DNA of 61,545 bases, counting the filler, from Rhabdomonas costata (taxonomy: Eukaryota), in assembly GCA_019059605.1 (NCBI GenBank). It is 21 parts of 21 records of this genome, joined end to end, with 100 filler letters (N's around TTAATTAATTAA, not from the genome) between each part and the next. Parts side by side here need not be neighbours in the genome. Positions count along the whole stretch, not along the records: positions 11,750 to 14,594 come from JAHMHO010001934.1; 20 more parts are not named here. The stretch is one strand, 5' to 3'. Of the stretch, positions 1 to 61,545 are shown one piece after another. A program made the translations under genes and the position numbers. Numbering within the stretch: the stretch's first letter is position 1; each line of letters starts with the position of its first letter. Below the pieces are notes generated by a model. That model saw only the letters and a list, made by a program, of their open reading frames with translations, ran no database searches and was not told the origin of the DNA.

Positions 1-1965
1 TTTTTTGTGTTGTCACAGATTCGCCAGATTTCAGCCCGCTCGATCCTTTAAGTGAAAGCAGCCCGATCTCTTTCATGAAAGTGCCATTGTGGTTGCGATT
101 TGGGCATTGGCAGAAGCTGCGGAGTTGGGTAAGATTTTCAATCATTGGAGGCTGCACCCAGCTCGACAATTTCAGTGCGACGGACATTGGCTCTTTGGTA
201 ACGCCAATGACACTCTCATACTTCTTCCACGTTGCCAGGGGGATCCGTTCACCTGACCATATTGTTTGCACGCACTGGTGTAGAGCCAAGAACTCTTGGT
301 TAGCACCATCGTCACACCCCAGGAAGAAATCCCTCATCACAGGGGTAGCCATAATTGTGTGCACCAGTGCAGTGAACCCTCCTTCAATGGACGGATGAAG
401 GTGTTGGGGCGTGGCCCAATTTGGTGCTCCTACAGCAGGTCTTCGTCTTTCCTGTGGTTTTGGCACAGGCAACGTGAGCCTCGCCCGGGTGCGTAGAAGC
501 GTCTCCATCAAATCCACTTCCGACGAGCTGAAAATCCAACCTTCACCATCGTCTTCTTCCGGAGACTGAATCTTGGAGTTGAAGACGGTCTCAAAGTAAG
601 GGCGCAAGTCGTTGCGGTTCTGCAGAACAGCCTTTTCCATTCGATGAATGGCACTCGGCAGGCAACTCACAAAGCGGTATGCATTCTGCGCTGGGGGCTC
701 GAGGGAAACAAATTGACTGCACAGTGCTCGCGCCAGATTTAAGCGGTAAGTATGAAAGACCACATTTCCCGGATTGCCGTCTTTTCTCAAACACAGCCTT
801 GAGCTGGAAACAATGCGGTCCCACAGTCGCACTGGATTCAACTTGCTGTGGTTGTTCTTAGTTGGCAGAGCAAGGGTCATTGGATCCCATGATACTGTTC
901 CCTGCGGCCACACCACGCTGAGAAAAGGTATTGCATCTCGATTGTGCTTGCACACACTGCATACTGCGACTTGAAGGACGTTTTCTTGGATCCAGAACCT
1001 TGTTGAAGCGAATCTCCCTGACATGGCCTGTAAAGGAAGTTGCCACCCAGGAAAGAAAGGTCGGGGATTCTGAAGCTGACTTTGACTTGAACGAAGGAAT
1101 TTACCTTCGAAAAAGTCGGACAAGGGGAGGCAATCATGCTCTCCACATACCAGGAGGGACCTACACACGGCACACAGTGTGTCGTAAGGGCGGGACGCTT
1201 CTTCCACAAACTGCTCGGCGGTGATGGGGTTTGGCTCGTGTAGGAAACCGTCACATGGACCAGGAAAATCCATAGGAAGGGATGGAAACGAGGTTTTCCA
1301 CATTTGTCTCAGTGCCGGTGGTAACAGAACCCAGTGGTCCAGTGTATTCTGGTCTTGTAGCTGTTGGCAAAACTTCTGTGGCCATTGAAGCTTCCGCTGC
1401 TGCTCAGCTGTGAGATGATAGTCGGAGTAGTAGTGAAGGGCAAGACATGGAGCGCATAACGAGGCGTCCTCGTGTCTAACCTGAGGGGAAATGTTGGAAA
1501 ATTATGGAAAGGCAATGAAACACATTGTGTGTGACAAAGAAGGAAGATAAACACGATGTGGTAGCAAACCAATTTTCGGTTGAAGCACGTTCCGCGCATG
1601 ATCAGACTCCTGCGCTCTTTCACAGGTAACCCTTCCAGGAACCCTGGATGTTCTGCGACATCAGATGCCGCCACCAAAGATATGCAGGTTCGAGCGCAGC
1701 CCGCGCAGCATGATGGAAAGTTAGTTCGAGTACCCTGATCGGTAGCGTCTTGTTCAGGAGTCGGCTTTCCCACTTGCCCACCTCTAGTCTTGGAACGCCG
1801 TTTCGCAGTCGCGCTGACATTGTTCGTGGAAGGAGCAGATGAAAGTTGTGATCCAGTGAGAGAAGCATTTACGTCATGCTCAGTGAGGAGTGCTTCACCT
1901 GTAGTACTCAACGTACTCCAGGGCACTGAAATAGCATCTTCTTCATGGTCGCTGTCCGTGTACAT
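1..1965 (-). CDS. Large Cys-rich hypothetical protein, 3'-truncated (exons 1965-1570 and 1480-1; GT-AG intron 1569-1481); possibly from a mobile element
   Basis: Manual translation of 1480->1 is stop-free for ~493 codons and runs off the contig, so the ORF track misses it. It joins in frame to the MYTDSD...FNRKL exon through an 89-nt GTTTGC...CCTCAG intron. Contains paired CxxC motifs (CAGC/CAPC, CAVC/CSVC). Confidence 0.7.
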
Positions 1966-2838
1966 TGGAAAACAGTGATAATATGAAGAGAAGGCAAACT
2001 GCACATCACGGAGAAAATGATCACGACAGTTTTTAAATAGGAGCCATCGGCAGCCGAGACATTGATGTATGTGGTTGTTTCCAAATGATATTGAAACTGG
2101 ATAAGAGAAGCGGCGGTGCTTTTCGCAACTTTTTTTGTGGTAGTCAACAACAATGCATGCTAATCCATTATCCAGCCGTTCTTAAACTACAATCGAGAGA
2201 CAGCTTTTGAATGTATTCTGTCAATCTTCACTTACTCTGAAGAAAATGGAACGGCCTGAAACTGAAAAAGTGTCGGCTTACAAAAAAGGTACCCCAGAAT
2301 TTGTAAAGCCAGCAGTTCCAGATTCGAAACTTTATTGCTAAAAAATCGAATTGCATGGTTCCATCCACTCCAAGGACTCCATCTTTTTCCTCTCCGAAGT
2401 AAATGAGGCCTAGCCGCACCTCACCAACAGCAGCACAAAAGCAGTGGGCTGGCAATAAGTTCCCTGATTGATTGGTTGAGCTGTGAATGTGAGCGAGAAG
2501 CTCGAGCAAGTGCAACAGCAGATGAATGTCTGTTTAACTCGAACCTCCACCCAAGGACCACCAGAGGGACAGACCAATAATAACAGAGGGGAAACAATAT
2601 CGCTGCAATTGATGAGGAATTGGAGCATGAGCAAATTCTGGAGGGATGGATGTTTTGCTAAGAACCTCCGCGTGCACACACACACACAGAAACGGGCGTT
2701 CAGAGAATAACGGTGAAGGTGGCTGCGATCTCGCAAAAGCTCAGCACAACCACAAATAGAAGAAAAAGATGGCGAATGATGCTGAAAGGTACTTTGCGGT
2801 GTGCCCTCTGCAGGTCCCCTGAGAGCCTACCACCAAAA

Positions 2839-2938
2839 NNNNNNNNNNNNNNNNNNNNNNNNNNNNNNNNNNNNNNNNNNNNTTAATTAATTAANNNNNN
2901 NNNNNNNNNNNNNNNNNNNNNNNNNNNNNNNNNNNNNN
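2839..2938. other. Artificial contig linker (N-run + TTAATTAATTAA + N-run); first of 20, spaced about every 2.93 kb
   Basis: Same 100-nt spacer with stops in all six frames recurs at ~5777, 8714, 11650 ... 58610. Confidence 0.98.
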
Positions 2939-5900
2939 GGTTGTTGGGAACAGTTGGGCTCATATTGCGCCGTTTGCCCCGGCCTTCCGGCACCTTCGTT
3001 TGCCCCAAACCGCACCGAACCAACTGGTCCCATCGGTTTTTCGCGTCATTTCGCCAAACTGTACCCGACAGCACAAGGACCCAAGAATTACCGATATTAC
3101 CTTCCAGCGCCAGACTTGGTGGGTGCATCGGGGCTTTCCCCCCGAGCCGCTCAGCCGGAAAAGCGGGCGAAACCCTTACCTCGTCCACTTTTGAAGCAAC
3201 GTTTTCGTGCGAGAGCGTTGGCTTTCATAAAATATTTAAAATTGGACCAATGGAAATCGGGATCCAATCGAATTTGTAACCTTCACTCCACCAAATTTTT
3301 TTGATAGTTTCTTAACCTTGAGTGCCGTTTTTCTTCTAGTTTTGTTCTTCTAATTTCTTTTGTTTTCATTTCTTAATGTCTTAAGATTGGAATCGAATCG
3401 GATCATCGGATCGGAGATCTAAATCATCAATCAAAGACAAAAAACCAAAAAAAAATTGCCGGTTACCGATCACACGATTTGCGATTGAAGTTCAAATGGT
3501 GAATTGCAATCGGCATTTGTAGTACATGCCAAAGTTCGTGCTGAACATTTGATATGGATGGAATTAACACAGCCGACAGCACCATGTCAATCATGAACAT
3601 ATATCAAGAGCTCGTGACAGATTCCTACATCTTTGTAGTGTTTATAATGCTCAATCACTGAGTGTGCATTCTTTTGGTCAGACACTTTGAGCAACGTGGG
3701 CAACAAGCGGCTGAAAAGTGGTACAAAAACTCCGCGTGGTGGCAAAGGTGTTACTGCGCTTAAGAAAATGAAAGGCGGCCAACGTGGAGTTGCAGCGGTT
3801 GAATGCATTTTATTACGGAAAACAGAGTGTTTTTATCATACACAATTTCTATATGATAAATCCCATGGTTTTATAACCACGTTAAAGCGCAAACGTGATT
3901 CTTTGTGCCGTATTTTGTTGGCTATGGTACTGGGTACTGGTGGTCTCCAACTAACATTAGTAAGTATCGCAAACATTAGCAGCATAAATATTTACGCGCA
4001 CTTTATGAAATCTTTTGCGACACAAAAGTGAGACGTTTTCATACTAGCCACTTACAAAATGAAATGATTACTTGGGCAAAATTGTCTATACTATGTCAAA
4101 CTATACCAAACCGTTGATAATAACTTCAAGGGCAAAGATTACCGAAAGCACAGTGCAAGAACTTCACCAAATAAACTATCTGATAATTGCGTTTATCAAT
4201 GGTATTTATTGTTTCATGCAGTTTTCATAAGTCATGCTCATTCTGCTCTTAATTCTTTATGGAGAAATAAAATAGAAAAACCGTAATCTCAAAAATATAG
4301 AGTCTCCATTCTGTGGTTTTGGGAGACTTTTGTATACCAATTTTATGACTTCCATGATGTGTAGACTTCACGGTCTTACCTTTAACTAAATGAAATATAA
4401 CTAATTGCGCAGACGTGGAGACACCAATGGCAACCAAATTATCAGCAAATTACTCGATTTAGAATACTTGATAGTGTAAAAAACAATGAGTTATAAATAA
4501 AAGTCGATTTCATTGGAGATTAAACACCACTTAACATCCGAAAGTCCCAGAGCCAACTTTTGGTGTCCATGAACAACAGCTTCAGTAAAAACACACTGGA
4601 TATGGATTTGATTACAGCATTTCTAAAATAAACAGCAAAAACAATTGCTTTACGTCCGCTTGGAACAACTTTTTACACCATCCATAAAGTTTACTCTTTA
4701 AATGTAGACTGCAATCCCTTTCTGTACTAACATATTGTTGCGTAGATTTCATTATTCACTCAAAACACGGATTGTCATCATCATCAAAAGTGTGTTAGTT
4801 TGTGTGTAGATAAAACTGCATTGTGCAAGAAACGTACAGTAGCAAAATCTTGCTACAATTGCATAGAAAACAACTTATAAAATCAAATTTCTACTGAACA
4901 ATTTTATACACCGTAATTTGTTGAAAAGTTACCATCACATTCTTCTATGGGCTTTGAAGTCACACAATTTCATTTTTCTTGTAAATTATCAGATAAAGAT
5001 ATTACAGACAAAAATGCCAACAAATAAATTGCGTCACTCTACAGCCTCATTGTTTTTCCTATGATAAGTAATATGAGTGTAATATTGGTTTTGTTATCTC
5101 ACAAACCTATATACTTTGTTCTTAAAATTGTGTGAAAAACCACACAGTGTCATGGCAAAATGGTTTTCCTAATTAAAAACAAGTTGCTTCAGCTGAAGGA
5201 AGCGAATGGTAGCCTAGTAGCGCCATCAACGACAAATGTTTCATAGCAACGGAATGGAACTGCAGTGACTGGAGTGGCAATGGAAGTACCTTTCACATCT
5301 ACAGAGAGTTTACCAAGAGCATACCCAATCAATAAACCCCATTTGAAGCAGCATTAATGTCTGAATAAAAGGCGTTAGCTAGAAGAAGCACCAGCAGAAG
5401 TTTGCGGTGACATATGGTTAGGTGCCATGCCGCAAGCAAATTCCAAGCCACAAACCACACAGTCACAGTCGTTTGAGGAGACATCCGCAAGTAGGGTGCC
5501 ACAACCACCACAACACACTCACTTACGTTTATGGAAGCGCTTAGGCTGCTGTGGCTAAAAACGACTCTGCATTAATCTTTGTAGGGAACTCCTCTTTGCG
5601 CTCTCTTCTCAGAAACACCTTAGTCTGGAAATACATCGCCCTATGTGGATGTGCTTTCAAACCCTTCAACCATATGAAAGGCCTCTCAACCTTGTACTTT
5701 GTCTGTGAAGGAAGATGGTACTGATCTGGAATGATCGGTAGTCTTCCTGACAATATATCCCTGGAACCAACCAACCNNNNNNNNNNNNNNNNNNNNNNNN
5801 NNNNNNNNNNNNNNNNNNNNTTAATTAATTAANNNNNNNNNNNNNNNNNNNNNNNNNNNNNNNNNNNNNNNNNNNNGTGGTTTTTGCTGCCAGAAGAAGA

Positions 5901-6571
5901 TTTCAGTCAACAGCTGTCAACAGCTGTTAAATGTACACTGTGTTTGTTCGCCCAGGTTTCCATGGCATCCGTTATCCGTTAACACGTGCGGGTTTAGCCC
6001 AAGTCCCGCGGGTGCGGGTGGGAATCGGGGGGACACTCTCAATATGTGCACTTTGTGTATGAACCCTCTGCATCAACGCGTTCGAGAAGTTACCTGTTTC
6101 TCTGTGACATTTCGTGGGGAGCTGGCAAAGGCTATACGGCGTTGCACTTAGTAGCGGAAACCATACGCATCAGTGTCAAGTGGTGGTCGCCGCGACAACG
6201 GGGGCGACGGCAAGCTCTGCTTGGGGTCGGTTGGGTGGGATGCGCGAAAAGTAAGGTTATTCGTGGGTGGGCTTTCCTGGGGCAATCGTGAACCGTGAAA
6301 CGTATTCTGCGTTCTTTTTATCCTGTGGTCCTCAGACACTTTCTCGGGGTGAAGGTAATGACCAATTCGGAAATGTGTGGTAAACGTCAGCTTCAGGAAA
6401 GGTTGGTTTTGTGCGTGATACCTAAAAGTTGCCCCTGGGGCTGCGTTGAGTTTTGTGCGGCTGTTACTTTGTTGTTTGGCCTCGGGGGCAGGACCCCATC
6501 GTGGTCTTGTCGTTGCATCCAAGTCTAGCTCTGCACCCGGATTTGCGTTTGAGGTCTTCCTATTTGTTTAG

Positions 6572-6682
6572 GTGCTCTTCCCGCCGATGTCGCGGTACCT
6601 GATCCGGGAGGTGGAGAGCAACTTCCCCGTGAACCCCGACAAGATCACCCTGGTCTTCCTTAGCCCACAGCCCGCACCGTAG
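6572..6682 (+). CDS. Terminal exon of a putative ADP-ribosyltransferase (ART)-domain protein
   Basis: Follows acceptor TTTGTTTAG. Reads VLFPPMSRYLIREVESNFPVNPDKITLVFLSPQPAP* with strongly GC3-biased codons. VLFPP-x-S-R-Y/F resembles the strand after the ExE motif in R-S-E clade ARTs. Confidence 0.45.
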   Translation: MLFPPMSRYLIREVESNFPVNPDKITLVFLSPQPAP

Positions 6683-8813
6683 CCCCGCCTCCCGCGGGCG
6701 GTCCTGCTGCACTATTTCTGCTCCATTCACCCGCTGTACATTATCTGGTGTCCCTTTATTAAGTTAGCTTTCCAACACCCGTCGGTGCCACCTGGACGCC
6801 TGGAGTTGGGCTTTGTTTCTTTTTGGAAGGCCCTTTTGGGCAAGCTAAGGGTAGAGTGCGGCAGGGGCGAATCATGACTCCTCTGTGTTTTGCGTGCGTG
6901 CGTGGTGTCATGTTTTTAGTGCTGACGCACTTCGGGAGCGCAAATGCCTGCAAAAGTTCTTGGTTTTCAGTGAGCCAAAGTTCTAGGTTTTAGACAAGCA
7001 TGTTGGAGACCAACAAACATAGAGAAAGGCCAGGTGGAAAGCAAAGGCTCGGGCTGGCACTGCACCAGAGAAAGCTGGACAAAGGAAGGCGACTTGGAGA
7101 GACGCAGAAAACGGAGGAACAAAAAAACGTGGAGGAAGAGGCACAAAACGAAAATAATAAATAGGGTAGAAAGCCAGATGCGATGTCTGTGGGTTTGGCG
7201 TCATGCGTTAATGTAGCGCTGAGCTGTGGGATTAGAACCTCGGCGGGTAAACGGCACAAGGGTTGACCAGAGAAACAATACCAACGCTTATGTTATAAAC
7301 CATGTTTCTTCGTAGTAAAACCAACACTGGAACACCGATGATGAAGCTAAAGCAAAAAAAATACCATTCCTATTTCTTAATCACACCAAAAGGGTTTTCC
7401 ACAGGAACATAGAGCACTCCACTGACGGAGCTCGGCGCGGAGCTCTATGAAGACCGACCATCGGGCGCAACGGGCGCTTCGATGCGTGCCGTGGACGGCA
7501 TCAAGGGGCAACTCCCATATCGGAACCAGGCCGGTTCCCGACATGAACCTCGGAACGCCCGGGTGATTTCAGATGTCTCAAATCTGTCCTCGGAACTTTC
7601 GGTTCCTTCCCACCCACCGCTGCGTGGCAATGACGTGCTCTCACCTTTCTTTTTCTTTCTATTCTTCTCCTTTTTTTTTTGCCTCAGATTACCCTCATTC
7701 GACGGCATTGCATTTTTTGTGCAATTTCAACAGTCCCAAACCCAAACCCGAACTGGAATCGCGAATCTCTCTTACCATTTCTCAAATATGGCTGAGAAGC
7801 GGGGTGCGTCCCGTGGCTGGGCCCTTGCGATTTGCGATGGTTGTGCTGCTGCTCGATCCTGGGCTCGTTGCTGCTTGGGGACTGTCTTCCACCCCGCACT
7901 GTGGGACGCAGGACGAGGGCCTCGCTGTCGAGCATCATCTCCAGCCACGTATGGGTTTGGGAGCGGTGGGGTTCAGCGGCATAAAGGAGGCACACCTCCT
8001 TTTGATTTGTTTTCATGCCCCTCTTCACGACAAATTGCTTTGTAAAAAAGCTGTAAAAAGGAAACAGGGTAAGCAGAAGTGGTGAAATTGCCGGACAGTG
8101 CATGTGAACAAAATCAGAGGATTGGGAACCAAAGACCAAACAAAAAGCACCTGTTTGCTTCCTGTCGTGAAGGGGAGGAGAAAGATCGCCGCGTTAGAGG
8201 AAATGGGGAGAAAGGGAATATGTTTGAGGATGAGAATGTGGGGGAATGTGGGGGATTCGTTTGTCCGGCTTTCCGAGCGGGAGTATAGAAGTAGTGAGAG
8301 TGAAGGTCCTTTCTCGTTTAACAGGAAACCCGCACCCTCAAGGAGGTTAGCGGCGTAATATATGCAGAACGTGAGCAAAGCATGCATCGGGGCGTGGGCC
8401 TTAAAAGGGACTAATATGGATTCCAGATTAATAGCTGGACTTAGAGATGTAGCCAGAGACTCGGAAGCTGCCAGCAAACTCAACAGGCTACTCTAGCTCA
8501 AGTTATAATACCAGTGCCAGGTTCTCCGGTCCGGATATGCAATCCATTCGATATTCTTATTCCCACTCCCCTTGCACATACTCCAGGTCATCACTGCTTC
8601 CGCTTTCTTTCTTACGTACTTTCCGGTTAACCCAGTCGGCATGCCCGCACAGACGGAGTGCACAACAGTAGCGGCGACACACAGCGGCGGGCTCCTCCGG
8701 TCGGCACCAAACCNNNNNNNNNNNNNNNNNNNNNNNNNNNNNNNNNNNNNNNNNNNNTTAATTAATTAANNNNNNNNNNNNNNNNNNNNNNNNNNNNNNN
8801 NNNNNNNNNNNNN

Positions 8814-9190
8814 GGTGTGGTGGACTGATTCAAGAACACGGGAAGGAGTGCTGGAAGCCGTGGAATACTGGCTGCTGAGGTTGCACACGCATTTGAGAAC
8901 TCCAAGGGTGGAAAGGCGGGCGACCACCGGGGGGCGCCCGTCCTCAATCCATTATCGGGAGATCACGGCTGTGCAGCTGCTCGTGGCCTGCGCGTGGGAC
9001 CTCAAGCACACGACCTCTTGGAGGCGAAGGCTGGGATTGGTGTTCTGCGGCAGACAAAGGGGTTGGGTTGCACTGGGGGGCACATCTCCCCACAGCCCGC
9101 TATCGGGACAACTTTTTCGTTGTAGCGTCGGAGGAGAACTGCTGCTGAACGGGGATGGCGGCGGATTTGAGCGGGCAGGTACCGTTGAGC
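8814..9190 (+). pseudogene. Degenerate DIRS-type retrotransposon RNase HI domain
   Basis: WWTDS...SIHYREITAV...LVFC...GGTSPHSPL and a frameshifted AADLS follow the order of the DIRS1 RNase H motifs (TDAS / HINxLELxAV / LIxTDN / GGTxS / ADxLSR). Confidence 0.5.
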
Positions 9191-10690
9191 GGCGCTACGC
9201 CTGGAGCTATGGCTGCACTGGAGGGCTGGGCTGCCTTACGGCCTCCATCCGCCCGGCTGCGCGTTTTCTGCGGCAGCGTGACTCGTTGGTTTTGTGCCTT
9301 CGGTTGTGACCTTCTTCGGCAAGGGGCGCCGAAGGCCTGCCTGCCCAGAGAAATGCGCGCGGTGCTGCAGCATGGGCAGGGCAGGACTGTGAGTAGTAGA
9401 AGCTCCCGCCTTGAGGCGGTGACCGTGAGGAGCAGCAAGACGTTGCAAGGGGTGACCTCGGCGTATGGTACAGTTCTTGTGTGGACTGGCGACAGAAACG
9501 GACGTGATGCTAAGTTACACTACAGTGAGACATGTTTAACTAATGATGTACCCTTTGTTCTTTCTTCTCGCCTGCTTGAGTGAGACGAAAGAGCAAACAC
9601 CGCAGAAAAAGAAGAGAACTTTGACAGGTGCACAACATGCAAAGAGTGAAAAACACTATCCTACCCCACACCGCACCACACCATACCACACAACACTTAT
9701 TACATACAAGGAACAAACAAAAGATCAGTGGTGGCATACCGGCGTGCAGGTGGTCTTTTTCTAACCAAAACCCAAGCCCAAGGTTGTGTAAAGGCAAAAA
9801 AAAAAGGGGGGGGGGCTAAAAGCAACCCGAAATGCCTTTAGGGTGGGGGGAAACACAAGCATTCCGGCCTACTCTGGTGCCAGCATGAAGTACTCTCAGC
9901 CTCTACCCTTAGGTATATACAAAGCAGGCCCGGCCGAAAGCTCAGGGGGCGGAAAGCTTAGGCTCCGTATGCGGCCTGAAAAGGTCCGAAAAGAGCACCA
10001 TGGCCCATGAAAATTTTCGAAGTCAAAAATACCCTTAAAAAAGGCCAAAATGGGGACCTTGAAGGGCCCGGCCCATATCACAGGAGTACTACCATCAGCG
10101 GCCAACCAACCATCTCAGGAATACTACCATCTACCATACGACCAAATATGAACCCGAACCCGTCTAGCTCGAGTTCTGAGGTCAATGTTAGGTCTCCGCT
10201 CCGGTCCGGTCCGGTCCGGGATTAACCATGGCGCAAGTCATCCAGCGAATGGGGTGATATTATGGGGATAAGAGAAAGAACTGTACATCCCGCTTGTGGT
10301 GCAGTTCCCAAAAGGCGAAACCAAACCAGTCATGCGTCTTTTCCATGCAGCAGCCTTCCAAAAGGCTTGCGGTGCAGAGAAGGCTCTTGGCAACTCTCTC
10401 ATCATCAATGGGACAACGAAATTACCAGCACTGTGGTAAGCCCTGGTGCGAGGAGCCACTCGCACCGCAGCCGAAACTGAAGACATTCGGCAGTGCGAGT
10501 GGACTGAGGGTAAATGATTCTGGTGGGAGGGAAGAAAAGCGAAAGCCAGCTCAAGGTAGCGTGGCGGCTTGTGAGCAGAGCAGCATGTAGTTTATCACAT
10601 GCGAAAAGGGATGATGAAGGGGAGAGTAAGGCCTGGAAACAAATGACAGCTGGCAGGGGCAGCCAAGAGCGAAACAGCACACAGACACAC

Positions 10691-11542
10691 TGAGGCTGTT
10701 CCCAAACTCGCCGAGCATGATCCGGAGGTACCGGTAGAACCGCTGCTGCCCACTCACTTGGAACATCCCGCGCTCCTGGCCCCGGCAGAGGGTGGTGTTG
10801 TTGTGCCGGTAGTCCACCACGCGCCACGTCACACGGTCGTTGGAGCCGTGCAGGGCCCAGAACCGCGCGTAGCACCTGTGCAGATGGACAGAAGGGGAGG
10901 GGGATTTTTGATCGCTGTATGTGTGTGTGTTGGCGAAATATGCAACGGACGACCCAATAATTCGATTCAAAAATGCAAAATAATGCAAAAAAAAATGCAT
11001 TCCAAAAATGCATTGCCTCGGACCATTTTTATACAGCGGAGCAGAACAAAGCCAAATATTCACAGACGTCAGCTTCACCTCAGCCCTTGCGTCCGCGCCA
11101 GCGGTTGTGCCGCTACAATGTACTTCAAACCAGAAGGCCTCTGGGGACCGAAAACTCGGGTTCTTGACCACCAAAAAACCAAAAACCAAAATGCACGACG
11201 CTCGCAGCCTGGCAACGGTCAGGAGGGTCAGAGAAAAAGGTTAAGGTCGCAGTGACTAAGGACCGGGGATGCGGCACCCAGCATTCAAAAAAGACCCGGG
11301 GTCTGCTCTGGCGTCGCGCTCTTTTTTTCTTGATTTTTTCTCACGCTCAAGCAAGCCTCAAGCTCCGCAAGGATCCGCCAACCCATTCAAGCACGAGCAC
11401 CCCACTGAACCACGTACTTGGTGAAGCTGCCGTGGGCCATGGAATATGCCATCGGCTGGACCCGATACTCACACAGATCGAGGGTGATGCAGGACTGTGG
11501 AGCATTCCGTGTGGAGAACAGCCCAGAGTCTCGGTTCACGAC
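10691..11542 (-). CDS. F5/8-type C (discoidin/galactose-binding-like) domain protein, partial; exons 11542-11418 and 10875-10691
   Basis: Spliced (GT-AG) sequence VVNRDSGLFSTRNAPQSCITLDLCEYRVQPMAYSMAHGSFTK/CYARFWALHGSNDRVTWRVVDYRHNNTTL...FYRYLRI matches the W-x-L-x-GS-x-D-xx-W and YRY-x-R pattern of this domain in HECTD1 and BTB proteins. Confidence 0.7.
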
Positions 11543-12103
11543 CTGAGAGGCCGGGGAGGGGTTGGGCGATTAGGCGCAGACAATAGCAGCACAGATACAG
11601 AGAGGAGAGGAGAATACGGGACCACAAAGTGCTGCCCAACAAACCACCCNNNNNNNNNNNNNNNNNNNNNNNNNNNNNNNNNNNNNNNNNNNNTTAATTA
11701 ATTAANNNNNNNNNNNNNNNNNNNNNNNNNNNNNNNNNNNNNNNNNNNNGGGGTTGGGGTACCAAGTTCTCCTGGGGTATACGAGCTCAGGAGAACTTGG
11801 TACACCCCCCAAATGCTGAAAAGGCCGCCGAAGTGCCTCCCCAGCCCCCAGGCCCTTGGAAAGGAGGATAGGTGACCGCCAGAACGAAAAGAGGGAACCC
11901 AAAATAGTCACCCAGCAGGATGCCGACTCTATGCGCCTACTCGCGGTTTCTCCCTCTGTGCATGTCGCCAATTTCCATCTAGCCCGTCGTAGTTTCGACA
12001 CATTTTCACGAACAAAAACATGACCCATCAGCGCAGTTCCCAAGATGTTATAGGGGGCGGGTTGGGGGGTTGTGCTCTCTCTCTCTGTCTCTCTGCGTTT
12101 CAG

Positions 12104-14020
12104 GGCTCACCGTGGCGCATATCGCGCACACCACGAAGGTGGACTGGCTGGAGCTTAACCTCTCCGCCACGAAGCTGCTGTTCCGAGACAAGCACCGCTG
12201 CCTGGTGCTGGTGGACGTCGCCACCAACGAGCGCACCACCCTGCTGAACTACTGCTCCTACGTCCAGGCACCCCCCATATTTAGCTGTCTGCTGCTGCCC
12301 TTGCGCTTCCTTGGAAACACCCGAACTCATTCTCTGGCCACTCAGCGAGAAGGTTTGATTGTCATTCCCTGGGCTATTGTATTCAGCCTGGGTGTGGAGG
12401 GGTATTAACCGTTTAGTGGTGGTCAACACCGCTAAACGGCCAGTATATTTTTGAAACACACACACATACAGGGGTTCCGGCACAGTACACCAGCTCTCTT
12501 GACAGTATTCCGAGGTTTCAGCGCAGTGTATGTAACACCAATGTTATTGTACAGCTTTAAGCGTTCTGTTGTTCAGTTTGTGTGTTCAGTTTGTCACGTT
12601 TCGGTCAAATATCGAACGGTGGTAAACGTTGAAATGGCATCCCCCACTCAAGAAAAACAATCGCCTTCCTCCTCCTCTGCGCCGCCTCCGCCTCGAGGTT
12701 TTCGAAAAAGAAAACTGCTCAGGGCTGCAAGACACCGCAGCAGTTTTAGGGCGACTACGCTTACACACCCACCCAAACAGCCAACCACGCATATGTAGCG
12801 GCGTCGTCTATTATTTTGAAATGGCTTCGTATTGGGTGTTCCGTTTGCCTGTGTTTTTTTTGTTTGTTTGTGGATATGGGGGGGGGGCAGTGGGTGCCGG
12901 AAAGCGACGTGGTAGTGGCGCAGAACCGCGGAGACCTGTGCGTCTGGTACAGCATCGACGCCCCGGACCGCGTGGCGATTGTACCGATTAAGGGTGACGT
13001 CGTGCAAATCGAGCGCGCCGCGGGCCGCACTGAGGTCATCGTGGACGAGGGTATATGCTCGCAGTTGTTCTATATATGTGCACTGCTCGTGTTGCGGGAT
13101 GCGATGGTTGTGATTTGGGGTAATTACCTTTGCCATGACGCGTATCGCCGCAACCCCGCCCTCCCGTGCGAGACTTATTCATGGGATTGCAGACTCGTGT
13201 GAAAACCATCCCAGCTCTTTCCATGACGATCCCCGCCGCCAGTATCAGTGGACAGAAACTTTTGCAAGAGCCCTGTCTGGGAACCGAATCCTCAAACCCT
13301 GACCCCTGCTAACAATGGTATATGAATACACAAGGCTGGCTGAAGCTCGTGAAAACGTTGGTGCAGGGATGTCAACTGCTGTGAGGGATCTCTCACAAGG
13401 TTTGTCACGAGTTGGTGTCTGTGTCTTAGAAGGTAAGTGCTCGACCACATGGGCTGGAAAGCGCCACGCACTCCTTTTGGGTCGGACGGGTACTTTGAAG
13501 GGTGTATCGGTGCATAGTCAGTCAGGGTCCGCGCTGTGCCTTCCAGGGACGAACACCGTGGCCTACGCCCTGGATGAGGCTCTGATTGAGTTCGGGCAAG
13601 CCCTGGAGGCGAAGAACTTGGAGAGGTTTTTGCTTCTTGTTTCCTGAGCCACGGCTGTGTGTCTGTTCCCAACCAGGCACCTGCGGGCCTCCTTGTTTTA
13701 CATTTTGGTGCCTGACTGTATTTGTACCAGTGTTTACCTTCTTACGCCCAGCTCGGGGGTGTATGCGTGTGTGTGTGCGTGTGCGTGTGCGTGTGCGTGT
13801 GCGTGTGCGTGTGCGTGTGCGTGTGCGTGTGTGTTTGTGCAGGGCATGCGCTCTGCTGGACCAGATCGCCCTGACCCCGGAGACGGAGGCGATGTGGCAG
13901 ACCTTGGCCTCCGCCGCGCTGGACTCCGGGTCCTACGCCATTGCGGAGCGGGCGTGCAGCGCGCTGGGCGACGTCGCGACGGGCAACGCCCTGGCAAAGA
14001 TCAACGAGCTCGCGGAGAAG
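12104..14020 (+). CDS. IFT172: Intraflagellar transport protein 172, internal exons 12104-12267, 12891-13050, 13547-13625, 13843-14020
   Basis: Spliced product ...KVDWLELN...KLLFRDK...LLNYCSYVQ/WVPESDVVVAQNR...TEVIVDEG/TNTVAYALDEALIEFG...TPETEAMW...IAERA matches conserved IFT172 motifs. Confidence 0.95.
13765..13832. repeat. (GTGTGC)n microsatellite at the 3' end of IFT172 intron 3
   Basis: Tandem GCGTGT units directly upstream of the TGTGCAG acceptor. Confidence 0.9.
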
Positions 14021-15028
14021 GCACCTCATTTGTCCCCTCCCCACAGGCCTTTCAGTTGGTCCCAAATACACAACCCACTGGGCACTTGTTTTTGTTACGC
14101 CATGCGATGTGACCTTTTTTGGGGTGGGTTGGTCTCAGACCTGCCCCCTTATTAGTATGCCTGATTTTTTTCCCGTTTGTATCTACGCACAAACAAACAC
14201 GCACAGAAATCATCTTTTGGCACGCTGGTGGGGACCGTGCCATTTGTGGCGTGGCATCTAACATAAATTCCACTTGTCGTTTCGCCAGGTAAGCATGACG
14301 AGCCAAAATGGACCCTTCATGCCATAGCATGGCGTAGAGATGCTCCCAGAGACTGGTAATTTGAAGAATTACCATCCCAGCAATTAAACCCCCAACCAGC
14401 CAATCCAGCTGAAGAGATGATACCCGCTCCGGCTCCGGTTAGATTGGGAACTCATTCCGCGAGCAGGGCGAGGGAGATTGTTCTAGATTGTTCTTCAAGG
14501 AAAATTGTTCTACCCCCACCCCCTAACGGTCGATGCAGGTTTGGTAGTCGGCAGAGAAGGTTACATGGGCGCTGCTGGAAGACCCCCCCCCCCCNNNNNN
14601 NNNNNNNNNNNNNNNNNNNNNNNNNNNNNNNNNNNNNNTTAATTAATTAANNNNNNNNNNNNNNNNNNNNNNNNNNNNNNNNNNNNNNNNNNNNACGTCC
14701 CACGAGCACATTCGTGTGCTCTAGGTCGTACCTCCAGCCCTGGCCACATCGAAGACGGCAACCCGGAAGCGGAGGCACCTTCTGTTCTCTGTGTTTTTTA
14801 CCTGGTGCCTCTTGGTTTCAGCTGTTTTTCGCCTGACCGGGTCCAGATCGTTGTTTTCTTTCAATCCAGTGAAAAGCATCCAGCGGTGGGGCAGTAGAGC
14901 GTTTTTCTGTTTAAGAAAAGTCCCTTGAGGGCTTATGAGAGTCGATGTCAGCTGCCTCGGAAGCTTTATGGAGCAAGGGAAAGACTCGTGTGTCCCTCCA
15001 CCTAAATGTTTCCAAAGGAGCCATGCAG

Positions 15029-15124
15029 GTGGTTGAGAAGATGAATGGCCGGTTCTTTGCCGGGAGACGCGTGGGCTGCCGATTCTACAATGAGGCTGCC
15101 TTTCGCAAGCTGCTGGAGTCATGA
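15029..15124 (+). CDS. C-terminal exon of a UHM-type RRM splicing-factor-like protein (SPF45/PUF60/RBM39 class)
   Basis: VVEKMNGRFFAGRRVGCRFYNEAAFRKLLES* contains the UHM NGRxFxGR motif. An upstream DRVQIVVFFQ segment (~14835-14885) fits the preceding strand. Confidence 0.7.
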   Translation: MVEKMNGRFFAGRRVGCRFYNEAAFRKLLES

Positions 15125-15707
15125 GGTAAAAAACACAGAGAACAGAAGGTGCCTCCGCTTCCGGGTTGCCGTCTTCGATGTGGCCAGGGCTGGAGGTACG
15201 ACCTAGAGCACACGAATGTGCTCGTGGGACGTCCTTTAACCGAAAGCTGTTACTGTTCGGGCTGCAAGATGACGTTCTGTTTCGTTTCCTTGTTGTCAGT
15301 CAACAGCTCATGCAGGCACATTGGTGGCTACATTGCATTCACAAGTTCAAGAACAACAGAAAGTACAAAAACCTGCCATTTTTGCTGGACGTTACCCAAG
15401 AGGAATTGGAGCTATTTCCATGCGTTTCTGGCGAAGTTCGCTTTGCTGATGTTATTGCTCCTTGGTGTTATGGGAAGTGTGATTCCAGGTTTGCGTTCCA
15501 TCGTTTGGGAGTGCACCTTTGATGAAACCGTTTGGTACTAACCATTTCTTGCAGAAGTGAGGCAGTGCAAGTGTGGGCAAGTTGGTTGGCTAGTTGCAGC
15601 CATCTCGACAGCTGGTCATGTTCGAGAAATCGGCAGTGCACATTTTCAACCGCTGGCATCTTTTTTGGCAGGGTCGTCTCCCACCCCTTCTTTCTGCTTT
15701 TTTTACA

Positions 15708-16222
15708 TGGCAGAGGCGGTGCGCTACCAGCCCAATCATGTCCTCCGCCGACTTAAGGCTGAAAGTGGAATCCCTCCCACAGTCCCAATATTCTCACCAG
15801 AGTTGCCTGCCCTTCCTGTTGCACGCGGGAGTTTTCAGGATGCTCACGGAGAAAGTATTCGTTCTCATTGGGAAGCTTCCCAAGCTTCCGTGAACCTCGG
15901 AATTGCTAGGCTTCCTCGGTCTCAGTCCCCCATCTCTGTATCTACATCAAGCTCGCGGTCCTACAGGACTGTCAGCACGCTGTCTGGCGCTACCCCCGAC
16001 GTCGTGGTAGAGGAGATCCTTCCTTGTGACGGCGTCGTGCGGTCATCGGCTCCCAACCACGAGCACAGGCGCTCAGACATATCCACCAATACTGCCGACC
16101 ACAATGGAGCGGTGGCGAAGAAATGGTCGACGGAAGCCCGGGATCGGGTCACAGAACGGAATCAGCGGGAACGCCCCCCTGTTCCAGTGGTGGCCTGGGT
16201 GGACCGCAACGATCTTCGTTGA
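15708..16222 (+). CDS. Hypothetical Ser/Pro-rich protein (probable last exon)
   Basis: Long open frame (ORF 15557-16222) after a pyrimidine-rich stretch; no recognisable domain. Confidence 0.35.
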
Positions 16223-19200
16223 CCATACCTGTGCTTTACTGGAAAATATTATTCTCTCCCATGCTCTTGTATGTCTTCAACACCGCTTTCATCTGCCATT
16301 CTTTGTACATTAGTAGGGACTTTTCACTACTGGGGCAAGTTAACCACCCTTTGTGCAAGAGGCTGCGCCAACATTCCCGAACTCTTTGTGCGCATTACCA
16401 TTGGTACTCTGTGGTTAGGGTCAGAGTCATGCCTTGTTTTGGTAGGTGTGCTGCTCCTGTTCCTGTTTGTGCTCCTCCTGTTTGTTAGGTGTGCTGTGTA
16501 CTTGCATTGTAATTGGCCTTTTGTGTGCTGGTTAGCCTCTTTGCCCTGCTTTTACGATGGAGCGTGTGCCGACGGACCGACCAGTTTTATTATAGGTGAC
16601 AAAGCTCGATTTCAAAATGCTCTACCAGACATTAATGCAATATCTTTTTTTGCTTGTGCGTCTCCGGAACGACGAGGCTTACCCTCAAGTAATTTTTTCC
16701 CGTTGCCACCCCTCTCATCCGCATGTACTTGTAATTTGCTACTTTTTTCCCATCAATTTTGGCCTAAAAATCACGATTTTACCCTGATTTTGGCCCTTTT
16801 GCTGGAAAAACCAGTTTTGGGCACTTTTGTGGTTGGTGAGTAAAGCATATTTGTCCCCCTTTCCCCATGTAGTCAATGCTGTTTCACAATGGGTCACAAT
16901 GTAAGTTAAAAGTCAACATTGACCCAATTGGGGGAAAGGGGGGGGGGTGAGCTACTGCGAATTGGGAAGCAACGAGATCAAACCACAACCCGTATATAGC
17001 AACAACCATTTAACAGTGATCCCCCGGGCAATCCAACAAAGAAGAGCAAATGCAGCCCTGCTTGCCATTTTGGCTTCTTGTTTTATTCCTGACTTCTGCT
17101 GTTGAATTCGTTGCCTTCGGCTTCTTGGTGGGGCTCTAACCTCCGAGGTCTTTATTATTCCCTTGGGCTTTAGCGTGGCTTTTCCTTGGCGTACGGCACC
17201 TCCTCGAAGACCGCCTTCTGTCCCAACAGGGGCTCCAATGACCCTCTGTCTTGACCGACATCCGACATCCGGCGCTGCGTCACCAGCTGGGCCTTCCCAT
17301 TCCGGCGGGAGCCCTGTCCGACCCCACCCACGTTCCCGCGCCAGCCGTCGGGGTCAGCCCGACCACCAGCCAACATAAGGGCACACCCGAGCACATCCAA
17401 CCACGCGGGAACAGACACGAAGCTGACGAGGCAACCGCCCCGCAGCATTGCACACCGAAAGGGCGACAGGCAGCACCCCCTCCCCCACCCTCACCACACA
17501 TGCCCGCATTCACCCTTCCACCTCCACCAANNNNNNNNNNNNNNNNNNNNNNNNNNNNNNNNNNNNNNNNNNNNTTAATTAATTAANNNNNNNNNNNNNN
17601 NNNNNNNNNNNNNNNNNNNNNNNNNNNNNNGTTTGTGCCCAGCCTGGGCATTCGTGAGCCGATTTCGTGTTGCTTTTGTGTAAATTGTTTATTTGTGCCA
17701 AACCCCAGCCGTTGCAGAACTCCTATGCCGCAGTGCCGTGAACCTTCTGTGAGAAGAACTTCGGTGATCAGTTTTGACCGTTGTGTTTTTTTCTTGACGT
17801 TTTTGCTATGTTGTTGACATTGAACTTCTGATTGAACTTTGAACTCTTTTTAGATGAAATGCACGTCACTACGCCACAACAGTTCAGTGAATGGTGCATC
17901 AGCATTATCAATAGCAACCTACAATGCAAGCAAAGCCAACGGCGGCCGGAGCAAGGTGGGAACCGCCCACCCAATGGTGGTCTCTAGTTCCGCTCGCAAA
18001 ATTATTCTCGGCGAAAAGCAGCTGTTCTTTTTGTGTCGGCACATCCGCAGCCTTCCCTCCTGCCGTGTTCCCCGATCTATACGAAAACAGAAGCTTCTGA
18101 CAAACACATTGGGATGAAGGGATCAAACCTGCTTGAACGGGTGGAATGTGACAAACTTCACGTCCTGCTGGTGCCCGTGCAGGACGGAAGCCATCTCAAA
18201 GTCATTGTCCGAAGCTGAGGAAACCAAATTCCACATTGAATACGGAAGCCCCTTCTGGTATGCAAGTTAAAGACCTCAGTGTTCGCAGGGAATGGACACA
18301 ATATTGACAAGGGGGAAACAAGTTGCGAGTGGACGGGCGGGAGCTCAGTCTGCCTTGGACATGCGTGCCTTTCTGGTTCTCTGTCTCTGTTATGGTTGTG
18401 GTCTTTCGTCTCACTCAAGCATGCATGCGAGGCGAGGAAAACATATTTACGGGGACGTTCACACGACCCTGTCCCCCAACTTTCACACTGTCCCTTTCGA
18501 AGTTCAGAGTTCAGTTCACCACGGAATGTAAAGGGAGGGACGGCGCCGTCCATAGTCTCTAAAAGTGGTTGGGCGGGCGGGAAGGCAGTGGCACATGTCA
18601 ACAAATGAACAGATGCTGGTAGGAAAGAGAGGGAGAGGGAGAGGGAGACAAAAAGAGGAACAGAGAGAAACAGAGTTCAGTTGAGTAAAAATTTCGCTCC
18701 GGGCGAGAAAAAAGGTGCATATGCTGTGTGGTGAAGCTGTATGATGTGTGAGTGAGGGGGCACACTCTTTTCCCAGACTTCAAGGGTCTTGTCTCGCGAG
18801 CATGTAGCCAAAAGGTTGCCTTCGGGGCTCCAGGCCACCCACTTGACCTCGTTTTCGTGCCCTTCCAGGGTGCTGACTAGGGTGTACCCTGCGGGGCGCG
18901 ATGAGTAAAAAATGGAGCTTCGCTTCTTTTTTGGGTGAACTCAAAAGAAAATGAGGGTGAAGTGCAGAACAAGCATTTCTTTGTACTCATGTCTATGAAC
19001 TCAATTGAATCAACTATTGGTTGAAAAAACGGCGAGGGTGTGGCAGCGAAACCCTGCATTTCCAAGTGTAAGCGTCTCAGTGTAATACACATGTCGTTGG
19101 TGCCCCTTGGCGACTTGTTTCCTTATGTTGCTCGTTGGACAGGCTCTCTTGTCAAAAGGTGTTGTGTTGCGCCTCGACGTCTTGGTATGAGAAGCACCGC

Positions 19201-19636
19201 TTTTGTTTTTCAATCTACTGGTGCTTTCCTCGTGTGGTTTGCCGGATGGCCGTTGCACCGTGCTGCCACAAAACCATGACTTTCCAATCTTCAAGAGAAA
19301 ACTTCTTCAAAAAAGATATTGCTGCATGACATTGAAGCTGAAAATCCCAAGCAGCGATCGCATGTTGCAGGCAACCCAAAATTGTTTGCAATCCTTGCAC
19401 TCGACAGGTGTGTAAGTCCTTCCTTGACATTTCTGGACAATTTTAACGTCGTCCGATTTTAGTCTTCACTCCGCCCACCTCTCCATCCATCCAAGATTCT
19501 TGTCCCAGCTATCCCTCCCCGATGGTATTTTCCCGCATGAAGGACCAGAACAGAGCTTTCATGAGAAACAGGTTGGCGGCCAAAAGAAAACCCACAAAAT
19601 GTCACAAAGTCAAGTTCAGAGGAATTGAAAACAAAC

Positions 19637-20358
19637 CAGAGCTGGAAGCCTCATAGACCGTTACGGTTGCATCGAAACTGGCGCAGGCCAGGAATCTCCC
19701 ACAAGGACTCCATGCAACACACCTGTTGCAGTCAACCACAAAAGGATAACTGTTGCATGGACGTGACCAACCATATGATGACCACGCAGCAGCAATAGCA
19801 ATAGTCTGCAGCGTGATGTTCACAGATTATACGGAAGGAGAAATCAATGATTAACTGATTTACCAGCACGAGCAAAAAAAAAAGACCAAGGGCACAGGGA
19901 AAATGCAAGGCACTCATTGTCTGATGGGAAGGGGGGATTGTTGACGGAGTCCTTAGCCACCCAGCTCTTCCCCTTAGCCCAGGAAGGTCTGCTTCCTCTC
20001 CAACTGAATTCCCACTTCCCTACTTGTCCGTTTCGTCACCTCACCTTTTCCAGTCCTTTTCCGCGCTCCCCGTGTTCATTCAAGTGCAGCACTGTGCCCT
20101 CTGTTGTACTATTGGCCTGCAACGTGCTGTACTCCTTTTCATCATGAAGTGAAGTTGGGTGCGGATTCTCAGGTGTCAGCGCAACAAGCAAAAACCTCAC
20201 AGTGCGGCGATGGTCCTTGTCCAGCACGGCCACACAGATCCAGCGGGAAAAGCCCTCCCCCTCTGGTCTCCATATCCTCACACTCCGGTCCCCGCCACAG
20301 CTGGCAAGCAGGTCGCCCCGGGGGTGCCACGCTACACACCAAACGCGGTCGGTGTGTC
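19637..20358 (-). CDS. CIAO1: Cytosolic Fe-S assembly WD40 protein Cia1, exons 20358-20196 and 19722-19637
   Basis: (G)HTDRVWCVAWHPRGDLLASCGGDRSVRIW...WICVAVLDKDHRRTVR/CVAWSPCGRFLACASFDAT matches the Cia1 N-terminal WD repeats (HxRTVRxVAWSPCG...ASFDAT). Confidence 0.9.
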
Positions 20359-23300
20359 CTGAGAGAACACAAAATAATTAAATTTGCCCCCCTTCTTCTG
20401 TTTGATGCAAGACAGTCGGTGGGCTTCCACCTTTAGGAGGTAAAATGTACAATCTTACAAACCCCCNNNNNNNNNNNNNNNNNNNNNNNNNNNNNNNNNN
20501 NNNNNNNNNNTTAATTAATTAANNNNNNNNNNNNNNNNNNNNNNNNNNNNNNNNNNNNNNNNNNNNTGTGTGTAGCTCCGGCGTGTTTTTCGAAGCCTCC
20601 CAACCTCTACCAATGGGCGCTCGCGGTAGGAAATAAATCCTCCAGGGCGCACAGCGGACGTAGCATCTGAAAGGCTTCAAAAAACACGCCGGCGCTCCAC
20701 AATTCGGCAGAAAAAAGCGCCTAAAAACGCACATAGAAAGGAACCATGAAACCATCCGGGCACTCCAAAACCGGGGCACAACAAGCAGCCGCGGCACGCA
20801 CGTGGAGGCAAAGCCAAAAAGTGCGGGGGAAATGTTTCGAAAAGCCTTGGTACCAGTGGGGTGCAATGTTGTTCGGTTTGGGAACCTTCCGGTTGAACAG
20901 TGCGGGATGACCGGATGGAAAACCCAAACGCATCAGTTAGAAATATGCGATTTCAACACCCAAAACACACAATCAAGCCCAAGCCCGAGAATAATAATTC
21001 GTTTTCCTGCGTGGCCCGGCTGAGGCGCAATAGGTAAAGTCCTCAGCAATGGGTCGGGAAACTGCGGCGCATCATCCGTCCTTCCAACTTCTTGGGTCAT
21101 CCTTTTTCTTCTGCCGCTGGCTTTTGTTGCTTTTTTGGGGGGTTCTTTTGGTTTGGGATTCTTCCTTCTGATGCCGTCGTTGGAACTGCGACGGCCGCCG
21201 CCCGTACCAGGTGAACTGCCCCTGTACCTTTCACCTGGGATTTTCTTTGGCGTACCACCTTTCAAAGGAGACCAACGCCACGGGCAACGGGCCCTCCATA
21301 GTCGGAACCAGGCCGGTCGCAACGTTTGTTGTGCAAAACATGACCGCCAAATTGGGCGTCAGCTGGAAGCGCGCTCTGGACAAACTATTGCGCACTCAGT
21401 GGTCTCTGCATCAATCGAAGTGTTGTTTTGTTTTGTGGTTGTTTATTTTGAACCTGCGTGTGTACAACAAAGCGTTAGTTTTGCTCACATTAATTTTTGG
21501 AACAACGCGCACCTTACTTGGAGCCACTAAGGCAAAAGAAAGTAAACGGGCTCCATCAATCCCCTTTTCTTCTCACTATTTGATATCAAAAAGATGATGG
21601 ATGCATGGAAATGAACGAGAACTGGATGGGAAAGCGGAATGGATTTTTTCAAAAGAGTGAGCGTTTCCCCCTCTCGCACCCGCCGGTGTTTCTTCGAAGA
21701 AAAGCGGAGAAGATTTTCGCCCGTGCCTGCGAATGACGCTCGCCACTGTTGCTGTCACGTGCAGGTTTGTTTAGATGGCAAAGTCCCGCTGAATTGCTGC
21801 GCATCTTTTGGGGCCTTTCCACATACAGTTTGCAAGAAAGTGAGGCCGTTTTCTTCCTGTGAATCACTGACACCGGAGGAATCAAACATGTACGTTCTTA
21901 TATATGAGTGGTCCTGGTGCCGGCTCGAGGCCTCCAGTATGCAGGTTTTATTACCAGACCTTGCAGGTGCCCCTACGCCAAAGAGATTCCATCTTTGCTC
22001 CTTGTTCCAGTAGTTGCGGCGCGCAGTGTAGCCATAGGTAGCACAACCGCAATCACATCCAAGCTTCTACCGCACGAAAGAGCGCGCGCAACCTGTATTC
22101 AGACCGCTGGATATGAAAAATTGGATTACAGTTCGTGTAAGTGCGCTTGGAAAAAACTAATAAGAGGCAATGTTCCGGCAAAAGAAATGCACATTGCCAC
22201 CGCGAGTTGTCCAATGCATGACATCAGAACTTCCGTTTCGCCAAATGGCCGTCTTCTTGTAAAAACGCGGAGGATAAGAGCACACCATGAGAAACCCAAA
22301 AAAATAAAATGGAATAGAAGATCAGGAAATTAAAACCCCCCTAATGGTGTGCACATCTATGGCAGATTTTGAATTTCCGAAAAGTTACAGTGCAAAAAAA
22401 GGTAGGAAAATCTGCTAAACAAAAAGTAAGCAACATCTTTACGCAGTCTTGGCTTTTTTCCAGGGAATACCTGTTAGATGTATCGCCATTTCCTCATTTC
22501 CACTGTTCTCTACGCGTGGATCCTTGCAATTCTATTTGCTTGTCATTTGTATCCAAACTTCAGACTCTTCAGACTATTTTTGTTCTTTCATGTCGGACCT
22601 CCTCTAGGAAACACAGTCCTCCTGACTTCACCCAAAACTCGGGCATTCACGTGCACGTTTTTGTTGGTTTATACGGTTAATCCATAGAAATTCGAGCAAG
22701 TGGTGGCACATCATCCAGAGACTGGTATTTTGGCCGAGGCTCTTGTCTATCAACAATTCTTAAGCTCCAGCTCACTGCTTTAATCATGGCCACATCGTTG
22801 TGTGCGAGAGTTGTGGGGCTGACCAAAAGGACTCCGGACCGGTTTCCGCGCAGGAGCGATGGGAGAGAGTGTTACGGTCCGGTTTACGTGCATGGTATTT
22901 TCAGTCTGGTATGCAAAACTGATCATCTAGCATGCGCCTTTGGACCTCGACCGGATGTTCCAGTCGAAGCTGTATAAAGCTGTATACAGCCTTCGATTAC
23001 TGGCCGGCAGAGACTGGAGTATGCTATATGATTTATGGAGTCAATGGAGTTGATGATGCAGTGATTCCGCCGCGGGCTGAGAGGACGCAGAACAAAGAGA
23101 GACCAGAACTGAGGAGGATGGGTATTGAGGAAGCAGCGCGCAGTGAAGATGGTAGCGCAAAACTTTGACGGTCAAGCTGGCAACGCAAGCCTAGTGGACT
23201 AGGAGTGTGGACAAAATGGTAAGGAGCAATGAAGGTAACAAAAAGGTTTCTCAGTTTGACATGCCCCGACCCCGGGGGTAAACACACCCACCGGCGGAGA

Positions 23301-26300
23301 GCGACGGGAATGTAAAGAACGAGAAGACCGACAACGAGAGAGGAGTAGAACACGGGATGAGAGCGGAAGCCGCCATATGCAGCGACAGCAGCGCAACATC
23401 ACNNNNNNNNNNNNNNNNNNNNNNNNNNNNNNNNNNNNNNNNNNNNTTAATTAATTAANNNNNNNNNNNNNNNNNNNNNNNNNNNNNNNNNNNNNNNNNN
23501 NNTTTTGTGTTGTCTGGAGATGCTCTCTTAGCACCATACATACCGCAAAACCTTCAGCAGCTAGTGTAAAACGGGCAACATCCCACTGAAGACATGTGGA
23601 CTTAATATTCTTGCTGGCGCAAAGTTGTCTAGAATTTTGAGTCCTAGGAAGTACCACATTATAATAATTTGATCACTTGCGTCAGCGGAATCCTGAGCTT
23701 AAATATGTGCAATATTGCGGCGGCTGCAAATTGCTGCGCACTGTGCGTTCCATTTTTGTTGTTGCGTGCAAAATACACTGCAAATTAAATGATCGATGAA
23801 ATAATGGCTCAATAAGCTAATGGATGTCCACTGTTTCCTTCTGACACCACAACATTATGCTTCCAATATGACACATATGACGTTTCGCACATATGTTTCT
23901 GGTGTTTTCTGGTCCACTTTCACTGCCTGCGCGCTCTGGTCGCTTCCGTGCTACCTTAGATCCGTCCTATTTGTGAATGCCACGGCATTAACTTCGTAAA
24001 CATTTGAACAAGGCTGTGTTTTTTAGCGCATGACTTAGAGCATACACAAATTATCGCGATTTAGGACCGGAAGCAAAGGGCAGCGTCGGTAACACGAAGT
24101 TTTCTTGCTGCGCCTGGAACACTGTAACCTCACTGCCCAGAATTAAATTAGCAAGGCAGAGGTGCTACGTAATGCTAAGCTTTATGCAAGCATCTCCTCT
24201 TCAGAACGAGACCATTAGTGTTTCAATACTATTACCTGGTTTTTTGGACATCAAAAAGTGAAGCAGTAAAAGCTGTAGGCAGTACTGAGCATAAAGTGAC
24301 GATTCAAGACTCAATAAATGAGCTAAATTGACAGCATTTTTGCATAACGTGATGTAAGTTCTTCTAAAGTGCATTGATTTATTTGGAAGCGTGGTCTTTA
24401 TAAATAGAATTGCGCAAACATAGTTTGGCATATGCTAGGAAATTGCTTTAAAACTATGAAAAGTGTATGTATTATTTTTTGAATTTAGACGCTACTTTAC
24501 AACAGGGAGTCTTTGATTTCTAAATTCTATATATAGCTCTTTTTCTTTTTGAAGCAAATGAAACAAAGAGATATCAAAAGACCACTTTATCTGAGCTCTA
24601 TCATCTTAATATTTGATTACAAAATGGCTACAAGTTTGCTATTATCGTATTTGCGATTTTTGTTTCACATTCAATTTCCGAATCTTAGGAGTTTGAGCAG
24701 AATAATGGAATTTCGATGAACTTGAAAATTGTTGTGTGCAACCACCATAATGTTAGAAAACCGTATGCTGTTTGTAAACATTTGACATAGGTTAGCTGCG
24801 GTTAAAAACCTCCAGGGTGTGAAAAGATGAGTGTACTTTGCACTGAACGTTGTGCTCTGATTTGATTTACTTAATATCACTACATACAGTCGAATTATTA
24901 AAAGACATAACTTAAGTAATTGGCTCATATATCAGGGTGACAATAGTTGCACGTAGTGCTGCTGGAAATCTTTGAATAATGCAAATTATACGGAAAAAGC
25001 GATACTCAAAACTCTGTAAATAGAGATTTGAGTATTTCGTATTCTACAGATTAGAACTGTGACGTTACATAAATGCTAGATTTATGTCACTAATTGAAAC
25101 TACCTTCTTTAAGCAGAGTGGATGTGCCGACCACATATATGACGTATCTAATTTGCTGACATTTTATGCAACGCAAATGTTATTTATTCTTACTCAGTGT
25201 TCACAGTACATATTTTACCTTTCACGTATTCATAGTTTTGATTGCGCATGTGATTCTTTGCGTCTCTGCATGTATAATAAATATAATAAATACTTTTGCC
25301 TGTGTAGAACGAGAAGCACTAACGCTACCGAAACAACAAACCACTTCTAGGTTTTAGCGCCTAGTTATGTCATATATTTGTGCTGAGCATCTCGTCTTAT
25401 AGTGCTGTGGTTCCATTTTTTCAACCGCGCTTCGGCTGAAGATTTATCAGTATCTGGAAGTTGCTGCAGTGCGCCATGAGAAAACAGAAGATTGGCAGTG
25501 AACACGGCAGAAACGTTTCTGTTTTACACATATATTGGTAGAAAAACGTGTCTTTTTTATACGCAAAGTAATGAAGATTATGATAGATAATTACGGAGAA
25601 GACTTCTCAATTTTCTGATATTGCGCTCCCCGAACCGCGCCTGATATTGCATCATCTCACTGAGCATGTGCTGCACGGAAGTCAAGGAAACATCTGTTTC
25701 TTGAAGTGTAATCTTTTCCAGCAGCTCATGCTCCAATGGAGCTGAGTATTTGATGCTAGTTGTTGTAATGCTAGTATTACCACTAACTAACTAACCCAAA
25801 ATCTGAAATTATGGAAAAGATCACACACCTTCCTTTTAAATAAATATACAGTGAACTAATTAATAGGAAAAATGTGAGCACTCATTGCTAACCTGTAACG
25901 CGGTTCTTGTCTTCACACCTGTTCGTGTAAAACAAAGGTGTGAAAAATGATTAAAACTACGGTTTTGTCAAACAAAGCCGTACCTTTCAAAGTGTAGATT
26001 TGCAATAAAATTAAACCTGGACTAATGTATGTCTTCAACATTTTTAATACATTAATTGTGAAATACTATGGCATCCGGTGGTAAAATACACACATTATAT
26101 GGAGAAGTTTTGTGAGTAGATGGGACCAACTCAAAAAATTATACCAAATACAAAATGATGTGAATATTTCACCCCGAATTATCGAACACACCAACACATC
26201 TAAACAAAATTGAAAGCAAAAGCTAAAGCAACTTTCTATATTATTTTGGTCGTTATTCATGTAGGATCCAAATGCAAACACAAAACAAGCAAAAAGGTAT

Positions 26301-26669
26301 ATCACAACTTTTAGCAACAAACAACAAACCACGACGTNNNNNNNNNNNNNNNNNNNNNNNNNNNNNNNNNNNNNNNNNNNNTTAATTAATTAANNNNNNN
26401 NNNNNNNNNNNNNNNNNNNNNNNNNNNNNNNNNNNNNTTGTGGGTGGTGGTGCTGATGGTGGTGGTGGTGGTTGTAGTGGGGTTTTTCATTTGGCGTATT
26501 ATACCCAGGTGGATGTTTTGATCCGAGAAGACCTGCACAGGACAACGATAGAAAGCACCGTGGAACCGAAAAGGAAGAAAAAAGGTTGACAAATGCGAAT
26601 GCGAGGAAAGCAGTCTCAGCCACAAAATCGGGCTCCGGCAAAGGAGAAGAGCAAGCGCGCCACAGATAC

Positions 26670-29229
26670 CGAACGGAGATGTGGCTGCAAACGGGGAACA
26701 CCGGTGTGCGGTCCACGGGGGGCACCTCAAAGCGGAAGATCTTTGCAGTTGCCGAGGAGGGGCGGACCTCAATCAGCGGGAACTCCCGGAACTGATCCGC
26801 AGCCAGTCCCTTGTCTGACAAGATGTATTACGTGAATGAAAAACCTTGGCGTCCACCTGAACCGACGACAAGGTCTTGCTTATAAGAATATTCACTCAGA
26901 GGAACGTATCTGACCCATTTAAAACTAGACTCCTCAGACCCCATATAATTGCCATTGTCCTCAGCAGGATGATCATGTTGTCCCGCGATTTCCCCAGCCA
27001 TTTTCGTTTGCACCGTACCGAAAAAAGAACTTGTTTTGTTTTGTTGGGATTTTGCATAGTTGGGTCGGAAACATACTTGTGGCAGGGACGGGGCCTCAAC
27101 AGATTCGACATCGGCAAGGAAGGCTGGTTCACAATGCAGGGCCAGCATTCGCTATTCCACCCATTCTTCTATTCCTATTCTATTGATAGAATAGCGCTCC
27201 TGGGGGTTTCACCCTATGTTTTGCCGTAAACTTTGGACACTGAATCGCACTGGAAAAGTAGAGTGGAAGGACAGAGGGGCGCTTGACTTGACATGCTCAC
27301 TCACACCAGGTTGGCTGGAAGGCTCCTGCTTGCTCTCGGCACCTTCCTGAGCACCCCAAGATCGGAGAAAACGATGGGATTGAATTGGTGAATGGAAAGA
27401 GAGGGAGGAGAGAACGAAGTGGAGTGGAAACAGCTTCTGAAAGACATGTCGGAACAGTTTCCTATTTTCGGAAAGACGGCAGCAGGCATCGGTGGATGTG
27501 TTTTTTCGGACAAATAAAACTCCCAAAAACTCCCCAAAACCTCCACTTTTTGACGAAGTGTTTCCGATCAAAACACAAATCCGATCACGTCCTATGAAGC
27601 AGAACTAAGGCGCAAGCGAACCAGAGAGATGGGAAAAGTTTGAAAAAAACATATTAATTGCCACAAAAAGTGAACTTGAAAAGTAGGGGAATGCCGCTGC
27701 CGTGCTATGACTTCCACTTTTTTTTCGAGTCGCGCCGTCAGATTTAAAATGAACAATCCTGGCCATAGGCTCAATAAACTAAACTCAATAGCGTAAGAAA
27801 ACTGAAATACTAATTAGAAAACTAATAACAATCTCTTCAGTTTCTCGAACCAGACAGAAAAATCCACGGATTGTGGATTTTTCCTGGCACACAAAAACAC
27901 AGCAGAACCGTGTTTACCAAACCCTTGCTGCAAAAATATATCAAATATTTGCGGCAGCACAATCCAAAAGCTGAACTTGAAATGACTGGAACAGCGGCAC
28001 ACCAAATCGGCAACGTAGAACTTGGCAATCTTTTCTTTCGCGGAGGGATTGTGAATCCCCTCGAACATCGTGGTGGCGTCCTTCCCTGGGGAAGAGTCCA
28101 AGAAGCGGAAGATTCCCATTTCTTTGAGATGGGAATGGGCTCCACTGTATTGCGACGGCGTGTGTCTTTGCAAAGCAGAGGTGACAAATTGCTGCCTTCG
28201 GGTTGTACTTGTTTCTCATTTATTTCTTAACTTCGGAAGTTTGCACTTTTGGACCCTTGTACTTTACTAACGTCCCCCGATCTCTTCCAAGAAACTGGCA
28301 ACGCCTTATTTTTTGGTACTTCCTAAATTTGGACAGAGGGTTAAGCCGAAGCAGGCCTGGGGAGTTTTGTACTTCCTAAACTATGGGCGCTTCCCAACAC
28401 AATGCTGACAACGAGGGGCCGGAAAACCCCAATTGCAGGTGTGCCCGTGCGGAAAAAAAGCAGCCGGCCATTTTTTTTCACCGCAAAGAGCCACCCCATT
28501 GACCTGCGTTGCTGAGCAGGATCTGAGAACCGCCGGGGTGTTCGCTCAGGTAGGAAGTCACGTCGTACACTTTGCCGCTCACAATGATCCAACAGTCGGA
28601 CCTGTTCATGGACACCAGTAAACCAAAAAGTGACTTCCATCTCAGCAGTTCACCACTTTCCATGGCATATCTCCCAAAGAGTCCTCATATACGGCTTGCT
28701 TTGTGACAATGGACCTTCAACAGCCAACAGGCAATGGAATCTTTGCAGCAACTTTTGTGTGTGTGTGGTGGGGGCTGAACGGGTGGGAATCGCGAAAGGC
28801 ATCCCCCACCCACTGTGGGCCACTCATCCTGCAGGCAACTTCTGCCTTCATTGGACTGCCGGCTTTCTTCTTCTTCGCTCAAAGCCTTACTATGCACATC
28901 TGCTCCACCTAAAAAAAAACCCAAACAAAAAAGCGTACTGTGAAGAATGTTTCTTCACCTCCTCCAAGGAGCACGTCTTTCGTCTCGCAGACCCTGAAGT
29001 GAACCAAAGCATTCCCTGCAAACAAAAACTAGATTTAAGAGAAGTGAAGTTTATTTCGATAAGAAATAAACATTGAATCGTCTGCCTGTAAATTTACGCG
29101 CACCTGAACATCTCCCGACCCATTCGGAATCCTTTTCTCCCCTCAATAATGCAAAGCAATATGGTGTGCAGTTCCTCGACAACACACACCACTGCTGGTG
29201 GATGGCTTCTGCTTGTCGCCGGCAACTTC
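26670..29229 (-). CDS. Cytochrome b5 domain fused to a b5-reductase-type FAD-binding domain, partial; exons 29229-29190, 28993-28939, 28601-28504, 28085-28003, 27346-27307, 26814-26670
   Basis: Phase-consistent GT-AG splicing gives ...TCSLEEVKKHSSQSDCWIIVSGKVYDVTSYLSEHPGGSQILLSNAGKDATTMFEGIH (HPGG heme motif), a linker, then GLAADQFREFPLIEVRPSSATAKIFRFEVP...PVCSHISVR (start of FAD_binding_6). Confidence 0.85.
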
Positions 29230-29452
29230 CTGATCACAAGAAGGTCAAACAAAAAATCCAACCACACCAACANNNNNNNNNNNNNNNNNNNNNNNNNNNN
29301 NNNNNNNNNNNNNNNNTTAATTAATTAANNNNNNNNNNNNNNNNNNNNNNNNNNNNNNNNNNNNNNNNNNNNTTTCCGAGCCCTGAGGGTGGGAAAGCCC
29401 TGCTGTTTCATAGGGTGAGCGGAACATCGTGCCCTGGCTTTTTCCCCTTCAG

Positions 29453-31376
29453 ACGTAATTTGCGGCACACCCGCGACTCCTTCCCACGTGGAGCTAATCC
29501 GTTGCCCGTGGGGGCTGACGGAAGGACAGGCCTGCGTCTTGATGTGCCAGGAAGGCTACCCGGGCTGGGGCAGGCTGACCTGCACCTCCGCGGGGACGTG
29601 GAATATGAGCGGGGGCTGCGAAGGTTTGTTGTAATGGCTCCTGGTCTTTGGCCTTGCTTTCTCTCAATTTCTCCTTCGCTGCACGAAGCTGTGTTTCTTC
29701 ATGAGGTAGCGTGATTGCAGCTTTTTTCCAGGCTTCAGCGAGACAGATTGCCGCAGCCACAAAGGTGTACTTTCGCTTCCTTGGATGTGGATTTGTGTTA
29801 TAACTCTGAGTGTGTGGCCTGCTAACGTTCACCAAGTGCTTGGTAGGCACTGATGCCGATTCATGATTTTGGGTGACCACAGGTTGAAACACGTGCAGCT
29901 TTCCCCGTCCTTTTCTTCCGCCTATACCTGTACTTTGTTTCTTTTTAGCGGTCGACTGCGGCCCTGCCAGCCAGCCCTCGTTCGCCTCCACCACACCCCT
30001 CTGCCCCTCGGGCACGACCTATGGGCAGGCCTGCAGCTTTGGCTGCGCGGCGGGATACCCCGGCGGGGGCAACCTGAGCTGCACCGCGAGCGGGGCGTGG
30101 GCGCAGAGTGGCTGCTGTGCTGAAGGTACGGATGCTTTTCGCCAGCACAGCTATCTTTGGGAGGGAATGGTGAGCTGGTAGGCTGGTTTCCTGAAGGAAG
30201 GCGGTTCTCTGGTGCCCTGCTGACTTCGCCCTCTGCTTGTGCTCATGCATCGCCACCTTGGTGTCGTTCTCCCGGGTTTCATGGTACTCTTCGTGTGCTT
30301 TGGGTGCATAAATGTATTATCGCTCAGGCTCAGCTTCTGATAAGAAATTGCGGTTGTTTCAAGGCAGTGGGCCGGAACCCTTGTCCTTAACCCCTGTGAT
30401 GTGCTTTCCTACAATGCCACAAGTGGTATGTTTTTTTGCGTTTGAGGTAGCTCTTTTCCTGTTCTGATTTCTCAAGGGGTTTGTGGGACCGACGTGGAGT
30501 GCCCCCCGGGCTTCGGCACTTTGAGCCCAGAGACGGCCTGCTGCTCGACGAACTGTACCCTGATGGAGTGCTGCCAACGTATCTGCCTCGCTGTCTCCGC
30601 GCTGTCTTTTTGGGGGGTGGCATCCCGTTTGGGTCTTTCAGAGTGTTGTGCGCTTCTGAGGTACGACGTTGATAAGCTGAGGGTTGTAGACTCCCCGGGA
30701 TTTGCACGCCTTTACTTTTTATAGATTGCCTTTCAACCTGTCCCAGGGGTCAGCATCCATCCATTGGGCACACACCACTCACCCAGTTTGTCATTGTTGG
30801 TTGATTAAGCGTCGGAGCAGCGGTGGAGATGCCCACCGCTTTAGCAGCTAACATTCACAAGGGCTTCCCTCACTTCGGGAAGTTGAGAATGCTCCAAAGC
30901 GGAGCCTTTGTTCGTACGTTCGGTTCGTTAAGTGTGGTGACGGACTTTTTGTGCAGCAGTGCTGTGATGGGTCTACAAAACGCTGTGGTACATGCCTTGG
31001 AATTACTGCGCCTATACAGAGTGTGCAGTTTGTTGCGTGGGAGTGTTTTGAGTTGCGTGTCGGGTGTATGGCTGGTTGGGCATTAGCGCTGTACTTCTGG
31101 GCCACCGTGGAACCTACTTCGACTCCGGAGGGGGCGTACACCCGAACGGACCACTGCACAATGACCTTCGGGGATGTCCTGCTGGTGGTCGCGGGGTACG
31201 ACCCGTACAACAACCCCCTCAACGATGTGCTGTGGAGCAGGGACGGGCTGTCGTGGACCCAGAGCACTACCCAGGCTTTTCCCTCGAGACGGAGCGGAGT
31301 AGGCTGCGGGGTGCTGGGGTCCCGTGCGTTTGTCATGGGAGGCTTCGACGACGCCAACCGCACATATCTTGGCGAG
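29453..31376 (+). CDS. Extracellular mosaic protein: two sushi/CCP-like modules, a Cys-rich module and kelch repeats; exons 29453-29623, 29949-30125, 30477-30578, 31087-31376
   Basis: Exons read VICGTP...GQACVLMCQEGY...LTCTSAGTW...C and VDCGP...TTYGQACSFGCAAGY...LSCTASGAW (sushi pattern), then VVAGY...NDVLWSRDGLSW...R...VMGG (kelch). The three junctions are phase-1 GT-AG and in frame. Confidence 0.8.
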
Positions 31377-33044
31377 GTATTGACGGGTCGAAAGCATGGG
31401 GAGAATCACGTTGAGCGGTGAGACGACCGCTGGTGACGGTTGAGGTCCATAAGCAGAAAAGGACTGTAATGAAGGGGCAAAAAGAACGCAACCAGTGCAT
31501 GAGTATATACCCCTTTGGCGTCCAGTGGGTAACTGCTCACCTCTGCTTCTACCCTGCTTCTGCTTCTGCCTCCGCTTACCACTTTTGCTTCACACTTCTG
31601 CTTCAGCCGCAACTTGTACTCCTTTTTCTTCTCCTACTTCCAACTTGCATAACCTCTCTGGCCTTTTGTTTCGATAGCATCAACTGTTTTGGTGGCTGAT
31701 GCCCATTGCGAAACTCACCTTCGCGGAGTCTTGCTTTGTTCTCGTTACCTGCTGCTTCCATTTCTTTTTTCCTCTTCCTTGTTTCTTCATATCGTCGTTC
31801 CAGGCGCTCGGAAGCGCCGCCCACCAATCAAACCCCAAACCCGTTGTTGCAAAACGTGATCTGAGAATAAATAGAAATACACCCCTTTTGTCCTTAATGC
31901 TTCCACAGCCTGAAATACCAGTTAATGAGAGGTCATCCGGAATGCGTGATGGAGCCTATGGTTTGCTGACGGTCACCACACCCGCCCTTTGATCCCCAAA
32001 CTGAAGGAATGCCTTTCTTTTCTTCAGATCCATCCGACTTGCGCACGGTTGTGGATGGTGCAGGAATGCTATTCGCTGCGAGAATCAAGAGCTCCACAAC
32101 ACGAAATTCCAACCACAGGGACGGATAGGCTGGAAAACGAGAACGAGGTTTAGTAAGCTGATGCCCTGTGCAGGAAAAAACTATTGCAAAGCAGGAACAC
32201 CAACAAANNNNNNNNNNNNNNNNNNNNNNNNNNNNNNNNNNNNNNNNNNNNTTAATTAATTAANNNNNNNNNNNNNNNNNNNNNNNNNNNNNNNNNNNNN
32301 NNNNNNNTTGTGGGTCATTCTATAAATGCACCTTCTTTTCGGGATGCTTGATCACAACAGACAGTGACGAGAAAATCCTGCATCCCGAAAAGAAGGTGCA
32401 TTTATAGAATGACCCACTGCGAATCAAAATCCCAAGAGCACATCAGCTCATCTGCACCCACGCGCACCCACACCGAGTCTCTGACTCTATTTGGGCACCG
32501 CACTCTTCCATGGAGGTTTCAGCCATAAGGAGTGTGCAGTTAAGCACAGCGGGCCACGCAAACCCAAGGGCACACCCAGTAAGACCACAGCAAACACACG
32601 GAACAAGCATCTTAAGCTTCGGCTATGGCCCGATTTTCAACACTGTCCCTACCTTGCACTGTTCAGCAAGCTCGGAAAGGTTGCCCGCACGCAGAAAAAT
32701 ATGGCAACAGCAAAGACCTTGTGGGGGGACACCAGCTGAGTCCATGCCCTAAGTTAAATACAAAGTGAAAAACAAACGCGGGAGGAACGTGGGAAGAATA
32801 TCAAGAAACCAACCCAACACAGAGCTGTTGACTGCCCCCACTGGGGGCCTTCGCGCCTTCTCTACCACTGTCCTCATGCATCAGCCATGGACTGTCTGCC
32901 CTGAAGGGCATCGAATGAGCATCAGACCAAAGTGTCCATGCAGTGCACGTGCACGTGCACACAACCCCAACAAGTTCCTGCAGCACAGTCGCCGTGGCTA
33001 AAAATGGGCGCCCCTTCCATGGCAGAACAAAAGAAGGAACAAAC

Positions 33045-34462
33045 CATGGAGTCAGGCGTGGCAAGCCCTCCCGAGCTCAGGGCGTAGGCCAGGGCGAGCA
33101 GGACCACAACGGCAATGTACAGCACCGCTAAAGTACGCTTCTGGGATATTGTGCAAGGCAGCAGCTTGTGCACTACGCGGGTGGGCTTGATCTTGCCTGC
33201 ATTGGGGCCCGCAAAGGTTAAACAGTGCAGCACTAACAATCACAGATCACCACCTCGTCCTCATTCTCAATACTCAAAACGCATCATGCGTGCTTTCGAA
33301 AACCTCGGCTGGTTGCAGAAACACAAAAGACACATGCCCACTGTTCAACGCCGGGCGCAGATAACAGCAGCACAGAAGGAAACTTGCCTCTGCAACTGCG
33401 TGTCAAGCCCAGTAAGCCAGTGGAACCAGCAGTTGCCGGGTTACAGTGGTAAGTTTGTAAGTCGGGCCATCGCGTTCAGCGGCAGCAGCAGCAGCTTTCC
33501 GACAAAGCTTTGCCAAAGTGGGTGTTACCTTGTGTCCCAATAGTGAGACTTACTTGCCACCATTAGGGCAATTTGCATCTGCAGTCCGGCGTGCGAGGGA
33601 ACCCGAGATTACCCCAGATCAGCAGAGAGAGTGTGTTGACTTTTTGTTTTGCAACAGGGGTAGGCGTGCTATGTTTTCCCTACTTGGGTGGCCTGTACGT
33701 CACGCAAAGGGACCGATCGTGATCAAGCTTTTAGCCTTTCATGCCATTGCGGTAGCAAAGCCACCGACACACTTGGAGCAGAGAAGGCCTCGCGGGTGAG
33801 CAGCAGCCCAATCAGCAGGAACAGCACAAGCACGGGGTTGCGGTACACCCAGATCAGCGCAACGAAGACGGGGATGCCCACCAGAAGCAGGCGGCGGTCC
33901 AGCTGGCGGGCCACCCATCCCCCGTCAAAGGATCCTGTGGGAAAAGCGAATGAATCCAGCTGCCGAGCTGGGAGCTTGCTCCATGATTGGGCGCTTATCC
34001 CGTGAGCGGCGCAACAGAAAATACACAATGCTCAAGTTTGCTTGGTGACAAAACCTCACATGACACAATGCTCCAGTTCGCTTGATAACATAACCTCACC
34101 ATAACCTTCACCAACGCTTGGTCACTCGGGAAAACCACACAACTCCTTCGACTTCGTTTCGCCATTGGCTTTTGATTCCCGCTTAGCTTTATGGCAGTGG
34201 AAATTGAAGAATTTTGTCAACCACAGGGGAGGTAAGGCTGCTCGGCCTGCGTTGAGAAGAAAGGAAGGAAGGGGCACGTCACACCAAAGGGGACCAGGTT
34301 TAGGAGGTTGATTAGCAGCCCAAAGTTCGCCACCGCGAGGAGCACGTCCGAGCCCACCCACAATCCGCAATAGTGCAGACCCAGGCTGGTTAGCCCCCCA
34401 AACGCAGGCCCCGCCAGGAAGACCAGCGCCGAGGTAAAGCCCGAGCCGCAGTGTCCCTTCAT
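33045..34462 (-). CDS. Site-2 protease (peptidase M50) family membrane protein, partial; exons 34462-34285, 33934-33773, 33196-33045
   Basis: FLAGP...LINLLNLVPFG/SFDGG is the M50 AGP and NLxPxxxLDGG motif, followed by hydrophobic helices. Confidence 0.85.
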
Positions 34463-37032
34463 CTGAGGCGTGCGCACGACAGTGCAATGACCCCAACTTC
34501 ACAGGCATTGTTTCCACCAGGTGGTGCTTTTCGAACCCCCGGGAAAACATGAGCTGTTTTTTTGAGGGGTTGATCCTGCAAAAAACCCCAACCCAGGTTT
34601 TTTGTGGTATTGTTTTCTCATCCCCACCCCTGCCATTTGTTTTACATCTTCACATTCTTAAACAATACACACACGCACCCCTCCCGTCCTCCCCATCTCT
34701 GCCTGATCGAAACCCTGTGAGCACCCCCCTTCGGCTGCGGCGCCTTGAAGTCCCAGACGATGACCAAAACACTCGAACACGCACTTGACCAGCGCCCCGC
34801 TCTTCTTTCAACCACAGGTTTTGGTGATTGTGTTTGCCGCGGTGTTTCCGTTCGCTCTGGGGAAGTGGCTGCACACCCAGTTCTATCCCCCTCAGTACAA
34901 GAAGCTGCGGGGCCGCGGCACCACACCCTTCCGGTTCTCCATTCTGTAGAGAGGGAATGCGGAAAACCCTCCCCAGCTACTCATCCCTCGACTTGTTTGT
35001 ACAGTTCGCCCCGCGTCATCTTCGGTCGAATATCGTTCCGACTGAGTCTTTGGCCCCGTGCTCTTGTGCCCTTTCCGCGCCTCCCACATCTCGTTCGCCC
35101 AAGATGTCGTGGGCCACGTGGAGCTTGCTTTGCTACTCTGTGNNNNNNNNNNNNNNNNNNNNNNNNNNNNNNNNNNNNNNNNNNNNTTAATTAATTAANN
35201 NNNNNNNNNNNNNNNNNNNNNNNNNNNNNNNNNNNNNNNNNNGGGGGTTGGGTCGATGCGTAAAAACACTGTCAATAAAAGGAATACAAAGCAAACAATA
35301 AAGACCGCCCCAGACTGCTTTCGTTTGAATCTTTCTGAAAGTGAAAAATGATGGGGAGAAAAGCAGTCTGGGGCGGTCTTTATTGTTTGCTTTGTATTCC
35401 TTTTATTGACAGTGTTTTTACGCATCGACCCGACCACCACCTCCATGGCAGATGGAGAGCTGACCGTACACTTCCTCGTCCACGTCCTCACTTCTCTCCT
35501 CGGTCATGTGCCCATTTTGCCCTGTTCCGATACACCTCATCTATGTCATTGTGGACGCTTTTATGTGCATTTTTACGCCTTTGTTTCGATAAGTTTCTTC
35601 CCATACGCAGCCTCAGCGAGCGCCCGTCGACATGCCGTCTGCCTGCCATGGAGCAAAGCCAGGGGCCCAACTTCCTTTCATGCGTGGGACCAAGCAGTGG
35701 CTCACCGGTACACCCACCGCCGCCCCCGAAGCTGGGCAGGCTGCGGCGACTAATGCTCCTGCTGAGGGGGTGCCGAAAAGGCGCAGCCGGTGGCCAAAGT
35801 ACCATCTCTCACGGGCTCTTTGAAGACACCCTCTAGGTTATGGGCTGATCACCATTTTGTGACACCTCGGGGTGCTTTTTCGTCTGTACTTCCACCCTCC
35901 TTTCCAGTTTCGACGTTCGGCAATGACTCCTGTGTGACTTTGTGACCTGTTTTTCTTCGGTCTGATGTCATAGCCGTTTTTTGTTTGTGTTTCTCGCTCA
36001 TTCTCCTCTTTTGTCTTCGGTGTGTGTATCGAGAAGGTGCACGTCGTACGTCGTTCTTTCTCTTCTGCCGATCCCTTTCCTGTGATGTTCTCTTTGGTGA
36101 ACGACAGGTCAAAAGACTCTCTCCCAATTGTTCATCTCCCCTCTTGCCCCCCGCGGTGGCCTTCAGTGCAGTGTATGCATTGCTCTCCAGTTCCTTTCGT
36201 CTCTAGCACTCTTCTCTCCACGGCTGTTCTGCCCTAACCAACGAGCATCATCAGTTCTCTTCACCCCTTTCTTCCTTTTTGTGCATTGGGCGCGCTGACA
36301 GGGCCGTCTGTCTTGCCTTCGAGGATGCCCTGTACCATCGTTCATCTTTGCAAATCTGGGTTCACCTTTCACCTTTCACGAGTGTGTATGGATGGAACGT
36401 GGCGTTCCCACGCTGATCCCTTTCTTCCTTCTTCCATCTTCTAGACCACTGACCTAAAGGTACTTACCTTGGTCACCCCATTTACGGGGAGATCACTTTC
36501 ACCGTTTTCGAAAATGCGCCTACCCAAACACATGTGTTCACCTCTTGTTGCACTGTCTCTTGCCTCTCATACCCTTGGCCCGGTGTAGCCAAGCCTTCGT
36601 TTCCACCAACAACGAGTGACACACGGGGCGATGTCTCTGGGTCCTCCTTCTCGTGAGCGCAAAACTCTCATGGTTTTTTTGTTTCGAGGACCAACCAAAC
36701 GTGTTGTACACTATGCGTGGCCCCGTCGCTGCTTCTGGTTCTGTATTACCTTGATTTCTTGTCATGCATGGTCTCCCATGCAATCTGTTGTGGTGGGATG
36801 CATTTACGATCTTTCCTTATTTCTTTGCGTGCTTAGCAGCCTCTCAACCCCTCACGAACACACAGTATCTTTTTTACACTGCCCTTGGAATTATTCTGAA
36901 ACATACCTTTTTGACAAATTGCCGCCATAGCCACACAAGAATTCACGACTCACACACAGGCATAAATCATACGGGACTCGCGGTGTACCGCAAGCTCTGA
37001 ATGAAACCATCACCGTGCATTCAGACACATTT

Positions 37033-37077
<45 letters not shown>
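37033..37077. repeat. (GCAC)n microsatellite
   Basis: About 11 tandem GCAC units. Confidence 0.9.
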
Positions 37078-37078
<1 letters not shown>

Positions 37079-37649
37079 CAATACTCATCTCTTTGCAGCT
37101 TCTTGCGTGCCATGAGATGAGCCGTGGCTGGGCAAGGGGCGCGCTTATCTACAGCAGAGAATTGGGCGGATGTTTTCCTCTGATACAGTTGGTGGTGCCT
37201 TTGCTCTACCCATTTACCATCCACGGCTTTCTCAGGAACTTTGTTTGTGAATACGTTTCTCCTATTGCATTCTTTCTCTCTCTGTCCGCTGTTTCTGTCC
37301 TCTGTCGGACTCGGGGCACTTCAGGTGTTAGAAGGGCTGCTTTTTGTCTTCTTTTTAGGGATGGTGCGAATAGCCCGTCCTGTTTGGACTGACATCCGGG
37401 GTACCTCCCCATTTTGCTCATCCTATCAAACTTGGCCGCAATTCAACAACACCGCCATTAAAAGAGCACATTTGATTTCGAAGCTTGCAGTGGAATTCAT
37501 CGCGATAACGAGGAGCCTGGAAGATGTGCGGCAAAAGCGGATTTTCCAGAGCTGTGGTGGAGCGTTGACACTTCTGTGCGGTCGGCGGGTTCGTTTTTAA
37601 CAGATCAAGAACAGTCGTTCCGCTTTTTTTTCAACTTTGTTTTTTCAGA

Positions 37650-37770
37650 ATGTCACTTGCGATGAAAGTGTCAGAGCTTTTAGGTCGCTCCCTGGGACCT
37701 GACGAGGAAGAGCTCATTGAGTCGCTTTCGGCACAGGGCGTGGCAAAGCTGAACGCCGACCTTGTAAAAG
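37650..37770 (+). CDS. Probable first coding exon of a hypothetical protein, directly after a strong splice acceptor
   Basis: Poly-T tract + CAG (37648), then ATG; reads MSLAMKVSELLGRSLGPDEEELIESLSAQGVAKLNADLVK and ends at AAAG/GTGTGT. Confidence 0.4.
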
Positions 37771-38425
37771 GTGTGTTAGTGAGGAAAGATGGGGTTCCGG
37801 CAGCGTGACTGATCAGTTGTTTGATGCAAGATTCTGCTTTTGAATCACTTCATGGACGGGATTATGTGCGAACATGGCACAACCATTTTACTGGCATTTA
37901 ACTTTCGTGAAAGTCTTGATCTTTTCGCCGGAACCCATTTCCTTTTGAGTAGTCACGAGTCTCTTTCGTAGTCACGGCAAAACGATTTCACAAAATGTCA
38001 TTATTGCCTTGATTAGCACCCATATTAGCACGTCACACATCAGCACTCATATCCTTCCTCAACCCACCACCCCCCNNNNNNNNNNNNNNNNNNNNNNNNN
38101 NNNNNNNNNNNNNNNNNNNTTAATTAATTAANNNNNNNNNNNNNNNNNNNNNNNNNNNNNNNNNNNNNNNNNNNNGGGGTGGGGTGTACTGTCCTCCTCA
38201 CTCTAGAAATTTAGAACGGTTCGCAAGAAGCGTTCTCGCTGAATTGATCTCCAAAATCCCACCACTTCAGAGAGAACGCTTCTTGCGAACCGTTCTAAAT
38301 TTCTAGAGTGAGGAGGACAGTACACCCCACTGTAATTCATGGAAACGAGACAGGGATCGGCACACGTTTGAGAATGCACCAAAAGTGGGAACGAATAGTG
38401 AGGGAGTGAGGCTGAAGGAGCCTAC

Positions 38426-40231
38426 CCGGGTGGTCCCCGGTGACCATCATGACGCGGATGCTGGCCTGGCGGCACTCTGCAATGGCCTGGGGCACGGTGG
38501 GCCGGGGCGGGTCCAGCACTGCCACCAGTCCCAGGAAGGTCATCTCCTCCGTGGGGAAGTTCAGCTCCGTGGCGTTGTACGGCGGCGGGAACTGCGCAAC
38601 GCTCAGCGTGCGGTGGCAGATGCCAATGCAGCGCTCGCCCATTCCACCGAGGAACTCCACTCGCTGCACAGAAAGAGAAGGAAAGGGAGAAAGTTCCACT
38701 TCGAATCTAACAGCTGGACAGATTCTTTTTTTAGCCCACTCGCTAGTCAGCCCACCTGTTCAGGTCGCACGTCCAACCCCTTGCGTTTGTCCATTAGTCT
38801 ACAGTGTGCATAGTCTAGGGTGGCAGAAGTGAAGATCCCCAATGGCCTCGTGTACATCTTCAGCATCGAAATTACATTCTCCAGACTGCCAGGTGGACAA
38901 GGCGCTGCGAGCTACGGGGGAGGGGGCACGACTGGAGAAGGAGATAGTTGCGACACGGATAACGATGCAGATGCATCCTACTCAGGAGAGAAGTCAGTTC
39001 GGAGGAGGCAACGACAGCGCACAACAACATCGCAGAAAAAACCCGAAAAGTTCAACCTCGGCAATCGCGGCCTGCAGCTCCGGGGTCAGCGGGAGGGTCC
39101 CGCCGTCCTCCATTCGGATGGCGCTGCACCGCTGCAGCATGTACTCCGGGGCCCCTTTCAGTACCACCAGCCTCTCCGCGGGGTTGCCCCCCTCCACGGC
39201 ATGCACTGTGGCCATGAACTTCACCCGTGAGTTGAAGGGCACCGTGAGCTCCGTGCGGTGCCACTCCCGGATGTGCCGCACGTCCAGAAGCTTTCCCGCG
39301 AACACCATCAGGGCCCGGTCCACAGGATTCAGGGCACGCCCCCGCTTCTTTCCACCGTCCTCAGGGGAGGCATTGTCCGGGCTGTCGTCCTCAAGATGCT
39401 CCGGGGCCACCGTGTTGCAAAGCACCCCCGCCCGGAGCAAGGGGAACGCGATGCACTCCCCCTCCCGGTCCACCTCCAGGATCGACGGGAACTCCGAGGG
39501 GTTGGTGAAGCTCAGCATCCGCCCCCCAATCACGAGGTGCCGCACGACCATGCAGTTCGTGGTGAGAGTGCCCGTCTTGTCGGAGGCGATGGTGGAGACG
39601 CTTCCCAGGGTCTCGACAGTGCCCAGGCGAGTCACCATTACTCGGGACCTCCGCACGAGCTGCTTCGCGATGATCGTCAGCCCGATCGTCACACACACGG
39701 GGAGCCCCTCCGGGACAAAGGACACGGCCAGGCCGATGAGGGTGGTGATGAATCCAGAGATGTTCATGTATGTAGGATGCTGGGTTTGTAGGAAGGCGAT
39801 CCACCCGATGAAGATCGTCAGCCCGGCAGCTGCGGCTAGGCACACGAAGATGATGACGATCCGGCGGACCTCCAGCTCGATGGTGGTTGGCATGGAACTG
39901 ACCGAGGTCTGCTGGAACACCTTCGCCATCACCGTCTTCGTGCCCACTGCGGAGACGACCCCCACGGCCGAGCCCTCCACCACGTTGGTGCCAAACCAAA
40001 CCATGTTGGTGGCCTCCAGGATGTTCTCCTGGGTGGTCTCCACGGTGCAGTGCACGGGCTCGTTCTCCCCGGTTAGGCCGGAGTTGTCCACCAGGAGGCC
40101 GTTGACTTCGACCAGCCTTAGGTCGGCGGGCACGAGCTCTCCAGAGCGGAGCAGCACGACATCGCCCACGGTGAGCTCCTTCGAGTCCACAACCTCCTCG
40201 CGGCCATCTCTGTGCACCACGGGATTGTCAA
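38426..40231 (-). CDS. P-type ATPase, type IIC-like (Na+/K+ or H+/K+ alpha subunit), partial; exons ~40231-39057 and 38663-38426
   Basis: Motifs VDNSGLTGE, FVPEGL, VETLGS...SDKTGTLT (phosphorylation site), PFNS, KGAPE, LGGMGER, DPPR, MVTGDHP. VPEGL, LGGxGER and TGDHP are P2C-like. Confidence 0.92.
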
Positions 40232-41978
40232 CTGCACCAATTACTGGAAAATTGGAAAGCAGGGAGCATTTCCGCACGCGAGGTGGGTCCCCAGGTGACC
40301 CCCCCCGCCTCACAACAAGAAACGATAGCATTATGCATGATACTTTGGCCAAAATGAACGAATTCCAAAATTACAGAAGTTCAGAAACACAACCCGCATT
40401 CTATTCTCCACGTCAGGTCTAAAGTGAGAACGCAGTTAAAGCCCCAAACATGCATGGAAAAAGGCCCCTTTTGAGCTGTTAGGCAGCACGTCTCACTTGT
40501 GGGGTGACGTTTGCAATATTACGCATTGGATGTCATTATTACCAGAGACAAAAGGAAATAATGCTAAAATAAATCAAATACTCAAAATTTTACACTCCTG
40601 CATATCGCTTTTAAGTGGAAAAGTGTTCACGTTGTGGAATTGCCATGACATGCCAAAGCGCACGATTCGAGAATTAAAAAAGTGCTAGACACACACATGT
40701 ACAGGTATTTGCAAAAAGGATGGGCTTCAGATCCGCGAGCGCTCCACTTGCATAGCGTGGGCCGGTTCATGCGCTGCAGCCCCCCTCCCCCTTGTGTGAG
40801 TTAACTCGCACTCCGGGAGCTCATCACTCCTCCCACTCTGATCAGAGGGTGGGGCGCCAGGGGAATGCCCGAGACCACCCCAGGATCTCCCGGTAAGCTC
40901 CCAGTCCAGGGGTAATTCGCAGACAACTTCCATCAACCCGACGAGGCGTGGGCTATTATCTAGCGAGCTGGGGACCGTTGGACACCCAAGGAGGTTCACA
41001 CACAAAANNNNNNNNNNNNNNNNNNNNNNNNNNNNNNNNNNNNNNNNNNNNTTAATTAATTAANNNNNNNNNNNNNNNNNNNNNNNNNNNNNNNNNNNNN
41101 NNNNNNNGACATTCACATCACTGTGGCAAACGTCCACCTGATAGAAAACCCATCCCAAGCGTGCTGTGCGTGTGTCTCTAATGACCCATTTGAACTTTGG
41201 GGAGACAATCCCAATTCCATCACATCCGCAGGCAGTCGGGCATCCGCACCAAATCTAGAGTTTACAATGGTCAGCTCAAAGTGCTGCGAATGTTTTTTTT
41301 TCACTCTTTCTGGGTAAAAATGACTGCAGCATAGGTTCAATGCTTTTCAATGTTCAATTGTCAAAACTCCGCACGTGACTGTTGATGACCTCGCCGCCCC
41401 AAGCTTGAAGGGCATATGGCCGTCTCGATATGCACTACTCCTGCACCAAACATTCGCGTATCCAGATAATAGAAAGGGAGAAAAAATGGAAACACCTCAC
41501 CTGATGGCTTCAACTCTTTCAGTGGGGGCGGAGTGGACTCCAATGCGCCGGCTGCGGCATCCCTGGGAAAGGAAGTAACATCTGTCCAAAACCAATAACG
41601 CCAATAATATGCAACGTGCACGTGAACAAGGCCTCCGCAAACGTTCCCCATGAGTCCCACTTCCTCTTGTCTGCCGCCATCTGGCTACATCAGTAGTAGC
41701 CTTCCAAAGTCAAGGGCCCAGACCCATTTCCTGAGAAAATAATTCGCCTTCCACTGTTTATGCAAAGCGTCAGCATAATTGCACTCAGGAAGTCCTAAGT
41801 TATCCGCAAAACAATTTAAAATTAAGCACAAGGACAACTAAATTAAAGCGAGAACGGAACGATACTACGGAGTGAAACGTGAAGAAGAAATAGAGAGTTA
41901 AGAATGGAACCGAACGATACTACAGAGTGAAGGTTCGGAGAAAGAGGTCCTGGACATGAAAGTCAGAACGAAATCTGA

Positions 41979-42003
41979 AGAGAGAGAGAGAGAGAGAGAG
42001 AGA
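41979..42003. repeat. (AG)n microsatellite
   Basis: Tandem AG run. Confidence 0.85.
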
Positions 42004-42853
42004 GGAGGGAGCGGGGGGTAGGAAAGGATCGGGTAGAAAAGATAATGTCTGCGTGTGCACTGACTGTAATCATTTTTGAGTTGTGCACAGGACGAGTCCG
42101 TCTTTGTAACCCTTGTTTTTTGTGTTTTGGTGTTTTGTTTTTAGGAAGACAACATCAGTGCGTGAACTAAAAGCGCCCAGACCACCGGGAGCTCCACGAA
42201 CAGGAAGACACTGAAAAGATACCATGCGGTAGATGGCGGGTGAAAAAAAATCGGAGGCCACAGTCGGATGCTGGTTGCGTGTGGGAATGTAGGGTGAATG
42301 GGAGGGTCAGAATACACGTGAAAGACAATTTCCGACTAAATTCGAGCAACGAAATTCACCGCACCCCACACCTCTGCAACGGCAATGCCATCCTCGAGTG
42401 AATGGCCACGTGCTGTTCCGTCACGGGAAAGGCCTAAGCACGGTAGTCACAGCAGATCTATTTGGTGCAATCCCCGAAACGCCTTGCCATTCTTAGCAAC
42501 AGACTGTAGTGCCCACTGTACCTCACATGGGGGCACCTCGCACCGGCGGTAGGAAATGAAGTGCGTACCAAAGGAGATGAAAGGAAAATCGCGGAGATAT
42601 AATTTCAATAATGCAACGTTTGACATTTTGTTTGGACACCCGTTCTCTCCCCCTTCCCCTCCCCATCCCATTAACCTACAATGTTGTGGCAGGGAGCGAG
42701 TTTGTACATCAGGGGAGGGTGTGTGTGTGTTCATATTGGCAAACGTTGATGGTTATACCGGCGACAATGACGACATCAATTTGAGCATTGCAGCTCTGGC
42801 TGTTGAACACGCAATTTAGTAACTTTCACACACATACACACACACACACACAC

Positions 42854-43946
42854 CAGAGTGGGATCGGGACCACCTCGCTCAGACCGCAACAGGTCACCGA
42901 CCCCCGCAGCTGAGCCCCCCGCTACGGGAGGCAAAGGTAGAGGCCTAGGCCGGCGAGCCTGGCCATCTCCTGAGCCACACACAGTGCCTTCCCCAGGACC
43001 CTCAACACCCCCAGCAGTCAAAGGAGCAGTGACAGGGGCACTGCCGCTTGTGCTGGGAGCAGGCTTAAGGGCGGGGTCGAAGGCCAGCGCTGGCTTCCGC
43101 GGAGAGGGTCTTCGTCTCCCTCCACCTCGACTACTGGACCCTACAGCAGGCGGGTCCATAGCACCCCATCCTACCGCCCCCTCGGTTGCCGAGCATGTGC
43201 GCTTTCGAACAACGTCGAACCCTCCTCTCACTGCCGGGGCAGGAGAAGAGGTCTCCACACGAGTCCTTTCCACATTCCACCCATCAGGCGACAACTGAAA
43301 ACCAGTCCAGCGCAGCTGCTCTGCAGAATTCCACCCGGAGGGGACCGCAACCACATCGGCCGGCAGTTGTGTGGGGCGCAGCTGGGGCGCAGTGGGAGAA
43401 GGAGAAGGCAGTGCTGGTGGCCGTGGCGGTGGAGTGGAGCAGGGCCGCCGTGGGGAAAGCCGCAGGAGCCCAGGGCTGGCAATGTGCCGGGCCTGCAGGG
43501 TTGCATGCGCAGCAGTGGCGTACTGAAGCTCCGCAGCCGCACGAAGGCGGGCATCCCGGCGACCCAGGCCAACACTCAACCACTGCAGCACACCTGCGCA
43601 AGGCCCCCATGACTCAGCCTCCTCCTCCCAACAGTGCGGACTGGGGGCTGTGATCATCACATTCTCCGGTGAAAACCTCACTTGCTCCGAGCTCCAAAAT
43701 AAAATTCGCCTCGGCAAAAAAAAAACTCGTCAGTTTATTTTTTGAGCATAATGGAAAATTACAAACATGTGCGCGGAACAAAGTCCCAGCCTCCCAGCAA
43801 AAAATCACACACACACCCTCTCTCAGAAGCCGTGCTCTGCGCAGCTCAAGGGCTCGTGCCCACTGCCCCCGCTTCTCGCGGCAGGACACCACATACGCTA
43901 TCCACTGTCGCCACGCCCGCCGAAGCACCGCTCGGTCCCACAAACC
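42854..43946 (-). CDS. SFI1-like centrin-binding repeat protein with a Pro-rich tail, partial; exons 43946-43817 and 43593-42854
   Basis: LRRAWRQW...ARALELRRARLLREG/VLQW shows the A-x7-LL-x3-(F/x)-x2-W periodicity of Sfi1 repeats; the GT-AG junction is in frame. Confidence 0.55.
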
Positions 43947-45159
43947 NNNNNNNNNNNNNNNNNNNNNNNNNNNNNNNNNNNNNNNNNNNNTTAATTAATT
44001 AANNNNNNNNNNNNNNNNNNNNNNNNNNNNNNNNNNNNNNNNNNNNGGGTTTTTTGCTTTGTTGGCCTGCATTTTATGGGAGGCAGATGCAACCAGGAAC
44101 GGTACCTTCGCAGACTTTGCGCCGGTTTCAATACATTTTGGTTGGACTATTATGAACGTGTATTATCGGCGGCCTGCCCGCCACTCGGCTCAGAACCTGT
44201 GGTTGCTTCCACTCTTGTTTACGATATACGGATGAGTTTTCTTCGAAATATAGCCTCAGCTTCTAAATTCACGATCCTAACGTGGCTTTTACATGGTTGG
44301 TGCTGATGGATGCTAATGGACCAGGCGCGCATTTGTGATTAAAGTGATTTTTTCCCGTCTAACGTCAGTGCTTTGGAAAACTGGCGGGGTCTGCGGTCGC
44401 TATGCGGGGGGTTTTTTCTGCAGGAGGTGGCCGCTGGACTAAGAAGCGCCGCTGCAGAGGTCCTGCCGCAAACTGAAGGCGTGTCCATTTTTTCGTCGCC
44501 CCCGCCTCCTCGGTTTACACACGATTGAGTGATCCAACGATGACAGGGAGAGGGTAGCACGGAGTGGTGCTCAGAGGTGTGTGGCGCGCTCCGAAAGAAA
44601 AAAGCATGGCAAAACTCGAAACAAAAAGGTTTGAAAAAAGCTTGAAATGAACAATAATTCTGAAACTTAGCGCTCCCTGTCCCCCATGGCCAATATTTGG
44701 TCCAGCAGTGCGCAGGTCCCGATGGAGCAAACTTCTATTAAGATTTCCGACCCAACATTGACAATTATGGGAGCACAGGAGCCGAGATTTTGGCGAAAAA
44801 TGCCGTAAAATGTGCAAAAACCCGCAATGGGACAACAACAGGAAAGCTTGATGTTGGGTTGATTCTCTGGGTAGACAGCCTATTTCGGAAACTCTTCAGT
44901 ATAAGCAATCATAATGGCAGGGAACGGGGCCAGGCGAGGGTCTCCATGCGAGATCTCATATTATTGTCATTTTTGCGCTGTGGTGAACCCCTTTTAAAAT
45001 CAAGTTTTGTCGCGTGTTGTTTTGCTTTCCTCTCCAAAATTACCCCTGCAGGGCGCTGAGCAGGCGAAAGATGCTATTCGGGATACTTTTTGGATAATAC
45101 AAAAAGTACTACAATGATTTTTTGTTTGCTCCGTTGTGTGTGTCTCTCTCCATTCACAG

Positions 45160-45379
45160 ACACCTCCTCCGTGGAACCTGTCGTGGGCAGCGCTGCTTTG
45201 GAGCAGAGCAGTCTCCAGGATGAACCCGGGCGTGCGCCCACCCCGAGAGAAACCGTTGCAGCAGACGAGGAGCCTCCCGCCGTGGTCTCGGAGACCGCGG
45301 TGACTCCCCGCTCCCCAAGCTCGGACTGCCCGGAGCTCCCCAACTTGGCCTTGCTCCTGGACACCTCAGAGTCAGAAAG
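45160..45379 (+). CDS. Low-complexity hypothetical protein exon
   Basis: After TCTCTCCATTCACAG, an open GC-rich frame reads TSSVEPVVG...DTSESER and ends at AAG/GTTCTA. Confidence 0.35.
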
Positions 45380-46977
45380 GTTCTACCGCGGAGAACTCTT
45401 CCTTCCGATTAGTTATCAGCAGATATCGGCGAAAAGTCACAAAGGCAGAGATGTTTGTGACCCAATTCCTGGGTGGTGTTGCACCTTGACCTCTGCTGTT
45501 GTGGTCATCTCACGTTTCGAAAACGGAAGATTATTGTTGCCGTTCAACACTTTAAACAGAGTGGGGGTGGTAGGAATCCAGGTATGAATCTGCAACCCGA
45601 TGTCAAGCCGAATCTCCTGAATGAGTCATCTTTTCATCTTTTTTCACTAGTTCTTTGAAACAGCGGCTCATCAATAGTAATTTAACATATCTGCATCAAA
45701 AGAAGTTTATTTTGTTTTGTAGTTTTCTCGCCCGTGGTTTTTTCTGCACAAAACACATGCTCAGGCTTCCAGCTTTGCGAGCAATCCAACCCTGCTCTCG
45801 GCCGGGAACAGGCAGCCAGCCCGTGGACTATGCCCCAGCTTCTCCCGTGACCAAGGCCGAGGAATCCCAACCTGCGCTGGTGCCCGCAAAGCCAGGCAGC
45901 TGCTCACTCCGTTTCCACTTTCACGGCTTAACACCCCTAAAGAGCGGGCTTTCACTTCTGTTCAAATGCAGAGAAGGCATTTGAGAGAAAATTGGGAGTT
46001 TGCGACAGACAGCCCTTCTGTTCCGTGTTTTTTGTTAAGAGATTTTTTAATGAAAGAAGAAAGAAATATGTAAAAAGACAAAAGACGTCGGTTGTGGTTG
46101 ACCGAAGGTCAGCGGTGCATGATGATGTGCTTTACACGGTTGTGCAGTAATTTAGCACCCGTCCTTGTGTCCAGATTTCTTTGTGTGCAAGGCTTTACCT
46201 GACTTTAAATTGCTGGCTCGAGATTTAGGCTCGCGAGCTTCCTTTTCTTTCACAGAGGAGCATTCACCCGTTTCTCCCCTCGAGTCTCAGGTGTGCCATT
46301 TTGCTCAAGAGCACTGCAACATGACGTTGTGCAAGCAAAGCAAAGGAATGGTGCTGGAGGGACTCATACCTGCTTTGGTGTGATGCCAAGGTGTCTGCTT
46401 AGTTAGCAATTGCCACAGCGTCTTTGGTCGGTCATTTCAGGCTCTCAGTTTTTGGACACTTCAGCTTCGTTTTTCACACCTTTTTTCTTTCCTGTTCGCT
46501 TGTCGATGCCTTAGTGCTCCAGAATCGAAGCTCAGTACTGTTTTTCTTCCCTTCTGGAAGGCAGGGCAAGGGAACTCGGCAGAACCACGGGACGCGATGG
46601 GCGGAAAGGCCCGCGTGGCACGATTAAACAAAAGAACGAATGTTGTTGGGAAAGAAATAGGATAATCATAAGCTTGTCCACGTGGTCTCAAGGCTATTCC
46701 CTTCTGGTATGCACGGGTTGTAGGCTTCGCAAGAACCAACGCCAAGCAAGCACTCTGAGATGCCACCCTCAGTTCCTGTTGAGGTCCCGACCTATCTCCC
46801 TGAAGCAGCCAGTGTGGAGGCTTCGGACACTGCCCCGTCCAAACCGGTCACACCCCCAACCCAAACACACCCACCACNNNNNNNNNNNNNNNNNNNNNNN
46901 NNNNNNNNNNNNNNNNNNNNNTTAATTAATTAANNNNNNNNNNNNNNNNNNNNNNNNNNNNNNNNNNNNNNNNNNNN

Positions 46978-47828
46978 TCCTCTCCGGGGGCGCGACGGCG
47001 GTGGTGCAGCCGGGGGGGGGAAGGGGGAGCGATGCAAGGGTCTTCGACCAGCCCGTGGGAGGAGGAGAAGACGACGAGGAAGCAGCGGGAGTGGGGGGTG
47101 CACGCACCCCTCCCCCCCCGGGAAGGGAAAGTTCCCGCCCTTCCTTTCCCGGAAACTCTGAGACGGCCGATGTCCATCCAGCTGCGGCTTCCCTCCGTTG
47201 GTTGCAGGCGGAGCAGCCCGTGCTCCACTCCCGCGGAGACGAGGTCGCAGCGGGAAGGGAAGCCTGACCCGCTCCCTTCCCCGAATGCCTCAGTACTACA
47301 CGGATTCTGCAGCTGGTGTGCACAGTCCTGCCGCAAAGGAAGGCCCCGATGGGCAACCGGTTCGAAGCTGAGAGAAGGGAAGGCGGACGGAGAAGGACGA
47401 TCTCGGGAGGTGGTCCGAGAGCCCTACCCAGGCTGGCAGCGGGGGGTGTGAGAGGAGGATACTGGGCCCTCCTCCTCCCCCACGGGCCCTGCCGGGTGGT
47501 GGGATCGCTGGGCCTTGACCGGAGATGCGTCCCTCCAGCCGAGCGGATACCGAAGCTGGTCTTCATACTGATGAGGGAGTTCGGGGTGCCCTGGGCTAGC
47601 GGTGCCGCTCCCAGGGGAATCCGGCCGCCCGCCTCGGGCTCCCTGACGGATCCGCAGAGGGGAAACGCAGCGCCCCCCCTTCCGATGGGAAGGAAGGGGG
47701 GGAAGGAACGGCCGCCCGCGCTCGCACGCACGCTCGCGCTGTCTCTTTGGGTGGACTGGGCCCCTCCATCGCGGAAGGGGCCCCGCCGCAGAGCAGTGGG
47801 AGCGTGTGTGCGTGCGTGTGCGTGTGTG
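46978..47828 (+). other. rDNA 5' external transcribed spacer (partial)
   Basis: GC-rich, hairpin-rich sequence immediately upstream of the 18S 5' end. Confidence 0.7.
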
Positions 47829-49816
47829 TACCTGGTTGATCCTACCAGCGAACGTATGCTTCTCTCAAGGGCTAAGCCATGCACGCGTGAGAGCAAGTTG
47901 CGTGCCTTTGCCAAACCTGTCTGCGAATGGCTCATTGGACCAGCGATAATCTCAGCAGAGAGTGGATCCTTCTCGTGAGCGGGGAGTTCGTGCCTTGCCT
48001 GGACTTCCAGACCGTCGGAGTTCTGTCTCTGCGGGGGAAGGGAGGAAGGCCTTACTCCGAGGCCGGTTCGGCATACCCTCTCTTTCTGAAACAGTTGGCT
48101 AATACATGTGCGAGGGCACTCCTGTCCATTCCCTCGGGAATGGGACGGGATGCACTGGGCTGACCCAAAGAGGGAACTTTGCCGCCCCGGCGGGGGCAAT
48201 TTTCCTGGGGTGGAACCAAGCCTTCTGTGGAAGACCGAGGGGGTGGGTGCTGCTCTGGGTGTCTCACCCAGGGTGGCACCGCCCACGAGAACGGATTCTG
48301 CTGCGTATGGTGCGCTAGTGGCGGCCCTGCGAAGCCCCACTACTCTGCTTGAGTTTCTGCCCTATCAGCCTGCACGGTGGTCCAGGGGACCACGGCGGCG
48401 ATGACGGGTAACGCGGAATTAGGGTTCGATTCCGGAGAGGGAGCCTGAAATACGGCTACTACGACCAAGGTTGGCAGCAGGCGCGCAAATTGCTCAATAT
48501 CGATGTGCATTGGTGAAGCAGCGACGAGGAGTGGTACCTTTTATCGATCACTTGATCGGTACTGGTGGAATGAATGACGACCCAAGGAATGCAGTGAGCA
48601 TCCACTTGTGGGCCAGTCTGGTGCCAGCAGCCGCGGTAATTCCAGCACAAGTGGCCTACTTTGACGTTGTTGCCGTTAAAAAGCTCGTAGTTGGTTGGCA
48701 TCCGAGAGAGCCCCGGAAGCTCCCCAGGCCCTGTTTGGGCGTGGTGCGGGCGGAAACGGGCGATCTTGCGGTGCCCTGCTCAACTCGGGCTGCTCTCGAC
48801 CTCTGCCCCTTCCATCAGGGACATCGGCTCTGCTGTTCCCTCGGGGACAGTCCGGAGGCGGGCAGACGAGGGTGGTTGGGTCTGAGCTTCTCAGTGGGAA
48901 CGATTTTCCGATGATGGGAGACGGGCCAGGCCCTCACCGCGCAGCTCTTCTGTTGCGAGGTGCTCCGGACCGCCGCCTCTCGCAAACCGCAACGCGGTTA
49001 TTTGGCCTACATCCTGAAGCAAGGCACTGCAGAATGGCCCGATGCACCCCTTCTGGCACCGGGCCCCCCCTCGGGGGGGACCGTACCCGGGGTGCAAAAA
49101 GCCAAGGAAACGCCCTCTGGTTTTGTACCATGAGCAAAGCTAAGCGCTCCAAGCAAGTTGTCCTTCCTACCGATCGGATGTTCAAGCGTGGCATAACAAG
49201 GGACCGGTCCGAATGGACCCGATGTTCTGGCATTCTTTACTGGCCCGCTTTGGACGAACTTCGCTTCCCTTGGACCATCTCGGATGACCCCCCCAGATCT
49301 GGGCCGGTGCCCTGCTGAAGTCCCCGGGACCGGGGTTGAACTCTGGTCCCTCTTCGGCAGGCCCATCCCTCTGGGGGAATCAGGCGCCGCCCTGGGCCAG
49401 GGAACGGAGGTGTTGACCGAGGTCGTTTCTGTGCTCAGGGGACTGGGCGGCGAGCGGTGAAACGCTTTGACCCGTCTCAGGACCACCAAAGGCGAAAGCA
49501 CTGAGCAGGACTCGACCTGCCAATCAAGAGCGAGTGTGCGGTGATCGAAGAGGATCAGATACCCTCGTAGTCCGCGCTGTAAACCGTGCCTACCGAGGAT
49601 GCGGGCTGCGTTCCTTCGGAATGTCAGCCCGTGTCTTTCCCCCGCAACGAGAAATCCAAGTGTATGGGTTCAGGGGGGAGTACGGTTGCAAGACTGAAAC
49701 TTAAAGGAATTGACGGAATGGCACCACAAGGCGTGGAGTTTGCGGCTTAATTTGACTCAACACGGGGAACGTTACCTGGATAGCACGTGGAAAGGATATG
49801 ACAGGCTGAAGCACTC
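47829..49816 (+). rRNA. 18S: 18S (SSU) rRNA, 5' portion, euglenid-type, truncated by the contig end
   Basis: Universal blocks TACCTGGTTGATCCT, GTGCCAGCAGCCGCGGTAATTCC and AAACTTAAAGGAATTGACGG. Euglenid-like GGGCTAAGCCATGCAC, CCCGCAACGAGAAATCC and GACGGAATGGCACCACAAGGCGTGGAG. Confidence 0.97.
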
Positions 49817-52800
49817 NNNNNNNNNNNNNNNNNNNNNNNNNNNNNNNNNNNNNNNNNNNNTTAATTAATTAANNNNNNNNNNNNNNNNNNNNNNNNNNNN
49901 NNNNNNNNNNNNNNNNTGTGTGTGGTGTTTTTGCGACCCCACATTGGTCTCACCCACCCCCTTGTGGAGACGGAGAAGGAGCATACTGCGGAGGGCCAAG
50001 CATCGGTGCAGCAGCAGGCCCGGCTGGAACCCTGAGGACGATGAGGAGAAGGGGCTTCCGGCAGTGCCTTCTAGAACAAGCCACCGATTTGAAAAATCAT
50101 CCGAGCTATGAGGCTCAGAATGGTATGGTAAACTGGGCGTTTATGAGAGGGCTGGAATGAGAACTCCTCCTGCTGACATTCCAGCAACATCATTCTCACA
50201 TCCGCTCTCACGTCAACCGGGAAGTCCGAACCGCACCGCGGTGGTAAATAAAGCAAACGAAGGGGCGGGCGTGTACTGCACAGCACAGCACACTCCCCAT
50301 ACATCATGGCATTGCAGGGAACAAGTGGTTGCTGTGGCATGGGCTGCTGGTAAGGCGATGGCATCATCCTGAATGAAGACACCCACGAAAAGAGCGTAAG
50401 CTTGACACAGGGTTCCAGAATGGTTTTCCGAAGTGCGGAGGCAAAAATGAAGAAGCGAAAGGGGAAATGTGTGCTCAAGGTGGCATGAAAGAGAAAAAGA
50501 AGATAGAAGTGGTGGGATGTAAGAAGACTGAGGTGGTGATGGCATTTAGCAAGAAAACCGGGGGGGGGGGCAACTGAACAAAAAGCGCGCTGATTGTCAG
50601 CTGCATCGAAAAGTGTTGAACATTGCAGCTGAGATTCCTCCACCCGAGTTAAGCTCTGGCTGCCAGGGAAATCAACATCCATGACAACTCCCGTCACGGG
50701 CACATACGGAGGAGGAGGGCCATATTGAGGTCCAGGAGAGGCCATGGCAGGCATAGCTTGCGGAGGCCTGCACAAAAAGCCACAAAAAGAAGAGGCACGC
50801 AACAAAAAGGGGGAAGGCGGCTAACTAAACAGTGCCCCAGATGTATATCTTTGATTAACACCTCAAAATTACTGCTGACATAGGATCAATCCATTGCATC
50901 GATTTGGGGGGACACCAATCGTTTTGAGGCCAGAACCGCGGAACCAGTCCGAGGCGCGGTTAAAGCGGGTGGCTTAGGTGACAACGTCGCTTACTCACTT
51001 TTTGCGCGGTGTGGTTTGAAATTTGTTTCCAATGCTGACCGTCATCCCCTCCCCTAACTTCACCACCCACGAGCAAACTAGCGATCCAGAGTTCCATACT
51101 CATCAACATCTGCCGGACACCATCCCAGAAGATCAAAAAAATGCTTACGCGCTTGCGTTCATTAAAAGGAATCGTCCGGGAGAAGGAGACCACACCAGGG
51201 CGTGCTTGAGTAATAGTTGGGGTTTCCAGGCACCATCATTGAAAAATGAACGAGGGTGACAGAGCGAGGGACACAAGTTTGAACACTATACAAAAAGTTC
51301 CGCTGCAAGGAGAAAAGTAGCGTCCAAAAACCCGGCACGAAATATCCTTCCTGGGCATCAAAGGCAAGACATGCCCTCATTTCATCACACTCCCCAGCTT
51401 TCAAAAGAAAAGATGCGCGCAGGAGTCGAAGCCATCTCCGTGGCAGAATTCATTGGTCTCCAGCAAAGAGCGTGGATTCCGTCCCTTCCGTTCCACCCTC
51501 TCCACTTCCTTTTCCTGAGTTCCAACGGTGAGCTCCGTTCGTCTCACATTAACAAGCATCAAAAGGCAAGATAATTCTGCTCGCAACGTTGGAACACTTC
51601 CCTTCGTGGGCATCTGTTCCAAACTTCCTGTTGCAATAAAGGGAAGAAATGTTCATGGCCGACTGTCACTGTCTCTATGAATTCTCTTGCCCCTGTCTTC
51701 CACAATGTAATATTTCCTCTGTTCACAACGTACAACCGTACGGATGGCATACAATTGCTAAATGCTAGGGCTCAAAATGTCAGCGTTGGCTGGGTTGTTT
51801 GCATTTAGAATTGACAATTTGAGGGTGATGATTTAACTATTTCCCCAAACTGTTTGGAGCATCCACACTTGGAGGAAAAACTGGGTTTCGAACAACACAT
51901 GGGGAATTTGAAACATAAACCAACCGCTGATGATGCCTCCCCTACGTATTCCTTGATGGACCAGGTGCTGGTTTCATGTTTCAGAGCTCGTTTTTTTGTT
52001 TTTCTCGGACCCGCGTCTTGGCGCGTGCGACTGCCTACCTTCTACCTGCTTTCGGTTGGACTGCCGGACTTTGTGACAATGGGCCTTAACTCGAGTGGTC
52101 AATGCAGAGGTCGTGTTTTGTTCCGCCAAAGGCTCATTTCAATGCCCACTCCGAAACGCGGAAAAGAGCGAAGCAACCTTGGAATATCAGAGGATGTCAA
52201 GCAGTCAAGCCGCCACAGCAACCCCTGGGGTGTGCCCTTGACCAAACGCACGGGAGATCACAATGAAGAAGCTAAGGAATGCAGGGAAGGAGGAGGAACA
52301 GTTGAAGAATAAGCCGAAGTGAGAAGGCGCAAAATTTCTGATCACAGAGCTTGCACGCCCCCGTTGTGAGCGGGAGAGGACCCACTCACGCCTCGCCATT
52401 CCGCTCGTCTTGTCGTACGCAGAGGAGCCCTCTGAAAAACCAGCTCCTCCAAAGTCACGAAGACAAAAAGAGAGGGGTACCACCGATTGCCACCATTGCA
52501 CCCCGAAGCATGCCTTGCTCTCTCCGCACAGACCAGTGGGGAGACCCCCTGTATGGCGAAAATCTCTTTCCTCTCCCGTCCCCAACTCCACCACTCTCAC
52601 ATGCGAGCAATCCCCCCTTGTGGTGCCTTGGGAAGCAGGGGATCGTTGAACCCCAGCCTCCTTCCCCCCTGTCACCCAAGTGTCGGTCGAAGACCTGCGC
52701 TTCTCTTCTTTCCCCTGAAATAGAAAAGAGTGCTCAGAAAACAACACNNNNNNNNNNNNNNNNNNNNNNNNNNNNNNNNNNNNNNNNNNNNTTAATTAAT

Positions 52801-54292
52801 TAANNNNNNNNNNNNNNNNNNNNNNNNNNNNNNNNNNNNNNNNNNNNGGTTTTTTTTGGGGAACAATTGGATTCGCCGCGAGGTCCGGCGGGAGAAGAGA
52901 AAGCATACATACACCGACCAATGGTGACGAATCAAATATAATGTAAACATGCGAATTTTTCCGCATAGTCACTCCACTTCGCTTTGTGCCCCGGGAGCGT
53001 GAATAGCGTCAACAACGGTGCCAATGTGTATATGCATGATGTGGTGCCGTGCACCGCGTTTTGAGGCGCAATGAAATGGAGCAAATTGAGGATCGGAAGC
53101 ACAGAAAATGCAGTCAATGCAGTCATCTCCGAACTGATTTGGCAAGCCAGGCGTTCCCAATCGCCAACTGCCGCAAAAACCGCAGAAAAAGCACAACGGT
53201 ACCAGCACCCAGCACACTTGCGCAGCAGAGTGCACAGGACATTGCCCCAACCAATGTTCCGGAGTTGAAGCGTGGACGCCCCAGATGTGCGCGCACGCTC
53301 CCAAATCATACCCAATCAGGAAGAAATAGTCTACAGCCCCCACCCTCCACAGTACCCGATCCGACTGTGATTCCGATAGCACTTCGAGGCATCCTGAGGG
53401 ATAACACGCTGCAGGTGTGCCTGGCAGCACCTCGCCCTACTTTTGTGGCAAAGAAGTGTTCCGGTGTCCAAACCTCATTGCCGGGGGCCTAGACAGCAAA
53501 AACCGCCCGCCGTACCTGCGCAAAATCCAAAAACGCAGCAAACTCGACGGCAATGGTTGGACTCAGCAGCTTTAGGTGCGCGACTACAAAGCAGCTCTGG
53601 GCATAAATTCGATACCATCCAAAGCACAACTGAGGCAAACGTCCACGGTGTAAGTCCGGCGCAGACAACACCCGCACAGGAAGAACGAGAGTACCCCAGT
53701 AGCGCAATTGTTGGGGAGGCATAATGGGGAGGCATACATCAGACGACTAAGGGCTTCTGATCTCAATCAGGCATCAGTAGCGTCCGGCATTATCAATGCT
53801 GCAAGGGACTGTGCACTTCCTGCCCATCGGTGTGGCGTAATTCGGCAGAAAACTTGAGGGGCTAAGGGGGAATACTAACAAGCTTAGTCGCGCGTAATCA
53901 CCCCCCCCCCCGGGCAACTTCTCAGCTCAGCCCTCCGGCGCGGCAGTGGTCCCGTCAAAGCAAAGCAGCAGCAACACAAATCATCATCATCGTCACCCAG
54001 ATTTGCGATTATGCGATATACTTGCAATCAGTGTTTTCGTTATGGACCCAAAGCGCAAACATGTGCATATAAATTAGATGCGACACAACAGAGCTGGTGA
54101 GGTGACGAAGAAAGTAAAAGAGGGGAACCACAACGAAAACGCAAAGGAAGAAAAAGAAACTACCCCGAAGGAGCCATAAATCACCCACAACTCGTACACA
54201 AGCTGGGCGCACAGGTTTTAGTCACTTCAAAGGAACAAGCATGGACACCCAGACACAGGCAAGTGATCTCATCACAAATGCACACACGAACC

Positions 54293-55531
54293 ACTTCCGG
54301 TACTGCTGGATGTGCGCTGTGGTCCTGGCCAGAGCCTCGGAGTAGGAGTACAGTGGGCGGTACCCCAGCTCCTTAGTCGCGCGGCCCGTGTGGAACCAGA
54401 AGTTGAAGGACACCACCTGACAGGACACCCGGTTGAAGCTGCAGTGGATGCTCACCAGGGGCTTCAGCAGCCACAACAGCACTTCCGTGAATAAGGCGGA
54501 CCACCAACCTGTGGTACAACAATTCAGCGAGACGCTGCCTTTCAGTGGTAACTAATGCTGTTGACTCAACCTGTGGTTGAGTGGGTGAATCAACGTCCTG
54601 AAGCGGCTTGCCGAACTCTTCGACGGCCCTCATGCCGCCCTGCTGGCGCTGCGGGGTTTGCTCTTATCTGACAGCATGTGTCATGCAAAGGGAGGAGTGG
54701 TGGAAGGCAGGAATGCATTCCCCATAAAAGCAAATGCAAACACTGGCAATTTAGTGGAAAGCAGCGGAGTCGCGGAATGATGGAAGGAAAGAAGGAAGGC
54801 GAACGCAGCTGCCGAGCAAAAACCAATCCAGACGCGTCAACCTAGTGCGTAGGGGAGCCACCAGGTCATCATGCTACACCCCGCGGCGGCCAACAAGGGT
54901 TCAAAGGTGTCGGAGTAGTTCCGCACTGGAGTGTCGTCGCCAGGGATGTAGATCCGACCCCCGATCCTGGGGCCGGCGCCCTGCAACAGGAGCTGGTCTG
55001 CGGTGACAATGTGGGCCCAGGCCACGTTGCGGACGTACCCGCTCTGGCTCAGCGCTTTGCGGTTCCCAAAGCGAGGAACAACCCCCATCATTGCGGAGCC
55101 GATAAGATTGGGAAGCTGCACACATGCAATGCAGCGACACGGTCACTCCACCACCACATCACTTGAAGATCTCCGCAATTTGATCTTGGTTGAAAGCATG
55201 AGCAAAGAGCAGAGAGAGCGACCAAACAGTAATGAATTGCCTGGGGCAGCAGTTGCGAACGCAAGCTAGAAAAAGTCAGCTTTGGTTCAGAAAGTTAGGT
55301 CACTTGACGACACTTACCTGCCACGGGTCATTCTCACCGTACATGGCAAGAGCGCGCAGCACCACAGTGGTGAGCCCGCCCACGCCATTCGCGGCCAGCA
55401 CGCTCTGCTCGGCGACGGCCTTGGTTTGGGCGTATGTGCCGTACAGGAAGGGCTTTCCCAGGGCGAAGGGGTAGGGATCGGTCTCCGACCCACCGGTCGT
55501 CCCTTCAATGGGGACCGCCACGGAAAGCGTG
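54293..55531 (-). CDS. 3-beta-hydroxysteroid dehydrogenase / extended SDR (NSDHL/SDR42E-like), partial; exons 55531-55318, 55115-54842, 54508-~54293
   Basis: YAQTKAVAEQSVLAANG (YxxxK), LRALAMYGEND, YVRNVAWAH, GDDTP and AxKELGYRP motifs; GT-AG junctions are phase-consistent. Confidence 0.9.
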
Positions 55532-56601
55532 CTGCAATAAGAAAAAAAAAGAGACTCACCACACACGGCTTCCAAGGAAGCAATCCGAAGATGAAAGCAC
55601 ATTCTGTCATCAAGTACAGGGAATAATATACTGCATACTCCGAATCAAAGGCAACGCACCTTCCGAGAACCAACCCACNNNNNNNNNNNNNNNNNNNNNN
55701 NNNNNNNNNNNNNNNNNNNNNNTTAATTAATTAANNNNNNNNNNNNNNNNNNNNNNNNNNNNNNNNNNNNNNNNNNNNCAAACTGGGAGGAGGTGAGGAC
55801 GTACAGGGCCTGCGCCGCGGTGGAGCCCACCGGCACCACCACATTGGCCGTGCAGGAGAGCCCAAAACGGGCCTGACCCAAAAGGCCAAGACAGCAGAAA
55901 TAACGAAAGAGCTATAACCGGAGAGAAAGAGACTAAAACAGTTGCAAGGTGCAAGCCGTAACCTCCTCCCCCGCCTTCAATGTGACCGAGTTCAAGAAAG
56001 CGCCACACGAAAGCCGAAAGGACTGAACAAAAGTGCAGAGCATGATTTCAAGATTTCAAGCACAGGCTCATACAGACAGAGACAGAGCCTGTATCAGTCC
56101 CAGCGCAGAAGGAGCACCCACACCGATCTCCCCATGAATTCCAAATGCCACAAGGTCACAAGGGAACAGGTTCCGGAAAGTTGAAGCACCACCAAAACAC
56201 TTTATACATAGAGTAGTGGCAAATGCTGTGTAAAGGAGGCGGTTCAATGATCACTTCTACCCTCAAGAGGAGAGCACAGCATAGTTACATACCACACATA
56301 TACACGGGGGTCCAGTCTCTCCGTTGCGTGCTTCTAAGTAAACCGTGTAACGTCCAAAAAGGGCATACCCATGCACAAAGGTACAGTGATGTGGTCGATG
56401 AAATGGGAAGTATTGGTTGGGTGTTTGTCATTCAGCATTTTCTCTCAGCTTTCAGCGACAGCAATCATACTGAACATGCTGAAAAAGCCTGAAGTTGAAG
56501 CCTCTCGACGATAGGTGGAGCTGCACCTCTGACAGATCCTATTGGATTCCTAATCCCAAGCTTCACCAACCACCCGCACACAGCCACTGCCCACGCACAC
56601 C

Positions 56602-56836
56602 AGGTTCTCATTCGCCTTCGGCTTAGCCGCGGCAAACGGCACCAGACACACCACCTGGGGGTCCACACCGCTCGCCCTCGTGGCCGTACCGGGGAACTCC
56701 GTGAAGGTCTCCTCGAAGTGCAGCACAAACGGGGATTCCGCCGCAAACCTCCGGAAGTCGTACAGCGCAGTGGCGGGGAAGGTCTCGCGGCCCTTGCGGC
56801 GGGCAAACGGGGGTACCACAAGGGACCGCCCGCTGC
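56602..56836 (-). CDS. Possible O-fucosyltransferase-like (GT-B, O-FucT) exon
   Basis: GRSLVVPPF...FPATALYDF resembles the O-FucT RTLVLPP...F-xx-F/YD signature; GC3-rich codons; flanked by AG and GT. Confidence 0.4.
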
Positions 56837-58709
56837 GGTGGGCAAGGTGGATGGGAGGGGGTGTGGGCGAGTGCCCTCCCATAACAAGAGGTGCGTCATT
56901 TGTGGACCGATGGAAACCTAGCCTTTGCTTAACCCTCCACCATAACTCGAACCCTACACTAACGTTAACCGGAACTCCGGCACCAAAGACAACCCAAAAC
57001 CAAACAAAACCACAACCGCTGCATGGAAACGCATTGACCTCAACGACAAAATTCTGAACAATACGTAGAATTGCCCCTGCCTCAACCGACAGTCGGCTCC
57101 AACTACATCTTCTTTGCAGGGGTTAACTCCAGTTCTTTTTTCATAGGTTTCTTCTTTTTCATAGATTTTTGGGAACCCCCCCCCCCTGTTTATTTTCGCC
57201 GTTCTCCCTCGATCCCTCCCGCAAACCACGGACGTCGGTAACGAGGTGACACGGGGGCTTCTGTGGAGATTTTGGGGACGAGCCCGAAGCAATGATGTAG
57301 TATGGTTCTCTTCTGCATGGCAAGGGAAAGTGAAACAGTTTCCGTACTCTCGCTTTCCTTCAGCGCAGTAAGTGAAAACATATCCCCAAAATGAAAACTT
57401 TTTTCGAGGAACCGATGGAGAAGAAGGCCTCAGCAAATTGCGGGAGACATAGCACCAGGTGCAGTTGTTCGATGGCATACAGTTTTCCACGACAAGGAAA
57501 GGAAAGAGGGGGCAGCGTCATCGCACCACCAGCCCATCGCCGTTTAGTCTCATACTGGGTTGAGTTCCTGAGTCCATTCCGAAACGTAAACCGGCATACT
57601 CGAGAGAGATGTCACCGCCCTGTTCCCTCTCTCTATCTGCAGGCCGATGTGGAGCCCTGGAAGGCGCTCATCCAGGTGTGTTCCCTCCTCTCTCAGACCT
57701 GGAGGGGGAAGCACTCCCCCTTCCCATCCCCCATATGCAGCATTGCCATATATATGGTCATTCCTCCAGGATTTTTTAACCCTGTGTAGTGGAAAGCTGA
57801 AGCTTGCCGAATTCGGCTGAAATGGATTGAATGAAAACGATGAGGCTGTTGTATGGGGGGGGGTCCATACAATTGTTGAACGGTTCCCTTCCCCCAATAA
57901 AAACATGAGTGTCCCAAATCGATTAAAATGATATGCACAGAGCAAGGGGGGGCTTTGGCTTAAATGCTCCGTGCTAATGGGAAGGAACCGGAAACCCGGT
58001 ACTACCAGTAAGTCGGAAGGGGTCCGAACGTGTTTCGTTTTCCGGTTGTATTTTGTGTGCGGGTGGGGGTGGGGTCTCAGCCCATGTCCCCGCCGGCGCC
58101 GCAGCCGCTGTCGCAGCTTCCCATGGACCCCCGGTCCCGTTCCCCAGCAAGGAGCCCCGCTCCCAGCGTGCGCACGGCTGATCCCACCGGAGCAGTGGAC
58201 GGCATGCCCCCATCTCCCTCGTCACAATCGCTCTCCCACATATGTTGTTGTTGGTGATGCAGTCAGGCAGGCTTTGGGATCATAATTCCCGCCTGAAGAT
58301 GAGGAAGGCAGACCCCGTGGACACCCCGTGGACACGTGAGCATTCGCAGACGCACACATACACCAGCCAAATGTCGCGTCATGCTCCACGCCCTGCTCCT
58401 GTCATCTGCTCTTTCGGTTTTTCCACGGCTACGTTCACAGTTTCCCACTGACTCGGATTTTTCGCGTTTTGTGTCAATTTTTCAATCTCCGGAATGCCAA
58501 AAAAAAGATACGGTTTTTACAAAAAAATTTATGAATGTACACGAATTTTTACAGACCAAATTTAGGGGCATTTTAGGGCATTGTGTGGAGATCCCTGCTC
58601 ACACCACCCNNNNNNNNNNNNNNNNNNNNNNNNNNNNNNNNNNNNNNNNNNNNTTAATTAATTAANNNNNNNNNNNNNNNNNNNNNNNNNNNNNNNNNNN
58701 NNNNNNNNN

Positions 58710-61254
58710 GGGGGTGGGGCAGCCACGTCGGCGGGAAAGCGTATGCCCCACTGGAATCCTTGGTCCAGTTGTATCTGCCCCATGGGGGATTGGACCAGGT
58801 GGTGCTCGGCCCGGGTAGCGAGGAAAATGGGGCGATTCCAAAAACGTAGTTAAGGGCTTGATAGAAGCCGGACTTCGTGCCATTGTCCGTGGAAATTGCG
58901 GTGGCCTCCTGCACAAGGTAGCCCAGAAGGACGCCAGTAACCGGGGAGGCGTACCCCCAGATCGTCGGGGTGTTGGTCCCTGGCGTCGAGGGCTGCACAA
59001 TGGCACTGAGCTTATCCCAGGCGTGGGGAACGACGTCCTGGCCGTTGGCCGTGTCGGTGTTCCAGGTGACCTTCCACCCGGCCAGCCACGCGCCGTAGCA
59101 TGCCAGGGCTGGAATGGCAGGATAATACTGCTTGAACCACGCCGAGAACGCCCCGTTTCCTGGAGAGGCGCCCGCCGTGGGCAGCACACGGACGCTGGCC
59201 CATGCGCTCCCTGCTCCGTAGGGATACAGCACGGCGGCCAGAGTAGGCGACAACGCTCCCGCCAGACTGTGGCCGCTGAAGATCAGGTTGCTCTTCGCGC
59301 TCTGGCAGCGATTCAAGAACGTCGCGATGTTCACCGCACCTTTTTGGTTTTGGATTTTGGGCATAATCAGATCAAAGTTGCCGTGTGCAGGAACGACTAA
59401 AGCACTCCAAAGTCAAGGGCTGAGGGACAGGACCTGGCAAGGCAGCCATATTCACACGCATCATTGTTCCAAATGATCATTGAGCAGCCTCTATCCCGAA
59501 GGAAAACCGACTGCAAGCCAGAAGGTGCCAACACCCAAGAACTGCAGCATCCTCACCGCGGTATCTCTCCGCCCGCACTCCCAACCAACCCAACCCCAGA
59601 CACTATCAGCACTGAATCCGCTGCAAACCCACACTCTCCCAAAAAGCAACAAAGCAAAAAGGCGCTCGGCAACCAAAATGGAGCCCCGGCCGTCGCGGAA
59701 AGTCAGCCACCCACCACCCGGCAAACATTTCAAACTCACATCTGACACAAAACACCTCACTCTGTGCGGGAAAAGGAGCCACGTACCTGTGGTGCGTGCT
59801 CCCCCAGGCAGCGTGCCCACGGATGCCATATTGGTGACAAGATTGCGGATCCCCAAGGCAGTCGCCGCAGAAATTGCCGCCGAGGGGTTTATGGTGGGGC
59901 CCGTGGGCTGCGGGTTGGCTGGCGCACTGATCGTGCCGCGCATCTCCGCAGACAAGTTGGCGTACGAGACAGCCAGCGTGGGGGAANGGTCGCCGCAGAA
60001 ATTGCCGCCGAGGGGTTTATGGTGGGGCCCGTGGGCTGCGGGTTGGCTGGCGCACTGATCGTGCCGCGCATCTCCGCAGACAAGTTGGCGTACGAGACAG
60101 CCAGCGTGGGGGAAACCTGACGGAAAGGTGACCAACAAGAAGGAAGATAAGTTACGCAGCCTCCAGCTGTACTCCCACAAATTTTCAAAATGTATCAGTT
60201 GCAGATCAGAAAGCGACAAATTGCATCTGTGATCAATGCCACAAAAAACCGCACAAGCCCACCACAGAGTACGTACATTGACATCCTCGTAGACCCAGTC
60301 GAAGATGCTCATCGGATTGGTGCCGGCCATGGCGACGACGTAAGTGTTCTGGCTCGCGCTGTATGCCACGTACATCGCGTTGGTGGCATACCCCGGCGCT
60401 GGCGTGTTGAGATACACAGACGGGCCCCACACCACTTCCCACGGAGCACCCCAGAGGATCGCGTTGACAGGTGCCGCACCCGTGTTCAACAGCGGGAAGA
60501 ACCCGGGGTAAGAGAAGCCGGCTGGATTCTTGCCGCCGTTCAGATAGACCTCCAAGTACTCAGTGAGCTCGGACTGGCTTGCCGTAATATCGGATGCCGC
60601 ATTGGCAGCAAAATTCATGAGATACACGCTCTGAACATCGCAGTACTGAATGCCCGCCTGTGTGGTTTGACCATGATAGGGAAAGCACAAAAAGCCGAAA
60701 GCAAACAACCATAGCAACACAGTCCCTTCACAGAATTTCGAAGTTAACATGCATCTTACAAAAAGACATTTCCATAAAACCAAGTGGAAGGTGAGTTGCT
60801 TAAACCTTGAAAAATGCGACCTTGGGAGGGTGCCGCGGAAGGTAAAAGGTGCTATGAAGGAAACCTTGGAGGGCTTCACAGAAATTTGTTTGGTGGCGGC
60901 GCGCAGCGACGGCTTGGACTGCCCCGCGCCGCGGTACCGAAGAACCAGCGTAGTGCTGCCTTCTCGGCAGTTGCCCCTGAACCATAGCTCAACCTCATGG
61001 CAGCCTTGGCCATCCTCCCGGGCGCCGGGGTGGGTGCACGACTTTTTCTTCATCTGGATAACGCTGCGGTTGAAATGGGCTTCCCAGCTCAACCCCGTGA
61101 AAGGCTTCGCTGGCAAAACAACCCGAAGCTCATCTTGTTCACCAAGGCTCACAGGAGCCAATCCCACAGTGTAGTCGCGGTGATGAACAAGAGCTTCACA
61201 GCACAGAGACGTCGCCCATATCAAAAGCACGAAGCTCACCGCACTCATTTTCAT
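58710..61254 (-). CDS. Secreted class-3 lipase with an N-terminal chagasin/I42-like domain, 3'-truncated; exons 61254-60865, 60657-60277, 60116-59787 (contains an artefactual duplication), 59396-58710
   Basis: Signal peptide MKMSAVSFVLLIWATSLCCEA. Lipase_3 motifs YVVAMAGT...DW, FSGHSLAGALS (GxSxG), AGASPGN and DVVPH. Confidence 0.85.
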
Positions 61255-61545
61255 CACAGTTGTTTCAGCGAGATAGACCGAGTGCAAACTGGTGCAACCT
61301 GCGTCAGAGGTAGCAGAGCAAAATACAAGAAGAGATATTTCCACCGCGGGCGATTACACATCGGAGCGGAAACCGGTCTGCGTGTCAAATCCAGGATTGC
61401 AACTCCCTACCGCGCGCTACCGCCCCCCTTCCTTATCCCACTTTTATCATCACATACACATACTTTTGGAGGTGCGCACAAAGATGGCGAAGAATCACTA
61501 GGTATATCACAAAAGGGACAGACACAGCAGCTCGGCAACACACAC

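Follow-up and report, generated by a model that had tools for sequence, protein, structure and literature searches.

A two-exon Rhabdomonas costata gene that probably represents the front end of a Helitron-like transposase gene and encodes a USP-like domain lacking the expected catalytic cysteine

The left end of the window, by which we mean the whole stretch of 61,545 nucleotides of Rhabdomonas costata DNA that was analysed, raises the question of what is encoded by a long, Cys-rich open frame on its minus strand. An earlier note on this DNA had read the frame as a protein with a Helitron-like N-terminus and a USP-like segment without the catalytic Cys. The table of N runs and the spacer sequence revealed that the 61.5-kb window is made up of 21 contigs of approximately 2.9 kb, with N44-TTAATTAATTAA-N44 spacers between them. 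The contig that carries the frame covers 1..2838 (no strand assigned) and is followed by such a spacer at 2839-2938, and base 1 is the contig end. Since the pieces of the window are separate contigs, the sequence to the right of 2838 has no linkage to the locus. Neighbouring "genes" and an SSU rRNA were considered as genomic context and rejected, because the spacers place them on separate contigs. Five large ORFs from the other contigs of the window, which gave one sub-threshold Pfam match, likewise lie on contigs unlinked to this locus.

The frame 2..1501 of the minus strand contains 500 codons without a stop and is open at base 1. The probability of such an open frame, calculated per frame from the base composition of the window, is around 1.3e-10. 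The earlier note had described an ORF of more than 620 aa as one long uninterrupted exon. The open frame itself holds for 500 codons, but the stretch 1502..1965 is closed in this frame, and a product of 625 amino acids needs an intron. A second minus-strand frame is open over 1309..2181, with its first ATG at 1965..1963, where the earlier note sets its upper coordinate, and the two frames can be joined by splicing out an 89-nt GT-AG intron in phase 0 (1481..1569, minus strand), giving 132 + 493 = 625 residues. The proposed intron carries a pyrimidine tract ahead of its AG and has a GC content of 0.39, compared with 0.51-0.52 in the exons and 0.41 upstream of the ATG. Exon 2 (2..1480, minus strand; protein P0001) comprises 493 codons that stay open up to the contig end and is backed by 16 homologues, the best with an E value of 2.9e-56.

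The proposed exon 1 (1570..1965, minus strand; protein P0002) comprises 132 codons from the ATG at 1965-1963 and is identified by its open frame, its translation and its GC content of 0.52 versus 0.41 upstream. Its product is acidic at the beginning, then Ser/Thr-rich, followed by a basic KRRSKTRGG stretch and a Cys cluster, CCAGCARTC (1684..1710, minus strand), which was read from the translation and lies 50 residues ahead of the next CxxC. In the relative P0012, a CCGC motif is located 53 residues ahead of the corresponding CxxC, and the local BLASTP match to exon 1 has an E value of 6.6. No significant homologue of exon 1 was found, and its BLASTP match to P0012 is non-significant. The two Cys-rich motifs lend weak support to exon 1 beyond its open frame. 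The intron position can be compared in unspliced translations, which read ...FSNISPQ|VRHEDASLC in the window, ...SPIPQ|ARGERAKFC in P0005 and ...YFYFQ|AHHPQATLC in P0007. In all three, a Q (CAG) stands nine residues ahead of the first Cys, after a stretch resembling a pyrimidine tract. From these protein translations of the relatives, we infer that the three homologues have the intron position in common. Collectively, these data identify a real protein-coding gene of two exons, whose 5' part lies on the minus strand of the contig 1..2838. As base 1 is the contig end, the gene leaves the contig, and the rest of the USP-like domain and everything downstream lie off it.

The relatives of P0001 were identified by an exhaustive HMMER search of 1,835,955,588 representatives. 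Sixteen proteins were found at E <= 0.001, eight of them at or below 1e-10 and five at or below 1e-30, and the best is 56% identical to P0001 (E 2.9e-56). None of the 16 bears a name. Most relatives are ORF fragments of 136-540 amino acids on short contigs, and the longer ones are P0008 (811 aa), P0021 (978 aa), P0011 (928 aa) and P0012 (2,543 aa). P0021 is a cluster mate of P0008 with 98% identity, and a stop ends P0008 where P0021 reads on. Neither P0001 (E up to 1) nor P0002 has a match in Pfam, P0001 has none among the PDB sequences, and the language-model atlas returned nothing for P0001. Word-index homology searches returned P0012 alone and missed relatives known from the exhaustive search, so that they are uninformative on rarity. 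A pattern scan of metagenome contigs for related loci matched 150 stretches, none of which was confirmed. Within the window, tblastn with six family proteins found the locus itself only, with no second copy among the 21 contigs.

Outside the USP-like domain, several conserved features of P0001 were identified from the alignments. The first CxxC of exon 2 (C9 and C12; 1445..1456, minus strand) is also present in P0005, P0007 and P0012, and residues 53-61, LPPALRQMW (1298..1324, minus strand), correspond to the family consensus LPPxLRxxW. A Cys4 module (950..1174, minus strand) is formed by CAVC at residues 103-106 and CSVC at residues 174-177, with 67 residues between the two pairs and PFLSVVWP after them. 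The motifs quoted in the earlier note are therefore all in place, including GAPNW...FTALVHTIMATPVMRDFFL at residues 351-387. Wherever an aligned member extends over the module, it has both CxxC pairs. The region was modelled as beta-hairpins with pLDDT values of 67-86, and a fold search with it gave weak FYVE-type rows (Z 2.9-3.2). The obvious reading of the alignment and the model is that the Cys4 module, a candidate treble-clef or zinc-ribbon module, would bind zinc, and it is possible that the exon 1 cluster together with C9 and C12 provides a second putative zinc site. A conserved middle region follows at residues 203-300 (PTKNN..NPVRLWDRIV..GN..Q..RNDLRPYF; 581..874, minus strand), which was recognised in the alignments, is modelled with pLDDT below 50, and was assigned to no known fold.

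The C-terminal part of P0001 was analysed on AlphaFold models built with shallow family alignments, whose mean pLDDT is 52.9 for P0001 and 40.9 for P0008. Local pLDDT values reach 67-86 over residues 91-180 and 361-440 of P0001 and 50-62 over residues ~340-563 of P0008. When the P0001 model was compared with 48,161 chains by an aligner independent of Foldseek, 31 of the 36 top rows were USP-type chains, matched over residues 343-457. The N-terminal half of a USP-like domain is placed at residues 343-456 (113..454, minus strand), with helices modelled at pLDDT 67-86. The best rows were USP25 (6hel_A, Z 6.9, rmsd 2.7, 83 residues aligned) and USP9X (5wch_A, Z 6.9, rmsd 2.7, 93 residues aligned), with a Pan2 row at Z 6.6; all Z values in these fold searches are below 8, a level at which a common arrangement may match, and confidence in the models is low to middling. 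This segment aligns to the N-terminal part of USP catalytic domains, on the Cys-box side. The last 37 codons of the frame (residues 457-493; 2..112, minus strand) are of low confidence, with pLDDT below 50 for residues 444-493.

The model of P0008 covers the other side of the domain. In the all-against-all search, each of its first 13 rows is USP-type (11 of them by title, the others being 4msx and 6ah0_W) at Z 4.6-5.8, over residues 413-571, which align to the C-terminal part of USP domains, on the His-box side. Foldseek, proposed in the earlier note as a check together with AlphaFold, gave a divided answer. For the P0001 model, the best row against the PDB had an E value of 0.48 and the rows were unrelated, whereas the P0008 model returned weak rows with many USPs among them, the best being USPL1 at E 0.022. 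After re-alignment of the Foldseek list for P0008, the leading 27 rows were USP-type without exception. With either model, chains of Pan2 and of Sad1/USP39 rank near the top. A third line of evidence comes from language-model features of P0008 residues 320-575, for which clusters of UCH, the Pfam name of the USP family, ranked first and third (0.94 and 0.93). At the level of sequence, Pfam UCH (PF00443) was found neither in P0001 (E up to 1) nor in the 20 family members (E up to 10), and neither the P0001 sequence nor the family profile retrieved USP chains from the PDB sequences. In P0008 the USP-like domain lies at about 320-575, and in P0012 at about 620-900. Although each line of evidence is weak by itself, two proteins point through complementary halves and by three methods to one fold, and we accept a USP-like fold, which on the evidence of the models is probable for the P0001 family.

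The residues expected for catalysis were then considered, with the register of the Cys-box and His-box being assumed from the known motifs of USP domains. The Cys-box-like helix corresponds to residues 367-387, GGFTALVHTIMATPVMRDFFL (320..382, minus strand), with the helix modelled at 368-378. P0001 contains no Cys from residue 274 to residue 388, and motif alignment suggests that a Gly occupies the expected position of the catalytic Cys. No conserved Cys is present at the helix-start column in the eight aligned members, which carry G, N or similar residues there. P0008 and P0021 bear a Cys four residues ahead of the expected position. No conserved His was found in the His-box-like segment of the five relatives that cover it, and the contig of the window ends before this segment, to which the catalytic His and Asp/Asn would belong. 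Judged by these alignments, the domain is not a working USP in the usual sense and most likely has ceased to cleave ubiquitin, in agreement with the earlier reading of a USP-like segment without its catalytic Cys.

The relation to Helitrons is provided by the longer relatives. A region homologous to P0001 lies N-terminal to the Helitron Rep domain in three lineages (P0008/P0021, P0011 and P0012), with HMMER E values for the pre-Rep region of 3.5e-20 for P0008, 4.6e-10 for P0011 and 5.8e-10 for P0012. Against P0012, the BLASTP matches are collinear, with residues 31-129 aligned to 97-199 (4e-8) and residues 144-383 aligned to 405-662 (3e-11). P0021 passes the Pfam cut-off for Helitron_like_N (30.8 bits versus 28.9), P0011 and P0012 match it below threshold (17.2 and 17.9 bits, respectively), and HUH-like HVH and HCH motifs are visible in the family alignment. 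P0012 additionally contains PIF1 (34.9 bits versus a cut-off of 25.9) and a weak, sub-threshold GIY-YIG match, so that its order is the region homologous to P0001, Rep, PIF1 helicase and GIY-YIG nuclease. Among the 20 family members, Helitron_like_N was found in five, PIF1 in three and GIY-YIG in three. The family profile matched PIF1 structures (7e-8), Helraiser (0.068) and SLX1 (0.16) among the PDB sequences, and these matches stem from the long relative. The Helitron-like N-terminus suggested for this locus is thus borne out by homology, while the suggested DUF6570 (Pfam PF20209) is not, with no match in P0001, P0002 or the 20 family members at E values up to 10, and no DUF6570 entry was identified among the PDB matches. 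The best explanation is that these proteins form a rare family of protists, in which full-length members would be Helitron-like rolling-circle transposases with an HUH Rep, a PIF1 helicase and a C-terminal GIY-YIG nuclease.

The gene in the window is, in our judgement, probably the present or former front end of a Helitron-like transposase gene, and the window copy would then run on, or would once have run on, into a Rep and a helicase. By tblastn, no Rep, helicase or nuclease was found on its contig or anywhere in the window. A maximum-likelihood tree was built from 13 N-terminal modules, with P0005, P0010, P0015 and P0017 omitted as too short or non-overlapping and P0019, P0020 and P0021 as near-identical. 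The tree separates a group A, formed by P0001, P0003, P0006, P0007, P0004 and P0013, from a clade with all three RepHel-linked proteins, with support of 99/99. RepHel linkage was shown for none of the members of group A, to which the window gene belongs. Since the RepHel-linked proteins are all in the sister clade, the linkage of the window gene to RepHel is an extrapolation.

This topology is also what speaks for a stand-alone host gene. In that reading, which we consider somewhat unlikely, group A would be a cellular, possibly domesticated protein composed of zinc fingers and a dead USP and ending after the USP-like domain, and only its ancestry would be common with the Helitron N-terminal module. 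Group A stands apart as a clade with strong support, Rep or helicase was shown in none of its members, and P0004 (540 aa) ends seven residues past its USP-like domain. However, all members of group A are ORF fragments of 136-540 amino acids on contigs of 1.2-6.6 kb, with P0004 encoded on the 6.6-kb contig and P0003, like P0005, on one of 3.0 kb, and the start of P0004 is artificial, as it begins inside a conserved region when compared with P0013; if its start is an artefact of ORF calling, its end may be one too. The intron position, which appears to be conserved in three members at 35-57% identity, is as vertical inheritance predicts, but transposon genes likewise keep intron positions. There is no second copy on the other 20 contigs of the window, yet the contig breaks inside the gene, as would frequently happen at repeats.

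It is improbable that the locus is a dead remnant, left as a 5' fragment when a Helitron-like element decayed or was truncated, and yielding no functional product. The stop in P0008, at a point where the 98%-identical P0021 continues, indicates that broken copies exist in the family, and only a fragment of the gene is visible here. Against decay, the 625 codons in the two exons of the window copy are free of stops and frameshifts, its splice sites are preserved, the contrast in GC between exons and intron is kept, and all family-conserved Cys residues and motifs are retained. Less probable still is an active protease, a working deubiquitinase or Ubl protease with its nucleophile at a non-canonical position. 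It could draw on the Foldseek result for P0008, whose best row, USPL1, is a divergent USP-fold SUMO protease, and on the Cys of P0008 and P0021 four residues ahead of the expected site; but this Cys occurs in two of the eight aligned members, a near-identical pair, residues 274-388 of P0001 are devoid of Cys, and no conserved His is present in the five members covering the His-box-like region. A chance open frame with no gene behind it, for which one could cite the 67 stop-free frames of at least 150 codons on both strands of the window, has practically no probability left, since 500 open codons have a chance of ~1e-10 and the homologues found in other data sets, down to E 2.9e-56, refute it.

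Under the preferred reading, in which the locus is or was the start of a gene for a Helitron-like transposase, the parts of the protein can be arranged into a tentative mechanism. The window would hold the pre-Rep front end of the transposase, in which one or two CxxC...CxxC zinc modules may recognise DNA or terminal sequences. Helraiser, the bat Helitron transposase, carries zinc-finger-like motifs in its N-terminal region ahead of Rep, and this region has reportedly been proposed to recognise DNA or terminal sequences. The conserved middle region and the first half of the dead USP-fold domain would follow. By analogy with Pan2 and Sad1/USP39, the dead USP domain would probably act as a ubiquitin- or partner-binding scaffold in the transposase. 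We also consider a further-reaching proposal, which is unlikely in our view, that a protist Helitron-like lineage fixed a dead USP in frame ahead of Rep as a ubiquitin reader that directs the transposase to ubiquitin-marked chromatin or replication forks or stabilises it there, and that the clade of the window is perhaps a host-domesticated offshoot with zinc fingers and the dead USP. If true, it would provide the first description of a pseudo-deubiquitinase built into a transposase as an integral component.

Helitron-like elements repeatedly acquire ubiquitin-system domains, as OTU and VTD according to the available part of one study (PMC9741609) and as UCH in separate ORFs according to that of another (PMC11417382). 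A USP fold that deeply diverged members maintain in frame, but without its catalytic residues, would favour binding over cleavage, and the family would offer a defined module to test. The single truncated copy in the window carries limited weight and is useful mainly for drawing attention to the family, which shows that Helitron-like elements with GIY-YIG tails occur in a group of protists that has been sampled poorly.

Known Helitron-like elements provide the closest comparison. Helentrons (HLE2) such as DrT1 and DrT2 of zebrafish are described, in the available text of PMC9741609, as RepHel proteins with in-frame VTD (Herpes_teg_N) or OTU deubiquitinases, the former with activity demonstrated for the VTD domains and the latter occurring as well. 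The likeness to DrT1 and DrT2 consists in a domain of the ubiquitin-protease type placed in frame and N-terminal to the HUH Rep and the PIF1-type helicase, together with an extra C-terminal nuclease (same part of PMC9741609). It rests on the relatives, as the visible part of the window gene stops before Rep and helicase. In contrast to the active VTD or OTU and the AP-type tail nuclease of Helentrons, as that text gives them (PMC9741609), the domain here is USP-like without the catalytic Cys, and the tail of the relative is GIY-YIG. HLE2 elements found by HELIANO, for example HelenSM92, are reported in the accessible portion of PMC11417382 to carry UCH and to have captured GIY-YIG, with DUF6570 at the N-terminus of the RepHel ORF and UCH stated to sit in an ORF separate from RepHel. 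Compared with these elements, as far as that portion describes them (PMC11417382), the USP-like domain is in frame in P0008, P0011 and P0012, has diverged beyond recognition by Pfam UCH and is not accompanied by DUF6570. Full-text literature searches turned up neither an account of a RepHel protein with a catalytically dead USP domain in frame nor one of such elements in euglenids.

Beyond these elements, Pan2 (4q8g, 4xr7, 6r5k) and Sad1/USP39 (4msx, 6ah0 chain W) resemble the family in having a USP fold without a working triad within a larger nucleic-acid enzyme or complex; we take 4msx to be Sad1 and chain W of 6ah0 to be USP39. They differ in that no sequence relationship was detected and in their partners, as Pan2 is paired with an exonuclease and USP39 belongs to the spliceosome, neither of them a transposase. 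Helraiser (7lcc) differs from the family in having no USP-like domain and no GIY-YIG tail, and its N-terminal region has no detected similarity to that of the family. It is nevertheless a rolling-circle RepHel protein, and the family profile weakly touches its helicase at an E value of 0.068.

The relatives P0005 and P0007, recovered with the exon-2 protein in the HMMER search, carry information on the proposed intron between exons 1 and 2 of the main gene. Read at the protein level only, the translations of both open frames begin with what resembles a translated polypyrimidine tract followed by CAG, and this signature lies exactly at the position of the acceptor of the window's intron. The coincidence suggests, from sequence comparison, that the intron is conserved among homologues sharing 35-57% identity. 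In the N-terminal module of P0012, the 2,543-aa relative, an acidic, low-complexity insertion of about 200 residues (residues about 200-400) separates the first CxxC knuckle from the second, and the alignment revealed no such insertion in any other family member.

Twenty-one short contigs, strung together, make up the window, and N44-TTAATTAATTAA-N44 spacers connect them at 2839-2938 and at 19 further sites (for example 5777-5876, 46878-46977 and 58610-58709), one per ~2.9 kb. Each spacer places a stop in all six frames. Because the contigs are separate, features adjoining in the window are not physically linked. Four long inverted repeats were identified in the window (14695-15232, 32310-32417, 35243-35438 and 38179-38330), with arms of 43-117 nt and 95-97% complementarity, and every one of them sits no more than a few bases from where a contig begins. 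Palindromic contig ends of this sort do not look biological but resemble artefacts of the assembly or the library.

The contig at 46978-49816 carries a partial eukaryotic SSU rRNA on the plus strand (47832-49702, 438 bits). Model positions 4-1145 are stretched across ~1,870 nt, so the gene contains large expansions, and its 3' half is missing because it reaches the contig end. On the last contig, a 620-codon minus-strand open frame (59491-61353) gives a sub-threshold match to Inhibitor_I42, the chagasin-type peptidase inhibitor (21.2 bits versus a cut-off of 27.2). This frame also contains a perfect 126-nt direct duplicate, whose two copies (59861-59986 and 59989-60114) flank a single N at 59987.

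Follow-up and report, generated by a model that had tools for sequence, protein, structure and literature searches.

Euglenids are the one group known to carry large numbers of both spliceosomal introns and nonconventional introns defined by structure. Introns that fit both descriptions are natural test objects for how one type converts into the other. To our knowledge only a handful of these has been described, all from Euglena. An intron in the IFT172 gene of Rhabdomonas costata raises the question anew: would it be removed by the spliceosome, by the nonconventional route or by both, and does the pairing of its ends play a part? The initial annotation saw in it a GC-AG intron of a divergent euglenid with base-paired ends and a G-run instead of a pyrimidine tract. 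In the following, the window denotes the whole stretch of DNA that was analysed (61.5 kb).

The position of the intron was derived from the flanking exons. In alignments to Chlamydomonas IFT172 (8bd7_S), 12106-12267 corresponds to residues 482-534 and 12891-13049 to residues 535-587, whereby the two exon alignments abut at YVQ|WVP with zero gap and zero overlap. Joined together, the four exons of the contig are collinear with the protein of an E. gracilis IFT172 transcript (P0003; 71% identity, 194 columns). In an IFT172 alignment of 83 rows (82 homologues and the window sequence) a gap in the V, Q, W, V and P columns is found in 0/83 rows; V is present in 82/83, Q in 77/83 and WVP in 83/83. 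Owing to the collinear exon homology and the gapless VQWVP columns the mRNA junction is, by homology, fixed at CAG|TGG, confirming the earlier proposal that conserved SYVQ/WVP sets it. Judged from the sequence, the host is a euglenid-like euglenozoan whose IFT172 gene is functional, and 12268..12890 is a true intron of this gene. The closest protein match to exon 12891..13050 among the best 120 of 246 matches is an E. gracilis transcript (91%), hence the host's own protein is not among the matches listed. In an IFT172 tree (FastTree) the host is a euglenozoan that appears to group weakly with Euglena (support 88, long branch) and not with diplonemids, in agreement with the divergent euglenid assumed at the outset.

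As a CAG stands at both borders, four genomic registers lead to the same mRNA, namely CA..GG, AG..GC, GG..CA and GC..AG, with starts at 12265, 12266, 12267 and 12268, respectively. Canonical ends are found in the GC..AG register only. The GC-AG reading is thus available, in one of four equivalent registers. Exon 12104..12267 shares its terminal CAG with the exons at 2/7 other donors in the window, all 7 of which end in G. A summary of the features is given in Table 1.

Table 1. Features of the IFT172 locus in window coordinates.
Feature	Position	Strand	Remarks
Pyrimidine tract, then acceptor cag 12101-12103	directly 5' of exon 12104..12267	+	
IFT172 exon, ends ...SYVQ	12104..12267	+	Chlamydomonas IFT172 residues ~481-534; GC3 0.95
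Alternative helix A, 5' side (predicted)	12263..12273	+	exon end and intron +1..+6; pairs with 12892-12901 (exon 2 +2..+11)
CAG, 5' copy of 3-nt direct repeat	12265..12267	+	3' copy 12888-12890
IFT172 intron, 623 nt, GC...AG register	12268..12890	+	from homology of flanking exons
5' arm of terminal inverted repeat (C6 + ATAT + TTA)	12271..12283	+	intron +4..+16
Alternative helix B, 5' side (predicted)	12295..12301	+	intron +28..+34; pairs with last 7 intron nt, 12884-12890
T-rich pyrimidine tract, 79% Y	12839..12871	+	displaced to -52..-20
3' arm of terminal inverted repeat	12871..12883	+	intron -20..-8; 10 Watson-Crick pairs, two G-U, one A-U
G10 run directly before terminal CAG	12878..12887	+	
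IFT172 exon, starts WVPESD	12891..13050	+	Chlamydomonas IFT172 residues 535-587
Next IFT172 intron (I3), GT-AG	13051..13546	+	pyrimidine tract adjoins acceptor; no end pairing
Following IFT172 intron (I4), GT-AG	13626..13842	+	TGCGTG-type microsatellite; no end pairing

The terminal inverted repeat is borne out as first described. CCCCCCATAT at 12271-12280 (intron +4..+13) has its exact reverse complement at 12874-12883, with no further exact copies in the window. The stem consists of 10 Watson-Crick pairs and reaches 13 pairs (12271-12283 / 12871-12883) if two G-U pairs are counted, and ten Gs (12878-12887) precede the acceptor CAG. The duplex energy between the first and the last 20 nt of the intron is -23.9 kcal/mol.

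At the 3' end, the 16 nt preceding the terminal CAG are all purine, as opposed to the pyrimidine-rich last 20 nt at the 7 other acceptors. The G-run reported earlier does adjoin the acceptor, but that it stands in for a pyrimidine tract holds only in part, since a T-rich tract is present, though displaced (Table 1). Between the best 20-nt pyrimidine window (16/20 Y) and the 3' splice site there are 19 nt, and no further AG occurs over the 90 nt that lead up to the terminal one. A YTRAY motif is absent from the last 100 nt of the intron; such motifs are rare in diplonemid introns too. The donor reads ACCC at +3..+6, with C at +4..+6, and lacks the G at +5 of the U1 consensus, a consensus that is that of E. 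gracilis and may not be the host's. The E. gracilis 5' splice consensus is given as GTGTG, with G at +5 as the one prominent position in GC-AG donors, and 659 GC-AG introns are listed there next to 11,527 GT-AG introns (PMC11170887).

Seven other introns are definable in the window, all of them GT-AG, so that ordinary spliceosomal splicing operates in the host. Together with 12268..12890, all 8 defined introns have canonical ends and are 202-623 nt long. Homology sets the limits of three comparison introns (IFT172 I3 and I4; ATPase); for the other four, these were derived from GC3-rich ORFs, splice motifs and reading frame. Left out were gene E exon 3-4 (141 frame-compatible site pairs), lipase exon 1-2 (132), IFT172 intron 1, of which the contig holds the acceptor only, and the intron after 14023, whose donor is unfixable by homology. 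The pyrimidine-richest 20 nt end ≤ 6 nt from the YAG acceptor in 6/7 comparison introns; in the seventh (gene E, 29624-29948) the distance is 29 nt, and its last bases are T-rich as well. Beyond GT the comparison donors are weakly conserved and vary at +3..+6, so that GCACCC falls little short of the other donors in strength. Strong end pairing is absent from all 7 comparison introns, whose end-duplex energies range from -0.9 to -7.4 kcal/mol.

Based on these sequence features, 12268..12890 probably represents a 'conventional/intermediate' intron whose removal as GC-AG most likely falls to the U2-type spliceosome, a reading to which we assign a probability of roughly 0.55. The exon would end in CAG and be followed by the GC donor; a branch point would precede the T-rich tract (-52..-20), and the acceptor would be the first AG to follow this tract, at the end of the 90-nt AG-free zone. 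The C-rich/G-rich end pairing may draw the splice sites together; the odds that it helps the weak donor in this manner are, on the predicted structures, about even, and it might otherwise be neutral or need unwinding. The spliceosomal reading has to cope with C at +4..+6, with the purine block before CAG and with a helix exactly at +4/-8. The intron resembles U2-type GC-AG introns (as characterised in PMC11170887) in its GC donor after an AG-ending exon, terminal CAG, upstream tract and AG-free zone, and differs from them by the missing G at +5, the 16-nt purine block before the acceptor and the exceptional end complementarity.

It is quite possible, though not what we favour, that the complementarity has no role and is a by-product of abundant poly-C and poly-G combined with post-hoc selection, leaving a plain GC-AG intron. 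This explanation overlaps the preferred one and differs on the helix only. G-runs of at least 10 nt occur 4 times and C-runs of at least 10 nt 3 times in the window; these 7 runs are far above random expectation. However, the random pseudo-introns that make up the null come from the same contigs and hence carry the excess of homopolymers as well; even so, the intron stands out from them. A Watson-Crick stem of at least 10 is found in 8/39,499 pseudo-introns, a stem of at least 13 including G-U pairs in 19/39,499, an end-duplex energy of -23.9 kcal/mol or lower in 10/7,906, and a helix starting at +4 with partner -8 and at least 6 Watson-Crick pairs in 208/199,783. In wider windows including exon ends, -35.4 kcal/mol is observed compared to -16.0 +/- 6.1 in the null, 23/6,000 pseudo-introns being equally strong or stronger. 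The match moreover includes the non-homopolymer ATAT(TTA), and the difference in energy to the 7 other introns argues in the same direction. End pairing of this kind is rare for one pre-specified intron; here n=1, and the intron was picked post hoc in a scan for oddities. At 2e-4 to 4e-3 per intron, many chance cases would arise among tens of thousands of introns, which favours a by-product, as does the observation that the whole intron folds no better than shuffles (z -1.57; 2/20 shuffles fold equally well or better). For this one GC-AG intron, then, the end complementarity exceeds that of most matched pseudo-introns and of the seven GT-AG introns in the window.

The folding was further evaluated with and without exon flanks. 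In the excised intron the 13-bp terminal stem shows a pair probability of ~0.45-0.5, which drops to ~0 when the fold includes 10-60 nt of exon. With exon flanks, two other helices are predicted (A and B in Table 1). The core of helix A (12267-12273/12892-12898) has probabilities of 0.94-1.0 and its outer pairs (12263-12265/12899-12901) of 0.53-0.99; in helix B 12295-12300/12885-12890 reach 0.94-0.99 and the G-U pair 12301/12884 0.71-0.74. Of the earlier idea that folding joins the intron ends, one half stands in that the splice sites are still brought together, but the noted stem itself is displaced by helices A and B. This loss from the ensemble is again what a by-product would lead one to expect. 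On the other hand, the 5' end is C-rich (C6 run, CTGCCC at +28) and the 3' end G-rich (G10, and GGGTGCC opening exon 2), and the independent pairings C6/G10, GGCACCC/GGGTGCC and CTGCCC/GGGCAG each link one and the same pair of ends, which speaks against it. The pairings are mutually exclusive, and each is predicted to leave no more than a few nucleotides between the splice sites. The predicted pre-mRNA fold pairs the 5' splice site with exon 2, and the 3' splice site is taken up by a second helix. Burial of both sites in this way would hinder rather than help U1 and U2AF.

The features were compared to those of nonconventional introns. In the general model, +4, +5 and +6 pair with -6, -7 and -8, joining the ends (Milanowski 2014/2016; PMC3935182, PMC4770533). 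In the intron studied here +4 is opposite -8 in the perfect 10-bp helix and opposite -5 in the minimum-free-energy fold, while slipping of C6 on G10 allows +4..+6 / -6..-8. The code derived for Euglena is 5'-N3-CDG...CH'G-N5-6|R (Nomura et al. 2025, PMC12501133). CDG at +4..+6 is not found, the GC-AG register having CCC and the other three GCA, CAC and ACC; at the place of CH'G (-8..-6) all four registers have GGG. In the GC-AG register, the sole one with the helix at +4, exon 2 opens with T and not with a purine; A and G are found as exon starts in two other registers, both without the +4 helix. Borders are not exclusively non-canonical either, as a canonical GC-AG register exists. The intron does match the description of 'conventional/intermediate' introns, having canonical borders at one possible position and a stable end-joining structure. 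It thus shares with the Euglena nonconventional introns described in PMC12501133 the 3-nt 5' spacer, a helix from +4, extended pairing, a purine at +1 and slidable borders, and departs from them by CCC, GGG, the T at the exon start, a 7-nt 3' spacer (perfect register) and canonical borders.

The closest match in the literature is E. gracilis tubA intron 5, which according to Milanowski et al. 2014 (PMC3935182) has CAG direct repeats and four possible positions, the fourth being GC-AG; its ends form a stable structure, and a typical polypyrimidine tract is missing (PMC3935182; Canaday et al. 2001 as cited there). All of this recurs in 12268..12890, as does the lack of a typical tract at the 3' end and a position unshared with conventional introns of other species. 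For tubA intron 5, a shift by one base upstream gives CA/TG at the nonconventional positions, matching a nonconventional intron of E. quartana (PMC3935182). In contrast, no alternative register fits for 12268..12890, its pairs are formed by a C-run and a G-run, and its T-rich tract is displaced. Another GC-AG intron with a nonconventional-type end structure was reported in 2016 (PMC4770533), where two removal mechanisms and type conversion were inferred as possible. It has the same GC-AG ends and type of end structure as the intron described here but also five plainly nonconventional homologues and otherwise typical nonconventional features, whereas 12268..12890 has no known homologues and is without a CAG/CTG-type motif. 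This absence is not diagnostic. In the accounts of Milanowski et al. (PMC3935182/PMC4770533) complementarity is conserved rather than the CAG/CTG letters, which occur in 33/55 nonconventional introns; lack of CAG/CTG alone hence defines no new class. The suggestion of a distinct class is thus unsupported, and the candidate is a further example of the 'intermediate' kind already described. Hemistasiid diplonemids (Thakur et al. 2025, PMC12621601) likewise have introns with G/C-rich termini and high end-pairing probability; however, in their genomes ~97% of the introns are noncanonical and they are short (medians 37-91 nt), unlike the 8/8 canonical introns of 202-623 nt found here in a genome whose IFT172 groups with euglenids.

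These precedents also raise the possibility, which we consider rather doubtful, that 12268..12890 is a euglenid-type nonconventional intron removed without the spliceosome or by both routes, with borders defined by the helix and a GC-AG reading permitted by chance through the CAG repeat. A strong helix from +4 after a 3-nt spacer, a purine at the intron start, the pairing of +4..+6 with -8..-6 that the C6/G10 slip permits as the model requires, and the missing pyrimidine tract next to the 3' end all fit this explanation. Slidable borders are found in 84% of E. agilis introns, the code is missing from 38.8% of E. agilis nonconventional introns (both PMC12501133) and CAG/CTG from 22/55 nonconventional introns (PMC3935182/PMC4770533), and the near-identical tubA intron 5 was judged nonconventional (PMC3935182). 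Moreover the chimeric fold (10+U7+10) of 12268..12890 yields -19.0 kcal/mol, beyond the -10 to -2 kcal/mol typical of E. gracilis nonconventional introns (PMC11170887). Against it stand the failures of the code at +5, +6, -8 and -7 and the T at the exon start, although these are not decisive in a host distantly related to Euglena, the genus for which the code was established. [quoted passage not shown] The 3' spacer measures 7 nt in the perfect register, and 2 additional nt strongly cut splicing in Euglena (PMC12501133). Finally, the T-rich tract and the 90-nt AG-free zone are present, and the 7 other introns in the window are all conventional.

If the preferred 'conventional/intermediate' reading is true, an example from a distant euglenid would mean that the 'intermediate' state is not peculiar to Euglena, and the different paired sequence would mean that the shared feature is pairing of the ends and not the letters CAG/CTG. 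Being a single putative case whose close counterpart is already in the literature, it contributes a further candidate and establishes no principle. A bolder version, which we regard as improbable, is that a C-run/G-run clamp replaces the CAG/CTG signal in a divergent, probably heterotrophic, euglenid lineage and that the intron is an intermediate removable by either machinery. If so, it would point to a lineage-specific variant of the nonconventional code and to intron-type conversion outside Euglena.

Concerning origin only, and compatible with the other readings, the intron could stem from a small transposon with terminal inverted repeats and a CAG target-site duplication, the helix being a relic. 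We hold this for a long shot as well. Inverted repeats of 10-13 nt flanked by a 3-nt direct repeat are indeed present, and nonconventional introns have been suggested to arise from transposons (PMC11170887, PMC11282704). A metagenome scan with exon 12891..13050 returned 5 loci (66-78% identity), and no intron is found at YVQ|WVP in 5/5; four of them are uninterrupted there. However, 4/5 of these loci may be transcript-derived, and CAG at both borders is expected from the ordinary splice consensus. No second copy of the intron or its ends is found in the window, although 61 kb provide little power: blastn of the intron against the window returned the self-match and matches of ≤ 35 nt, many of low complexity. 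The end motif with ≤ 1 mismatch has 7 matches compared to 3.1 expected (2/100 shuffles reach 7). The motif pair 57727/57851, considered as a similar case, was discarded; it is located inside an intron starting with GT at 57676 and not at its ends.

A true donor at GT 12262, six bases upstream (TAC|GTCCAG, in frame with the acceptor at 12890), would give a GT-AG intron and a protein without VQ, but was rejected as highly improbable, the VQ columns being gapless in all 83 rows (V 82/83, Q 77/83) and the exon ending in TAC while G precedes 7/7 other donors.

An embedded RNA gene is not apparent, with no Rfam match in the intron at the gathering threshold or at E ≤ 1 and no tRNAs. The spliced-leader motif from the R. 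costata paper has one match with no GT after it, and 24/100 shuffles match too, so the match carries no information. That paper reportedly contains a list and a logo of seven R. costata nonconventional introns. The 5 metagenome loci are all too distant to provide intron ends comparable for covariation. One of them, L002, carries a GT-AG intron ~10 nt upstream of YVQ|WVP and another one a few codons from the I3 site.

The exons on both sides of the intron at 12268-12890 were aligned to Chlamydomonas IFT172 (PDB 8bd7_S). Exon 12106-12267 corresponds to residues 482-534 and exon 12891-13049 to residues 535-587, with neither gap nor overlap between them. An alignment of the four joined IFT172 exons (193 aa) to transcript protein P0003 of E. 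gracilis is collinear (71% identity, 194 columns), and the V, Q, W, V and P columns are gap-free in all 83 rows of an IFT172 alignment. Owing to these collinear matches and gap-free columns the mRNA junction CAG|TGG can be regarded as secure by homology. The same columns rule out an in-frame GT 6 bases upstream as donor. As the exons have ~95% G+C at third codon positions (GC3) and lack stops, the gene looks functional.

The sequence reads as a GC...AG intron, as initially annotated. Since CAG is present at both borders, four registers are equivalent and lead to one mRNA, the last alone being GC-AG. CCCCCCATAT at +4 to +13 is matched by an exact complement at 12874-12883; with two G-U pairs the stem extends to 13 bp, and ten Gs (G10) precede the terminal CAG. 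The initial annotation took this G-run to stand in place of a pyrimidine tract. The run is there but so is a tract: positions -52 to -20 are 79% pyrimidine, and no further AG occurs in the 90 nt leading up to the terminal one. Tract and acceptor are separated by the G-run, a 16-nt purine insert which does not substitute for the tract.

Seven other complete introns of the window were used for comparison, leaving aside two ambiguous gaps and two half-introns. Three are fixed by homology and four were derived from GC3-rich ORFs, Pfam hits, splice motifs and reading frame. All seven are GT-AG with a YAG acceptor and a preceding exon ending in G; in six the pyrimidine-richest 20 nt end at most 6 nt from the acceptor, in the seventh 29 nt. 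Given these conventional signals, ordinary spliceosomal splicing is the rule here, with the studied intron as the outlier of eight. Its end duplex reaches -23.9 kcal/mol versus -0.9 to -7.4 kcal/mol in the other seven. Past GT the donors of the comparison introns are poorly conserved; hence GCACCC, apart from C at +2, is not dramatically weaker than its neighbours. One donor in the 3-beta-hydroxysteroid dehydrogenase/isomerase family gene is a perfect CAG|GTAAGT. IFT172 intron 4 (I4) carries a TGCGTG/TG microsatellite (13760-13835) which makes up most of its 3' half and adjoins the acceptor. Past the fourth IFT172 exon, at 14021-14035, AAG is followed by GCACCTC, similar to CAG/GCACCC. It is a candidate second GC donor at a junction not fixed by homology.

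Features of the window considered here, with positions counted along the window
Feature	Position	Strand	Remarks
Contig carrying the studied intron	11750-14594		
Third IFT172 exon	~13547-13625		
Fourth IFT172 exon	~13843-14023		
Homology-fixed introns			IFT172 I3, IFT172 I4, one in the Na/K-type P-ATPase gene
Inferred introns			two in the 3-beta-HSD-family gene, two in a Cys-rich/Kelch gene
G runs	9806, 12878, 16938, 50560		
C runs	14583, 53901, 57176		run 14583-14594 is the contig terminus
Na+/K+-type P-type ATPase gene	38427-40205	-	resembles animal Na,K-ATPase alpha chains, E 4e-55
ATPase gene structure		-	380-codon exon, 393-nt GT-AG intron 38664-39056, second exon
3-beta-hydroxysteroid dehydrogenase/isomerase family gene	54285-55491	-	at least 3 exons, GT-AG introns
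Partial eukaryotic SSU rRNA	47832-49673	+	438.5 bits, model positions 4-1116, over 1,842 nt
500-codon open frame	2-1501	-	runs off contig end

In folding predictions the initially annotated stem (12271-12283 / 12871-12883) depends on its context. In the excised intron this stem has a predicted pair probability of ~0.45-0.5, with slipped C6/G10 registers competing, and it falls to ~0 when 10-60 nt of exon are added. Two helices replace it (P 0.94-1.0 for core pairs, 0.53-0.99 for outer pairs): 12263-12273 at the 5' splice site with 12892-12901 at the start of the next exon, and 12295-12301 with 12884-12890 at the 3' splice site. Every alternative predicted pairing still joins both junctions. 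The next exon encodes the conserved WVP and has GGGTGCC (12892-12898) as its bases 2-8; GGCACCC over the 5' splice site (12267-12273) matches this heptamer as an exact reverse complement. When exon flanks are included, the helix of the two is predicted to bury the donor (P 0.94-1.0). Folded over its full length, the intron does no better than its shuffles (z -1.57).

Chance expectation was derived from pseudo-introns of 150-1000 nt taken from the same contigs, so that the null has the same composition and homopolymer excess. To be read for a single intron (n=1) picked after looking, a Watson-Crick stem of at least 10 between the 20 nt at either end occurs in 8/39,499 pseudo-introns, a stem of at least 13 with G-U allowed in 19/39,499, a duplex of -23.9 kcal/mol or lower in 10/7,906, and a helix at least 6 pairs long that begins precisely at +4 and has its partner at -6 to -8 in 208/199,783. 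When windows include exon ends the studied intron reaches -35.4 kcal/mol, matched by 23 of 6,000. At these rates, chance alone would give rise to a number of such introns in a genome that has tens of thousands of them, and one example cannot establish a function of end pairing. G/C homopolymers of 10-12 nt occur seven times in the 61.5-kb window, far above what composition predicts; they may be real or stem from amplification or sequencing.

Based on the 61.5-kb window, homologues and literature, we favour removal by the spliceosome as a GC-AG intron (probability roughly 0.55). The acceptor would be the first AG past the displaced T-rich tract, with an uncertain effect of end pairing. The main rival, nonconventional-type or dual excision, appears rather unlikely. 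In euglenid nonconventional introns +4 to +6 pair with -8 to -6, and complementarity rather than sequence is conserved (CAG/CTG in 33/55), according to PMC4770533. The studied intron shares this geometry with its 3-nt spacer, helix from +4 and purine at +1, and its weak donor and the purine block before the acceptor point the same way. However, the experimentally defined requirement in Euglena (PMC12501133) is 5'-N3-CDG...CH'G-N5-6|R with a 5' spacer of strictly 3 nt, whereas we find CCC, GGG and T as first exon base. The AG 3' end, the T-rich tract, the AG-free zone and the neighbouring introns, all conventional, also argue against this rival. A very close precedent, the closest we found and a further point for nonconventional or dual excision, is E. 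gracilis tubA intron 5, which according to PMC3935182 has CAG direct repeats, four possible positions with the fourth GC-AG, a stable end structure and no typical pyrimidine tract; classed 'conventional/intermediate', it was judged probably nonconventional there. The suggestion of a distinct class is thus not supported, and the studied intron is a further case of a kind already described in Euglena; what had been observed is confirmed, and its interpretation is partly supported. A transposon origin is possible from the 61 kb examined.

E. gracilis has 659 GC-AG introns, and in the sections of PMC11170887 at hand end pairing is compared for GT-AG and nonconventional introns, not GC-AG; hence a genome-wide test of the GC-AG class may not yet be published. 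Titles and abstracts in our literature search did not contain GC-AG intron end pairing in euglenids. Noncanonical introns of hemistasiid diplonemids have G/C-rich, base-paired ends (PMC12621601), but in a quite different genome context.

A FastTree of 51 IFT172 fragments places the IFT172 sequence studied here inside a well-supported Euglenozoa clade (98), where its branch is long and its grouping with E. gracilis weakly supported (88). The SSU rRNA is a strongly expanded, divergent 18S, which fits the expectation for a euglenid. 'Divergent euglenid' is a reasonable, not proven, description of the host. A metagenome relative (L002, 78% identity) has short GT-AG IFT172 introns at L002:367-460 and L002:610-670, ~10 nt upstream of the studied site and a few codons upstream of IFT172 intron 3 (I3), i.e. 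at close but not identical positions. Another metagenome IFT172 fragment (L003:660-910) shows in-frame stops at conserved positions, pointing either to errors in the sequence or to a variant genetic code.

The window of 61,545 bases is no single locus but joins 21 contigs of ~2.83 kb each, longest first, by spacers N44-TTAATTAATTAA-N44 (e.g. 11650-11749), so adjacent blocks are not genomic neighbours. The contig with the studied intron has a hairpin right at its start (11756-11806; 19 nt, 95% complementary, 13-nt loop), and such a palindromic end may have arisen artefactually during amplification or assembly. The 500-codon open frame has neither a Pfam match nor the high GC3 of the other genes; it may be foreign or belong to a mobile element.
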